Below, piece by piece: positions 1 to 64,000 of a stretch of DNA of 64,000 bases. The stretch lies in assembly GCA_963793425.1 (NCBI GenBank), contig CAWCAG010000001.1, positions 160,001 to 224,000 of the forward strand, read 5' to 3'. The position numbers and the translations under genes were made by a program. Source of the DNA: an uncultured cyanobacterium. GTDB lineage: Bacteria > Cyanobacteriota > Cyanobacteriia > Cyanobacteriales > CAWCAG01. The notes beneath the pieces were generated by a model, which had not been told where the DNA came from, ran no database searches, and saw only the letters and a program-made list of their open reading frames with translations. How positions within the stretch are numbered: the stretch's first letter is position 1; every line of letters starts with the position of its first letter.

Positions 1-79
1 GAGTGGATCTCCAAGCAGCGAGTTGTCCAAGAATATCCTCAAGGACTCAATGAATACAGCACCAGAAGAAACCTCCATA

Positions 80-275
80 GATTGTCCTCCCCTAACCACA
101 GCAAGCTGCTTAGCTAAACGCTCTATCTTATCAGCCCGCTTTTGAGTACGAGTCTTCTTAAACTGGCGATAGTGATGAAGAGGGATAGGGCCACCTACAG
201 GAGTATAGGGGCCATAACGCTGTTCTCGATGTTCAACATAAAGTTGGTGATCGAATAAACCCCATAAGATGTAGC
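80..275 (-). pseudogene. Probable remnant of a DDE/IS481-like transposase C-terminus
   Basis: The minus strand translates to WGLFDHQLYVEHREQRYGPYTPVGGPIPLHHYRQFKKTRTQKRADKIERLAKQL, which resembles from memory the C-terminus of IS481-like transposases. There is an upstream in-frame stop and no start codon. Confidence 0.45.
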
Positions 276-362
276 CGTTTTTTGTACCAAAATTCTTCGC
301 TCAGAGCTACGAAATGGTATATAATATCTAACAGCAACGACAAGCCGTACACTGATCATTGA

Positions 363-2297
363 TCATTGATTTATTCCCCACCTTTTTTTACTAGAACTAC
401 TCAACTTTTCCTGCCAATAAGGAATATTAGGATGATCTGGTTCGACTCTTTGCCACATACCTAACCAAGAGTGAGCAGGACTTTTTTCATTTTGAGCCAA
501 ATAAAACTCAATTTGTGTTTGACAGTAAAGGGAAAATTCTTGGTAATGAAAACTTTTCCACTGCAACATAGATTTTAGTAACTTTCCTGCGGCATCATAA
601 TCTTTTTCTTGAATATGTCTTCTGGCTAAATTAATCCGGGCAAAAGCATAGTTAGGATGTTGTTCAATGATTTGCTTAACTAAATCTAAAGCCTCTTCTT
701 CACGCCCTTGCTGTTCGTAAGCAACGCTCAAATTAAACATCAAATCAGGGGCACTTGGCTCTTTTTCTAAACATTTTTGTAGAATGACTTCAGCTTCTTG
801 GAATTTGTCTGTTTTTAAGCAAGAAATTGCTTCTCCAAGAGCTTTATTAATTTTAGAACCATGATTTTGGGTCGGTTCGTCGTGAATCTCCATCCCCAAC
901 AAAAGTATTTCTTGCCAAGATCCTTGTAACCACATCCGCACCTCTCCGGCAGGAATTAAGCCTGCTTCTGAGGCTATTTGAGCAGCTTCTTGGCGCATCA
1001 CATCTGGCCCTTGATCTCCCAAAGCAAAATCTTTCAATATTGCCAGCATTTCTGGAGTTTCAGCCATTGAAGCTAAGTACAAAACAAACTGTCTAACGGA
1101 AGGGTCGCCTCGTTCTAATAAGATAGGAATTAATGTGACTAATTCTGGGTGCTTTTGTAAATAACCTTGGGCTTTTTCACTATGGGTTTTACCTTCTTCT
1201 CGAAACAACTCTAGCAACTCAGTTACCATCGCTGAAGTAATCCAACTAGTTATAGGAAAAGCCCAGGCAGGATGGTGTTCACTAGGGAGTTTTTTGTGGT
1301 TAGCTAAATTGTTTTGTGCCAGTTCAAATCCTGGGGATTCTTCAAGAATTTCTTGCCAAATTTGTACGGCTTTTTTCCCATTTCCTTGGTTAACATAAGC
1401 TACAGCAGCTAGGTGTTGTAGTAAAGGAGTATAAATTTGGGGGTCAGTCTTTTCATAAATTGCGATCGCTCCAGCATCATCCCCTAAATAAGAAAGTGCT
1501 TCCGCTTGTTTGATTGGTAAATCCTCAGACTTATGTTCAACTAGTTTTAGCTTTTCCCCCACTGGCTTTGCTTCTTCAATTTGTCCGTTTAAGACCAAAA
1601 AGCGACAGAGATTACTTAAGGCATGGAAATTATCGGGGTCTTTATCTAAAACATTTTGAGCGGCTTGAATAGCTTTGGGAGTATTGTTTTCTGCCCAATA
1701 GGAAAGACTAATATTATTGTGTGCCGGAGCAAAATTGGGTTGATGAACGAGGATTTGTTCTTCTAATTGCCGAGCTTTTGGTAATTCCCCTCTCTCTAGT
1801 GCAGACATAGCTTGCTCATGTAATAAAGCTAAGTCGCGGCCATTTTCTCCTGATAAACCCATTTCCTTAATGAGTTCCTCAAGAGTGTTTTCTATGTTAA
1901 CTACTGTTTGCTTAATTTCTTGAGCTTTTTCATCATCAGGATAGGCTTGAAGAAATTCTTTAAAAGCCCCCACTGCCATTAAGGGTCGAGTATTATTCAT
2001 ATAAGCCCCGGCTAACCCCAACATGGCCTCTTTATTTTTAGAGTCAACAGCCAAAAGTTTCTCTACCGCTTGCTCATAGGCTTTGATATCCCCTAGTACA
2101 TAACAAAAATTAGCTCTTGCTGATAATACTTCTTGATAATTAGGAAAACGTTCTTCAAGTTCTGTTAATAAATCTTCTGCTTTTTGCCACTGTTGCTGAG
2201 AAAGAAATTTTTCGACTCTAATAATGCCAGATTTCAAGGCTTGAGTATTGGTGACAAAACCACCAGCAGGTTTAGAACGTTTCTTTCTTTTGGCCAT
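363..2297 (-). CDS. Tetratricopeptide repeat protein
   Basis: 644-aa ORF with many TPR-like helical repeats (e.g. AHNNISLSYW, LMFNLSVAYEQQG). Confidence 0.85.
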   Translation of the reverse strand: MAKRKKRSKPAGGFVTNTQALKSGIIRVEKFLSQQQWQKAEDLLTELEERFPNYQEVLSARANFCYVLGDIKAYEQAVEKLLAVDSKNKEAMLGLAGAYMNNTRPLMAVGAFKEFLQAYPDDEKAQEIKQTVVNIENTLEELIKEMGLSGENGRDLALLHEQAMSALERGELPKARQLEEQILVHQPNFAPAHNNISLSYWAENNTPKAIQAAQNVLDKDPDNFHALSNLCRFLVLNGQIEEAKPVGEKLKLVEHKSEDLPIKQAEALSYLGDDAGAIAIYEKTDPQIYTPLLQHLAAVAYVNQGNGKKAVQIWQEILEESPGFELAQNNLANHKKLPSEHHPAWAFPITSWITSAMVTELLELFREEGKTHSEKAQGYLQKHPELVTLIPILLERGDPSVRQFVLYLASMAETPEMLAILKDFALGDQGPDVMRQEAAQIASEAGLIPAGEVRMWLQGSWQEILLLGMEIHDEPTQNHGSKINKALGEAISCLKTDKFQEAEVILQKCLEKEPSAPDLMFNLSVAYEQQGREEEALDLVKQIIEQHPNYAFARINLARRHIQEKDYDAAGKLLKSMLQWKSFHYQEFSLYCQTQIEFYLAQNEKSPAHSWLGMWQRVEPDHPNIPYWQEKLSSSSKKRWGINQ

Positions 2298-2431
2298 GAG
2301 TTTAAGTTCAGGATTAATCTTTACTTAATAGTTTATCTAGATTAGACAATAGTCAAGTCAAAAAGGCTCCCCAGCTCCCCAGCCAAAAAAATCGAAACCT
2401 ACACTTGTAAGCCCCGTCCCTCTATCTCAAC

Positions 2432-3442
2432 TCAAACCTCAGACCCAGCAACACTTAAAGTCTGGAAACAAACCCGATTTCGCCCCTTTCTTTTCGCTTC
2501 ATAAAGAGCATTATCTGCTTGATTAATTAAACTTTCAGGAGAGCAAGCGGGGTCAGGAATAGTACTAGCAATACCAAAACTCAGAGTAATATAGTTGCTG
2601 ATTAGGGAACCTACATGGGGAATAGCTAAAGAATGCAAATGTTGTTTAATGTTTTCCGCCACTTTAACAGCCCCCTCTCCGCCAGTATTAGGTAAAATAA
2701 TGGCGAACTCTTCTCCTCCATAACGAGCCGCCAAATCTCCGGGGCGCTTGGTATTAGCTCCGATAATCTGAGCTACTTTGAGCAAACATTTATCTCCAGC
2801 TAAATGACCGTAAGTATCGTTATAAGCTTTAAAGAAGTCTACATCGCAGAGGATTAAAGAGAAAGATTGTTTCTGTCTTGTCATCCGTTTCCATTCGTAA
2901 AGAAAAGTTTGATCAAAACAGCGACGATTAGCAATCTGAGTTAAACCGTCCACACTAGCAAGACGGTGTAGCTTTTGATTGGTAATTTCTAACTCTTCGC
3001 TGAGCATTTTTTCTCTCTCGATCTGTAGCTTTAGTTCTTGCACTAGCCACCAGGTCTGAATTAAACGGCGAACTCGCTGGCGCAAAACAGCCCAGTGAAT
3101 TGGTTTGGTGATATAGTCTGTGGCCCCCACATCAAAAGCTAAATCTACAGAAGTTTGATCCTCTAGGGCCGTAATCATTAATACAGGAGGACAATTTTTG
3201 CCTAATAACTTATGCAATTGAGCGCAGCAAGTAAAACCATCTATGCCTGGCATCATCGCATCTAATAACACCAGATCCGGCTGTTGTTTGAGGCAAATTT
3301 CTAGACACTCTTCTCCATCACAAGCATCAATAACTTTATATCCTTCTTTAGCCATTGCTCGACGCAAGACCATTCTGACGGTTTTCTCGTCATCTACAAT
3401 CAGAATTAAGGGGGACTTTTTCCGTAGTTCAGGCTCAATCAT
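2432..3442 (-). CDS. Response regulator receiver + GGDEF diguanylate cyclase (PleD-like)
   Basis: N-terminal REC domain ([22 protein letters not shown]) and a GGEEF active site preceded by an RPGD I-site. Overlaps the stop of the upstream kinase. Confidence 0.93.
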
Positions 3443-6400
3443 GGTCGCTTGGGTTGGCTATGTGTTCTCTTTGCAAGGCATCAACTACTCTTTTGTACTC
3501 AACCTGGAGTCGTTCTAGTAATTTGTCTACTCCGGTGGTAGTACCGATACGGCCAATCATTTCAATTTCTCCAGCTATACGTCCTAGAGGTATAGCCCCT
3601 ACAGTAAGGCTTAAAGATTTGAGGGCGTGGGCAGATTCTCTTAAGGTTAAGAGGTTGCTGGTAGCTAAGGCAGAACGAATTGATTCTATTCTTAAGGGTG
3701 CATCTTCAAGATAACTATCAAGCATTTCTTGGAAGCTATTCTCTTCTCCAGTGTTGAAAAGGGTTTTTAAACTAGTAAGTACTTGCTCATCTAAAGGCTT
3801 TACACTAGCTTCTGATGGTTCTTCTAAAGACTCACTATCTTCTAGATGATTCTCCTTGAACAAAACTTGAGGAATATTACCATTAGTTTGGGATAATGAG
3901 GTCATGAAGATTTCTCGCTCTGCCAACTCTTGCTTTTCAAGTTCTTCTTGCTCTAAGCTAAGAGGCAGTATGGATAATTCTTGGTTATAGCCGTTAGTTG
4001 CAGAACCTGTCTCTTCGTGTTCTTCGTGTTCTTCGTGTTCTGCTTGTTCTGCTTGTTCTTCGGTGATAATCTTGCCATACTTACTTAATATATTGACCAA
4101 ATCTTCTGTACGTACAGGCTTACTAATATAATCATCCATACCTGCATCAAGGCACTCTTCGCGATCTCCCCTCATTGCATGGGCTGTCATGGCCACAATC
4201 CGGGGTTGCTTTTCAGGAAGAATTCGTTTGCGAATACGAGTGGTAGCTTCTAAGCCGTCCATTTGGGGCATTTGTACATCCATAAAGACTAAATCATAGG
4301 ACTGGCGTTGTAAAGCTTCGATGGCTTCTATACCGTTATTGGCGACATCGGCGCGATAGCCTAAGCGTTGTAATAAAAGTAAGGCTACTTTTTGGTTAAC
4401 GACCACATCTTCCACTAAAAGGATGCGGAGAGGAAACTGAGAACCCAGTACTAACTCTGGGGTTGAGGGCAAGCTATTTTCAACTTTAACCGGGATTGGT
4501 TGGGAAGCCACAATGCGATTCAAAGCTTCGTAAAGTTGTGCTTGTTTGATCGGTTTGCTCAAAGAAGAGGCAAATCTCGCTCTACCACCAATTTCTTCTA
4601 AGCTAAGTTGCCCCACTGAACTGAGCAAAACTAAAGGTAGGTCTTGATAGTCAGGTAAAGCCCGAATCTCTGCTGCTAAGGTGATACCATCCATTTCTGG
4701 CATCTGCATATCAAGGATGGCGAGATCAAATTTTTCCCCAGCTTTGAGCCACTGCAAAGCTACTAAACCAGACTCGGCGGCCTTGATTTTCATCCCCCAA
4801 GAGCGTGCTTGCATGGTGAGGATTTTGCGGTTAGTTTGATTATCATCCACAATCAGCAAGCGTTTATTTTTTAACTCTGGTTGAGGAACTTTGAGGTTAA
4901 CCCAATCTTCATCAGGAGCAGTAGTTCCTTGGATGGTGAAGTGGAAAGTAGAACCCTCCCCAATTTCACTTTCTACCCACATTTTGCCTGCCATTGACTC
5001 GCTTAAACGCTTGCTAATCGCTAAACCTAAGCCCGTACCGCCATATTGCCTGGTCATGGAGGCATCAACTTGGCTGAAGGGTTTAAACAGCCTTTCTAAC
5101 CTTTCTGTGGGGATGCCAATGCCTGTATCCCTAACTGAGAAATGAATTTCGTAGGTGGGGTGAGAATTTTCTTGCTCTTGAGTTAAAACCTCAGCTTCGA
5201 CAGAAACAATTACTTCCCCAGATTCAGTAAACTTGACAGCATTGCTCAGTAAATTAGTTAAAATCTGTCTGAGGCGGGTCACATCCCCTACTACCATAGA
5301 AGGGGTTTGTTGCCCTAATAAATAAGCTAGTTCTAATCCTTTGGCGCTTGCTTGGGAAGCAACTAAATCTAAGGCTGACTCTATACAGGCTCGGAGGTTA
5401 AAAGGCTGCTCTTCTAGCTCTAACTTACCTGATTCTATTTTAGAAAAGTCGAGGATATCATTAATAATGGTGAGGAGAGAATCACTACTATTACGAACAG
5501 TATTAACAAAATCTTCTTGCTGATAATCTAATTCCGTATCCAACAACAAACCCGTCATACCAATGATGGCATTCATGGGGGTACGGATTTCGTGACTCAT
5601 CATGGCCAGAAACTCACTCTTAGAGCGATTGGCTTTTTCTGCGGCTCTTTTGGCTTTCTCCAATTCCAAATTTTTAGTTGTTAGTAGAGAACCCTGTTGC
5701 TTTTCTTGTTCGAGGTAATGGGCTTGGGTAAGGGCAATTCCGACTTGATCTGCTACTGATTCAAGTAGCTTAATTTCTTTTTCACTCCAAGGACGGAAGC
5801 GATCGCATTGGTGTAAAACGATAACTCCGTTGGGTTGGTTATTATAAGATGTACGCACTGCCAGTAAGGATTTTAAATCTGCTTGGCGATAAATTTGGGC
5901 TGTGGTTTCCGGTAAATTCTGGTCATAAACATCCCCAATCGCCGTGGCTTTGTCTTGAGCTAAAATTTGCTCTTCTATGGGTAAAGAGATATCGACTAGG
6001 GAATCGTAGCCTGTTGCTAAATATTCTGCTACTAAAGGAACTTCCGGTTGAATTTGGGTAGTATAACTATAAATTAAGCAGCGATTAACCCCAAAGGTTT
6101 GCCCAATTAAATCAACGGTGGTTTGGAAAATTTGTTGACTAGAGAGGGTGGAGCGAATTTCTGTGGTAATACGTTTGAGAAGGTGTGCTTGGTTAATTTG
6201 TTGCTCTAAGGCTTGTTTAGACCAAGAACGCTCAATTTCATTACCTACCCACTGGGCCATTAATTTGAGAATTTGGCGATCCCCGTTTTTAAAAGGCGTT
6301 AGTTTAGCTTGGGGACTCGAAAAGCTTAAGGTTCCATAAATTTGTCCATTTACCACTACTCCTACCCCAATATAGGCTTCGAGCTTGAAAATACCGCCGT

Positions 6401-8045
6401 AAGCAGGGTGATTGCGCCATTCAGATTTCCCGGCAGCCACAAAACTAATGGGTTCGTCGGCTAAAAGTGTCTCGCTACAGTAGGTTTGGCGGACATTTAA
6501 TTCTGTGCCAGGGGGAATGGAAAAAGGAAAGCTGGGGGGAGTTTGGCAAGCAATGACTTGATAACAATCTCCTTCTACCTGGGATAGTAGCCCAATTTCT
6601 AAGCCAAATCGTTCTCTTCCCATGGTCAAAAGTTTTTGTAACCTCTGGTCTAAATTGAGTTTCGGGGCAGAGGCTACTTCATGAAGGGTGCGAATGCCAG
6701 CTTCGGCGTCTCGGAGTTCAATTTCCGCTTGTTTACGCTCTGTAATCACTTCAGAGAACATAATGATGCCGCCAATTTCTTGGTCATTATTGCGCCAAGG
6801 GTGAATCTCCCATCTCACCCAATCTAAGGAACCATTACCATGGAGTATAGCTTCTTCTTCACATTTTTTAATTTCTCCTTCTAAACAAGCGTTATGGATT
6901 TGTTGAGTTGTTGGAGATGTATCCGGGAAAATTTCGTAGTAAGAGTGGCCCACTAATTCTTGTTTTTCTAAGTTGTGATCCCGTAACCAACGGTTGGAAG
7001 CTACTAGGTAGCGCATTTGCTTGTCGAACATCGCTACCCCCGCTGGAGTATACTCAACAAAAAGGCGAACCCTGGCTTCACTTTGCTCTAAAGCGACTGC
7101 GGCTTCTTTACTTGAGGTGATATCCCGCGCCACCCAAATCACAGAATGCTCCGACATTGGAGAAATACTAGCAGCAAACCAAACTTGTTGTTCTCCTAAG
7201 CTTAAGTTGTACTCAAAATAGATTGTTTCTTGAGTGGTTAAGGAATTTTGTATGGCAGCGGAAAAGGTTTCTGCTTGGCTACCTGTTAAAAACTGGTTGA
7301 ATGTTTCGCTAATTACATCTATGCCCGGTTCGTAATTATGGGCATAGTTGGTGGGCATCACCTGTAAATTAGGGCCAGGAAATTCCACAACTAAGATAAT
7401 ATCAGTCATAGCTTCTAAAACAGCCCGCATTTCCGCTTCACTAGAGCGGAGTTTTTGCTCTAATAGCTTGCGATCAAAGCTCTCTTGGTTTTTCGCTTTG
7501 TTTGCTTCTTCTAGCTGTTGCGTCCCTTTGACAAGTTGCTGTTTTAGCTCAGTGATGGTTTTTTCTAAAATTTGCTCCTGAGTTTCTCTAGCAAACAAAG
7601 GCGCTTGGGCTAAACTCTCAATTTCAGGGAGATGTTGTTTAGATTCTAATAGTTTTAATAAATGGTTTTGGGTAACAATTCCTGCTACCTGATTTTCTTC
7701 ATTTACTACAGGAAGGTAAATAATATTACGTTGATTAAATAAGCTTAATAAGGAACTGAGATCGTAACTTTCTGTAGCTAATAGGGTGAAAGGTTGTCGA
7801 GTCATCACCGAAGCGACAGTAACTTCCCCTAAATTGTTATTATGGGTTATAACTTGCAGGAGATTACTCTCTGTAAAAATTCCTACTAGGTGTTTTTGTT
7901 CAACCACCAAAGCGTAACCAACCTCTCTCTGTTGCATTTGAGAAATAGTTTCTCTTACAGCAGCGTCGGCAGTTACAGTTAAGGGGTTTTTGGTGATTAC
8001 TTGCTTCAAGGTTAAAAACTTTGTGTGGGAATTATTAGCTGACAT
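3435..8045 (-). CDS. Hybrid sensor histidine kinase (CBS-PAS-PAS-GAF-GAF-HisKA-HATPase-REC-REC-Hpt)
   Basis: CBS pair, PAS/GAF segments, [15 protein letters not shown]-box, [22 protein letters not shown], two REC domains and an AHALKSLS Hpt motif. First ATG is at 8045 (the ORF track extends to 8066). Confidence 0.93.
4015..4061. repeat. 9-bp in-frame tandem repeat in the kinase linker (EQA/EHE repeats)
   Basis: (TTCGTGTTC)x3 followed by (TGCTTGTTC)x2, encoding [17 protein letters not shown]. Confidence 0.8.
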
Positions 8046-8289
8046 TATTATTTGGGTAGATGTCAAAGAAATATTTAATATTTAGTGTTTTAGATCGCAA
8101 CTTTGGGAATATTAAATAACTAAAACATTTTCTGTCCAAGCAAAATAAAATCCCCATTCCAAAATAACCTATGGAAATTGAGTTTGCTTTTTTTTGGGTA
8201 ATGTAATGTCTGCACCCTAACATGATTTTTCTGTTACTTTTTCCCCTAACCTTTACCCTTTACCCATCAATTTAAAAATTGACAGAGTA

Positions 8290-9126
8290 TTAGTCTGTCT
8301 TTAAATCAGCTTTAGCTTGCTGCCAAAGGGCTTCTAACTGCTCTAATCCATACTCTGTTAGGGAATTTTCAGCCAAGGTTTCCATCTTGGCAAAACGTTG
8401 ACTAAACCTTTTGTTAGTACCTTGCAATGCTTCTGTGGGATCTATATTGTACCAGCGTGCAATATTAATTAAAGTAAAGAGAATATCACCAAATTCTGCT
8501 TTTTGCTGAACTTCATCTTCTTTTTGTAAAGCCTCACGGAATTCGGCTAATTCCTCTTGAAACTTTTCCCATACTCCCTCGACATTTTCCCACTCAAATC
8601 CTTGCTGAGCAGCTTTTTGAGAAATTTTCATTCCTGCGGTTAAAGGAGGTAAACTTCGGGAATATTTAGCCAATTTACGACTGATTAATTGCGCCTCTTC
8701 TAAGGTTTCTCCCTTCTCTAGGGCTTTGATTTGTTCCCAATTATGACGCACCTCATCGGCACTATCAACTGAAACATTAGCAAACACATGGGGATGACGG
8801 CGAATTAATTTCTCGGTAATGCCTTGGGCTACTTCAGCAAGACTGAATTGTTGAGACTCCCCGGCAATTTGCGATTGTAATACCACCTGTAAGAGTAAAT
8901 CTCCTAATTCTTCGGCGATCGCCTGACTATCTCCAGTGCGAATGGCATCAACCACCTCATAAGCTTCTTCAATCACGTAGGGAATGAGAGTCTCTGGTGT
9001 TTGGGCTAAATCCCAGGGACAACCTCCTTGGGGGGATTGCAGTTGGGCAACCACTTCAACTAATCTTTCTAATGCTTCTAAGGTAGCTTGAGAGACAACT
9101 TGAGCCTTTTCCTCTGTGCTGGACAT
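8290..9126 (-). CDS. mazG: Nucleoside triphosphate pyrophosphohydrolase MazG
   Basis: GGCPWDLAQT, EEAYEVVDAI, EELGDLLLQV, KLIRRHPHVF and a second MazG domain EFGDILF. Confidence 0.95.
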   Translation of the reverse strand: MSSTEEKAQVVSQATLEALERLVEVVAQLQSPQGGCPWDLAQTPETLIPYVIEEAYEVVDAIRTGDSQAIAEELGDLLLQVVLQSQIAGESQQFSLAEVAQGITEKLIRRHPHVFANVSVDSADEVRHNWEQIKALEKGETLEEAQLISRKLAKYSRSLPPLTAGMKISQKAAQQGFEWENVEGVWEKFQEELAEFREALQKEDEVQQKAEFGDILFTLINIARWYNIDPTEALQGTNKRFSQRFAKMETLAENSLTEYGLEQLEALWQQAKADLKTD

Positions 9127-9173
9127 TGATTACCTTGGGGCTATTATGGATGATTGATTTTACAATTCAAGCC

Positions 9174-9722
9174 CTATTTCTTGCTTCGGGAAGACTTACT
9201 CTGATTAATCTTCTTGCGCCTTTTTTGCCAACGCTTGTAACTAGAGCCAGTCCAGTCACTGAAAGAATGACTCATTGCTCCTAATTCTAAACCAAGAAAA
9301 AGAGCGATTCCTTCAGCAGGGTAAAGATAAAACCAATCAAAAGTTTTTTGGGCAAATTCTTGCCAATTCCAAGTAAAGCCCCAAATTAGCTGGGCAATTG
9401 CTGTAATCAACATTCCCACCAGAGATAAAATGCCCAAAAAATAAACCAATCTTAAGCTAGTACCAATAATTAAGCCGTGGGATAAACTAGAACGGTGGCG
9501 GAGAGCTTTTTGATAAGGTCGCCAAATCCAGCGTAACCAGCCCCAACGCTTGTACTGCACAGAATAAATATCTAAATCCGGACCAAACATTAAGCCGCTA
9601 AACAGAAAAGTTGCTGCCACAATTAAAGTTAACTTAGGGTCACGAGTAACTAATAAAGTTAGCCCACTTACCCAAGGTAAACTCCACAAAGTGATGCGAT
9701 CATGGGTTTTACCAGAAGGCAT
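9174..9722 (-). CDS. DUF2227-like metal-binding membrane protein
   Basis: MPSGKTHD start, GPDLD, HRSSLSHG and SHSFSD motifs with hydrophobic helices. Confidence 0.75.
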   Translation of the reverse strand: MPSGKTHDRITLWSLPWVSGLTLLVTRDPKLTLIVAATFLFSGLMFGPDLDIYSVQYKRWGWLRWIWRPYQKALRHRSSLSHGLIIGTSLRLVYFLGILSLVGMLITAIAQLIWGFTWNWQEFAQKTFDWFYLYPAEGIALFLGLELGAMSHSFSDWTGSSYKRWQKRRKKINQSKSSRSKK

Positions 9723-9767
9723 AGAGTTTTTTTCGACAATTTGTGCTAATCTATTTAATGTTGCCTA

Positions 9768-9839
<72 letters not shown>

Positions 9840-9857
9840 TGTTTAAAATTTTTGCTA

Positions 9858-10499
9858 TTAACCATTGTTAAAAATAACAGAAAGGTTATTGGCAGGCATA
9901 GAAACTACTTCTTGTAAAGCGAAGTCACATTTCTTAGCAACTTCGATAACCTCATCAAGATCCCTTATACCCCACTCTGGGTTACGTTGCCGTAGGGAAA
10001 GATCAAAGTCTTGGTTACTTGGTGCAGTATGTTGGCCATCTTGCTTGAAAGGGCCATACAAATAAAGAATACCTCCTTTCGATAAAATACGCTTAGCCCC
10101 TGCCATCAAGCCTAAACAAGCTGCCCAAGGTGCAATATGAATCATATTAATGTTGACAATTGCGGTAATGGGATTATTTTGTAAGGTGGGTAATGGTTGC
10201 TTTTCAATCGACCATAGAGATTCTTGGACATCAATATCAACTGGGGAATGGAGATTATCTGCTGGTGAATCTTCACACCAAGCTTGAATACTTGCTCTGG
10301 CGAGGGGGTTGGGATCACTAGGCAACCAATGACGAGGGTATAAGGAAGGGGCAAAAAAGACAGCGTGTTCCCCTGTACCACTAGAAATTTCTAAAACTGT
10401 ACCTTGGGGAGGCAAAACTCGCGACAGTACAGCCAAAATAGGTTCCCGATTGCGTTGGGTTGCTGGTGCATAGCTTTTGGAGTCTTGATTTTGATTCAT
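9858..10499 (-). CDS. DUF938 family SAM-dependent methyltransferase
   Basis: APATQRNREPIL, VLEISSGTGEH, NMIHIAPW, LYGPF and MPANN motifs. Confidence 0.9.
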   Translation of the reverse strand: MNQNQDSKSYAPATQRNREPILAVLSRVLPPQGTVLEISSGTGEHAVFFAPSLYPRHWLPSDPNPLARASIQAWCEDSPADNLHSPVDIDVQESLWSIEKQPLPTLQNNPITAIVNINMIHIAPWAACLGLMAGAKRILSKGGILYLYGPFKQDGQHTAPSNQDFDLSLRQRNPEWGIRDLDEVIEVAKKCDFALQEVVSMPANNLSVIFNNG

Positions 10500-10876
10500 G
10501 TTCAGCAAAAGCCTCTATTTGTAGTAGCCTAACCCAGCCAAGATTGTGTGTTAGGGCGGGTTTATTTAGTTTGATGTCAATCTCACAATTTGACTCCAAA
10601 CCTGCCCCTACTATTGCATCATTTTAGCTGTGTCACGCCAGTAGCGTAACGCACCTTTGACTCTATATATGGTGTAGCTGCGTAAGTCCTGCTAAAGTAT
10701 GGTTTTATGTACTTCTCTAACATATTTCCGAACAGAGAGTTTTCGTATTCAGGAAAATTCTATAGAATTGATCAGAAAAATAAAAACAAAGCCATTATTT
10801 ATTATCTTCACACTGATTTTTTACTCTAGCTTTTGCTGTGAAGGGAAGAGGATTTTCGCAAATGATAATATTTCCT

Positions 10877-12220
10877 TCACTGTTTACTTGCTAACTTTTT
10901 TAACTGCTGTGAAATCTCCACCTTAAAAGGAACTGGCTTACTTATTTGTACTGTTGAACTTGGTAAACTAGCCACAGAATTAGCACTACGTTCACTAATA
11001 GTTTCTAAAGAATCTGCTTCATTGCAACATTCTCCTTGCTTCATCACTAACCTTAAAAGACTTTCTTCCCCCGCTTGAGGAACTTCTGTCGCTAAACCTA
11101 ATCTATCTTGAATAAACTTACTTCCTTGCCTTTGACGAAAAATCTGTTTTTTGCCAGGATAAGTACTCTTATTTAAAGACTTCTTGCTAGTAGGAATACC
11201 ATCAATTTCTACTAACTTATAAACCCCATTTACTGGCGCACCGGTAACTAACTTTGTTCCTAAGCCATAACCATTAATACAAGCCCCAGATTCCTTTAAT
11301 TGGGCAATCTTCCACTCATCTAAATCTCCGCTAGCAAAAATAGTCACCTCTGGTAAAAGCGATCGCACCTTCTGGGATAAGTTAACTAAGTCCCCAGAAT
11401 CTAAACGTATTCCTGTTAAATGCCGTTTCCCTGCTTTTACTTCCTCTGCCAACCGACTAGCCGCAGCGATAGTATCGTAAGTATCAATCAACAAAGGGGC
11501 TTGAGGAAAATAACGGCTAAAAGCGGTGAAAGCTTCATCTTCTCCCCCCGCCATTGCACCTATAGCCATAACTAAAGCATGAGCCATTGTACCAGAGGGT
11601 TTACGCCCTAGTTTTAAAGCGGCTAAAACATTAGAAGTGCCATCTAATCCTCCCGCGATTCCAGCCCTAGCAGCCCATATAGCCCCTTGGGGACTAAAAG
11701 CCCTTCGTGTACCAAATTCCAACAAAATCGCTTCTTTCCCTGCAACCTGGCGTAAGCGGGCAGCTTTGGTGGCGATTAAGGTTTGGTAGTTAATGGTGTT
11801 GAGGAGATAAGTTTCTACCAATTGTGCTTGCCAGAGGGGGGCTTCGATCCGTAATAATGGTTCATGGGCAAAAACCGCTGTCCCTTCTGGAATTGCCCAC
11901 ACATCCCCAGTAAAGCTACCTGATTCTAGCAAAGTCCAGAATTGCTCTGGCGCTTGGTTGAAAATTCCTGTTTGTTGTAAGGAAGCAATTTGTTGAGGAG
12001 TGAAACGCAGCTTTTGTAAGTATTCCAAAGCTTGGGTTAAGCCCATAGCAATTAAATAGCCATAGTTTTCTGGCAAGCGACGGGTAAATAGTTCAAAGCT
12101 GGCAGGCTTTGTAGCTAAGTCTTCCCCGACATAACAAGCTGTCATGGTTAGCTGATACAAGTCAGTTAACAGGCTATAATCCTCGCTAACCACAGTTAAT
12201 TCTTGTTCTTTGGTAATCAT
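10877..12220 (-). CDS. pncB: Nicotinate phosphoribosyltransferase
   Basis: LLTDLYQLTM, EFGTRRA, GTMAH, LIDTYD and GIRLDSGDL motifs. Confidence 0.95.
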   Translation of the reverse strand: MITKEQELTVVSEDYSLLTDLYQLTMTACYVGEDLATKPASFELFTRRLPENYGYLIAMGLTQALEYLQKLRFTPQQIASLQQTGIFNQAPEQFWTLLESGSFTGDVWAIPEGTAVFAHEPLLRIEAPLWQAQLVETYLLNTINYQTLIATKAARLRQVAGKEAILLEFGTRRAFSPQGAIWAARAGIAGGLDGTSNVLAALKLGRKPSGTMAHALVMAIGAMAGGEDEAFTAFSRYFPQAPLLIDTYDTIAAASRLAEEVKAGKRHLTGIRLDSGDLVNLSQKVRSLLPEVTIFASGDLDEWKIAQLKESGACINGYGLGTKLVTGAPVNGVYKLVEIDGIPTSKKSLNKSTYPGKKQIFRQRQGSKFIQDRLGLATEVPQAGEESLLRLVMKQGECCNEADSLETISERSANSVASLPSSTVQISKPVPFKVEISQQLKKLASKQ

Positions 12221-12402
12221 TTTTGGTGCAATGTGTGGCTGATTTCACAATTATAGTAACTTTTACCAAAATTGTCTGGTTGCTAATTGCTAGTTGCTAC
12301 AATCTTCGGGGGTAAAATATAAAACTAAGAACATGACAGGAGAAGAAGCGATCGCCGCGTACTCATCCTTATTAGAAAAACAATAAGCTAAGACGCATTT
12401 AT

Positions 12403-13776
12403 CAAAACAAAAAAAGGTTTAAAACCCCGCCGTTTTAGGGCGGATTAGTTAATTTTTTCAGGTACAATAAACATAATTTGCCAATAGCAACTGTTGCAAC
12501 CAACATGAAAGCTAGATACAGATACAGATTTTACCCAACAAATGAGCAGAAAACAAAACTAGCTCAACTATTTGGCTGTATCCGCATCGTCTGGAACGAT
12601 GCTCTGGCACGATGCAAAAACTTAGGTAAAGCCTTAAACTACAACAAACTATCTAGCCTGTTAACCATAGCCAAAAAGAGTGAAGAAAGAAAGTGGCTAA
12701 GAGATGTATCAGCAGTCCCCTTACAACAAACCTTAAGAAACCTAGCCACAGCCTACAGAAACTTCTTCAACTCATGTAAAGGTAAAAGGAAAGGTAAAAA
12801 AGTCTTACCACCAAGATTCAAAAAGCGGAGTAATCAACAAAGTGCAGCATTTACAAAATCAGCCTTCTCAATGGAAGGGCAACAAGTTTACCTAGCTAAA
12901 ATTGGCAACATTAACCCTATACTCTCAAGAGAACTTCCCTCAACTCCCACCTCTCTAACAGTAATCAAAGGTAGTGCGGATAGATACTTCATAAGCTTCG
13001 TAGTTGAAATACAACCACAAAACTTACCTAAGTGTGAAACCAGTGTAGGAATAGACTTAGGAATAATAGACTTTGCCACATTAAGTAATGGAGAAAAAAT
13101 TAAAGCCCCAAAACCCTTAAAAAAGAAACTAAAGAAGCTCAGAAAACTACAACGTAACCTTGCCAGAAAGACGAAAGGTAGTAAGAGACGAGAATTAGCT
13201 AGAAGGAGAGTAGCCAAGCTTAACGCCAAGATAAAAGACACCAGAACAGATTTTCTACATAAGCTGTCAACTAGGATAATTCGTGAAAACCAAACGATAA
13301 TCTTAGAAGATTTAAACGTATCGGGAATGGTTAAAAACCGTAAGTTGTCCCGTGCAATTAGTGATTTAGGATGGCGTAGTTTCAGAACTATGTTAGAAGC
13401 CAAAGCGCTAATGTATGGTAGAGAATTTAGGGTAATTGATAGATGGGAACCAACATCACAAAGATGTCATGAGTGTGGTTTCAGAGGCGGCAAAAAAGCG
13501 GATGCGACCCCGCGTCGGCGTAAGACGCAAGGGAACGCGCACCAAGTAGAACTTTCTATTCGAGAATGGACTTGCTTAAATTGTGGTGCAGTTCATGACA
13601 GAGATGTTAACGCCGCCATAAATATAAAAGTCGCGGGGGGACACCCTGAGACTCTAAACGGACGCGGAGGCAGGTGTAAGACTACAACCGTAGCAACAGC
13701 CGTAGAAACGTCAACTATCCAGTTAGAATTGTTCTAATTGGAATCCCCGTACCTTCTAGGTCGGGGAGGATGTCAA
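12403..13776 (+). mobile_element. IS200/IS605-family (IS1341-type, tnpB-only) element
   Basis: Left subterminal hairpin CCGCC-GTTTTAG-GGCGG at ~12427-12443 and right-end hairpin TCCCCG...CGGGGA followed by GGATGTCAA ending at 13776. The left boundary after TTTAT is inferred. Confidence 0.8.
12478..13737 (+). CDS. tnpB: RNA-guided endonuclease TnpB
   Basis: HTH (YRYRFYPTNEQ), RuvC motifs GIDLG, ILEDLNV and DRDVNAAINI, and a zinc finger CHEC...CLNC. Likely start is ATG 12505. Confidence 0.95.
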   Translation: MPIATVATNMKARYRYRFYPTNEQKTKLAQLFGCIRIVWNDALARCKNLGKALNYNKLSSLLTIAKKSEERKWLRDVSAVPLQQTLRNLATAYRNFFNSCKGKRKGKKVLPPRFKKRSNQQSAAFTKSAFSMEGQQVYLAKIGNINPILSRELPSTPTSLTVIKGSADRYFISFVVEIQPQNLPKCETSVGIDLGIIDFATLSNGEKIKAPKPLKKKLKKLRKLQRNLARKTKGSKRRELARRRVAKLNAKIKDTRTDFLHKLSTRIIRENQTIILEDLNVSGMVKNRKLSRAISDLGWRSFRTMLEAKALMYGREFRVIDRWEPTSQRCHECGFRGGKKADATPRRRKTQGNAHQVELSIREWTCLNCGAVHDRDVNAAINIKVAGGHPETLNGRGGRCKTTTVATAVETSTIQLELF

Positions 13777-13910
13777 AGGCTGAATCATAAACTAAAGATT
13801 ACAACTAGCAGCAATCCCCCTAGAGGGGATGTTACCCTAAAGGTAATTGTAGGTACATAAAATAAATTTCCTACACCTAAAATCTTGCACGCTATTATAA
13901 GGAGTAGGGC

Positions 13911-15038
13911 ATGGTTGCTAGCCCAGAAAAGGTTCAACAAACAGACAGAGTAATGGATAACAGCGATAATGTTGCTGTGTTACTCATGGGTTATGGTGAA
14001 GTAGAAAGCTATGAAGACTTTGCTAACTACAACGAACAAGCCTTAAACTTACTCACTGCTAAGTTTGCTCCAGTACCTACTTGGATTTATCCACCTCTGG
14101 CTAAGCTTTTGGCTTTGTTTGATCTCCATGAGTGGAGTCATCAACATGGTAACTTTATTTCTCCCCATAACAAAATTTTTGAGGAACAGCGAGCCGGAAT
14201 TGAAAAAAATCTCCAAGGGACTTGGGGGGATCGCGTGAAGGTTTTTAAAGCTTTCAATTTCTGCGCCCCCCATTTACCAGACCAAGTTTTAACTCAAATC
14301 AAGGAAGAAGGTTTCACCAAGCTACTAATTTATCCTCTTTTGGTAGTTGATTCTATTTTCACTAGCGGTATTGCCGTAGAGCAAGTTAATGATGCTTTAA
14401 CTAAGCTAGCTGAAGGAGAGGAGCATTGGTTAAAGGGAACTCGCTATATTCCTTCTTTCTATGATGAACCAGCTTATATCAAATTGTTGGGGCAAATGGT
14501 AGAAGAGAAAATTCAAGAAGAATTGGCTCAAAGTCATTTACCTTCGCAAATTGGCATCATCTTGATGAATCACGGCTGCCCTCACAAAGCGAAAGGCTTC
14601 ACCTCTGGTATTGAGGAAAGTCAGGCTTTGTATGAGTCGGTACGTTTGGAGTTAATTAATAAGTATCCTCTCATTTCTGTCGGTTGGCTTAACCACGACA
14701 CCCCCTTAATTGAATGGACGCAGCCTAATGTAGAGTTGGCAGCTAAGAATTTAATGGGCTTGGGGGCTAAAGCTATCGTGATGATGCCCATCGGTTTTGC
14801 CACAGAAAATCATGAAACGATCTTAGATGTGGATCATATTATCCACCATCTCCAACACAAGCGTTCAGATGTGGCTTTTGTACAAATGCCTTGTGTCAAT
14901 GAACGTCCTGATTTCTTGAAAATGGCAGCAGATTGGGCTGATGAAAGCATTAAGGCTTTGTTAGAAGAAGAGGCGATGGCGGTTAACCCCAGTTTAGGAG
15001 CTGCTACTTCCCATCACCATCATCACCACCATAATTAA
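13911..15038 (+). CDS. Ferrochelatase-family protein with C-terminal poly-His tail
   Basis: VLLMGYG, LLIYPL, NHG and WTQP motifs, GFATENHET (HemH-like). Ends in H7N. GGAG ribosome-binding site upstream. Confidence 0.75.
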   Translation: MVASPEKVQQTDRVMDNSDNVAVLLMGYGEVESYEDFANYNEQALNLLTAKFAPVPTWIYPPLAKLLALFDLHEWSHQHGNFISPHNKIFEEQRAGIEKNLQGTWGDRVKVFKAFNFCAPHLPDQVLTQIKEEGFTKLLIYPLLVVDSIFTSGIAVEQVNDALTKLAEGEEHWLKGTRYIPSFYDEPAYIKLLGQMVEEKIQEELAQSHLPSQIGIILMNHGCPHKAKGFTSGIEESQALYESVRLELINKYPLISVGWLNHDTPLIEWTQPNVELAAKNLMGLGAKAIVMMPIGFATENHETILDVDHIIHHLQHKRSDVAFVQMPCVNERPDFLKMAADWADESIKALLEEEAMAVNPSLGAATSHHHHHHHN

Positions 15039-15056
15039 AGAGAAAAACTTTAATTA

Positions 15057-15103
15057 GAAAAGCGCCTGGGAGTCTTGCCATGTTTCGACCCCAAGCGCTT
15101 TTC
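15057..15103. terminator. Probable bidirectional intrinsic terminator
   Basis: GAAAAGCGC...GCGCTTTTC inverted repeat between convergent genes. Confidence 0.65.
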
Positions 15104-15174
15104 ATTTGTAACTCCTCACACTGCGACCAGTATAGACCATAATTGATAATTTGACAAGACTTCTGCAAAAAATA

Positions 15175-18100
15175 TTACGCTTCCCCACTCTTTCTGATAG
15201 CTATTTGCTGATAAAAAGCTTCTAAACCTTGAACACAACTATGATCATCGTAGAGAGATTTTTTGTGATTATTGATTTTTTCTTGAATAGTTCCTCGCCA
15301 AGAAGCATTTAATCCTAACTTAACTGCTATTTCTAGATATTCCTCTTCTGTTTTCGCAATGGTTTCTGTAACCTTAATCATCTTTAAAAAACTATCTGTA
15401 TGACGACCTCGCATAAATTCTGTGGGCAAAGTTACAATGGGTAAATTGCAGGCGATCGCTTCTAAACTAGTATTACCTCCTGACCAAGTTATGGTATCTA
15501 AATAAACATCAGCTAGTAAGTTAATATTCAAATAATTAGCCCGTCCAGGAATCTTACGAAAAACGCAATAATCTTCGTAATCTAAACTTACTTCAGCAAA
15601 GGCACGTTTTAACCTCGGTTTGAGTAATTCTCCCCGTAAGAAAAGAAACCTTGCTTGAGGAACTTTCTGGGCAATGCTTGGGAAAATATAATCGTATTGA
15701 GGTAAGTATTTAAAAGGTGCTTGACAACAAAGATAAATAATTGTCTCTTCTTCTAAATCATAATCTGCCCTGGTTTTACTAACAGGAGGAATATAAGGTT
15801 GAGGGTAAGCAACTCCAATATTCGGTAAACGAATTAGGTTTTCTGAATAATGTTCTTGGGCAGTTTCTACTTCCATTAACTCGCTAGACAAGAAGTAATC
15901 AATAGTTGGTAAACCCGTCGTTACCGGATGCCCCCAAGCTACACATTGTTTAGGGGCAAGGCGCAATCCTGCCATAGCCATTGTCGGGGCATCCATACCT
16001 ATTTCTGGGTAAATAAGAATGTGCAGTTGATCATCAATTATTTGTTGACAAGTTGCTTCTATGTTATGAGCAATATGATGAAAAACATCACTATATTCTT
16101 TAAATTGTTCTGTTACCCCGTCAGGGCTATTTCCTGTGTAGTAACAGTGAATTTCGAATTTAGTGGCGATTGCAATAACGCAACCAACCTGTTAACCAAA
16201 GAGTGCCGCTATAGGAATGTAAATAAGCAGAAACATAGCCAATGCGAATCTTCTGATTATTTTCAACAGGAAGCAGAGTTTTTTCCTCTACCCACTGAGG
16301 ATAATTAGCCCCCATGATGCGATGCACCAAGTTACCATACTGAATTTGCAATTCAACATCATTTTGCGCTTGATAACCTAGGTGAAAATTAGTTAGACGA
16401 CACACTCCAGCTAAAGCTTCTTGTTTTTGTTCAGGGGTTTCTAATTCTGTTTGTTCGATTAATTGTTGTAAGCCACTAATGTAGCGTTGGCGATAATGAT
16501 TAATCTCTGTTTCGCTATCGTAAACACTTGGTACAAGCAAGTATTTCAGAATAGTAAATGTGTAATTGCTTAGAAGCAATTCCGAAGCTTTTTGGGCATA
16601 CTTAATAGCCTCTTTAATATCCCAATTTCTTTGCAATTCAATTATTAAAGGAAAGTATAAGCTACCTTCTTGAGGAAAAACTTCAATACCAGACTTCAAA
16701 GTAGTGATGTATTTATTTAACTGCCCTTTCTGTCGCCAACATTCACCTAAGTGTAAATAAACTTCTGGGGTGGCATTTTGAAGTTGAACCACTTTCTCAT
16801 AAGACTTGATGGCAGCTTGATATTGTCCTTGATAAAATAGTTTTTCAGCTAAATTCAAATTAAAATATTGATCATCGAGATTTTGCAGTTCGCTCAGTTG
16901 ATAAGTAGGAATATGTTTAACAACTGTCTTTCCCTTACTTTCTAAAACAATTTGCCCATGAAGATAAGCAACTAATAGTGACCATTGACTATTATCTAAT
17001 TCAGGAACGATAACAATTTCTGGCCCTTCTGTAACTTCTAATTCTTCCTCCATAAAAAGATTCATTGCTACGCTTGCAAGTACAAGATTAGCTTCATCTT
17101 CGGGAATGTCAGCAATATCGATTAAAAGATTTATTTGAGCCTTTTGAGGATGAGTTACTAAACTTGCGATCGCACTAGATAATTCCGTTAGGAGAGATGC
17201 TTCTTCTTGTTGCCAGTTAGGGGAAATAATTAAGTTGATTTCTCCTAATTTAATTAATTGCCAACTTCCTTGCTTTAGTTGAACTGCTCTTAATTCATGA
17301 AGATTATCAACTATTGAAACTTGCAAATCTTCTATAGTTGCTTCTGAATCTTCTAATTTCAAGCTAATTTGACCATGAAGCTGAGGTAACAGATTTTCCC
17401 ACTGAAGATTACTTAACTTACTAACTAAAGATACTTTGATGTCTTCAGTAATATCTAAATCTTCTTCCATTAAAAGATTCATCGCTACTCCAGACAAAAA
17501 GAGGTTAGCATCTTCAGTGGAAATATTACCTCCATCAACCAAAAGGGTGATATGGCTTTTATCCGGATGAGTTGCTACAGCTTTTAACACTTCTGTTAAT
17601 TCTAAGCCTAATTCTTCTTCTGGCTGCGACCAATCAGGGAATATAATTAGATTAATATCGTTGAGATTTAAAGGTAAAAGAGTAGCAGCAACTAAAGCTG
17701 AACTCACCTTATCTGCCATCTTTGACCAAGAAAACTTCTTAGCTTGGGCAATACCTTCGTTAATCAAAGAGTTTCTAACAGCAGGTTTCTGCACTTCACA
17801 AAAAGCATTTGCCATCTCTTCAATATTATTTGCATCAACGTAAATAGCTGCTTCTCCCGCCACTTCAGGAATCGAAGCATTAGGGCAAGTAATAACCGGA
17901 CAACCACAAGCCATTGCTTCTACAATTGGTAAACCAAAACCTTCATATTTAGAAGGATAAACTAAAGCAACTGCACCACTATAAGCTAACCTTAATTCCT
18001 CATCCGTAAGTTGCAACAGATGAACAGTAATTCCCGCGTGAAATTTCTCAATTCTGCTGGTAAAAATCCTCCACTTCCTGTACAAACTATCTCAAATCCT

Positions 18101-19785
18101 TGTTTACTATTTAATTGATTAAAAGCTTGGAAAAATAGAGGTGCATTTTTATAGCTACTAGCTATACCTACAGCCATAAAATAAGGTTTATTAATGCCAT
18201 ATTTAGCTTTAAAACTATTTATTTCGGCTAAACTTGCTGGGGAAAAATTACTATCAACTCCACAATGAGCTACGGTTATTGATTCTAAAGATATATCAGG
18301 AAAACACTTCGCTAAATCAACTGCTGTATTTTCTGAAATTGAAATATAACCTGAAGCGTGTTCAATTCCTTTATGTTTCTCTCGCCACATCGGTTCTTCA
18401 AAATTAGCCCCTAATACTTCAGGAATCATGTCATAAGCCATAAAGACTGAAGGGGTAGAAAGAGGAGTTGTGTAGTAAGTAGAAATAAATAAGTCTGCAC
18501 CTTCTTCATCGCAGATTTGTTGCAACATTTCCCTATCAATTTCTGTTTCTTTATAATTATAAGCTGGTGAAATTCTATAGTTAATACCAGGTATATCAGG
18601 AGAAGTTCCTGCTCTATCTAAAACTAAAATATGATTAACAACATTTTTTGCCCATACTGATAGTAAAGATTTCCAAACACGAGCAATTCCAGTTTTGTAA
18701 AGTTGAAAAAAGACACCATCTATTATTATTGTTGGTTGAGCGTGAGGCTTAAATATATTCTCTAGATAATTTTTGATTGAATGAGCATCTCGCTTGCGTT
18801 CGTAACGCAGATTAGAGGTTAAGTCAGGAGTATATTGGCAATCAATAAATATTAATCCTTGGGCAGAAAAAAGCAAATTCCAAGGACATATATCTGCTAC
18901 ATTTTCTTGCTTGTCAAGATAGTTAAGTTGTTGCTCTACTTGGCTCATTAAAGTATCCTGGTCAGCAAAAATGATGCTGCCAATCTTTGTAATATCATAA
19001 ACCAACCAGCCGGGTTCTAAATCTATGCTTTTATTTAAGTGAGTTTTGTAAAGAGTAGCTTTTTCTCCATCGCTCTTGAGAACATAATGTCTTGGTTGTA
19101 AGGGGTAATCAATATAAGGAAACAGAGCTTCTCTATAATAATTTGGTGTATTTGCATAATAAAAAGATCGGGTTAAATGAGCATCACAATGAGTACTTGC
19201 TTTATAATCTAATTGATTAAATTCAGGTTTGACTATACTTAATTTGTCTATATTTAGTTGCTCTCTAATGACATCCTTGCCGCATACCCCTGATTCCTCT
19301 GAATGAGGCATTTCTATCAAAAGTGATCGCGAGATTTTGCTCACTTCTGTTAAAAAATCACTGGCATTACTCATATGATGCAAAACTGACAAAAGTAGAG
19401 TCATGTCAAAGTAATTGCAAGCAAGAGACGCTCTTTGTAGCCAATCCACTGTAACTACTGAGTTAATTAAAACAACATTTTTTAAGTCCTCTTGAGTTAA
19501 CAACTCTTTTTGTAAGTAGGCATAGCTAGGATTAGCTTCAATGCTCAGGAAAACATTTTGAGGAAATAACTTAGCTAATTGAATAGTAAAAAAACCTACG
19601 TTAGAACCAATATCTAATATCGTTTGCTTAGGTTTAATGTAGGGCTTAATTACTTCTAGTCTTTCCCAATCATTTTTTCTAACTCCTTCTCTAATCAACT
19701 TATCATCTAAATAAATAGACTGATAGACTTCTGGTAACTGCTCAATTAGCCTGTTGATTTTATCTAAATTCTTAGGAATACTCAT
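15175..19785 (-). pseudogene. Single multidomain gene (WbdD-like methyltransferase/kinase - GT4 glycosyltransferase - TPR - GT41/SPINDLY-like) split by two frameshifts
   Basis: Three ORFs join across shifts at ~18038 (RNFT|AGITVHLL) and ~16162 (CNRH|KFEIHCYY...YPEIGMD). Motifs: [51 protein letters not shown]. Confidence 0.85.
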
Positions 19786-19805
19786 TGTCGATAAAAACTA
19801 TAATT

Positions 19806-20309
19806 TTAGCGATCGCTCTCTTCTTTTTCTCCTTCACCTGGCCCCTGCACTTCCTTAAGCTGTGCCAAAAGCTGCTTTAACCTTTCTTCCTCTGGATTTA
19901 ACTCAATCAACTTTTCTAAAGGTTCAACAGCTTTCTGGGGTTCATTGGTTTGTAAATAAACCTCTATCAAACCTTGCAAAGCAAATTGATTTTCAGGATT
20001 AACTTCCAATGCTCTTTTTAAAGGTGTGATCGCCCCTGGGGCATCTTTCATTGCCATTTTGGTTTCTACCAAACCTTTGAGGGCAAATTCGTTTTCGGGT
20101 TCCCTGGCTAAAACTTTCTCAAATCCTTCTGCTTGTTGGGCTAATGTCTCATCTACATCTACTTCCTGACTGGCTGTCGATTCTGGTGCTTCAGAATCAT
20201 TTGTAAAAAGACTACCGAGGGTAAAAAAGGTTGTGCCAACAAAAGCAAAACCGGATAGAATAATCAAAATTCTTGTAATTAGTTTCTTTTCAGACTTAGA
20301 TTTAGACAT
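19806..20309 (-). CDS. Membrane-anchored TPR protein
   Basis: N-terminal TM helix followed by TPR repeats (PENEFALKGL, PENQFALQGL). Confidence 0.8.
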   Translation of the reverse strand: MSKSKSEKKLITRILIILSGFAFVGTTFFTLGSLFTNDSEAPESTASQEVDVDETLAQQAEGFEKVLAREPENEFALKGLVETKMAMKDAPGAITPLKRALEVNPENQFALQGLIEVYLQTNEPQKAVEPLEKLIELNPEEERLKQLLAQLKEVQGPGEGEKEESDR

Positions 20310-20351
20310 GGTTAGCTTGAGGCAAGAAGACAAAGAGAGCTATGTTTAAAG

Positions 20352-20391
20352 TTACCCAGTTTAAGCTCAGCAGCGATCTTAAACTGGGTAA
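20352..20391. repeat. Perfect 14-bp inverted repeat in a divergent intergenic region
   Basis: TTACCCAGTTTAAG-N12-CTTAAACTGGGTAA. Confidence 0.85.
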
Positions 20392-20422
20392 ACTTTATTT
20401 GTCACTTTAACAAAGTTGAACC

Positions 20423-21220
20423 ATGAGCGTGCAAGCACGTCCTAATTTTCTTCAATATCTCTGGCTTTCTTTGCTTATCCTCTCCGGTATGGTTGCCATT
20501 GGTGTATTACAAATACCGCGTTTGAATACCCTTAAGCAAACTCAAAATCTTTCTCCAGAAACTGCCAAAAAAGAGGTGGAGTCAAATAAAGCTAGTCTCG
20601 ATTTACTACAAAAATTACCCGCTTTTGGGTTTGATAATCTATTAGCTGATTGGGTATTTATTGAATTTTTAGAGTATTTTGGCGATGATGAAGCTCGGCA
20701 ACTTACAGATTATCGCCTTAGTCCAGAGTACTTTGAAATTATTGTTGATCGCGATCCTCGCTTTTTAGATATCTATCCCTTTCTTTCTGCTAGTACTTCC
20801 ATTTATGCAGGACAACCAGAAACTACTGTCGAATTAATAGAAAAAGGTTTAAAATCTCTTTCTCCTCACCAGCAACCCCGTTCCTTTTATGTGTGGCGTT
20901 ACAAAGCAACTGATGAATTACTATTTTTAGGAGATCCTCAAGCGGCCCGCCAATCTTTTCAAAAAGCAGCAGAATGGGCAAGCATTCATCCTGACGAAGA
21001 AAGTCAACAAGTGGCACAAGTTTCTCGCCAAACTGCTCAATTTTTAGAGAACAATCCTGATAGTAAATCGGCACAAGTTAGTGCTTGGGGAATGGTTTTG
21101 CAAAATGCTGTAGATAAAGAAACTCGCGAAGCTGCGGTACTCCGTATTGAAGAGTTGGGAGGGAAAGTAACTGTTTCTGAGCAAGGAGTAGTTGACGTGC
21201 AGTTACCAGAGCAAGATTAA
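20423..21220 (+). CDS. Conserved cyanobacterial membrane-anchored hypothetical protein
   Basis: 265-aa ORF with an N-terminal TM helix and FGFDNLLADW...YFGD motif. Confidence 0.75.
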   Translation: MSVQARPNFLQYLWLSLLILSGMVAIGVLQIPRLNTLKQTQNLSPETAKKEVESNKASLDLLQKLPAFGFDNLLADWVFIEFLEYFGDDEARQLTDYRLSPEYFEIIVDRDPRFLDIYPFLSASTSIYAGQPETTVELIEKGLKSLSPHQQPRSFYVWRYKATDELLFLGDPQAARQSFQKAAEWASIHPDEESQQVAQVSRQTAQFLENNPDSKSAQVSAWGMVLQNAVDKETREAAVLRIEELGGKVTVSEQGVVDVQLPEQD

Positions 21221-21281
21221 GTCTAGAAAATAATTTTTTAAACTTTCTGAGTGCAAAATTCAATTTTTTCAGGGATGTCTA

Positions 21282-22823
21282 ATGTACAAATTATTAGCTA
21301 AGTATAAAAACAAGTTTTTATATACTTCTTGTGTATTCATTATCATAGGTTTTGTTGCCTTAGTTGTATTAAATACACTTAATAATACTCTTATAGACCA
21401 TACTGAAGGACATTTACCTACAGTTGCTTGGCTGTTACAAACTGATAACTATCCCCTTTACCATTCTATAGACTCAGCTAAGCGTTATAGCCTTATCTAT
21501 GGTCCAGTTTTGTACCTCACACAAGCGTTATTTCTGCATATTCTTAGCCCAAGTATTTTAGCTGCTAAAGTACCTATTTCTTTAGCATAGATACTGAGCA
21601 TATTTTTTCTATTTCTCTTAGTTTATAAACTAATCAATCTTCAAACTTCTGTAGTAACGACTACTTACATAATTCTAGTCATTATCTGCTTTGGCAATCT
21701 ATATGGCAATATTCTTTTTCAAATTAGGTCTGATTCTTTGATTCTAATGTTAACCTGTTTGTTAACATTAATAACTGCTGTTAAACCAGGAAAATCAACT
21801 ATAGTAGCTGCTATTATAACTATAGGTCTTTGCTTGAATTTAAAGTTTACTTCAATAATATATTTTTTGCCTTTACTTTATCTTATTTATAATCAGCAAG
21901 GTATTTCTTCTGTACTGGTATCTTTAGGTGGAGCATCGCTTTTAAGTTTATTACCGTTTATCCATTCGCAAATATCGCTTTTAAATTATCTTGCTTGGAT
22001 AAAGATAATTAGTAATCATGGTTTAGACTTTAAACAACTAGAAAAAAACGTCGTTTGGGCATTATACTTATTATTTCCTTTTATTCTTCTTATATTTCAG
22101 TTGTACTGTCTCAATATCAGTGAATTCAAGAAAACCATAGTCAAGTATCGAGACTATCTACTTTTATTGTTAGTAAGTATTTTACTGATATCTTTTATTG
22201 CTGCAAAGCCAGGGTCAGGGATTCATCATTTGCTTCCTTTTATACCGTCAATACTCTATGTCTATATTCATTTTTTGAAGAAAACTTTGTTTATTTATTC
22301 AAATCATAAGAAAAAAAAGTCAACTTCTTTCAAAGTAAACATACTTCATTTAATGTTAGCAGTTATTTTTACATTGACTTTCTATCATGGAGGGATAAAA
22401 GGAGTGCTTCTCTGGGAAAAGTTTAATACATCAGGTTCTGCAATAATTGCTGATATAGAAAAAGTAATTGACCGCTATCCAAACACAAATATAGAAATGG
22501 GATACGGAGAAAATAAAGGCTATCCTTTTACTTACTACCGCCCTATTTTAGTTTTCCACGGCAATCCTTATCTAATTGATGCTAATGTTTTAATGGATAT
22601 GAGAAAAGCAGGGATAGATATTAGTAATAAAACTATTGAAGTACTAGACTCTTGCAGCACACAAATTTGGCTAATACCCAAAGATAATCAACCTTTTGCA
22701 CAACCTAGTTATTACGATAACAGTCCCCCTCTATTCAACAAAAAATTTAAACAAGTTTTTTCAGAAAGATATCAACTCCAAGACAAAAGTGAGTTTTTTG
22801 ATCTTTGGTTTTGTCAGGAGTAA
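21282..22823 (+). pseudogene. Polytopic membrane protein (possibly GT-C glycosyltransferase-like) interrupted by one in-frame TAG
   Basis: ORFs 21282-21590 and 21738-22823 share a frame and the only stop between them is TAG at 21588-21590. AT-rich, many TM helices, YGP and RSD motifs. Confidence 0.7.
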
Positions 22824-22986
22824 TTTTAAACCATAAACCATTTCCCCTTTACCCTAAATTGGTTCGACCGAACTTAGAATGTAAGATTAGCAGTTGAAGT
22901 GCCAAGTCAACAAGCTTCTCAGAGAAAAGTTTTCAAAGTTCCTGAATCCGTTAAAAGAGTAAGAACAAATCTTGGTAGTTTCTAGC

Positions 22987-23400
22987 TTATTTTTCTATGG
23001 TCAACTTAGTATCCCACTTCCTCAGATAAAACAGAGTAAAACAAGCCGCTAACATCGGCCAAGCAGCAAAAAACAAGATGTTAGGAGGCTCATAGGGAGC
23101 AAGATAAACTTTAAAAGATGATAGAGTTGAAACTGAATGGAGAAATAGCACTGCTCCATAGCTGAAGGTTTTTTTGAAACCCAGTACAAAGCTGATAATA
23201 ATTAATAGTTGAATCGCGCCAATTATGTAAATGGGAACACTACCTAAACCGGGAATCAAATAAAAGTTTTTAAAAACTGCTGCGGCGTGTTCTGGATTAA
23301 TAAACTTATCAAGAGTCCACACCAACATCACTAAAAATACAGCTAATCTTAGGGTGACTAAGGCTGTAGCTACGGGATCATGAGGATTATTGTTGGTCAC
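22987..23400 (-). CDS. Small DoxX-like membrane protein
   Basis: Four hydrophobic segments with LR...WTLDKF and LFFAAWPML motifs. Confidence 0.65.
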   Translation of the reverse strand: MTNNNPHDPVATALVTLRLAVFLVMLVWTLDKFINPEHAAAVFKNFYLIPGLGSVPIYIIGAIQLLIIISFVLGFKKTFSYGAVLFLHSVSTLSSFKVYLAPYEPPNILFFAAWPMLAACFTLFYLRKWDTKLTIEK

Positions 23401-23558
23401 AATTAATTATCCTGCTACTCTGAATTTACCCCCTGATTATAAAAGTTTAAGCTGACGCGAAGCTTAGATTTCGCTTAATTTTCTTCACCATAAAAATCAG
23501 GAATGCAAACCAAAATTGCATCCCTAAATCATCAAATCATTTTATTAAACTATGCAGT

Positions 23559-24137
23559 TTACCAAACTTCTTGTTGATATTCTTGAACGCAAGTATTAAG
23601 CATTCGTAAATCATTGTCACTCAACTGGTTTAGAGGTTGATAACCATCTAAGCCAACTTCTGGTAAATCAGGATTACCTTCTTTAGCCACAGTAGATTGA
23701 GACTTCAAAGCCACAGAATAAGGATAAGCTTTGTCTTCATAAGGATCAACAACAGCAATATCCATTTTCTGGGGTTCAACACTGCCGTAGAAACAACTAA
23801 ACTCAGACTGGGGAACGTAAAAAGCCCCAACTACCTTGTTGTTACGTACCTGAAAAACCAAATATTCTGCACCCAATACATCTGGTTGAGGCGATCGCCC
23901 ATACAAATAGTTGCCATTAGCTAAAGATGTTGTAGCATCAGGAACCCCATTTCTTTCTGCTTCTAAAACAGCAACCATACTCTCATACATTCGCTGCTGT
24001 TGTGCTGACTCATGACTTTGCAAATTGTAAGCAAACAAAGGAGCAGCAGTAGTAGCAACTAAACCAACACCAAGTAACAAACCAACATTGAGCCTAGAAA
24101 GCTTCTTAAAATTTGTTTCTAAAATTCGCTGTAACAA
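23559..24137 (-). CDS. Secreted/periplasmic hypothetical protein
   Basis: Signal-peptide-like N-terminus and a NGNYLYG...EYLVF...EFSCFYG motif. Confidence 0.7.
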   Translation of the reverse strand: MLQRILETNFKKLSRLNVGLLLGVGLVATTAAPLFAYNLQSHESAQQQRMYESMVAVLEAERNGVPDATTSLANGNYLYGRSPQPDVLGAEYLVFQVRNNKVVGAFYVPQSEFSCFYGSVEPQKMDIAVVDPYEDKAYPYSVALKSQSTVAKEGNPDLPEVGLDGYQPLNQLSDNDLRMLNTCVQEYQQEVW

Positions 24138-24669
24138 AATATTCCCCTCACTCCCTCATATGACAACATCTATTCAAAAACTGGCTCTTCTCGATTAAGA
24201 GACATAACTCAATGTTTCGAGTTAATACTAAACTTCTTAAAGAACGGCTTTTGTTGATTTGAGTATTTTCCTCTATTCCAATTTACCCTTCTTAGAGCCT
24301 CTATGCACTCGTTAGTGCCAGTTTTTTCTGTGGAACATTACATAACTACAGAAAAACTAAGGCTATTTACGCAAATCAGCCTGGTTTTTACCCCTATATT
24401 TGGTTGTATGTTGCCAAAAATGTTTCTTAAGGGAGAGGGGGGATCACAGCCTAATCAGACTTTAGGCTGTTATTTACAGATTCTTTTGTTGAAGGGAACA
24501 ATATCTAAAAATTAATACTAATTAGGAAATGTTTATTTACAAAAATTTATCAACACGGGGGCAACTCCAGAAAATGATCTCCCAAAGTTCCAAAATAAAA
24601 CCACAAGAGTCGCCCCTACAAAAGATGCCAATTAGAGCCTTATTTTTCTTTGCTAACTTCGTCACTTAA

Positions 24670-25653
24670 CTAGCTAGCAATATACTCGCGCATATGATAG
24701 CGACGACGACGTAATTGGTTGAGGGCTTGGCTTTCTAACTGACGAACTCGTTCCCGACTCAGATTCATTCTTTGACCAACTTTAGCCAGAGAAAGTTCCT
24801 TACCATTATCCAAGCCAAAGCGTAGGCATAAAACCTCTCTTTGTTGGGGAGTCAATTCTGAGAGCATATTTTGTAAATCTTGCCGCATTGATTCTTGGGT
24901 GATATATCTTTCTGGAGAAATTCCACCATCTTCAAGAAGATCCGATAATTCTGTATCTTGATTGTCCCCAACCCTGACATCAAGGGAAATGGGCTGACGA
25001 GAAATACTCAAGTACTCGCGAATTTGGCTAGTATCGAGATCCAGCACCTCGGCAATCTCTTTGGGGGTAGCACTTCGACCTAGTTTTTGAGCAAGTTCTC
25101 TTTGAGTTCTCTTAATTTTATTCAGTTTTTCGGTAATATGAATTGGTAGGCGAATGGCACGGGCTTGTTGAGCGATCGCTCTAGTAATTGCTTGGCGAAT
25201 CCACCAGTAAGCATAGGTAGAAAACTTATAACCTCGCATCGGATCAAACTTTTCTACCCCTCTTTCCAAACCGAGAGTACCTTCTTGAATCAGGTCAAGA
25301 AATTCCATGTTACGCTTCTGGTATTTCTTGGCGATGGCTACAACTAAGCGTAAATTAGCTTCAATCATCTTAGCCTTACCACGCTCGCCTTGACGTAGAA
25401 TCTTTTTCAATTCTACTTCGCTTAATTCAACCTGATCTCCCCACTCGCTGAAACTGGGTTCACGGTCTAATTCTGTGGTTAACTCGGCTTTTTTCTCTAG
25501 CAAGCTCATCATTGCTTGAACTTGCTTACCGTAGCGAATTTCTTCTTCGTGAGTAAGTAAAGGGACACGACCAATTTCATGCAGGTAGGTACGTACCATA
25601 TCCGCTGAGATACTGGTTTTATCTGTTGTTTGGGCTATTTTGGCAGTGGGCAT
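24670..25653 (-). CDS. sigB: Group 2 RNA polymerase sigma factor (SigB-type)
   Basis: MPTA...ADMVRTYLHEIGRVPLL, ANLRLVVAIAKKY, GYKFSTYAYWWIRQ and SRERVRQLE. No region 1.1. The N-terminus resembles Synechocystis SigB. Confidence 0.8.
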   Translation of the reverse strand: MPTAKIAQTTDKTSISADMVRTYLHEIGRVPLLTHEEEIRYGKQVQAMMSLLEKKAELTTELDREPSFSEWGDQVELSEVELKKILRQGERGKAKMIEANLRLVVAIAKKYQKRNMEFLDLIQEGTLGLERGVEKFDPMRGYKFSTYAYWWIRQAITRAIAQQARAIRLPIHITEKLNKIKRTQRELAQKLGRSATPKEIAEVLDLDTSQIREYLSISRQPISLDVRVGDNQDTELSDLLEDGGISPERYITQESMRQDLQNMLSELTPQQREVLCLRFGLDNGKELSLAKVGQRMNLSRERVRQLESQALNQLRRRRYHMREYIAS

Positions 25654-26188
25654 CTGTACGTCGTGACTCCGTAGACAAAGGTATAAACTGAGTGTTAAGT
25701 GACTTATGGAGAGATGGTTATTTTTTGAGCTATTGAAAAGAACCTCACTCAAATGTTAATTTGAGCTAGATTTTGCTTATCTTGTTACCTATTTAGACGA
25801 GCCTCAAGAATAAAAGGTTCATAATTCTTAGTCGCCCGAAAGAAGTATTCTTGTGCAGAGTCTTTAAAAGTAAGTCAGACTGGGCTTCTCATTTCTCCCT
25901 AATCCTATGATGCCTCAGCGATCGCCCAATTATAAAGGTGCGGTTGGTGTGGATCGCCGCACTATTAAATAGCTATAATCAAAGTCTACTTTTTCTCAGC
26001 TAAATCTCAGTTAAATGTGGTTAACGCCACATTTCTTTGCTTGTGTCGTAGATACATTGGTTCGTAAAATGGTGCGTTAAGTGCTGAATAAAGATTTTGG
26101 TCAACAGTCCATAGTCTTTAACAGCACAAACACACCCTACAAGACTCTGATCAATAATCAGTGATCATTGTTCGGCTTGCCGTTGCCG

Positions 26189-27076
26189 TTAGGCATCATT
26201 GACTATTGATTCATCGATTTCTGCCAAAATTTTGGTAGCAGTAGTATAAAGTTCTTGGTGACAGGGGCCATTGCTAGCCATTAAACCGCCCCACTGACTG
26301 ATATCTGGGTTATTGTAGGTTAAATCTTCTCCTTCAAAACTAGTAAACTTGCCTCCGGCTTCGGTAAGTACTAATTCCGGGGCAGCAAAGTCCCAATCTT
26401 TGGGGGCAGACTTACCAGATAGGGAGATATAGACATCACATTGTTGTTCTAAAATCGTGGAAACTTTTCGCCCCACGCTACCAACAAAATGTCTGCTTTG
26501 AAAAGGTATTCTCTCCAACATCATATTTAAACGTTTGTTACGGTGACTGCGACTTGCGACCAAAGATAAGTCTTCAATGCGGTTACGATCAGCAACACGA
26601 ATAGGCTTAACAGTACCGTCGCGGGTTTCGACAAAAGTGCCACCGCTCTTGGTGGCAAAATACACTTTTTCGGTTTCAGGAATCACTACCACAGCTAAAA
26701 CCGGGCGTTGATTATGGGTAAGGGCGATATGAACGGCATATTCTCCGGTTTTTTCAATAAAGTCCCTTGTACCATCAAGGGGATCGATAATCCAAACCCA
26801 AGGATGATCTACAGGTTTGGAACCTTGGGCTTTGTAGGTTTCTTCGCTGAGATAGCCGAAATCTTCTTCCCCCAAGGCTTCTTTTAAATGTTTGAGGATG
26901 TAGTAATTAGCAGCTAAATCTGCTGCTGTTACGGGGCCTCCTTTTTTGTCATCAATTTCTAAGTCTCCTTCATTAACTTCACCACGATAGTAGGAACGCA
27001 GAATATCCCCTGCCCCCCAACCCACAGAACAAGCAATTTTGACGATTTCTGTTAAGTTGTATTGGTTTTCGCCCAC
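26189..27076 (-). CDS. cysQ: 3'(2'),5'-bisphosphate nucleotidase CysQ / inositol monophosphatase family
   Basis: PVTAAD, LSEE, WIIDPLDGTRDF and WDFAAP motifs. Confidence 0.88.
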   Translation of the reverse strand: MGENQYNLTEIVKIACSVGWGAGDILRSYYRGEVNEGDLEIDDKKGGPVTAADLAANYYILKHLKEALGEEDFGYLSEETYKAQGSKPVDHPWVWIIDPLDGTRDFIEKTGEYAVHIALTHNQRPVLAVVVIPETEKVYFATKSGGTFVETRDGTVKPIRVADRNRIEDLSLVASRSHRNKRLNMMLERIPFQSRHFVGSVGRKVSTILEQQCDVYISLSGKSAPKDWDFAAPELVLTEAGGKFTSFEGEDLTYNNPDISQWGGLMASNGPCHQELYTTATKILAEIDESIVNDA

Positions 27077-27080
27077 GATG

Positions 27081-27995
27081 TTAACCTTCTCCGTTTAAAT
27101 CTCTATCTACTCTAGCTTCACCCATCCAGATACGAGTACCGAAAGATTGACAAGCTTGGCTGGCAATTTTGGCAGCGGCAGTTAGGGAGTTACTGAAGTT
27201 GTTTTGTAGGATGTAATGAGTGAAAGCACCGTGGAAGATGTCTCCTGCCCCCAAAGTATCTACGGGGGTGATGGTAGGGACTTCTATGGTTCCCTTTTTA
27301 CCAGAAGTCATATATTCAATCGGTTTTTCCCCTTGGGTAATGACAATATTTTTAATACCTGCCGCCAGTAAGTAATCCCAAATATCTTGTTGATCATGAC
27401 AATGAGGGGGATAAAAGTTAGCGGAACAGATGGCATAATCGATAAAAGGTAAAACCTTCTCTAATCCAGGTTTCCAGCTACCACCATCCATAACCACAGG
27501 AATACCTCGATTTTTGGCTTCAGAGGCGATCGCAATACTTACAGCTATTTGATGTCCGTCAATGAGAATTATCTTAATCCCATCTAAAATACCAGGAGGA
27601 TTTTTTTGAGGGAAAGCTTGAGATTTTACGGCATTGAGGGAAATTACTGCCCTTTCTCCTGTTCCTTGGGTAGTGATGGTGGAAGATAGGGGAGGAGGAG
27701 TTGTTTTATCCGGTTGAAGATCCTGGATATTAACTTTGTAACTAGCTAAGTCTGTTTTAATTAAGTTACTTAAAGGGTGCTGCCCCAATACAGCTAAGAG
27801 ATGGGTTTCGTTACCTAAATAAGCAAAAGTAACCGCCGCATTGGTAGCAGGGCCTCCAGCAGCCATTGTGCAATCGGTGGCAACAATTTTCTGGTTTGGT
27901 TGAGGGAATTGAGGGGATAAGTAAATGATGTCTAAGGTAGTTAAGCCGACGAATAAACCCTTATTTAATTTTGATGATCGCTTCTCGAAAGGCAA
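27081..27995 (-). CDS. PfkB family carbohydrate kinase
   Basis: GGPATNAA and DTLGAGDIFHGAF motifs. Confidence 0.92.
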   Translation of the reverse strand: MPFEKRSSKLNKGLFVGLTTLDIIYLSPQFPQPNQKIVATDCTMAAGGPATNAAVTFAYLGNETHLLAVLGQHPLSNLIKTDLASYKVNIQDLQPDKTTPPPLSSTITTQGTGERAVISLNAVKSQAFPQKNPPGILDGIKIILIDGHQIAVSIAIASEAKNRGIPVVMDGGSWKPGLEKVLPFIDYAICSANFYPPHCHDQQDIWDYLLAAGIKNIVITQGEKPIEYMTSGKKGTIEVPTITPVDTLGAGDIFHGAFTHYILQNNFSNSLTAAAKIASQACQSFGTRIWMGEARVDRDLNGEG

Positions 27996-28070
27996 CTTGA
28001 TTATTAATCCCCAATGTTTAATGTTTAATTTAGCCTACGGCAAGGCTTGCGCCAACAATGATAAATGAAA

Positions 28071-29483
28071 TCAGCTATTTTTCACCCAAATCTTAATAGT
28101 AGAATCCGCCCCCCCACTCACAATTGTCTTTCCATCAGGGCTATAAGTAAGGGACATAACCTCATCACTATGACCTTTTAAGGTATACATCTCCTCACCT
28201 TTTCTAAGATCCCAAACTTTAATATACTTACTCCAGCTACCACTAATTAATTGCTGACCATCAGGAGAAAAAGCAACTGCCCCAACTCTATCTAAATGTC
28301 CTCGTAAAGTGCAAATTTGTTCTCCGGTTTCTACTTTCCAAAGATGTATATGACAATCAAAACTTCCTGTCGCTATGGTTTGATTGTCGGGACTAATAGC
28401 CACAGATAATACTCCCGATTTACCTTTCACAGAACGAATCAATTTACCATTAGTTAATCTTCTAATTCTTAAAGCTTTTTCCATACCGCCCCCCACAAAG
28501 AATCTGCCATTTGAACTAATTGCTACAGAAAGCACCTGCGCCGAGTATCCTGTTAAATCAGAAAGTTCTTTACCTGTATTAATTTGCCAAATTTTAATAG
28601 TTTTATCAGCTCCCCCGCTAATAAGCTTCTTTTTATCGGGACTAATAGCAACACTTAAAACAGTATCTCGATGTCCACTTAACCAACCACCAAAAGTTTG
28701 CACTAATTTACCTGTACTGATTTGCCAAAGTTTAATAGTTCTATCGGCACTACCACTAGCCAAAGTTTTACCATCAGGATTGAAAACCACACAAGAAACT
28801 GCCCCAGAATGTCCAGTTAAAGTACGAATTTCTCGACCTGTACTTAACTGAAAAAGTTTAATTGTACCGTCATAGCTACCACTAGCGATAATCTGGCTAT
28901 CTGTGTTAATAGCAACAGAAGCAACTTTCCCTTTATGCTGTTTCAGTGTATGGTTACATTGCCAAGGTGTATGACTACTTTGGCTATTGTTTGCTGTTTT
29001 TTGTTGATAGTAACTCTGTTGCAGATTTTGTTCTAGCTTAATTTTTTTCGCTGTTTCAAAGTCACTTTCTGCCCGTAAAGGATAGCCCACCATTTTGTAA
29101 ATAAAGCCGCGATCTAAATAAGCTTTGATGTAATCGGGTTTTAATCTAATCGCGTGGGTAAAATCATCAATAGCACGGTCAAACTTCTTCTTTTCATAGT
29201 TTGCTACCCCTCGGTTATAAAAAACTTCCCAAGCTTCAATGGGAGTAGAAACATTAGTTTTAGTATTACCCTGACGATAAGGAGGATTATAAAATTTCAG
29301 CTTTTCGTAAGCTTCATTAATTAACTTAATTTTCTCCTCCGCTTCTGCTTTTAAATGAGGTTCTGTTGCAAATCGATCTGGATGCCAAGTTTTGGCCATT
29401 TGGCGATAGGCTTGCTTAATGTCTTTCTGAGAAGCACCAGGTTTTAAACCTAAAATCTCGTAATATTGATTGATAGTAGTCAT
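28071..29483 (-). CDS. DnaJ-domain + TPR + WD40-repeat protein
   Basis: YYEILGL...WHPD J-domain, a TPR pair and about seven GH...WD-type repeats. Confidence 0.92.
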
Positions 29484-29739
29484 CTACTAATGAAGTAATA
29501 AGTAATAGGTAAGCTGTCAGGTATCTATATTGTCTGTGGGGATAAGGTAATAGGTAATGGATAAAAGCTATAGCTTACTTTAACTGATTTGATGATATGT
29601 TGTTTGAATATGTAACAACCTAGTCAGTAATTAGTTGATTTTGTTTGAGTTAAGACCAGTTTTCCCAAATATAGAATTGCTATAGTAAAATGTTCTTGCT
29701 CAAAAAACTTCCCTATTTTTTGTCTAACTCCAGAAAAAT

Positions 29740-30090
29740 ATGCCTTTAATCAAAGTACAAACATCTATTCCTGCACCGGAAAAAGCGGCTATAGAAAGTA
29801 TGTTAAAAACTCTCTCTAGTAAACTCGCAACTCATTTCAACAAATCAGAAGCCTATGTTATGACAGCTTTTGAACCAGAAATTGCTATGACCTTTGGTGG
29901 TACGACTGAACCAGTTTGTTTTATCGAAATCAAAAATATTGGTACGATGACTCCGGAACAAACTCAAGCTATGAGTGAAGATTTTTGCCAAGTAGTTAAC
30001 GAGAAATTAGCAGTACCAAAAAACAGAATTTATCTCGAATTCGCCGATGCGAAAAGGCACTTGTGGGGTTGGAATGGTAAGACTTTTTAA
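29740..30090 (+). CDS. MIF/phenylpyruvate tautomerase family protein
   Basis: Catalytic Pro after Met (MPLIK), MTFGG and WGWNG motifs. Confidence 0.92.
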   Translation: MPLIKVQTSIPAPEKAAIESMLKTLSSKLATHFNKSEAYVMTAFEPEIAMTFGGTTEPVCFIEIKNIGTMTPEQTQAMSEDFCQVVNEKLAVPKNRIYLEFADAKRHLWGWNGKTF

Positions 30091-30129
30091 GTAATATGTA
30101 ATAGGGGCTTCGGCAAATTATGGTATCAT

Positions 30130-30265
30130 GAACTCCGTCGGTTCTAATGGGGAGCAGTCATTAGACGTAAAGGGGAAAGTTCGGTGTAAATCCGGCACTG
30201 TCCCGCAACTGTGAAAGAAGCTAGGTAAGTTAAGTTTCTAAGTCAGAATGCCCGCCGATTATCAT
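30130..30265 (+). ncRNA. Cobalamin riboswitch
   Basis: AAAGGGGAAAGTTCGGTGTAAATCCGGCACTGTCCCGCAACTGTGA ... AAGTCAGAATGCCCGCC core, upstream of hupE/ureJ and cobW. Confidence 0.92.
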
Positions 30266-30641
30266 CAAGTTAAAGTAAAAATTCATCTGCGAGGTATGGA
30301 TGTTGCAACTATTAAGTAAATTTTCTGGGAACAGTTTTAGTCAAAGCTACATAGTTGGTAAGCATAAACATAAGTTTCCTTAAGCAAATTCTAAAACAGA
30401 CTTCCCACGAAATAAAGTCTGTATCCAAGGTAGGATGAAAGTTTGAGATTACATAATCACAGAAGTCTAATTGCTGACTAGCGAATTTATTTTCATTCAA
30501 ACAGAGCTTGGGTATAAAGATAAATTAAAACAGTTGCCTGATTGCAGAACAACTGTTTCTTGCGCTGACAATGTAATTATAAATTTCAGAAAATTATCTA
30601 GAAGTATTAGTTCTCAACAATCAACTTTTTGACAAAAAAAC

Positions 30642-31295
30642 ATGAACAGACAAACAAAGCTTTCCTTCCTAAAAAAACTTTCGCCATTAGTTCTCGCTAC
30701 AGTTTTATTGGCAATATTCAACGGCTTATTAATTACCACCCCAGCCGCAGCACATCATCCTTTTGGTGGCACAACTCCCGACAACTTATTACAAGGATTT
30801 CTTTCTGGTTTAGGGCATCCTGTTATTGGCGTAGATCACTTCGTTTTTACTATTGCTATTGGTTTATTGGCTGCTTTGAAAAAGCCGAAAGGTATTGTCA
30901 TTCCTGTTGCCTTTGTACTAGCTACTTTAGGAGGGACATGGCTACACTTAATGAGTTTAGATTTGCCTTTTCCTGAAACAATAATTGCTGTTTCTATTTT
31001 AGGAATTGGTCTTGTTTTAGGACTAAAAAACAAGCTTAACTTAATCGGTATAATTATTGCCATAGCCCTAGCCGGAATTTTCCACGGTTATGCCTATGGA
31101 GAAGCCATTGTTGGGGCGGAAATGACTCCTTTAATCGCTTACTTAGCGGGCTTTGCTTTCATTCAATTAGTAGTAGCCTTAACTGCTTACCAAATAAGCA
31201 CAATCATGTTAAATAAATTCGCTGAACAATCCCAATTATATTTACGCTTTGCTGGCTTTACTATTTTAGGTATGGGGGCAGCTTTCCTCTTTTAA
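30642..31295 (+). CDS. HupE/UreJ family cobalt/nickel transporter
   Basis: Signal peptide then AHHP, GLGHPVIGVDH and FHGYAYG motifs. Lies under the B12 riboswitch. Confidence 0.92.
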   Translation: MNRQTKLSFLKKLSPLVLATVLLAIFNGLLITTPAAAHHPFGGTTPDNLLQGFLSGLGHPVIGVDHFVFTIAIGLLAALKKPKGIVIPVAFVLATLGGTWLHLMSLDLPFPETIIAVSILGIGLVLGLKNKLNLIGIIIAIALAGIFHGYAYGEAIVGAEMTPLIAYLAGFAFIQLVVALTAYQISTIMLNKFAEQSQLYLRFAGFTILGMGAAFLF

Positions 31296-31334
31296 AGATT
31301 ACCCATTACCTATTACCCATTACTTAATATTTCC

Positions 31335-32369
31335 ATGCACAAAATCCCCGTTACCGTGGTTACAGGCTTTCTCGGCGCTGGTAAAACCACCTTAGTACGC
31401 CATTTATTACAAAACAATCAAGGACGAAAAATTGCTGTTCTAGTTAATGAATTTGGTGAAGTTGGTATAGATGGGGACTTGTTACGTTCCTGTCAAATTT
31501 GTGACGATGAATCAGAACCAGAAAACAACATTGTTGAACTTACCAACGGCTGTCTTTGTTGCACAGTTCAAGAAGAATTTTATCCTACCATGCAAGAACT
31601 ATTACAAAGGAAGGATAAAATTGATTGCTTATTAGTAGAAACATCTGGTTTAGCACTTCCTAAACCCTTAATTAAAGCCTTCCGTTGGCCAGAAATTCGT
31701 AACGGTGCAACGGTAGATGGAGTAGTAACTGTAGTTGATTGTCAAGCCCTGGCGGAAGGAACTTTGGTCGGGGACTTAGAAGCCCTGGAAGCGCAACGAA
31801 AAGAAGATCCTAACCTAGACCATGAAACCCCCATTGAAGAACTATTTGAAGACCAGCTAGCTTGTGCTGATTTGGTATTATTAACTAAGGTAGATCAAGT
31901 AGATGAAGCAACCAGAATTAAGGTTGAAAAATGGTTGCAACAAGAATTACCATCAGGGGTGAAAATCGTCCCTTGTAAACAGGGAGAAATTAGCCCAGAA
32001 GTTTTACTTGGTTTCAATGCGGCGGTGGAAGATGATCTTGAGAATCGCCCTAGTCACCATGACACTGAAGAAGATCACGAACATGACGAAGAAATTAATT
32101 CAGTACAGTTAATTTTAGAGCAAAGTTTTGAACCGAAAGCCCTAACCAGTAAATTACAAACCTTGGTACAAGCAGAGGAAATTTATCGAGTTAAGGGTTT
32201 TGTTAATGTAGCCAATAAACCCATGCGTTTGGTATTACAAGGAGTAGGAAATCGCTTTGATTCATTCTATGATCGGGCTTGGGAAGCTCAAGAATCTCGT
32301 CAAACTAGGTTAGTGCTGATTGGGCGTAATCTTGATCAGGGGAAGATAGAACAAGCTATCCTTAATTAA
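31335..32369 (+). CDS. cobW: Cobalamin biosynthesis GTPase CobW
   Basis: GFLGAGKTT, GCLCC, ETSGLALPKPL and a His-rich linker. Confidence 0.93.
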   Translation: MHKIPVTVVTGFLGAGKTTLVRHLLQNNQGRKIAVLVNEFGEVGIDGDLLRSCQICDDESEPENNIVELTNGCLCCTVQEEFYPTMQELLQRKDKIDCLLVETSGLALPKPLIKAFRWPEIRNGATVDGVVTVVDCQALAEGTLVGDLEALEAQRKEDPNLDHETPIEELFEDQLACADLVLLTKVDQVDEATRIKVEKWLQQELPSGVKIVPCKQGEISPEVLLGFNAAVEDDLENRPSHHDTEEDHEHDEEINSVQLILEQSFEPKALTSKLQTLVQAEEIYRVKGFVNVANKPMRLVLQGVGNRFDSFYDRAWEAQESRQTRLVLIGRNLDQGKIEQAILN

Positions 32370-32375
32370 GAAAAG

Positions 32376-32447
32376 AGCCGATGGAGGGATTTGAACCCAC
32401 GACCCATCGCTTACGAAGCGATCGCTCTACCACTGAGCTACATCGGC
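32376..32447 (-). tRNA. trnT: tRNA-Thr(CGT)
   Basis: GCCGATG/CATCGGC acceptor stem, ATCGC-TT CGT AA-GCGAT anticodon arm and GGTTCAAATCC T-arm. Confidence 0.95.
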
Positions 32448-32583
32448 ATTTCTAGCTAACTATTATAACTTATTAGCTGTCAGGCATTGAGATTATCTAT
32501 TGGGGGACCGGAAGTAGGGAGTGGGCAGTGGGCAGCAGAAAGATAGTTACAGCTTATTTAGTTGTTACCATTAGCCATTAGCA

Positions 32584-33384
32584 ATGACTCAAAATAGCTA
32601 TCGATTGCGAACAGAAAAATTAGTTCTTGGTTACGATAACACGGTAATTATTCAAGAACTTGATTTAGCTATTCCTACAGGGAAAATCACTGTTTTAGTG
32701 GGGGCTAATGGTTGCGGCAAATCTACTTTATTGCGAGGGATGGCACGGTTGCTTAAACCTCGTAGTGGGATAGTTTATCTTGATGGACAAGATGTTAATC
32801 AACTACCAACTAAAGAAGTAGCCCGAAACTTAGCTATGTTACCTCAAAATCCTCTTGCCCCGGAAGGATTAACGGTACAAGACTTGGTTTCTCAAGGGCG
32901 TTATCCTTACCAAACTTGGTGGCAACAATGGTCAAAAGAAGATGAAGAAAAAGTTGAAGCAGCCCTAGAAATTACCAACATGATTGAGTTGCGATCGCGC
33001 AACTTAGATACCCTTTCTGGGGGGCAAAGGCAAAGGGCTTGGATCGCTATGACTTTAGCCCAGGATACAGATATTATCCTTTTAGATGAACCAACTACTT
33101 TCTTAGATTTAGCTTATCAAATAGAAATCTTAGATTTACTTTGGCAATTGCATAAAAGTCAAGGTAGAACTATTGTCATGGTACTCCATGATCTTAACCA
33201 AGCTTGTCGCTACGGAGATAATTTAGTAGCGATTAAAACAGGTGAGATTTATGCCCAAGGTAAGCCCGATCAAGTAATGACAGAAGAAATGGTTCAAGAA
33301 GTTTTTAATCTGAACTGTAAAATTATTACTGATCCTATTGCGGAAACTCCTTTGTGTATACCAATAAGTAAAGTGATATGCTAG
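32584..33384 (+). CDS. Iron-siderophore ABC transporter ATP-binding protein (FhuC/FecE-like)
   Basis: [32 protein letters not shown] and VLHDLN motifs. Confidence 0.93.
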
Positions 33385-33418
33385 TTACTAATGGCTAATG
33401 GAAGCGTGGAAATAGACA

Positions 33419-33450
33419 AAATGTACCTCATGAGTCCGAGAAAAGCTATA
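33419..33450. mobile_element. Partial (one-end) copy of the MITE at 38819-38909
   Basis: AAATGTACCTCATGAGTCCGAGAAAAGCTATA is 30/32 identical to the reverse complement of 38817-38848. Confidence 0.8.
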
Positions 33451-33464
33451 TACCTGAAGCTAAG

Positions 33465-33718
33465 ATGTTTATTAGAGATCAGCAAGGGGCAGTTATTCTT
33501 GGTAAGAGAGAAGCTAGCGAAGAAGGAAGAAAGCAGGGGCTACAAGAAGGTAGACAGGAGGGATTACAAGAAGGCCAAATTGCAGGTCGCATTGCTGGTA
33601 TGCAACAGTTGATTTTGGGATTGCTGGAACGCTCTTTAGGTGAACTATCTCTAGAGATAAAGATTAGAATTGAGCAGTTATCTCTAGAGAAATTAGACAA
33701 TCTTGGCGAGGCAATTTT
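33465..33718 (+). pseudogene. C-terminal fragment of an Rpn/PD-(D/E)XK protein with a DUF4351-like tail
   Basis: FIRDQQGAV..EGRQEGLQEG...IEQLSLEKLDNLGEAIF. Matches FIYDQQGAI of the Rpn gene at 40349-41189. The nuclease domain is absent. Confidence 0.75.
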
Positions 33719-34475
33719 CTCGGCAATCCGTTCTAAAACTTCTAACTCCTTCAAACATAACGCCACAGGATTGTTTTCCATAACCTTCGCTGTATTCAAC
33801 ATACTGCGGGTTGCGGCGGTTTCTTCTCGACGACGAATTACGTTTGCTTGGGCAGATTTCTCTGCTTCTACAACCTTACCTAAAATATCCCTAATTTCCC
33901 CCGGCAGGATAATATCTTTCACACCAACAGAATCTACTTCCAGTCCATATTCTGCGGTTTTCTCTTTAATATAGCTGGCGATCGCACCATCGATTTGTCC
34001 TTTATCTTCCAATAAAGAATCTAAAGTTTTCTCCCCAACCGCAGCCCGTAGGGCAAATTGCAATTCTTTGTACAAATAACCCTTAACATCAACTAAATGA
34101 TTCCTGGCAGTGAGGGGATCAGCAATGCGAAAACCCGCCGTTAAATTTAGGCGCAAAGGTACTTTATCCTGAGAAAGGATATCCTGTCCAGAAACTTCTA
34201 GGGTTTGTTGACGCAGATCAAAAACTTCTGTTTGCCAACTACGGCCAAAAGTCCACCAAGCATGGATTCCTGCTGCTAATGTATCACAAAATTCTCGATT
34301 GATATACAACAAGCCAATGTGTTGAGAAGCAATATTACAAGTATACAAAGATGCTTGGCTCAATCTTAAAGTTTCTGGCAATCCAGATACCAACTCTGCC
34401 ACCAAGTGGGGTGGTAATTTAGCCTCGTTGCTAATCTCAATTTCTTCTACTTCAACCCCTTGCCAAAAGAGTTTG
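33712..34475 (-). pseudogene. Internal fragment of a slipin/SPFH (band 7) family gene
   Basis: QDILSQDKVPLRLN, GVKDIILPGEIR, RREETAATRSMLNTAK and LKELEVLERIAEKI. Homology appears to be lost at both ends. Confidence 0.75.
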
Positions 34476-34691
34476 CTAAAGCAGCAGCAGAAAAAAAGTA
34501 TAAGCTAACTTTTCTGTTGGGGTGCAATGTACCCAAAATAGGTTGATTATGAGCCGGGTTGTACTAAACCCGGTTCTTAAAGTGTGATACCTACGGTGGG
34601 CTTTGCCTACGCAAGTTGTTGAGCTTGTCTGCGGTAACTAGCCAACAACAGTAAATTCAACTTTGCTGTTAAGGAAACTGACTATGTTGCG

Positions 34692-34718
34692 ATCAGCTTT
34701 GCTGGTGCGCGGAGCGCA
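34692..34718. repeat. 27-bp double-hairpin insert splitting a HIP1 site (SDR5-like)
   Basis: GCG|ATCAGCTTTGCTGGTGCGCGGAGCGCA|ATCGC, with hairpins CAGC-TTT-GCTG and TGCGC-GGA-GCGCA. Confidence 0.8.
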
Positions 34719-34999
34719 ATCGCCAAGGATATTAGTAACATCACCAGTTTGGTAATTATCAATAACTACTTTTGTTACTTTTTTATTGATTGTTTCCAAT
34801 GCCACTAGAAAATCATGAAAACTGCTAGTTTTTTTATTTTTTATTACTTGAAATAGTAACCATCATTAATCCACGGAACAATGACTTCATGCTTGAATAT
34901 GGCTAATAAGAAATTCCTTATTTGAAGTTAAGCAATTTAAGCAAATTTAAGTTAAAATCAATAACAAATTTAGCTCTTTTTACTCTACAGTTCTCAGCT

Positions 35000-35707
35000 A
35001 TGGTAACTACTACAAACACACCCATTATTTCCTGGGAAAAGCTACCGGTAGATTTTCCCATACCAGATGAACCTGTGGATAATATTGCTCAAGTTGAACT
35101 TGCATCTGCTTTAACTGATAGCCTAGAAGTTGCCCAATTGCTCCCAGAAAATGCCCTAGTAATTGGGGATTATCCTATCTGCGCTAAAGTCAATGACAAA
35201 ACGGTACTCAAAGCTCCCGACTGGCTTTATGTACCGAAAATAAAGGCAACTTTGCAAGAAATTAACCGCAGCTATACTCCTCATCTTGATGGCGAAATTC
35301 CGGCTGTGGTGATGGAATTTCTCTCAGACAAAGAAGGGGGAGAATATTCGGTAAAACCGACTTATCCTCCTGGTAAGTGGTATTTCTATGAGAAGGTGTT
35401 GCAAGTTCGGATTTATGTAATTTTTGAGCCAAAACAAGGGCTATTAGAAGTTTATCAGCTAGGTGATACAGGAAGTTATCAAAAGCAAGAATTAGATAGT
35501 AATAGTCGTTATTTTTTATCAGCTTTGAACTTGTTTCTGGGTGTCTGGCAAGGAAAGAAAAGAAATCGGACTGGTTACTGGCTGCGTTTTTGGGGCGAAG
35601 AGGGAAATTTGTTGCCTTGGAGTGTGGAGTTTCTGGAGAGAGAAAAGGCTAGGGCTGATAAGTTGCTTGAACAGTTGAGGAAAGCGGGAATTGAGCCAGA
35701 ATTTTAG
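35000..35707 (+). CDS. Uma2 family (DUF820) endonuclease
   Basis: WEKLP.DF..PDEPVDN, KAPDW, VVMEFLS and GKWYFYE motifs. ATG at 35000. Confidence 0.9.
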   Translation: MVTTTNTPIISWEKLPVDFPIPDEPVDNIAQVELASALTDSLEVAQLLPENALVIGDYPICAKVNDKTVLKAPDWLYVPKIKATLQEINRSYTPHLDGEIPAVVMEFLSDKEGGEYSVKPTYPPGKWYFYEKVLQVRIYVIFEPKQGLLEVYQLGDTGSYQKQELDSNSRYFLSALNLFLGVWQGKKRNRTGYWLRFWGEEGNLLPWSVEFLEREKARADKLLEQLRKAGIEPEF

Positions 35708-35755
35708 GAGATTTTTAGTGGATAAGAATATTTAAGCGATCGCTTCGCTGCACCC

Positions 35756-35909
35756 GTAGGGTGGGCAAGTTGAGCAATAAAATTAGCATCAAAAACCCGT
35801 TTTTTCTTGCCCACCGTAACTAATTGAAATCCCTTGATAATGGTGGAATGGTGGGCAAATCTCATAAAATAAGTTTAATTAACAACTCTACAATTTTTGC
35901 CCACCCTAC
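35756..35909. repeat. Tandem REP-like inverted-repeat units
   Basis: GTAGGGTGGGCAA...TTGCCCACC followed by GGTGGGCAAA...TTTGCCCACCCTAC. Confidence 0.75.
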
Positions 35910-35928
35910 TTTTTGCTTTCGACTGGCT

Positions 35929-36345
35929 CTAAAGGTTGTTGTATCTGAGTTCAAAATCACCAACTTGGCAGGTTATCGTTTGATATTGATTAGCCAAAAC
36001 ACCTATTATACAGAAACCTTTACCTGCAATCTCTGTTGCACTACCGTCTATATACAATTGTGAGGCAAGGTAAGCAGTAGTACTCCCCTCTGTCCTAAAA
36101 GGTTTAGACGAAGTAATAAACCCAATCGGTTCACCGTTAAATAAGTACGAGAAGATGTAAAGGTTTTCGTACTCTATGAGTTTGAATGAATCGCAAGTTG
36201 TTTTAACTTCTCCATCTTCGATAAGCTGGCAGTTTCTAGGGCTATTATTACTATGTAATGTTTGCTCCTGTGCAGAAACCTGGGGAGCAAAGCTTAGTAA
36301 AGAGACAAAAGCAATGGCCGAAAGTCTACCGAGAATACTTTTCAT
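35929..36345 (-). CDS. Secreted hypothetical protein
   Basis: Sec signal peptide (…VSA|QE) and four Cys residues. Confidence 0.7.
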   Translation of the reverse strand: MKSILGRLSAIAFVSLLSFAPQVSAQEQTLHSNNSPRNCQLIEDGEVKTTCDSFKLIEYENLYIFSYLFNGEPIGFITSSKPFRTEGSTTAYLASQLYIDGSATEIAGKGFCIIGVLANQYQTITCQVGDFELRYNNL

Positions 36346-36412
36346 GAAAGAATAATTTCTAAAGTTTGATAAAAGCCAGAAGATGTTCTTCGTAAGGCAT
36401 AAAATGTTTTTA

Positions 36413-36502
36413 AGGACTTACGCAATTAGCTTTTGCAAACCTATACGAGAAGTTTTTTTGCACCCTTACAGCAACCCTTAAGCGCTTCGTTGCGTAAGCC
36501 CC
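36413..36502. mobile_element. ~90-bp MITE-like element
   Basis: TIRs AGGACTTACGCAA / TTGCGTAAGCCCC (11/13). A solo end, TGCGTAAGTCCT, is also present at 10679-10690. Confidence 0.65.
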
Positions 36503-36525
36503 GTGTCTAACTAGAATTATTACTT

Positions 36526-36987
36526 TTAAAGAAAAACCCCAGCAAGAAAGACGTTTTTATCATCTACTAATTCTAAAATCTGGTTGAACTTAGCAAGGAG
36601 TCCAATTGCGCGGGGTTGTTGAGATTTATCTAAACTTTGATACCATTCAGAAGCCATCATTTCTGGGGTGCTAGGTAATTGACCACCTGCATATTCAAGG
36701 AGAAAGTTCTGTACCATCTCTTGCTCGCCTGCGGGGAGAGTAGTAGACCATTCTTTGTAAATAACTACAGCTAAATCACTACCCGATTCAACTTCGCTAG
36801 TATCAACATTATCTACATTAATCCCTAAGCTTTCTCCTAGCCCTTTTAACTCTCTAAATTGATCTTTTGTAGTGTTAACTATGTCAACCACGTCACCTAG
36901 AATATCAAACGGCCCTGCAAACGCAGGTGCTGTAACTGTAGTAGCTAAGATTAGGCTGACTGGAATAGCAAAGTACTTAAAAGACAT
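36526..36987 (-). CDS. Secreted hypothetical protein
   Basis: Sec signal peptide (…PAFA|GP), 153 aa. Confidence 0.7.
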   Translation of the reverse strand: MSFKYFAIPVSLILATTVTAPAFAGPFDILGDVVDIVNTTKDQFRELKGLGESLGINVDNVDTSEVESGSDLAVVIYKEWSTTLPAGEQEMVQNFLLEYAGGQLPSTPEMMASEWYQSLDKSQQPRAIGLLAKFNQILELVDDKNVFLAGVFL

Positions 36988-37201
36988 AACAATTTTCTCA
37001 CACTAATTTTTGGGGATAAGAGCAAACTGTGTAGGTATGAAACTCTAATCAGTAGCTCTTACTTTTGATTTATCCAGGAAGCCTTTTTATTTACGCAAAA
37101 TTCTCAAATTCTTTTGAAGACATTGATGAATAGAGACTAAAAGCCTTATAAATAGGTGTTTACAGTCCTCTTAACCTATGACTTATTACTTGTTACTTAA
37201 C

Positions 37202-40200
37202 TTAATCTGATTCCCCAATTAAAGTAAAAGCGGCCCAGTTTCTTGGTTCAGGGTGCTGCTTCATAGTTGCTAACATCGCTTGTCGCAATGCTTGTGCCTT
37301 ATCTGGGTTTTTCTCTAATTGGTTGTAAAACTCCACCATTAACTCTCCTGTAGGAGCATCAGGCACTGCCCAGAGGGATACCAATACACTAGGAACCCCG
37401 GCACTAATAAAGGAACGGGATAAACCAATTACCCCATCTCCGGTAATCTTACCTCTGCCTGTGTTACAAGCGCTCAAAACCACTAAATTAGCTTGCAGGT
37501 TCATATCGTAAATTTCCGTCGCTGTCAGGAGTCCATTGCCTGGGGAAGAGTCTGGGGCTAAGGCGATTCCACTTCCCATTCCTTGTACGTCGTCTAGTAA
37601 GCCATGGGTGGCGAGGTGAATTAAGTTAGCGCTTGCCATTTGCTTAACTATGGCTGATTTAGTTGCTTGGTTACCAGTGAGGGCTTGGGTATTTAATAGA
37701 GGTGCGATCGCATTTGCTTCTTTTTCTGCACCAGGAAGGGAGGCTAGTTGTATGGCGGGTTCGAGGGGGTCATCTTTTACCTTGGGCATGGTGGGGTTGC
37801 CTACTACTAAGGCATCTCCGGTTGTTGTTGCTGCTTTTGTTTTTGTTCTCTGGTTAGTTGCAAAGTCTGGATAGAAGGGGCGGTGAGGATGCTGTGTTTT
37901 TCGATGAGGTAGTTTCCCTGTTCATCTTGCAGGGCAGGAAAGGGAGTGAGGAAGAGGGCTTGTTGGGGGATGAAGATGACTTTTTCGTTGGGGTCATCGG
38001 GTAGTAAGTCGGCGATGGGGTCAATGAGGATTTGGTGGAGGCGGTTTAAACCATTTTTGTAGGGTTCAAATCCTGGTCTGGGTTCGATGGCAATTATGTC
38101 GCGGTTGAGGCTACGGAGGGGTAAGCCCTGTACTCCCAAGGCGATGCGGGTGTGGGTAACAAGTTTGGCTAAGGAGGTGTTTTCTTTTGAGGTTACTGCG
38201 ACGGAAAGTTATTTCTCCGGTGGGCTTGACTATCCAGATAAAAAGTTCTGCTTCTTTGCCTTTGTCGTAAATTAGGGAGTATTCAACTAAGGTTGCATTT
38301 TGTTGTTGAGCAATTTGTTTGATTTGTTCTATGTTTGGTGGTGTTATGATTGTTGGGAAGGAGTTATCTTGGTTAGCTAGGCGTTTGGCTAATAGTTCGA
38401 CAAATGCTCTTGCACGACCTCTTTCTGAAATTTCAAGGGCTTCATCGGTTTTATTTTGGGCAATGAGAACTCGTTGTAGACTTCGGTAGGTATAGTTTGT
38501 TCTTCAAAAATAGATATTTTAAAGTCATGTTGTCACCAAAAAACTCCAGAGACTCTCCAAAATATTTGAGGGCTTGTTGTAAAGATTTTTCTGCCTCTTC
38601 AAGTTGACCAAGTTCAAATAAAGATGTTCCTATATTGTTGAGCGAGTGTTCATCTCTTTCTTCTGTGTTTTCAGCCTTTTCTAAACTTTGCCGAGAAAAA
38701 GTTATAGCTTGGTGTAATCTCCAAGAGATAGGTAAGCACTACCTAAATTGCACCAAATAGAAAGTTCTCCAGAGAGACGGTTATTTCTTATTGCGATGGC
38801 TAACGCTTGTTTATAATATAGCCTTTCTCGGACTGATGAGGTACATTTCCACTAGCCACTAGCCAAAGCGCAAAAACCAGGCTGTACCTCACTAGCCTAA
38901 GAATCGCTATAATCAATTGCCTGAGCGTAATTTTTTTGTCTTCTGTAAGCAGTACCCAAATTATCTAAAGCTATCCTTTCTGTATTATAATCCTCAATCT
39001 CTTGGGCAATTTCCAAAGCTCCACTTAACATTTTTATAGCTGGCTCATAGTATCCTAACTCTCTGTAGTTATAACCAAGATTAAGCAAAGCTTTCATTCC
39101 CATTTCAGAATCATTTATTTCTTCAGCAATAGTTAAAGCCTTCTCAAGATATGCGATCGCTTGCTGATTCTTTCCTATGAATCCGTATGGAACTGCTAAG
39201 TTTAGTAAAAAAGAATCCTTCTTGTTTTCTATTATCTATCTCTTGAGCAATTGATAAAGCTTGTTGATAAACTTGAATTGCTTTAGCGTAATATCTAATT
39301 TCGTTATAGGCATTTCCCAAGTTCATTAAGGTTAAAGCTTGACCTTGGCGATCACCCATTTCTTGAAGTATAGTAATCGTTTCTTCCCAAGATTGTATTG
39401 CTGCTTGAAACTGACCACTACTATACTGCTCAAATCCTTGTTGAAAAAGTTGTTCAGCTTTTGCTTGTTGTGGAGAATTTGATGAGGCTTCTTGAGCCGT
39501 TAATAAGCCTTGTTGTGCCGACTTTTCCATTTCAGAATCATTAATTTGTTGAGCAATAATTAAACTTTCTTGGAAAAACTCAATCGCTTTATTATAATGA
39601 CCTTTAATTCTGTAAATAAGTCCCAAGTACTAGGTAATAGCCTTCCTTGAGATCAATAGCCTATCTCCCTATCAATTGTTAAAATTGCTGATAAAACTAA
39701 TGGCTTTTTCGTACTACTTAACGAAGAGTAAGTATTCCCAAAAGCTCATTAGGGAATCGACCTTCCTTGGCGATTATCGATTTCTCTATCAATAGTTAAA
39801 TTTTGTTGAAAAAACTAATGGCTTTTTCGTATTGCACTCATAAGAGTAAGCAAGTCCTAAATTACTTAGGGAATCTACTTCTCGGTCAATACCATTTCCC
39901 TTTTAGTAGTTAAAGATTGTTGATAAAACTTAAGGCTTTTTCGTATTGCCTTAATGAATAGTAAACCTTCCCAAATTATTTAGAGAATTAACCTCTCCTT
40001 GGAGATTACCAATTTCTCGATAAATCTTTAAAGATTGCTGAAAAGATAATATAGCTTCTTGAAACTGATTAGCCTTAGCTTGCTGAATTCCTCGCTGAAG
40101 AAGTCGCTTTGCTTCTACCTGCTTTTCTTCTATAGTTTGCCCTTGCACCGGAGACAAAAAGAAACGAACAGACAAACCCCCAAAACTAAAATTAGTCAGA

Positions 40201-40259
40201 CTTAAAAATAAACTTAGTAGTATGGTAGAGCTAAATTTAGATAGATTCATAACAGTCAT
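37202..40259 (-). pseudogene. TPR + CHAT domain protease gene, heavily frameshifted and MITE-disrupted
   Basis: Collinear fragments: signal peptide/TPR (39951-40259, 39144-39626, 38897-39103), then CHAT (37807-38139, 37202-37789 with HLATHG and LSACNTG). Confidence 0.88.
38819..38909. mobile_element. 91-bp MITE with TA target-site duplication
   Basis: TA|TAGCCTTTCT...AGAATCGCTA|TA with an inner IR TGAGGTACA/TGTACCTCA. Removing it restores the TPR frame AIDYYKQALAIA. Confidence 0.85.
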
Positions 40260-40348
40260 TTTATTAAAAATTAAGTTAAGAACATACTAAATCTTTAGTC
40301 TGCTTCACAAACAATTAAATGCTCAAATCAATTAATAGCCCTTACACT

Positions 40349-41189
40349 TCAACGCAACTCCCTCACTTCTGCAACAGTCAACCCCGTAGTTTCAGCAATT
40401 TGACTATCATCAAAAACATCTAATAATTGACGAGCTATTTCTATAGCTTTTTGGTTCCATACCTTCTTCTATTCCCTCCCGTTTAGCTAAACGAATCGCT
40501 CCTTGTTGGTCATAAATAAACAACTCTCGCTTCTCCAACTCTTCTAATTCATCTCGACTTAAATTAGTTCGGTTAGCAATTTGAAACGCCTTATTTATTG
40601 CTGGGACTGATCCTAAGTTATCTGGCACAGAGTTTAAAGCGTTAGCACTTTTAATAAAGTAAATCCATTTATCAGTAATTGTTGCTAAGTCCTCTTGCTT
40701 TTGAGAAAACTTCGGTAACTCCACAAAAATAAGCTCAATATGATTGCTAGGATAATCAATATTAGTCTTAACCTCTTGAAAACGGAAACGAGAAATAATT
40801 TCCTCAAACTCAGAAAACATCTTAAAATCTGTAATCGTTAAAGCAATCACTGGTTTTAAATCTCGATAACCTTGACCAGATTTAAGCTGAAGGCTGTAGG
40901 TTTTGGCAGCATTGTAAAGTACCCTTTTTGTAAAAGATTCTACATTTAAAACTTGCATCTCAATAATAATCAGGGAACCATCATTAAGTTTTGCTTGGAC
41001 ATCAAGGTAAGTATCTTTTAAACCTTCAACTTTACCAGCTAAGTGAGGATTAATAATTTCTAAATCCTCAATGGTAGGTTCACCGCCGTAAACCAAAGCA
41101 TTAAGAAAGCTAATGAGAATATCTTTACTCTGTTCCGAACCAAAGATTTTCTTAAAAGCATAGTCAGTTTTAGGATTGATGAAATTCAT
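40349..41189 (-). CDS. Rpn family PD-(D/E)XK nuclease/putative transposase with a +1 frameshift near the C-terminus
   Basis: FINPKTDYAFKKIFG, LDV.A, IIIEMQ and FVELPKF motifs. Deleting one C at ~40454 restores MEQKAIEIARQLL..IAETTGLTVAEVRELR*. Confidence 0.88.
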
Positions 41190-41201
41190 CTTTTCTACCC
41201 A

Positions 41202-41327
41202 TTACCTTATTTGAGATATTCTCTCCACTTCCTCTAAAGATAAGCTTAAAGCCCCAGCTATCTGTTTCTTAGTTAAACCTAACTCTAATAAACGAGGTAC
41301 TGCTTCCCTTCTAGCCTGTGCTTCTTC
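41202..41327 (-). pseudogene. Orphan Rpn-type C-terminal module
   Basis: EEAQARREAVPRLLELGLTKKQIAGALSLSLEEVERISQIR*, with no start codon. Confidence 0.6.
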
Positions 41328-41420
41328 TTAAAGCTATCCTACAATTTTGTTTTGACAGAACAGTAGAGTAGCTAATATTAACTTGAAGGCACTCTTGCAA
41401 TAGACGCTTTGGGTTGTTAG

Positions 41421-42039
41421 TTAAAAAAGTTCATCAACTGCGATAAGCCTCCGGCATGGCTACGCTTACGCAAATCCTGGTAAAACTTTTTGGGTTTTTG
41501 CTTCTGTGTCTTGACGATAAAACACCTGTTGTTCATTAGTAATAGATATGACCCATTGACTAGCAGGAAAAATCAACCAAACTTCTTCGCATCCTGAATC
41601 GAGATATTCTTTAACTTTAGTGAATACGTCTTCTGCATAGTCACTAGGTGAGACGATTTCAGCAATTAAAATAAAACTTTGGGGAAGGGTGGTAAACTCG
41701 CCAAATTGAGTGACAAGTTCTGGGGTCAGATAAGCTACATCAGGACGGCGGCCTTGGGCTTGGGTTTGACAGGGGGCTTCTGTATAGACTTCTCCACCCT
41801 GACCACTTGACTCTTGATATATTTCCCCAATAGCGGGCTAATCTGGCTTGAGCGCGGCTGTGTTTAGACCCCATGTAATTTTTGGTGATAATTTGACCAT
41901 CGACCCATTCTGTCCCATCAATAGGTTCCAAGAGCCATTCCTGTAAAGAGAAAGATTCTCTGGTTAACTCTTCTGGCGATTGTTCCACCAGTTTGGGGTC
42001 AATTTTTTGGTGGGAGGAAGAAACTGAAGTCGCAACCAT
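41421..42039 (-). pseudogene. Uma2 family endonuclease with a frameshift and a HIP1-site insertion
   Basis: EWVDGQI, H...Q, then a +1 shift at ~41820, GRRPDVAY, AEIVSP, EVWLIFP and VLPGF motifs. A 24-bp insert adds a stop before IAVDELF*. Confidence 0.85.
41445..41468. repeat. 24-bp insert splitting a HIP1 site (SDR5-like)
   Basis: The minus strand reads GCG|TAAGCGTAGCCATGCCGGAGGCTT|ATCGC. Confidence 0.85.
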
Positions 42040-42343
42040 TGCTTTGAACTCGATTAAGAATTAATCTTTGCTGTTCATTTTATCATTAATATGGTCTGGT
42101 GGTTTTTCTTGACTTTGGTGGTGTGGGCGACCCAATGAATTTCTTTGCTTTCCCTCAGTTTAAGGGGATCGGGTCACCCCTACAGTCTGGGTAATGGTTG
42201 AGATGCACCGGATGCGATCGCAATTATGAACGCACAACAAAGAAAAAAACATCCATAGGGGCAACCTGATTGAGCAATTTCTGCTAAAAACTATTAAATC
42301 TAATTGGGTTGCCCCGGCAAGGTTTCAACGAACAACTGCCTGA

Positions 42344-44551
42344 TTATTCAGCCACATAGGTAATTGACAAAGTAGCCATTTCTTTAGGTCTTGCCTCGGA
42401 TCTACTTTGTACAGGGTTTCTACCTCTATCAAAATCCTGCAACAAACTACTGATAACATCCACAGCCTCATCTCCTCTGGTATCCAAAACTCCCTTTGAT
42501 GTTCCCCTCCCTCTGGCAATAGAGCGTAACCTCAACAAAGCATTTCTCATCGGAACTTCACTAAAAATGACTAATACTTCTGAAACTGTCGGCTCTTCAG
42601 CCACAAAAACAAAACTATCCTTGTCTGGATCAGGAATTAGCAGAGTTTCCTTTGCGCCTATTTTATTAGCAGTTTTGGCATACTCCTCATCATCGAACTC
42701 CTGAAGGGAAGAAAATTCGTTAGGATAAAGTACAAACAACTCGCCATTGGGGTTAATTAAAATTACACCAAGATAGAGTTCATTATCTTCATTGTTAACA
42801 ATCTGCAACTGAAAGAATTCATTGAGGGGAATAGAGTTTTTCTCCTGGCTATCACGTTGCCCAGAAGAAACCGAACAATATTCACCAGCTTCTTTGCAAT
42901 CCCCCCTGGCGGTAAACGCCTTTCCTAATATCTCCTTACCCCCTTCAATTTGCAACGTCACCCCTACATCTAAGCGAGAAGAGCGCCCGTTGATGGTTGT
43001 GGAAATTAACCTAGCAGCCAGAAGAGATTTAAACTTGCTGTTGAGACGTGCGATCGCTTCAGTTATCCCTTCTCCTGGTTCACCAAAAGAATCGGGAACA
43101 ACTTCCAAAGTAGGAGAAAATAAGCCAATGCTACCTTCCGGGGGCATCTTCTCAGCTTCAACTTGACTTTGGTAAGCTGCTGTCATGGAACTGAGAATAT
43201 ACTGCACATCCTCCGGGTAGGGTTCTACTCCTGTTTGATGGGGTATTGCTTTAATACGGTTGAGGTTAGCAATTGCTTCTTTTGCTACATCTCCATCTGC
43301 CCCTAAAGAAGGATCAAGCCCGATATTTAATGCCAAATCAGCAGGAATCACCCTAGAATACTCCTGCAACAATTCCCCTGGTTGTACAGTCCCTTCTATA
43401 ACTTCATAATCTGCCTGCAAACCATTACGAGAAATAACTTTTGCCTTAGCATTAGAAGAGCTAACAAAAACTGCCCCTTCTCCACTTGCTTCTATAGCTT
43501 TGTCGTCAACTCCACCTAACCAAAGTTGGGGCTTGTTACCGGAAGTGTTGATCACTACTGCTTCGGCTGGGGCTACCTGTGGTTGTAGCAAGTAGACGGG
43601 CTGGTTTTGCAGGGAGGCTGATGCAGCTTCACTTTTTGCCTTCTGACCAAGTGAAAGTAGAATTAAACGGCGATTAACTAAATCAATAGTCTCATCCACA
43701 TCTCTGGTTTGTTGCCACAGGGATTGAGTTAGTAGATAAGTAAAAGCTCCAGCTTCAAAGCCAGAAAATTTATAATCAGCAGCAAGCTGGTTTCTTCTTG
43801 CTGAGGCGATCGCAACTCCTGTAGCTACACCTTTGCGCCGCAGTTCAGAAAGTTTTGAAGCAGTGAGGTTAACTTCTGTTAACAAGCGTTCTTGATCTTC
43901 TCGCTCTTTTTCCCCAATTTGCTTACCTTCTCCATCTACAGCGCGGATTGTAATATTACCCCTTGTACCCCCTCCAGAATGGCAACTATCTAAAACCGCA
44001 GTGACATTCTTCGTTTTCTGCTTCAAGGCATACATAAGCAGAAAGAGAGTTTGTCCAGTAATATCATTAACTATTCCTGCTTCTGCATCAGATGAGTCAT
44101 CAGAAGGGACAAAAGTACTGTTACGGGGATAGTTTGCATCAAGGGGATTGGGGTCAATCACCTGGGAACCATGGCCAGAAAAATGGAAAACCACTACATC
44201 TCCTGGTTTAGCTTGGGCGATTAAATGCTCCTTAAAAGCAGTTAAAATGCCCTGGCGACTAGCCTGCTGATCTGTGATGGTGAGAATATCGCTATCTTGA
44301 AAACCGAAGCGGTGCATTAAAAGATATTTTTGCAGTTCTGTATCTTGGACACAACCAAAAAGGTTACCAAAACGTTCTGTGTTGGGATAATTGTTAATCC
44401 CCACTAATAAAGCTAATTTACGGGGGGTGTCCTGAGCTAGAACTTTGCCATAACGAACACTTTGACGCTGCAACTCAACCTGGCTTAACCCCACCGCAGC
44501 TAAGGCCGAACCAGCGAATTGTAAGAAGTGACGGCGCTTGATTCTGGTCAT
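42344..44551 (-). CDS. Caspase-like (peptidase C14) protein with Tat signal and DUF4384-like C-terminus
   Basis: KRRHFL twin-arginine motif, KLALLVGIN, HFSGHG and LDSCHSGG catalytic dyad, GAFT. Confidence 0.9.
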   Translation of the reverse strand: MTRIKRRHFLQFAGSALAAVGLSQVELQRQSVRYGKVLAQDTPRKLALLVGINNYPNTERFGNLFGCVQDTELQKYLLMHRFGFQDSDILTITDQQASRQGILTAFKEHLIAQAKPGDVVVFHFSGHGSQVIDPNPLDANYPRNSTFVPSDDSSDAEAGIVNDITGQTLFLLMYALKQKTKNVTAVLDSCHSGGGTRGNITIRAVDGEGKQIGEKEREDQERLLTEVNLTASKLSELRRKGVATGVAIASARRNQLAADYKFSGFEAGAFTYLLTQSLWQQTRDVDETIDLVNRRLILLSLGQKAKSEAASASLQNQPVYLLQPQVAPAEAVVINTSGNKPQLWLGGVDDKAIEASGEGAVFVSSSNAKAKVISRNGLQADYEVIEGTVQPGELLQEYSRVIPADLALNIGLDPSLGADGDVAKEAIANLNRIKAIPHQTGVEPYPEDVQYILSSMTAAYQSQVEAEKMPPEGSIGLFSPTLEVVPDSFGEPGEGITEAIARLNSKFKSLLAARLISTTINGRSSRLDVGVTLQIEGGKEILGKAFTARGDCKEAGEYCSVSSGQRDSQEKNSIPLNEFFQLQIVNNEDNELYLGVILINPNGELFVLYPNEFSSLQEFDDEEYAKTANKIGAKETLLIPDPDKDSFVFVAEEPTVSEVLVIFSEVPMRNALLRLRSIARGRGTSKGVLDTRGDEAVDVISSLLQDFDRGRNPVQSRSEARPKEMATLSITYVAE

Positions 44552-44700
44552 GTTATTTTTCCTCTCTAACTACTGATCTGTCAATTTTCAATTAGTGAAT
44601 AAAGATCCTCTTATCTTGCCCTCCTGGATTGGCGATCGCCTTTAGTACGACAGATAAAGACAGCTAATACTTGAGACAAGATAGTCTAATCTTAATCCTG

Positions 44701-44729
44701 TTTACATTGCTTAATTATTCTGTTAATGT
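44701..44729 (+). promoter_or_regulatory. Putative psbA promoter
   Basis: TTTACA-N17-TAATGT about 70 bp upstream of the ATG. TTTACA is the usual cyanobacterial psbA -35 element. Confidence 0.5.
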
Positions 44730-44796
44730 ATATACATACCAGCAAGTCAAACCGACTTAGCTTTTATAAATATCATTCACGCAATTATACTGAACC

Positions 44797-45879
44797 ATGA
44801 CAACTACATTACAACGTAGCCAAAGCGCAAGCCTTTGGGAACGGTTTTGCAGTTGGATCACCAGCACCGAAAACCGCCTCTATGTAGGTTGGTTTGGAGT
44901 CTTAATGATCCCAACTCTGTTAGCCGCCACCACTTGCTTTTTAATCGCCTTCGTCGCAGCACCTCCTGTAGACATAGACGGAATCCGCGAACCAGTAGCA
45001 GGTTCATTACTTTATGGAAACAACATCATCTCTGGTGCAGTTGTTCCATCATCTAATGCCATCGGCTTACACTTCTACCCAATTTGGGAAGCAGCTTCTC
45101 TTGATGAGTGGTTGTATAACGGTGGTCCTTACCAGCTAGTGATTTTCCACTTCCTCATTGGCATATTTGCTTACATGGGAAGAGAGTGGGAACTATCCTA
45201 CCGCTTAGGAATGCGTCCTTGGATCTGTGTAGCTTACTCTGCTCCAGTAGCAGCAGCTAGTGCAGTATTCCTAATCTACCCATTAGGACAAGGAAGCTTC
45301 TCAGATGGAATGCCTTTAGGTATCTCCGGAACCTTCAACTTCATGTTTGTCTTCCAAGCAGAACACAACATCTTAATGCACCCCTTCCATATGTTGGGAG
45401 TAGCGGGTGTATTTGGTGGAGCATTATTCAGTGCCATGCACGGAAGCTTGGTCACCTCTAGCTTAGTTAGAGAAACCACCGAAACCGAATCACAGAACTA
45501 CGGTTACAAATTCGGACAAGAAGAAGAAACCTACAACATTGTTGCAGCACACGGTTATTTTGGTCGTCTCATCTTCCAATATGCCTCCTTCAACAACAGT
45601 CGTAGCCTTCACTTCCTCTTAGGAGCATGGCCAGTAGTAGGAATCTGGTTTACCGCGTTGGGTATTTCAACAATGGCGTTTAACCTCAACGGATTCAACT
45701 TCAACCAGTCGATACTAGATTCACAAGGTCATGTAGTCAACACCTGGGCTGATGTATTAAACCGCGCTAACTTAGGCTTTGAAGTAATGCACGAGCGCAA
45801 TGCTCACAACTTCCCCTTAGATTTAGCAGCAGGCGAGTCTACACCAGTAGCTCTCACTGCCCCAGCTATCAACGGTTAA
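44797..45879 (+). CDS. psbA: Photosystem II D1 protein (Glu130, D1:2-type)
   Basis: 360-aa D1 sequence with YMGREWEL (E130). Mn-cluster ligand motifs are intact ([22 protein letters not shown]) and the C-terminal extension is 16 aa. Confidence 0.99.
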
Positions 45880-45915
45880 GTTGCACTACTTACAATTAAA
45901 TAATACCTAAATAAC

Positions 45916-45945
45916 AAAAAGCGTCCCTTTCGAGGGGCGCTTTTT
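45916..45945 (+). terminator. Intrinsic terminator of psbA (likely bidirectional)
   Basis: AAAAAGCGTCCCT-TTCG-AGGGGCGCTTTTT. Confidence 0.9.
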
Positions 45946-45999
45946 GATGCTTTCTAGGAAGGCTTCTTGAATTAGCATAGCCTGATTGCCCCTGCAAGC

Positions 46000-46851
46000 C
46001 TAACGCTGAGAATTGCAACAAGAAACAACTGGTTGTTCTGCTAAACTTTCTAAGTTCACATATTCTGACCCCAGCAACTCTTGTAGGTAGTCTTTAGCCT
46101 TTTTGGGATTAGAAGGATATAACTCTGTGAAGATGGTGGTTAAGCTTTCGTTCCAAAGACCATCTTGTGCATAAAGTTCAACTTTTTCTTCCGGCTTAAC
46201 TGTAGGGGAAGGAGTGAATTTTGGTGTTGCTGCTACTCTGGCAATTTTACCTTGTACATAAACATCTGAATCTCTATTTTCAGGATCACAAATGATAGTG
46301 AAACTCCAGTGATAATCTTCTCCTACTACTAAGGCTTCATCTTTTATAGTTAGACCAATAATTCCTGGTGTTCCATTTAGTTGATAAATATTATTGTAAA
46401 CAACTTCTCTAGTTTCATTAGTCATAACTTTCAATTTGGCCTCAAGTTCCCCACTAGTAGGATAAGGAACATAAAACCAAAGGGTAGGAAATTCTTGAGC
46501 AGTAATAGACCAATAAGTTTTCTCTGTTGCCGCAGGTTCAGTTTCTGATTCTTCTAAACCTTTTCCAGGAACTAAAGCGGTTAAACTGGGAACGGATTGA
46601 GGACAGCGATCTTCACCATAAGTTCCATCAGAAGATTGATTATATGGTTCTCCTTCTTCTTCTCGTCTAGTCCTGGGAATAAAAACTATTTTGCTACTTG
46701 CTTCAGTCTCATTTTCCTTGATAAGGTTATTAGTTCGGGCTGAAGAGTTGACTACTAATATTAAAGGTAAAATGTTAACAAAACCAAAGACGGTGCAAGC
46801 TAAAAGCAAAGCGAACTTACTAGCAAAAGGAACTGAATTTAATAATTTCAT
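46000..46851 (-). CDS. DUF928 domain protein
   Basis: LTALVP, PTLWFYVPY, YHWSFTIIC, YAQDGLW and P..SCC motifs. Lies directly downstream of a CHAT gene. Confidence 0.85.
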   Translation of the reverse strand: MKLLNSVPFASKFALLLACTVFGFVNILPLILVVNSSARTNNLIKENETEASSKIVFIPRTRREEEGEPYNQSSDGTYGEDRCPQSVPSLTALVPGKGLEESETEPAATEKTYWSITAQEFPTLWFYVPYPTSGELEAKLKVMTNETREVVYNNIYQLNGTPGIIGLTIKDEALVVGEDYHWSFTIICDPENRDSDVYVQGKIARVAATPKFTPSPTVKPEEKVELYAQDGLWNESLTTIFTELYPSNPKKAKDYLQELLGSEYVNLESLAEQPVVSCCNSQR

Positions 46852-46973
46852 AATCAATGTTTTGGTATTACGATGTAAATGAAAAAAACTATTATTTGTC
46901 AAAGGCAGCCCGACTCAAAATCTAGCTTATTAACAATATTTGAGAAACAGGTCGCCTCTACTTATTATTTATC

Positions 46974-49730
46974 CTAGTTTCCTACTAACACGAAAGGCGA
47001 CCAATGATAAGGACTTTTATAATTACTCTTTCGTAATACATATTGCTGTGCTAAATGGAGTGCTTTAGCTTTGCCAACTTCTTTAGTTACTAGATTCTCA
47101 TAAAACTTTTCAACTAGCAAATTAGAGGAACCTTGGTCTACAGTCCATAACGGTGCAATAGTACCTTTCGCTCCAGATTTAACCGCAACTCCAGCAATAC
47201 CTAATACTGCCCGATTATCCCCTTCTGCTGAATCACAAGCACTAAGAACTAATAGTTCAATTGCTTGGTTTTGCTTACCAGTTTGGAGTAAGTTTTCAAA
47301 CTCATTTATATTTAATGAATAATCTTCAAGATTATTTGCTTCGTCATCAGTCATGATAAAAGTTTTCTGAGGGTCAGAAGCGAATTTTCCGTGAGTTACT
47401 AAATGCAAGATTGGATAATAATTGGCAGCTAGTTCTTGTTGAATGTTTGCTTTGGTAAAGTTTCCGTTACTAATAATTTTAGAGTTTGGCAAGAGTTTTT
47501 TAAGGGCAGCAATTTGTACTTTAACCTTATCTTCTAAAGGATTAAATCCATCACGATGTTTGATTGCTCCACCAATTAAAGCAGTTAGTTGTTGGGGTTG
47601 AAAACTTAGAGGTTGTAGTAGTTGAACTGTTGGTACAACCACAGTAGCATAGTCTTGAGCAGCTAAATAATTTTGCCCATTATGTAAAGCACTCATCGGT
47701 ATAGGACGGAACACATTGTCAAGGATAAAGATTAAGGTTTTAACCTGTGCCTGTTCTAAATCAGGAATAGAGTTTGCTAATAGTATTTGGTATAAGTCTT
47801 TGAAAGGTTGTTCTTGATTTGGGTCAAGATCAGCCTTGATTTTTAAGGTTGCAATAGCTTCTGCAACTACTTTTTCTACTTCATCTTTATCTTTAGTAGT
47901 AATACGATAAACCAACTCTTCTTGGTTAGGTAACTTGAGAATAACAGCTACTTGTTCTGGGAGAAGAATTGGATAAAGAAAGGCAGGTTTTTGTTTGGGA
48001 TCGTCTTGGATCACCCTGTTAATACGCTTAATTAATAGCTCGATTTGTGCTTGTTGATTATTACTTTCCCCTGTTAGTAAACCTTCGGCATCTTGATTTT
48101 GTACAGTGCAACGGAGGAAGTTTTCTAACTCTGCTAATTGTAATGCTTCTACATAATAAAGGGATTTTTTGAGATTTTCTTGGGGAGGATTTGTTTCTCC
48201 TTTGGGCAATAGCAAAGCTACTAATTCTCGATACAAGGGTTCGACGTTATCCCGGAAAGAAAACTGCACATCAGAGTTGATGGTAATGAGGTTACGGCGC
48301 ACCTGATCTAGGGTTTGGGCTGCTGATTCATAAGTTGAAATCGCACCCTGCCTTTCCCCTTGACTAGCAAGAAGTCTACCTAATTGCCACTGCCATTGAT
48401 AAGCCGCTTCAGGATTAGCCTGTGGTTGAAGAATGAGTAAGGCTTCTTCTGTTAACTTTTGTGCTTGTTTGCGCCACTGTTGAGACTCTGTAGGTTTCTG
48501 GGCAATAGTAGCAAAGTATTCCTCCAGGCTAGCCAAGTTACCTAAAGCATAGGCTTTGGCGTAGCTATCCTCTAATTCTTGGGCTTCGGTTAAGGCGGTG
48601 TTGAGGAGGTTGGTTACAGTTTCCCAGGTAGTAGGTAATGAAATACTTTTAGGTAATGGGTGTTGGTTTTTGGTTGATTGGTTAGACTCTAGACTTTGGG
48701 GAGTTGGGGAAGATTGCTGTTGTAAGAAAGCTAGGCTTTTAGCATAGTTGATGCGGGCGTAGACTTTGCTGCGGCTTAGGGGTAATACTTCTACATCTAT
48801 GGCTAAGTCTTGGGGTTGGGGTTGTTTACCTCCTTCTAGTAACAGGCTGAGATGGTTTAGTTGCGCCCTGATTTTCAAATTGGTGGGTAGGGAAGTATCT
48901 TGGCTTAGGGCGAGATATTTACTGTCTGCTTGTTGGTAAAATGTTTCTGCTTCGGTCGGGGGATTTTTAGGAGTGTAGCGCCAAGGTAAATGTTGATACT
49001 CTGCTTTGGAGAGGCGATCGCGCTCTAAATTCCCCCTTGCCCTTAAGGTATTGGCTAAGCTTAGCTGGGTTGCACCTTTAGTTTGCGGTGAAAGGGAAGT
49101 CGCCTCTGTAACAGCTTGTACCAAAACTAACTGCGACTCTTCTAGTTTACCCATGCCCCTGAATAAATTGCCCAAAGAACGTAAACCAGCTACTTGCACT
49201 GCTGGGGGTAAGGGATTGCGCTTTAGTTGTTGTAAATTCTCTTGAGTTAAGTCATTGCAGTTTAGGGGGGCAAGCTGAAAAGCTTGGATCAAGGTACGAC
49301 AAGCGCGAGGATATAAACCCAAAGCTTGCAGCGCCCGACTTTGGTTGATTTGGCTCAGGGAGACACGAGAAGCATCAGCTAAATCTTGGTAAACTTCTTG
49401 GGCTTGCTGCCAAGTTTCTAAGGCTTTATTTGCTTGTCCCAAGGTTAATTGAATGTTACCCAAATTAGTCAAAGTAACAGCTAAATTCTGCTGCTGCTTT
49501 TCTGCCCGAAACAAATCCACAGCCTCTTGTAAAGATGTGATCGCTTCGTTTAACTCCCCCGCTTCATAAAAAGCTTTCCCCTCTTGCACCAACTGCTGAG
49601 GCGTGGTTTGAGCCGAAATAACCGCAGGAGAAAGAGTAAGGCAAAGGGAGAGAAAGAAGATAATTGCTACTTTCTTATACTCCAAAAATTTCCTCAAGAA
49701 TATCTGAACAAATTGCTTTAAAAAAATCAT
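46974..49730 (-). CDS. TPR + CHAT domain protein (signal peptide)
   Basis: YQWQWQLGRLL, LQLAELENF, HLVTHG, LSACDSA.GD and HWSPFVLVGN motifs. Confidence 0.92.
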   Translation of the reverse strand: MIFLKQFVQIFLRKFLEYKKVAIIFFLSLCLTLSPAVISAQTTPQQLVQEGKAFYEAGELNEAITSLQEAVDLFRAEKQQQNLAVTLTNLGNIQLTLGQANKALETWQQAQEVYQDLADASRVSLSQINQSRALQALGLYPRACRTLIQAFQLAPLNCNDLTQENLQQLKRNPLPPAVQVAGLRSLGNLFRGMGKLEESQLVLVQAVTEATSLSPQTKGATQLSLANTLRARGNLERDRLSKAEYQHLPWRYTPKNPPTEAETFYQQADSKYLALSQDTSLPTNLKIRAQLNHLSLLLEGGKQPQPQDLAIDVEVLPLSRSKVYARINYAKSLAFLQQQSSPTPQSLESNQSTKNQHPLPKSISLPTTWETVTNLLNTALTEAQELEDSYAKAYALGNLASLEEYFATIAQKPTESQQWRKQAQKLTEEALLILQPQANPEAAYQWQWQLGRLLASQGERQGAISTYESAAQTLDQVRRNLITINSDVQFSFRDNVEPLYRELVALLLPKGETNPPQENLKKSLYYVEALQLAELENFLRCTVQNQDAEGLLTGESNNQQAQIELLIKRINRVIQDDPKQKPAFLYPILLPEQVAVILKLPNQEELVYRITTKDKDEVEKVVAEAIATLKIKADLDPNQEQPFKDLYQILLANSIPDLEQAQVKTLIFILDNVFRPIPMSALHNGQNYLAAQDYATVVVPTVQLLQPLSFQPQQLTALIGGAIKHRDGFNPLEDKVKVQIAALKKLLPNSKIISNGNFTKANIQQELAANYYPILHLVTHGKFASDPQKTFIMTDDEANNLEDYSLNINEFENLLQTGKQNQAIELLVLSACDSAEGDNRAVLGIAGVAVKSGAKGTIAPLWTVDQGSSNLLVEKFYENLVTKEVGKAKALHLAQQYVLRKSNYKSPYHWSPFVLVGN

Positions 49731-49824
49731 AATCCTATACCAAAAATTAATTGTTTAAGGGCGACCTAATTTAAACCTCAACTTGTCACCAATGGTAATG
49801 GGTAATGGGTAAGAACTACAGCTT

Positions 49825-51186
49825 TTATTTTGTAATCAATTTGAGGGCAATTTTATTAACTCTTTCTGTTAACGTTGCTAACTCAATAGTAGTTAATTTA
49901 CCTTGTTCTACAATTTTTTTACCATTAATAAAATTGTAGTCTACATGATCAGTTTGACAATAAATCAATGCTGCCACAGGATCTTGTTGTGTTCCTACAA
50001 AAGCGGGTTTATCTAAATTAACAGCAATAAAATCTGCTGCCATACCTGGGGCCAGATAACCGATATCATCTCTACCTAAAACCTTTGCCCCTCCCCTAGT
50101 AGCAATTTCCAGAGCATCACGGGCAGTCATCGCTGAGGCATCCTCATCCTTAACGCGGGCTAACAAAAAGGCGCTACGGGCTTCGTGAAGCAAATTGGTA
50201 GCATCATTAGAAGCTGTCCCATCCACTCCTAAACCAACAGGGACATTGGCATTAAGCATTTTACGAATTGGTGCAATACCGCTGGCTAAACGCATATTGC
50301 TACAGGGGCAATGTGCCACACCAGTACCAGTTTGTCCGAATTTAGAGATGGAGCGATCGCTTAACTTAACACAATGAGCGTGCCAAACATCATCTCCTAA
50401 CCAACCGACCGATTCTGCATAGTCCCCAGGAATTAAATTAAATTTAGACAAACTATATTCTACATCCCCTTTATTTTCCGCTAGGTGAGTATGCAGCCTT
50501 ACCCCTGGATAGCTTCTCGCCATGGCTGCTGATTCCCGCATCAAGTCTTGAGAAACAGAAAAAGGTGAACAAGGGGCGAGAACGATCCGTACCATAGAAT
50601 AGCGTTTATTGTTATGGTATTGCTCAATTAATCTTTGAGAATCTTTTAAAATATCGGCTTCTTTTTCTATCAGAAAATCTGGAGGTAAACCACCATCACT
50701 TTCCCCCACACTCATACTACCCCGGCTGGCATGAAACCGTAAACCAATTTCCTCAACTGCACGGATTTGTTGATCAAGGGTGCAATCATTAGGAAATAGA
50801 TAATGATGATCGCTAGCAGTGGTACAACCAGATAAAAGCAACTCTGCGGCTGCCATTTGAGAACTATAATACATTCCTTCCCCAGTAAGATTAGACCAGA
50901 GGGGATAATGTGCTGTTAGCCATTGAAATAAGTCACCATTTTGCCCAGCGGGTGTGACGCGAGTTAGGGTTTGGAAAAAGTGATGATGGGTATTTACTAA
51001 ACCAGGCAAGACTAGATGTTTATCTTCTAAATCGAGAATTTCATCTGCTGTGTTCGGTAATTCTGAAGTTGTCCCTACTTGTTCGATAACATTATCCCTA
51101 ACTAACAATGCACCATAGCGAATTTCTCGCCGTTCATTGTCCATGGTGATGAGGGTATGAATATTTTTTATTAATAGGGTAGGCAT
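49825..51186 (-). CDS. 8-oxoguanine deaminase / amidohydrolase
   Basis: PGLVNTHHH, RGSMSVGES.GGLPPD, HTHLAE and GLGVDG motifs. Confidence 0.88.
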   Translation of the reverse strand: MPTLLIKNIHTLITMDNERREIRYGALLVRDNVIEQVGTTSELPNTADEILDLEDKHLVLPGLVNTHHHFFQTLTRVTPAGQNGDLFQWLTAHYPLWSNLTGEGMYYSSQMAAAELLLSGCTTASDHHYLFPNDCTLDQQIRAVEEIGLRFHASRGSMSVGESDGGLPPDFLIEKEADILKDSQRLIEQYHNNKRYSMVRIVLAPCSPFSVSQDLMRESAAMARSYPGVRLHTHLAENKGDVEYSLSKFNLIPGDYAESVGWLGDDVWHAHCVKLSDRSISKFGQTGTGVAHCPCSNMRLASGIAPIRKMLNANVPVGLGVDGTASNDATNLLHEARSAFLLARVKDEDASAMTARDALEIATRGGAKVLGRDDIGYLAPGMAADFIAVNLDKPAFVGTQQDPVAALIYCQTDHVDYNFINGKKIVEQGKLTTIELATLTERVNKIALKLITK

Positions 51187-51280
51187 TTTAGGAGTAATAA
51201 GTAATTATATCGGGGTTTTGCCCGACTTTATTATTATAAAAGCTTACAAATAATATAAATTTAGCTGTAAATAGGTTAAG

Positions 51281-54070
51281 CTACAGTCCATTACCAATCA
51301 GAATAAACGAGGCCCAGTAATAGGGATGGCTTAAACGATTTACCACTGCTGGATCTACACCATCGCGAAGTAGAATCTTCACAACTGGGCCGCGCTCTTC
51401 TCCTAAAGCTGTATAATCTCCAGTAATCAAGGCAAGTTGTGCCTGTCGCAAAGCTTCAGCTTTAGTAAAGTTGTTTTCCTGCAAAGCCCCATAAAAAGTA
51501 TTCATCAGTACTTGAGTTCCACCATCATTTACTTGCCAAAGAGAAGCGATCACAGCCCTAGCTTTGGTCTTTTGCATCTGATAACCTAAGCCAAGGATTT
51601 CCTTCCCATCCCCCAAGATATCTCCTAACCCCGTCTCACAAGCAGAAAGGACTACTAAGTCTACATTGGGTAAACTCCAGGTTTCAATGTCTTTTAGGGT
51701 AGCGTGAGTGCCGTCTCCGAAGACGATAAAAGATTCTTCAGGTTCACCAACAACAAACGCTGCATGGGTTGCCAGGTGAACGACGGAGTAGCTATTCATG
51801 TCGAGAATTGTTTCTTGGTTGAATTGGTCATCAAGTAGTTTGGTGGTTTCGGGAATCAGTTGGGTAAGCTTTTCTACCTCAACTCCAGCATGTTGCAAAC
51901 CCCTGAAGATATGTTCTTTGCCTCCTGCTTTAACAGTATGTTTCCCTTTGGTGAAGGCAGCAGCCAATATTTCTAAGTACGGCTGAGGCTTTGTATTAAT
52001 TTCAGTCAGACTCAAAGCCGTAATGTTGTTAACCCGGAAGTTTTCTGTCAACCACTGCTTGCCATCATAAAGGGCCGCTAAGGGGATGTAGCGCAATTGC
52101 CCATCAGGGGCATAGATTATAGTTTTAGCTTCTGCTGCGGTCAGGTCAGCTTCTAAAGGTTTAATCAGCCAGTTGTAGAGTTTCTGGGCTGGAACTTTAG
52201 GATTATTAAAAGGAGTTTGCAAAGCTTGGCGAAACTGGAGGATTGTTTTGTTAAGTTCTTCTCGTTTAACTTCAACAGTGTGATGGAGGGGAGGAGCATC
52301 GGGAGTAACTAGAATTAACTCTAAGCGCTCATCGAGAACAAGAGGGTAGAGTATGACTGCATTCTCTTGTAGGTCGTTGAGATTATCTTGTAAGGTTTTG
52401 GCTGTTTCTATATCAAAGTCTTCTCCGTCAGTATTTTGCTGCAACAGAGCTATTTTTTCCTGTACTTCTGGGCTTTTTAAAAACCCTTGAAACTCCTCAA
52501 GAATCTTTCCTTGCAGTTGCCTTATTTCCCTGATACGCCGTTTTTCAGCCTCACTTCTGCTGGAAACAGGTTTGATACTGTCTAGCTTGCTGAGTTCTTT
52601 ACCCAAAGCAATCGCTCGATTAAGTATTTCTTCCGTACCTTGCCGTATTCCCCTCTCAATGGGACGTTCAACTACTCCTTTCGCAGTGTCTTCACTACCA
52701 CGCACATTGCCGAGATAATCATCAAGTTCTTGCACTTTGAGCAGATCCAGGACTTGTTGGGCTTCCAGGATGCGATTTCCTTGCAGGAGGAGGTCTGCAA
52801 GGCGGCGATAATCGTCGGCTACGGTGTCTGTGTAGGATTGTTGTTGTTCTTTGCTTAGTCCTTTGTTATCTGTCCTAATTGCTTCCCGGATATTGACAGA
52901 CTGTTTGTAGAAAATAATCGCTAGTTCGGGTTGGTTTTGTGCTTCTAAAAGTAGGGCAATATTACTAAGGTTTGTTCCTTCTTTAGAACGCTCTTCTATT
53001 TCCTGAGAGATTGCTAAGGATTGTTGATAAAACTCCATCGCCTTCTGGTATTCTCCTAGAGAACTATAAACTTCCCCCAGATTGTTAAAGGAACTAGCAA
53101 TTCCAGAGCGATCGCCTATATCCTGTTTAATAGCCAAAGATTGTTGATGAAACTCTACTGCTTGCTGATATTCCCCTCGTAAATAGTAAACTTCTCCTAA
53201 ATTGTTGAAAACTTTAGCAACTTCTGCTTGCTCATCTATTTCCTGGAATATTACTAAGGATTTTTGATAAAATTCTATGGCTTTTTGGTATTCCCCCATA
53301 AATTTGTAAGCAATACCTAAATTATTCAAAGAACTAGCAACCCCAGATTGATCACTTTTTTCTCGGAATATTACTAAGGACTGTTGATAAAATTCTATCG
53401 CTTTTTGATATTGACCTAAAAGAGAGTGAAGTTCTCCTAAATTGTTGAGTGCTTTAGCTAATTGTGCATAGTCATCTGTATCTTGGAATATTTTTAAAGA
53501 CTGTTGATAAAACTCAATCGCTTTTTGATATTGACCTAGAGATTTGTAAGCAATGCCTAGATTATTAAAAGAAGCAGCCTCTCCAGAAAGATTGTCTGTT
53601 TCCTGGAATATTTTTAAAGACTGCTGATAAACTTCTATCGCTTGTTGGTATTCATTTTGTAGTGAGTAGAGTCCCCCCAAATTGTGTAGAATATAAGTCT
53701 GTTCCGAAGTATCTTCTATTGCTTGGGCGATTGCCAAAGACTCTTCAAAAAAGGCGATCGCTTCTGGATACTGCCCCAAAGATGCGTTGCCAATACCCAA
53801 ATTATTTAAGGACTTAAGCATCCCCAAAGAATCGCCTATTTCTTGATAAATAGCCAAAGACTTTTGCCAAGACTCTACAGCTGCTTGAAACTGACTAATT
53901 TTATACTGCTCTATCCCTTTTTTTCGTAGTCTATCAGCCTCTTCTTGCTGTTCACTGGAACCTTGAGCGATCGCTGGCAAACTAAATAAAGGTGCAGAAA
54001 AATTGGCAGTTACTACATCAGTAACCGCAAATATCATCAAGATGCCGAGGAGTTTTCTTGGTAGGTGCAT
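51281..54070 (-). CDS. TPR-rich CHAT domain protein (signal peptide)
   Basis: About eight 40-aa TPRs (NNLG..Y..LG.YQKAIEFYQQSL), HLATHA, LSACETG and HPYYWASFILIGNGL motifs. Confidence 0.93.
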   Translation of the reverse strand: MHLPRKLLGILMIFAVTDVVTANFSAPLFSLPAIAQGSSEQQEEADRLRKKGIEQYKISQFQAAVESWQKSLAIYQEIGDSLGMLKSLNNLGIGNASLGQYPEAIAFFEESLAIAQAIEDTSEQTYILHNLGGLYSLQNEYQQAIEVYQQSLKIFQETDNLSGEAASFNNLGIAYKSLGQYQKAIEFYQQSLKIFQDTDDYAQLAKALNNLGELHSLLGQYQKAIEFYQQSLVIFREKSDQSGVASSLNNLGIAYKFMGEYQKAIEFYQKSLVIFQEIDEQAEVAKVFNNLGEVYYLRGEYQQAVEFHQQSLAIKQDIGDRSGIASSFNNLGEVYSSLGEYQKAMEFYQQSLAISQEIEERSKEGTNLSNIALLLEAQNQPELAIIFYKQSVNIREAIRTDNKGLSKEQQQSYTDTVADDYRRLADLLLQGNRILEAQQVLDLLKVQELDDYLGNVRGSEDTAKGVVERPIERGIRQGTEEILNRAIALGKELSKLDSIKPVSSRSEAEKRRIREIRQLQGKILEEFQGFLKSPEVQEKIALLQQNTDGEDFDIETAKTLQDNLNDLQENAVILYPLVLDERLELILVTPDAPPLHHTVEVKREELNKTILQFRQALQTPFNNPKVPAQKLYNWLIKPLEADLTAAEAKTIIYAPDGQLRYIPLAALYDGKQWLTENFRVNNITALSLTEINTKPQPYLEILAAAFTKGKHTVKAGGKEHIFRGLQHAGVEVEKLTQLIPETTKLLDDQFNQETILDMNSYSVVHLATHAAFVVGEPEESFIVFGDGTHATLKDIETWSLPNVDLVVLSACETGLGDILGDGKEILGLGYQMQKTKARAVIASLWQVNDGGTQVLMNTFYGALQENNFTKAEALRQAQLALITGDYTALGEERGPVVKILLRDGVDPAVVNRLSHPYYWASFILIGNGL

Positions 54071-54127
54071 GATTTACTTTTTAGATTGACCTAATTAAGC
54101 GTCTTCTTCTCTCATTCCCCAACAAGT

Positions 54128-55144
54128 CTATATTAAATTAAGTTCATCAGGATTAATTCCCAACTCCCTTAACTTAGCAGCTAGTTTCTCTGCTTTTAAC
54201 CTCGCTTCAATCGCCTCCTGTTGAACTTCAATCGCCTCTTGTCTAGCCTCAAAAGTTTCCTGTTGAGCTTCAATCGCCTCCTGTTGAGCCTCAAAAGCCT
54301 CTTGTTGAGCTTCAATTGCCTCCTGTTGAGCTTCAATCGCCTCTTGTTGAGCCTCAAAAGTCTCCTGTTGAGCTTCAATCGCCTCTTGTCTAGCCTCAAA
54401 AGTTTCCTGTTGAGCTTCAAAAGCCTCTTGTCTAGCTTCAATCGCCTCTTGTTGAGCAACAATGACTTCTTCTTCTGGTATGGGGATTAATTCACCTTCT
54501 AGAGTTAACCACCGTAGCCACAATCTTTCTTTTCCCTTAAATTCCCCTTGCCAAGAACCTAAACTTAAACCCAATTCTGGCATTTCCAAACGCCCTTTAG
54601 TTAAATTAACTTCTTGGTACTTACCTTCCCTCAGTTGAAAGGCTTTGATTTGGTCTGTATACCGACTAAAAACGATGTAATAGGGAATTTTTAATATCTG
54701 TTCATATACTTCCCATTTTGTGGGGGGTTCCCCTTTCTTACTAGTAGTTTCTCCTAAATCTTCTGCTTCTGTACCAGGAGATAATAATTCCACTACCACA
54801 AAAGGATTAGCTTCCTCTTGCCAAGTTACATAACTCAGGCGCATATCTTTCCCTTCATACAATCTTTGCACTCCCACTGCCCCAAACCAGTCAGGGCGTT
54901 TGTACCACCGGGTATGTTTAAGGTCGTAGTAGAGATTCATATCCGTAGCGGAGTAGATTGCATCTTGATTCCAAGTGGTAGGAAGAAAGGTCAGATAAAG
55001 TAGTAAGGGTTGAAAAAAATGAAATTCGTCTGGCAAACCGGGTTCCTCTGGATTTTCACTCGGAAGATCATACATTGTCGGTAGCTCATTTCGAGGAGGA
55101 AGAATCTGTTGAGTGGATTTTGGGAAAAAAGCTGAAGAAGTCAT
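54128..55144 (-). CDS. Uma2 family endonuclease with a coiled-coil repeat tail
   Basis: LPTMYDLPSENPEEPGLPDEFH, RPDWF, VVELLSPGT and KWEVYE motifs. Confidence 0.92.
   Translation of the reverse strand: MTSSAFFPKSTQQILPPRNELPTMYDLPSENPEEPGLPDEFHFFQPLLLYLTFLPTTWNQDAIYSATDMNLYYDLKHTRWYKRPDWFGAVGVQRLYEGKDMRLSYVTWQEEANPFVVVELLSPGTEAEDLGETTSKKGEPPTKWEVYEQILKIPYYIVFSRYTDQIKAFQLREGKYQEVNLTKGRLEMPELGLSLGSWQGEFKGKERLWLRWLTLEGELIPIPEEEVIVAQQEAIEARQEAFEAQQETFEARQEAIEAQQETFEAQQEAIEAQQEAIEAQQEAFEAQQEAIEAQQETFEARQEAIEVQQEAIEARLKAEKLAAKLRELGINPDELNLI
54203..54454. repeat. 12 x 21-bp in-frame tandem repeat
   Basis: Encodes 12 heptads [Q/R]QE[A/T][I/F]EA. Confidence 0.92.
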
Positions 55145-55312
55145 GAGAAGATTTTTATGATGTTGTTTAATTTTATGAGTTTAAGCAGGATTTGGCTTTA
55201 ACACGTTCAATTTAACCATCACTCGACTATTTAGGCTACCTCATGTAGTTTATTTATCAGTAACCAAGTTAATCTCAACGGGTCGCCCCTACGGTGAAAA
55301 AATGCTGGGGCG

Positions 55313-55338
55313 ATCGCGAAGCGTCTCCACTCTTGAGA
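55313..55338. repeat. 26-bp double-hairpin insert in a degenerate HIP1 site (SDR5-like)
   Basis: GCG|ATCGCGAAGCGTCTCCACTCTTGAGA|ATCAC, with hairpins CGC-GAA-GCG and TCTC-N7-GAGA. Confidence 0.6.
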
Positions 55339-55656
55339 ATCACAGCTAAGACATATTTGTAAATAATTATCTCAACGAGAGGATAATTGAGATAAATACA
55401 TCTATAAATAGTAATTCCAGTCGCACAATATCTTAAAGTAGGATGGGCAAAATCTAACCATCCGTCATCTAGAGCTTCCCTAATTAATCATCCGTCGTCA
55501 AAAACGGTATTAATTGAGGCTTAATGGTCTAGTTATCAAGAAATATTAAAATTAGCAGAAATTTCCTTAAGATAACGAGAAATTTTACTGTGGTTCCATC
55601 ATAACCCTAATATTCTACCGAACAAGATATTTGTCAATTCACCTTTCCCAATAGCC

Positions 55657-58600
55657 ATGAAATTTGCATCTTCCCCCTTCTGGTTAGCTTTAAGCTTAAC
55701 CAGTGCTATCTTCACTTTCCCTACCACGCCCAAATCACCCCTGACAAAACCCTTGGAAGAGAAACTTCTGTTGTTACTCCCCTAAACTCCCAGCTTCAAC
55801 GCCTTGACGGAGGTGCTTTGCGAGGAGTTAATCTCTTTCATAGTTTCTTAGAATTTAACATCAAAGAAGGTCATGGCGCTTATTTTGCTAACCCCGCAGC
55901 AGTAGAGAACATCTTTAGCAGAGTAACAGGAAACAACCCTTCCCATTTATTCGGAACATTAGGAGTATTAGGAGAAGCGAACTTATTCTTCCTCAACCCT
56001 AACGGCATCATCTTTGGTAGCAACGCAACCTTAGACTTGCAGGGTGCTTTTGTCGCTAGTACTGCTGATAGTTTTGTTTTTCCTGGAGGGAATGTATTTA
56101 GTGCCACCAATCCAGAATCTGCCCCTTTATTAACAGTGAGTGCTATTGCTCCTGTTGGTTTACAATTTGAAGGAAGTGGAGGAACAATAATTAACCAAGG
56201 AAACTTAGCAGTTAATGCTGGGGAGGGTTTGAGTTTAGTGGGAGGAACGGTGGTTAACCAAGGAATTTGTTAGCGCCGGGGGGAAACATTAGTGTAGTGG
56301 CAGTGCCAGAAGGGAGGTTAGTTGAATTAGGAAGTCAAGGAGAGGTTGTCGGTTGGCAGGAGTTAACGGCGAGTGTTACAGATGCAGTTGATATTAAATC
56401 GGGAACGGCGGTTATTTCTGGTGAAATTGATGTAGTTAATCAAGAAGGAATTGGGGGAGAGGTTCAAGTATTAGGGGAGATTGTAGAAGTTATTGGGGTA
56501 AAGATTGATGCTTCTGGGGTTGATGGTGGCGGTACTGTATTAATTGGTGGAGATTATCAGGGTAAAGGGGATGTCCCCAATGCTTTGCAGACTTATATTA
56601 GTGAAGATGTCTGTGATTATAGCTGATGGGTTAGGAAATAGTGAAGGTGGTAAAGTAATTGTCTGGGCAGACGAAACCACAAACTTTTATGGCAATGTTT
56701 CTGCCCGTGGTGCAGGTACTGGGGATGGGGGCTTTGTGGAGATATCAGGGAAGGAAACCCTGTTGTTTCGGGGAGAAGTTGATACTAGTTCTGAACTTGG
56801 TAATACTGGGGACTTTACTTCTTGATCCTGATAATATTACCATCGAAAATGGTAATGGTACTGGCGCTCCTCAAACCATCTCAGAAAGACAATTAGAGGC
56901 TCAGGCAAGAAGTAACAATGTTATTGTGCAAGCTAACGATACTATTACTGTCAAAAACCTCTTTGATAACGAATTAGATTTATCCGGGGGTTCAGGAATA
57001 GTAGTTTTTACTGCCGATGCAGATGGTGATGGTGTGGGTGACTTTGTGATGGAAGATACCGCAGATGCAATCCTGGCTGAGGAAAAGGATATAACCATTT
57101 CTGGGGTTAATATAACTACTGGTGAAATCAATACTGATTCCACTTCTTTCTTTTTATTCAGTGCAGGAGATGCAGGAGATATTAAGCTGGAAGCAACAGG
57201 AGATATCTCCACTAGCGATCTTAATGCTCGCTCTGTAGCCAATGGCTTGTTGGGAGATGCTGGATATGGAGGAGAAATTACCCTCAAGGCTGGGGGCGAT
57301 ATTTCTAGTAGTCAGGTTAACTCTGGCTCTGTTTCCCTTCGTGGAAATTCTAAGGATGCAGGAGTAGTTACCCTTGAAGCCGGGGGGAATATTTCAACAA
57401 CTCAAGTGTTTTCAGCCTCTGGCTCTTTCGGAAATGGAAACGTGGGAAGTGGGAACTTGATTACCATGAGGGCTGGAGGAGATATTATTGCCAGTGCTGG
57501 GGTTGCTTCAGGCTCCCTTAGCAGTGGAAATGGAAATGCGGGAGATGGCAGGGCTATCACATTGAAGGCTGGGGGTAATATTTCCACTGCTTATTTCCTT
57601 TCTGCTTCTTTTTCCAATGGAAATGGAAACGTGGGAAATGGAGGGGCGATTGATGTTGAGGCTGGCGGTGATATCTTTGCTAGTGGTGAGGTTAATTCTT
57701 CCTCTTATTCTACTAGAGATGGAAATACTCAACATGGAGGGACAATTGCCCTGAAAGCTGGCAGCCATATTTTCACTGGCATTGTTGACTCCAGATCTAC
57801 TTCTGTTGGAGATGGAGATACTCAATACGGAGGAGACATTTCTCTTAATGCTGGAAGTGATATCTCCACTAGTGGTACTATCACTTCTTCCTCTATTTCT
57901 ACCGGAGATGGGAATACTCAACGTGGGGGAGACATCCGCATTAAAGCTGGCCGTGATATATCCACTGGCACTATCACTGCTTCCTCTATTGCTTTTGGAC
58001 GTGGGGATTCAAGAGATGGAGGAAATGTTAACCTTAAAGCTGGTAGCAATATCTCCTCTGACTTTGCTATCAGTTCTGGTTCTATTGCCTTTGGAGGTGG
58101 AGACTTGGGAGGGGGAGGAGACATTAACATAGAAACTGCTGGAGGAGACATCAAACTTCCAACTAGGATAGGAAATGTCTTATTTCCTGGGATAGGAGAA
58201 GTAAGTAGTGCTGGTAAAACTGGAGGGGACATCAACATTACTAGCTCAGCTACTACTCTAAAATTGGATGACCTTTACATCTTGAGTGGAGGAAGTACAT
58301 CGGCAGGAAGCATTTCCATCACGGCTCCTGCCATGACTCTCAATAACACTCAAATACAGACTGGTCTTATACCAGAGGGAACATTTGGGAAAATTTCAGA
58401 TGGAGTAGTAGGAGATATTTCTCTCAATGCCCAAGAAAATATTACTCTCAATAGAAGTGGCATTACCGCCACCCTAGAACCGAGTACGAGAGGTCAAGTA
58501 GGTAAGATCAGCTTGGTTGCACCAACCCTCAATGTCAACGAATTCTCCCTCATTGAAACCACAACCTTTGGTGAAGGAAATGCTGGTGATGTAGAGATTA

Positions 58601-60567
58601 TGGTAAACAATCTCTTTTTAGATCGTAGCAATATTCAAAGTCTCACGGCTGGGGTAGGGAATGCAGGAAAAGTAAATGTTACTGCTAATCAAGCTGTTCA
58701 ATTAACCAACCAAAGTAATATTGCTACCGTTGCCAACTCTCGCTCTCAAGGGCAAGGAAACAATATTACCATTAACTCTCCCCAACTTTCTTTAACTGGA
58801 GGTTCCCAGTTGCAAGCGTTAACAAAGAGTAAAGGGGATGCAGGTAATGTTTTGCTGAATATCCAAGACAGACTAACCATCTCTGGTGTTAATGCAGAAG
58901 GTTTTCTTAGTGGTGTGTTTACTTCCTCCGGAGATGAACAAAATAGGAATACGGGCAAGGGAGGAGATATCACCATTAACAACTCTGGTACTGTTACCCT
59001 CAGTGACGGAGGAGTCTTAAGCGCCCAAACTTTTAGCAATTCCCCAGGAGGAGACATTAAAGTCAACGCCAACAGACTCAACCTACAAAGTGGAGGACAA
59101 ATTTTAACTAGTACCCTTAGTGGAGGTAAAGCAGGGGAAGTTATTGTCAATGCCAGAGAAAGTCTCAACATCAACGGCAGTGATCCTAACTTTGCTAATC
59201 GTCCTCAACAACCTAAATCTTTAAGACAAGGGGTACAAGCTACTCCTTTCAATCTATCTAAATTAATTACGGAAACAGAACCCAATAATAGTCCAGGAGA
59301 AGCTTTGTTTCTCAGTGATAATCTCTTTTCCGTTGACACTGTTAACAATCCTAACCCCAACGTAGAACTCGCTAACAAGATTCCTTATGTTTCAATCCAG
59401 GATCAAGGGGACAATACTAACACCTCAGACTATTATGCTCTTGAAGTGACAGCAGGAACAAGGGGGATCTTTGATATTGATAATGTCTTAAATGGCCAAG
59501 GTAAACCCATAACAGATAGTTCTAATGTGGAGAGTGTAGAGCTTTTACAAGTTCAAAATGGACAGTTGAAAGTGATATGGGAAAACCCATTTAGCCAAAC
59601 ATCTCTAGGTGCTGGGGGAAGTAACAGTACTTCTGATCCTTATCTCCGCTATACCTTTACTGAAGGTGGAACTATCTACCTCAAAGTTAACAAATCTACT
59701 AACGCTGTTCCCAATCAAAGCAACTATACCCTCAACATCTCTTTAGAAAGTCCCAATGTAACAGGTAGCAGCATTACTACTGGCGGTGCTGCTAGCGGCA
59801 TCTTTGCCCAAACTAATCCCGGTACAACGGGAGACTCCGGTAGTGTTTTTGTCAATACCCCAACCCTGAACATTAGAAATGGGGGACAACTTGCTGTTAA
59901 CTCTCAAGGAGATGGCATCGGAGGCAACGTTAACATCGCCGCAGGTGACATCAACCTGTTTAACCAAGGGACAATCACGGCTGCAACAGCAAGGACTAGT
60001 GGAGGTAACATCAACCTCAATGTTCCCGGTACAATCCTCATGCGAAACAACAGCCTCATTAGCGCGGCAGCAGGGGGTGATGGCAGTGGTGGCAACATCA
60101 CCCTCAATATTGGTTTTATTGTTGCAGTCCCCAATGAAAATAGCGATGTAATTGCCCGTGCTGCCCAAGGCAAAGGTGGTCAAATCATCATTAACGCCAC
60201 TGGGGTTTATGGCTTTGTTGGAGACAGTCGTTTCTTAACTCCCTTTTCTGATTTAAACGCTTCTTCTGATGTTGCGGGTAACGAAGGGACTGTGGAAATC
60301 GATGTAGATTTTGATGTTACTCAAGGGTTGAATAGTTTGCCCGATGATCGGGTGAATACGGAGGTTAATGACAGTTGTGAGGCGATAGAAAAAGATTCAA
60401 CAGTTGCCTTTTTTGATATTGGTAAAGGAGGAACTTTAGCTAACCCAGATGAGCCTTTAGATGCTGATAGTTGGGAATGGATTAGTTTAGAGGAAGAGGA
60501 AGTAGTTGCAGAAGAAGAAAAAGAAATTATTGCTAGAGTAGAGGTTGAAAAGCCGTGTGTATTTTAG
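55657..60567 (+). pseudogene. Filamentous haemagglutinin-like two-partner secretion protein (TpsA) with four frameshifts in its 5' part
   Basis: Signal peptide from ATG 55657, AQITPD.TLG, NLFHSF and NPNGIIFG TPS motifs, beta-helix repeats. Shifts at ~55727, ~56268, ~56610 and ~56808. Confidence 0.88.
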
Positions 60568-60604
60568 GTAATAAGTAATAGGTAATAAGTAATAAGTAAT
60601 AAGT
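60566..60604 (+). repeat. Heptamer array (ARGTAAT)x5
   Basis: AGGTAAT AAGTAAT AGGTAAT AAGTAAT AAGTAAT AAGT, overlapping the tpsA TAG. Confidence 0.95.
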
Positions 60605-60683
60605 TAAGAATGTTCTTTTAATTTTTGGTTTAGGAGTAATTTTGAAGTTATAGCTTGGTGATAGTTGTTTTGTAGTTGAAGAA

Positions 60684-61070
60684 GTGATGATTTTGATTAT
60701 GGGTGTTTCTCATTTAACTATTCAGGAGCGGACTGAAAATTTTGCTGTTCGTGTAATTAAAGCTTATTGTGAACTTAATAGGAGGAATTTTGATGATGCT
60801 GGAAAGATATTGGCGAAGCAGTTTCTTAGGAGTGGTACAAGTATTGGAGCTAATTGTGCAGAGGCAATTTATGCTCAATCTAACAAAGACTTTGTATCTA
60901 AATATTCTATTGCTTTAAAAGAAGCCTCGGAAACCCAGTACTGGATTAAAATCATGATTAAATCTCAACTTCTTCCCAAACAAAAGTTTTCAAATATGCA
61001 ACAAGAAATAATTGAAATAATCAAAATACTAACCACCACTATCAACAAACTGAAATCTAAGCAAGCCTAA
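60684..61070 (+). CDS. Four-helix-bundle protein (23S rRNA IVS protein / Avd-like fold)
   Basis: RTENFAVRVI, KQFLRSGTSIGANCAEA, S.KDFVSK and ALKEASETQYW are hallmark motifs of the TIGR02436-type family. The start may be ATG 60699. Confidence 0.9.
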   Translation: MMILIMGVSHLTIQERTENFAVRVIKAYCELNRRNFDDAGKILAKQFLRSGTSIGANCAEAIYAQSNKDFVSKYSIALKEASETQYWIKIMIKSQLLPKQKFSNMQQEIIEIIKILTTTINKLKSKQA

Positions 61071-61126
61071 AAACCACCAAATACTTACTTGTTAATCCCT
61101 ATTAAAAATATAATGTAAAGTTCAAA

Positions 61127-61165
61127 ACTTATTACTTATTACTTATTACTTATTACTTATTACTT
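61127..61165 (+). repeat. Heptamer array (ATTACTT)x5, inverted relative to 60566-60604
   Basis: ACTT followed by ATTACTT x5, ending 4 nt before the tpsB ATG. Confidence 0.95.
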
Positions 61166-61169
61166 AAAA

Positions 61170-62867
61170 ATGTTCTTAGCTCAAATTCCTCCGCATATTC
61201 CTCCCCAGGATGTTATTCCACCTCTACAACAACCTTCTCCTGTTCCTGAACAACCAGAAACACCCCCTGCACCAGAGGAAGTGCTTCCCGATCCCACTAT
61301 GCCAATTCCTCCAGAAATATTGCTGGATAGCAAGGAAACGATTACGGTTACTGAGTTTGAGTTTGTTGATAATACAATCTTCTCTTCGGAACAGTTAGCT
61401 AAGGAAATCACCGATAAGTATCTCAATCAAACTCTGTCTCTGCAACAACTCCTTAACATTGCTGCTGAAGTTGCCCAGTTTTACGCTGCGGCTGGTTATA
61501 GTACTTCTGGGGCAGTGATTTCTTTACCAGAAGTTACTCGTCAAGAGGGTAAGGGAGTGGTGAGAATTATTGTCATTGAAAGCAAGTTAGAAGCAATTAA
61601 TCTGGTTCCGGTGGGGAAGCAACGCCTTAACCCTAATTACGTGCGATCGCGCCTAGAAGTGGAACCAGGAGACATTCTCAATGTCAGCAAATTACAAGAG
61701 CAACTGCAACTGCTACAACTCAATCCTTTAATTACCAGGGTTGCAGCCCAATTGAGTGAAGGTTCACAACCTGGTTTGAATCAGTTGGAACTTCAGGTGG
61801 TAGAAGCACCTTCTTTTAATTTGCCTTTAAGTATTAATAACGGACGTTCCCCCAGTGTAGGCAGTTTCCAGCGCCAGGTTACGGCGAGGGAAGGAAACTT
61901 ACTGGGGTTGGGAGATGCCCTTAGTGTTGGTTATGGCAATAGCGATGGTAGCAATGTCTGGAGTTTTGGTTATACTCTGCCGGTGAATTCTGGCAACGGT
62001 ACACTGGGCTTTAACTACAGCTACACAACCAGCGATGTAATTGAACCACCTTTTGAAGCGGTTAACATTGAGTCTGAGTCTCAAAACCATGAACTGACAT
62101 TCCGGCAACCTGTGGTGCAAAGCATTCGTCAACAGACCTTTCAGGAATTAGCTTTAGGGGTGACAGCTTCCTGGCGCGATAGTCAAACCTTTTTATTTGG
62201 TTTTCCTTTTCCTCTTTCTCCGGGGGCAGATGACGATGGTAAAACTAATGTTTTTGCTTTGCGGTTGTTCCAGGAGTGGACGCAACAGGATGCCCGTCAA
62301 GTGCTAGCTTTTCGCTCGGAGTTTAGTTTTGGTTTAGATGCTTTTAATTCTACTGTGAACGAGACTCCAGCAGGCTCAGAAGTAGTTCCTGATAGTCGTT
62401 TCTTTTCCTGGCGAGGACAGGGACAGTGGATTAGGTTGTTGGGGGAGGATACTTTGTTTCTGGTACGGGGTAACCTACAAATGGCAAACAAAACTTTACT
62501 CTCCGCAGAAGAGTTTGCTTTAGGGGGTTTTGGTAGTGTGCGGGGTTATCGGCAGAATGTACTTTCTACAGACAACGGCTTTTTTGCCTCTGCTGAACTC
62601 CAGTTACCGATTCTCAAAGTTCCAGAAGAAGGGGTTTTGCAAATTATTCCCTTCTTAGATTATGGCGTAGGCTGGAACAGTTCGGATGTTGCCAACCCAG
62701 ATCCACAAACTTTGATTGGTACTGGTTTGGGTTTACAATGGCAGGATAGAGCCGGGATTTTTAGCGCTCGTTTTGATTGGGGCATTCCTTTAGTTGATGT
62801 GGATAATAGGGAGAGAACGTGGCAGGAGAATGGGCTTTATTTTTCGGTGCAATGGAGGGGTTTTTAA
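61170..62867 (+). CDS. ShlB/FhaC/HecB family two-partner secretion outer-membrane transporter (TpsB)
   Basis: POTRA region, NGRSPSVGS, SVRGYRQ (VRGY motif), RFDWGIPL and a C-terminal F. Confidence 0.93.
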   Translation: MFLAQIPPHIPPQDVIPPLQQPSPVPEQPETPPAPEEVLPDPTMPIPPEILLDSKETITVTEFEFVDNTIFSSEQLAKEITDKYLNQTLSLQQLLNIAAEVAQFYAAAGYSTSGAVISLPEVTRQEGKGVVRIIVIESKLEAINLVPVGKQRLNPNYVRSRLEVEPGDILNVSKLQEQLQLLQLNPLITRVAAQLSEGSQPGLNQLELQVVEAPSFNLPLSINNGRSPSVGSFQRQVTAREGNLLGLGDALSVGYGNSDGSNVWSFGYTLPVNSGNGTLGFNYSYTTSDVIEPPFEAVNIESESQNHELTFRQPVVQSIRQQTFQELALGVTASWRDSQTFLFGFPFPLSPGADDDGKTNVFALRLFQEWTQQDARQVLAFRSEFSFGLDAFNSTVNETPAGSEVVPDSRFFSWRGQGQWIRLLGEDTLFLVRGNLQMANKTLLSAEEFALGGFGSVRGYRQNVLSTDNGFFASAELQLPILKVPEEGVLQIIPFLDYGVGWNSSDVANPDPQTLIGTGLGLQWQDRAGIFSARFDWGIPLVDVDNRERTWQENGLYFSVQWRGF

Positions 62868-62930
62868 GTAAGAAGTAATGTAACGATACCAACTCGAACC
62901 ATGTTTGATTTCCACTAAACGCATTACCCA

Positions 62931-63902
62931 TTACCCATCACTTTCCCAGCTAGAAAAATTACGTTTTACCCAATCCATTCCCACCTCATTATTCAACTTA
63001 ATTTTTTGTGGTGCATCGGCATAAATCTTGCTTAAAATGTCTGCATCTTGTTCCACAACAATCTTACTCAAACCAAGAAATTGATTATTCAATAGCTTAG
63101 CTAAGGGATTAGTTGCTTCCCCAAACAATAATATATACGTTCTGGTTTTATTTCTTGATTCTGGAACAAAAAGATGACATTGGACAAGTTTCCCAAGGGG
63201 GCTAGCACCATGAAAAATAACTAGGGAAGGAAAATAGTTTTCTAAATGAGCTTTAATAACATCGGGAAGTAAAAATTGGTTCGGTTGTTTAAGCTTTTGC
63301 CAGAAAGTTTTGGGTACAGTAGGAGTATTAAAAAAAGCCTCGGAATGATAGCCGTTGTTAATGAATTTCTCAAACTGAACTTCGGTAATTTCAAATAACT
63401 CTCGATGCGTACCATTTTGATGGTTATAATCGTGCATCACTAATAGCATTGATAACAAGTCTGTTTCCACACTTGTATCTGCTGTGTAGCCAATAAATTC
63501 GTATTTTTGGGCAACTTCTTCTAAAATATTAGGAATGGGAATTTTAGGTTCGTAACTACCATAAGACCAAATAAAATCGTCTTTAATGATTAGTTCTAAA
63601 GGCTTGATTTGAGGTAAAGTTTGCTGATCTGTTCCTGGTAAAATAGTGCAGCCCCTCCCATCAAATTCTAGGGCATGAAACGGACAAACAACCTTACTCG
63701 CACCATCTTTTTGAGCTTCGCACCATCCCGTCGATAGCATTGCCCCCATGTGAGGGCAGATATTCGGTAAGGCATTAACCTTGTCTCTTTTATCTTTCCA
63801 AATAACATAATCTTCGCCATAAAGAGAAATCTTCTCTGGTTTATTTGTTTGTAGCATTGACTTGTGCGCCAATAGCCAAGGCGCACCTTCTAACATAGAC
63901 AT
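62931..63902 (-). CDS. Rieske [2Fe-2S] non-heme iron oxygenase
   Basis: CPHMG...CPFH Rieske motif, D..H...H and EQDA mononuclear iron motifs. Confidence 0.88.
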   Translation of the reverse strand: MSMLEGAPWLLAHKSMLQTNKPEKISLYGEDYVIWKDKRDKVNALPNICPHMGAMLSTGWCEAQKDGASKVVCPFHALEFDGRGCTILPGTDQQTLPQIKPLELIIKDDFIWSYGSYEPKIPIPNILEEVAQKYEFIGYTADTSVETDLLSMLLVMHDYNHQNGTHRELFEITEVQFEKFINNGYHSEAFFNTPTVPKTFWQKLKQPNQFLLPDVIKAHLENYFPSLVIFHGASPLGKLVQCHLFVPESRNKTRTYILLFGEATNPLAKLLNNQFLGLSKIVVEQDADILSKIYADAPQKIKLNNEVGMDWVKRNFSSWESDG

Positions 63903-64000
63903 CTAAAGTTTCCTCAATTGAAAGTTTTGGACAAGTGAATCTCTGGCGACAAGTACAATGGGTTAGATGTCGCAAGTAGAATACTGCTGTAATTAATCCC

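Follow-up and report, generated by a model that had tools for sequence, protein, structure and literature searches.

Background

Few small genes of unknown function are as common as those matching PF05635/TIGR02436 (S23p genes). To our knowledge, the only setting in which they have been studied is the intervening sequence (IVS) of 23S rRNA, and the origin and spread of the IVS have been open questions from its first description onwards. Should the gene prove always to be accompanied by a pair of inverted heptamer arrays, in rRNA and between ordinary genes alike, the IVS would be one habitat of a general element.

The IVS of Coxiella burnetii lies in helix 45 of the 23S rRNA, where an S23p open reading frame (ORF) occupies a loop closed by inverted repeats; two or three tandem GACAGAT heptamers stand 5' of the ORF, their number varying by strain, and RNase III cleaves at the first repeat (PMC4990558, in the portion available). 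ORF-bearing 23S IVSs have also been reported for Leptospira, Xanthomonas and Brucella. The available portion of PMC4692102 describes cyanobacterial heptamer repeats and, for Xanthomonas, inverted heptamer repeats that occur in pairs.

The locus considered here lies in a cyanobacterial genome, within a window of 64,000 nt (i.e., the whole stretch of DNA that was analysed). A cassette, consisting of an S23p gene between two inverted heptamer arrays, fills the whole spacer between the stop codon of a tpsA-like gene and the ATG of tpsB. The Coxiella 23S IVS is its closest known relative. Both have a sense S23p ORF, a loop closed by inverted repeats and 5' tandem heptamers of variable copy number; in both, moreover, the distribution is sporadic and resembles that produced by horizontal transfer, ORFs are decaying, and selfishness or mobility has been proposed (for the IVS, as far as the available portion of PMC4990558 extends). 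When GACAGAT is rotated to AGATGAC, it matches the A1, T4 and A6 positions shared by the cassette arms (see below). The link with ORF-bearing 23S IVSs that had been drawn in the initial annotation is real, and extends to the heptamers repeated in tandem at the 5' stem in Coxiella (PMC4990558, same portion). The two differ in that the cassette stands between two protein-coding genes rather than in an rRNA helix, and in its longer arms, both of them pure arrays; furthermore, cutting by RNase III has been shown for the IVS, whereas here it is proposed by analogy. With moderate confidence, the cassette was interpreted as an IVS-type element located in the spacer of an operon, where it is the counterpart of the ORF-bearing 23S rRNA IVS. 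A full-text literature search, in which subscription journals were mostly uncovered so that an earlier description is possible, found no gene within a heptamer hairpin beyond the Coxiella IVS heptamers.

Structure of the cassette at the tpsA–tpsB junction

The junction comprised the following features:

56659–60567, plus strand: tpsA-like gene, 3' ORF (1302 aa), ending within the left arm at the stop codon TAG (60565–60567)
60562–60605, plus strand: left arm, about six TAATAAG heptamers, two of them reading TAATAGG; begins within the last two tpsA codons
60604–60617, plus strand: direct repeat TTAAGAATGTTCTT, 13/14 nt, family D1; the second copy (61164–61177) spans the tpsB ATG
60606–60698, plus strand: leader, 93 nt from the left arm to the S23p start, with weak pairing between its first 34 nt and 61092–61125
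60699–61070, plus strand: S23p four-helix-bundle gene, 123 aa from ATG 60699, within ORF 60684–61070
61071–61125, plus strand: trailer, 55 nt from the S23p stop to the right arm, without conservation among relatives
61126–61169, plus strand: right arm, AAAA, about six CTTATTA heptamers, AAAA; its last base adjoins the tpsB ATG
61170–62867, plus strand: tpsB, encoding a ShlB/FhaC-type transporter (Pfam ShlB 2e-28, POTRA_2 2.4e-11)

Alignment of 60562–60605 with 61126–61169 reproduced the stem that had been noticed initially. All 44 consecutive positions pair in the register 60562+x with 61169-x, position for position; 42 are Watson-Crick and two are G-U (60567:61164 and 60581:61150), and there is no other mismatch. 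It was likewise seen in the sequence that the stem begins inside the last tpsA codons, at the stop, and ends on the base preceding the tpsB ATG. A repeat search recovered the same pair and found a weaker extension to 78 nt, between 60562–60639 and 61092–61169, with 78% complementarity. The left arm reads TTTTAGG, followed by TAATAAG or TAATAGG units; its unit, when written as AAGTAAT, matches the family consensus A-R-K-T-N-A-N. Each arm is a period-7 array of the commonest heptamer class in the genome; as tandem heptamers in a cyanobacterial intergenic spacer, the arms can be classed as STRRs.

Folding of 60550–61190 with RNAfold, as had been proposed, gave the stem in both the MFE and centroid structures (-152 kcal/mol, z -3.58, 0/20 shuffles as good). 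The minus-strand fold also had the stem, with two mismatches (-132.4 kcal/mol, z -3.08). The arrangement is that of an IVS, with a basal inverted-repeat stem of 44 bp around a sense S23p ORF, a 520-nt loop, and the same strand as the flanking genes. The 13/14-nt direct repeat is placed inside the left-arm boundary and outside the right-arm boundary. Its TTAAGAA(T/C) tail was also found after other TAATAAG arrays of the genome.

The tpsA-like gene is split into three frames at this locus, with the TPS secretion domain in an upstream ORF (55818–56273), and the tpsA-tpsB operon may therefore be decaying. Its 3' end showed 81–82% identity to contig C3 of the sister species G001, upstream of the tpsB gene there, while the tpsB DNA was 87% identical to G001:C3:293714–294736. 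At the identical junction, the sister species holds XisI and a truncated XisH (xisI/xisH) in place of the S23p cassette; the locus, which had been suspected of mobility, thus varies among relatives.

The close fit of the arms to their neighbours, the right abutting the tpsB ATG and the left starting in the tpsA stop, and the stability of the stem in the MFE and centroid structures, would also suit a host-adapted regulator of tpsB, whereby the stem occludes the initiation region and couples translation to tpsA or to a signal, the enclosed gene being incidental. This is very improbable. The same package occurs between unrelated genes in other genomes (the neighbours being kinase/glmM-like, DUF3780/SNF2, phage-tail-like and patG), the junction carries a different insert in the sister species, and the operon to be regulated, with tpsA in three frames, may itself be decaying.

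The loop and the S23p protein

The 520-nt loop contains one S23p (PF05635/TIGR02436) gene and one 54-aa antisense ORF. The latter was taken to be spurious and, setting it aside, the loop holds only the four-helix-bundle ORF, as originally stated. Two alternative in-frame starts exist (GTG 60684 and ATG 60687), but the N-termini of homologues align to the start at 60699. The 128-aa ORF matched PF05635 over residues 11–117 (E 9.2e-22, 77.7 bits against a cut-off of 33.8), and the 123-aa form matched TIGR02436 over residues 9–119 (94.7 bits against a cut-off of 24). An AlphaFold model had four helices (pLDDT 90.9), and its best fold matches were 2RLD (TMq 0.83, 38% identity), 2GSC (TMq 0.79) and then Avd, 4DWL (TMq 0.71); phmmer comparison with 2rld_A gave E 3.8e-22. 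The protein of 2RLD comes from Bacteroides thetaiotaomicron. The crystal entries 2RLD and 2GSC have five chains each, and a Xanthomonas S23p protein has been reported as a pentamer, as cited in the available portion of PMC4990558.

The fold in common with Avd, which had been noted in the initial annotation, was recovered in the model, ranking behind the S23p structures. Likeness to Avd consists of this predicted fold, to which the DGR RNP entries 8UB7/8UBE may be added, and homology between PF05635 and Avd is stated in the available portion of PMC10053308. However, similarity to S23p structures is much higher, with 38% identity to 2RLD against 17% to Avd. No DGR features (reverse transcriptase, template/variable repeat) were found next to the S23p gene, the immediate neighbours being tpsA and tpsB.

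Outside the gene, little was conserved. No conserved RNA motif was found in the loop, where leader and trailer had a mean column identity of 40–41% among relatives, and the leader lacked conservation among cassettes whose genes are 78–82% identical. A search of 60000–61700 against Rfam gave no rRNA match at E<=1 and no match to any other family, and no sense-strand sigma-70-like site was found in the loop. The cassette does not encode a transposase, recombinase or other mobility enzyme, its sole ORF taken as real being S23p. One clade shows a conserved TAAAAT within the loop, some 30 nt upstream of the ATG, which in some copies resembles an extended -10 element; this suggests that S23p has its own transcripts in this clade, and these would be without the left arm.

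Recurrence of the gene with inverted arrays

Period-7 arrays of at least 21 nt number 840 in the host genome, the commonest class being TAATAAG with 112 arrays. Pairs of like arrays up to 3 kb apart were inverted in 30 cases and direct in 33, showing no orientation bias, and ordinary genes can be bracketed by arrays too. The host's two arm-bearing S23p copies are flanked by the commonest (112/840) and the joint second-commonest (57/840) heptamer classes. Given 840 arrays and 30 inverted pairs, chance could conceivably produce a single inverted pair, and the locus might represent two STRR arrays juxtaposed around an unrelated small gene in an array-rich genome.

This explanation has a negligible probability, being excluded by the recurrence of inverted arms throughout the family. 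Among 29 evaluable cyanobacterial homologue loci, 19 had an inverted-repeat score of at least 40, compared with one in the direct-orientation control (1/29). Within 20-kb regions, inverted arrays were present at 11/17 S23p genes against 8/251 other ORFs, and several of those eight were immediate S23p neighbours sharing an array. A scan of public genomes, in which example loci were also checked by eye, identified scores of at least 40 at 14/16 cyanobacterial and 44/63 non-cyanobacterial loci (58/79 together), and of at least 30 at 56/63 non-cyanobacterial loci. The direct-orientation control gave 3/16 and 7/63 respectively, while shifted pseudo-loci of the same geometry gave 0/143 at a score of at least 30. 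Chance would also leave unexplained why empty sites lack both arms (see below). The initial proposal of a self-contained cassette, whose homologues should be enriched in inverted arrays, was upheld by each of these comparisons.

The anatomy of the cassette, a gene of about 120 codons between two inverted arrays of about five heptamers, is conserved across many phyla. Its recurrence in many bacterial phyla suggests that the cassette is a selfish element, widespread and akin to rRNA intervening sequences. Across loci the arms are period-7 arrays with a median of 32–35 nt per side and a complementarity of about 90% Watson-Crick or better. The heptamer itself differs by locus, with 54 distinct consensus units among 79 loci, while the two arms remain complementary; in cyanobacterial cassettes, its class matches other nearby arrays. 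A shared pattern, A1/T4/A6, was nonetheless detectable among the units (4.6 bits vs 3.49 +/- 0.15 in shuffled units). Arm-less PF05635 subfamilies also exist (L002, L003, L079 and L081).

The upstream stop codon lay within the array or no more than 5 nt away at 16/21 cyanobacterial and 33/43 other loci (49/64). The upstream neighbour was co-directional at 54/60 non-cyanobacterial loci but only at 29/40 cyanobacterial loci. Cyanobacterial cassettes were antisense to both neighbours at 8/29 loci with both neighbours called, and 2/17 cassettes in the 20-kb regions were antisense between co-directional genes. The upstream arm was also considered as a three-frame stop, since 52/79 upstream arms (and 22/79 downstream arms) had stops in all frames; however, shuffled-unit arrays gave 52.0 +/- 3.5, and these stops are therefore due to base composition.

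Gain, loss and the nature of the arms

Orthologous empty sites were available in sister species for three cassettes (G000 C5:1885200 vs G001:C3, G009 vs G045 and G191 vs G207). All three were without arrays, arms and gene being present or absent together. The flanks were collinear and 74–95% identical, and the empty site held an unrelated spacer of 57 to 190 nt, also lacking arrays; this represents replacement of the whole spacer rather than simple insertion, and no clean target-site duplication was apparent. Two further cases were uninformative: the flanks of L049 were not adjacent in any matching genome of its genus (38/39 searched had a match), and those of L048 were not found in G191.

No second close copy was found in the host genome by tblastn, the next relative having 41% protein identity; there is therefore no sign of recent movement. 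S23p homologues were present in 110/301 genomes of the order (65/119 genera) and on 29 plasmid records, whereas only 2/50,697 phage records hold a relative. Where dS could be estimated, S23p pairs had dN/dS values of 0.05–0.18, and among 30 copies four had in-frame stops, two more were truncated and one was cut by a contig end. Judged from these sequence comparisons, the S23p protein is under purifying selection, though many copies are pseudogenes.

The two G-U pairs of the present stem, which pair on the sense strand only, had been read as a mark of RNA rather than DNA structure. This argument fails when extended to the family. Sense-strand G-U and A-C mismatches in three sets of arms were 26:26, 24:41 and 6:5, a total of 56 G-U to 72 A-C; since there is no excess of G-U, nothing marks the sense RNA as the selected form. 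The arms might instead act as DNA, either as terminal inverted repeats, iteron-like sites bound by S23p, or substrates in recombination or in hairpin formation by single-stranded DNA, in which case they would delimit a unit that is mobile or can be exchanged, and the RNA stem would be a by-product. The retention of Watson-Crick pairing with no preference for sense-strand wobble agrees with this, as does the concerted change of both arms between loci and the gain and loss of the unit as a block. The same is true of the conserved A1/T4/A6 positions, the number of units per arm (about five) beside the five-chain crystal entries of relatives, the antisense orientation of some cassettes and the copies on plasmids. 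Overall, a DNA-level role is possible but doubtful. No transposase or recombinase is encoded and the neighbours vary by locus; the empty sites reflect spacer replacement, without a clean target-site duplication, and the host genome contains no recent copies. In the IVS, which is the one relative to have been studied, the stem serves RNase III as an RNA substrate (PMC4990558, in the portion available), and arrays that start at the upstream stop in 49/64 loci are more readily accounted for by a stem of untranslated RNA.

Proposed behaviour of the cassette

Under the favoured interpretation, that of an IVS-type element, the arms of a read-through transcript would pair into a long A-U-rich duplex, of 44 bp in this case, which RNase III might cut as it does the IVS stem. 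Cleavage would free the S23p RNA and part tpsA from tpsB, such that the cassette could be tolerated in an operon without polarity; as long as it is neither cut nor melted, the stem would sequester the 44 nt preceding the tpsB AUG. The cassette would be a selfish unit, gained or lost as a block. A pentameric S23p protein probably binds the arrays of about five heptamers, this being the weakest step of the proposal. Several observations weigh against this reading: G-U pairs are not in excess in the arms, some cyanobacterial cassettes lie antisense to their neighbours, S23p transcripts of one clade may be without the left arm, cyanobacterial arms belong to the heptamer class of nearby arrays, ordinary genes can also be bracketed, neither a mobility enzyme nor a recent copy was found, and some PF05635 subfamilies have no arms. 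If gene and arrays do always travel together, they offer an RNA stem that may be cut, a repeat that may be bound by the protein, and natural pairs of filled and empty sites. Annotators would also be warned that cassettes lie within operons, where the expression of adjacent genes may be altered by them.

A more extensive scheme, which is distinctly unlikely, would have these as pan-bacterial, transcript-embedded selfish elements. The S23p pentamer would read the arms, one heptamer per subunit; arms and protein would have spread between intergenic spacers and rRNA hairpins through RNA released by RNase III or a hairpin DNA intermediate, and cyanobacterial STRR arrays and hairpins would be partly the progeny of arms.

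Relationship to other repeats

In REP/REPIN systems, a single-copy gene for a Y1 transposase (RAYT) has inverted flanking copies of a short repeat that is dispersed through intergenic regions. The S23p gene is similarly flanked by inverted short repeats that are also dispersed in the host genome, but it encodes a four-helix bundle rather than a Y1 transposase. The idea that the arrays depend on the gene, as with RAYT, was rejected, since G001 retains TAATAAG arrays without any match to the S23p protein of this clade at E<=1e-15, its only PF05635 match belonging to an arm-less subfamily. For an IS- or MITE-type element, a transposase or several near-identical copies would be expected; S23p is the only ORF taken as real, and the host genome contains a single copy of the cassette.

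Three empty hairpins of the TAATAAG class were found in the host genome, and raised the possibility that the gene inserts into the loop of an array hairpin already in place; yet this was unsupported where it could be tested, because 3/3 orthologous empty sites were without arrays. As tandem heptamers filling an intergenic spacer, the cassette arms resemble STRRs, although STRRs have been described without an associated gene, and the even balance of inverted and direct pairs genome-wide (30:33) contrasts with the inverted arrangement around S23p genes. The cassette is a possible source of some cyanobacterial heptamer repeats. Some arrays hold nested small hairpin repeats.

The stem at the tpsA-tpsB junction

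The stem between tpsA and tpsB is real, and there is strong support for its belonging to a conserved, cross-phylum cassette in which a gene of the S23p four-helix-bundle family lies between inverted heptamer arrays ('arms'). The arms in the window were as follows:

60562-60605, + strand: left arm, TTTTAGG then TAATAAG/TAATAGG units
61126-61169, + strand: right arm, AAAA, then CTTATTA units, with AAAA at the end

As described in the initial annotation, these paired without interruption over 44 positions, 42 Watson-Crick and 2 G-U (60567:61164 and 60581:61150); with a weaker extension included, pairing covered 78 nt at 78% complementarity. The left arm began with TTT TAG, the two final codons of a 1302-aa ORF continuing the TPS-domain gene, the right arm ended on the base preceding the ATG of the ShlB/POTRA_2 transporter gene (tpsB), and the 520-nt loop held a single real gene (60699-61070; PF05635, 77.7 bits; TIGR02436, 94.7 bits). 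The RNAfold analysis proposed there placed the stem in both the MFE and centroid structures (-152 kcal/mol, z = -3.58), while the opposite strand formed the same stem with two mismatches (-132.4 kcal/mol).

A 13/14-nt direct repeat, TTAAGAATGTTCTT / TTAAAAATGTTCTT, was found just within the left arm boundary (60604-60617) and across the tpsB ATG (61164-61177); a tail of similar sequence, TTAAGAA(T/C), was also seen after other TAATAAG arrays (C1:298791 and C5:1234165). The TpsB N-termini were unlike, being MFLAQIPP in the window (61170-61190), hardly long enough for a signal peptide, and MVLHLLLPTLAQIPP in the sister species, G001 (locus L007, 1473-1520). Since DNA homology between the two tpsB genes began at the LAQ codons, the cassette boundary extends into the first tpsB codons. 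The tpsA-like gene (55818-60567) comprised three ORFs in three frames (55818-56273, containing the TPS domain; 56267-56626; 56659-60567), and its G001 orthologue consisted of a 1569-aa ORF with, 3' of it, a separate ORF of 205 aa (locus L178); both copies appear disrupted, at different places.

Recurrence of arms across the S23p family

The window corresponds to C1:160001-224000 of a 5.28-Mb genome with 40% G+C. Period-7 arrays of 21 nt or more numbered 840 in this genome, most commonly TAATAAG (112 arrays). Like arrays no more than 3 kb apart formed 30 inverted and 33 direct pairs, and ordinary genes were sometimes bracketed by arrays as well, one of them read by eye as psaC. In so repeat-rich a genome the locus by itself was weak proof, and the question it left open was settled by the recurrence of arms across the family. 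When 350-nt flanks were compared in inverted orientation, the survey that the initial annotation had called for gave scores of at least 40 in 19 of 29 evaluable best cyanobacterial loci, against 1 of 29 for the same flanks in direct orientation. Within twenty 20-kb regions this score was reached by 11/17 S23p ORFs and 8/251 other ORFs, several of the latter being direct neighbours of S23p with a common array. The units varied (TAATAAG, TAATAGG, TAATGGG, TAATTCG, AAGTCAG, AAGTAGA, GTAACGA, GACTTTT and others), and in cyanobacteria their class was that of other arrays nearby; the arms may adapt to the host heptamer repertoire or may seed it.

Homologues (E <= 1e-15) were present in 110 of 301 genomes of the order and 65 of 119 genera, with none at this threshold in G001. 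The window's genome had five PF05635 matches. The second copy was a pseudogene (C5:1885200-1885511) whose inverted arms, with three ATTTATC units on one flank and two TGATAAA units on the other, used a different heptamer from the tpsA-tpsB cassette; in a truncated copy only the upstream array was left, with about five units of GGGAGCA, and two copies from other PF05635 subfamilies had no arrays.

A public scan with the clade alignment A3, using one genome per species, matched at least 600 stretches, of which at least 585 were confirmed. The best 80 were taken (17 cyanobacterial by record title, 63 not); one was not evaluable, leaving 79 scored, and thirteen loci were inspected by eye. Non-cyanobacterial names among these 80 were Bacteroidales, Prevotella, Flavobacterium, clostridial Firmicutes, Chloroflexi, Acidobacteriota, Verrucomicrobia, Pirellulales, Ignavibacteria, Pelodictyon, Propionigenium, Cloacimonadota and Desulfoarculaceae. 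Among these best 80 of at least 585 loci, inverted arms scored at least 40 in 14/16 cyanobacterial and 44/63 other loci (56/63 others at 30 or more), while the direct-orientation control gave 3/16 and 7/63; pseudo-loci of the same geometry in the flanks never reached 30 (0/143; highest 26). Arrays of at least 18 nt stood on both sides in 34/44 cyanobacterial and 45/61 other loci, with a median of 32-35 nt and most commonly 4-5 units, and the S23p stop codon was often the start of the downstream array. From 79 loci came 54 distinct consensus units, which had the pattern A-R-K-T-N-A-N in common, at 4.6 bits compared with 3.49 +/- 0.15 when the units were shuffled. Some other PF05635 subfamilies had arms (loci L078 and L080) and some did not; relatives occurred on 29 plasmid and 2 phage records.

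Gain, loss and selection

Comparison among relatives produced three orthologous pairs in which arms and gene were present or absent together:

Window genome (G000), C5:1885200, and G001:C3: filled/empty pair
G009 and G045: filled/empty pair
G191 and G207: filled/empty pair

In all three, the flanks were collinear (74-95% identity) and the position of the upstream stop codon was unchanged; the empty sites had no arrays and an unrelated spacer of 57-190 nt. Family recurrence, controls and these pairs agree with the earlier proposal of a self-contained cassette. The tpsA-tpsB junction itself also varied among relatives, G001 having other genes in place of the cassette. Between the same tpsA end and tpsB was found:

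L007 789-1416 (G001:C3), opposite strand: XisI (PF08869) and truncated XisH (PF08814), at the S23p cassette's place

One and a half TAATAAG units were left after the tpsA stop. Two congeneric species thus differ in the small gene cassette taken up by the tpsA-tpsB spacer.

Cassettes with 78-82% identical genes, in different families, had different neighbours, and their leaders and trailers were not alignable. For pairs with estimable dS, dN/dS was 0.05-0.18, so the protein is functional where the gene is intact. Of 30 copies, 4 had in-frame stops, 2 more were truncated and 1 was cut by a contig end. Cassettes were also seen within a DUF3780 and SNF2/PLD helicase gene pair and beside a patG-type cyanobactin protease/oxidase gene (loci L064 and L067).

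Relation to 23S rRNA intervening sequences and Avd

A link to ORF-bearing intervening sequences (IVS) of 23S rRNA had been drawn previously, and it held for Coxiella. As described by Warrier et al. 2016 (PMC4990558), its 428-nt IVS likewise has inverted repeats that close a loop containing an S23p ORF, and RNase III cuts the IVS out; two or three tandem GACAGAT heptamers, their number varying between strains, lie directly 5' of the ORF, and the 5' cut is at the first. Rotated to AGATGAC, the unit reported there fits A1, T4 and A6 of the cassette consensus. Full-text literature searches found no description of the cassette architecture outside rRNA IVS. Modelling of the window's S23p protein gave a four-helix bundle (pLDDT 90.9). 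Its nearest matches were 2RLD and 2GSC, S23-family structures that each contain five chains, followed by Avd from the Bordetella phage diversity-generating retroelement, upholding the common fold already noted; homology of Avd and PF05635 is also stated in PMC10053308.

A possible transcript-level role

The argument that G-U pairs pointed to RNA rather than DNA structure failed on a larger sample, where sense-strand G-U and A-C mismatches in the arms numbered 26:26, 24:41 and 6:5 in three sets. Orientation gave mixed signals on a transcript-level role: the upstream neighbour was co-directional at 54/60 non-cyanobacterial loci but only 29/40 cyanobacterial loci, and 2 of 17 cassettes lay antisense between neighbours that were co-directional. 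At 49 of 64 loci, as at tpsA, the upstream array began in the stop codon of the gene before it or no more than 5 nt away, a placement that favours such a role. By analogy with the IVS, RNA processing of the cassette is plausible, though unproven. RNase III might cut the arm duplex, the stem may occlude the tpsB start, and S23p could bind the arms.

In one clade, a -10-like TAAAAT was present within the loop. Seven loci (L026, L029, L032, L033, L034, L037 and L043) had a conserved TAAAATTGA followed, after about 10 nt, by TCAATTTT(A), whose end lay just before the S23p ATG; this motif was palindrome-like and contained the -10-like TAAAAT, preceded by TGN in some copies, and could be a promoter of the gene's own or an operator.

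Arrays and hairpins elsewhere

Three 'empty' hairpins were noted in the window's genome (C1:298791-298859, C5:1691967-1692040 and C9:22306-22378), each a TAATAAG or TAATAGG array, an 8-10-nt gap and an inverted array (CCTATTA or CTTATTA units); these might be remnants of decayed cassettes, precursors of cassettes, or terminator-like hairpins with no relation to them. On C5, a TTTATCA array (locus L001, 1408-1463) contained a nested hairpin of about 27 nt and was a dispersed repeat, 87-91% identical at two other places in G001 (C2:932586 and C2:491594). Finally, one 20-kb region (L063, G175:C123:16600-36599), which includes a phage-tail/GTA-like gene, contained eight pairs of array and inverted array with spacers of about 10-120 nt; these pairs resemble small forms of the cassette that lack the gene.
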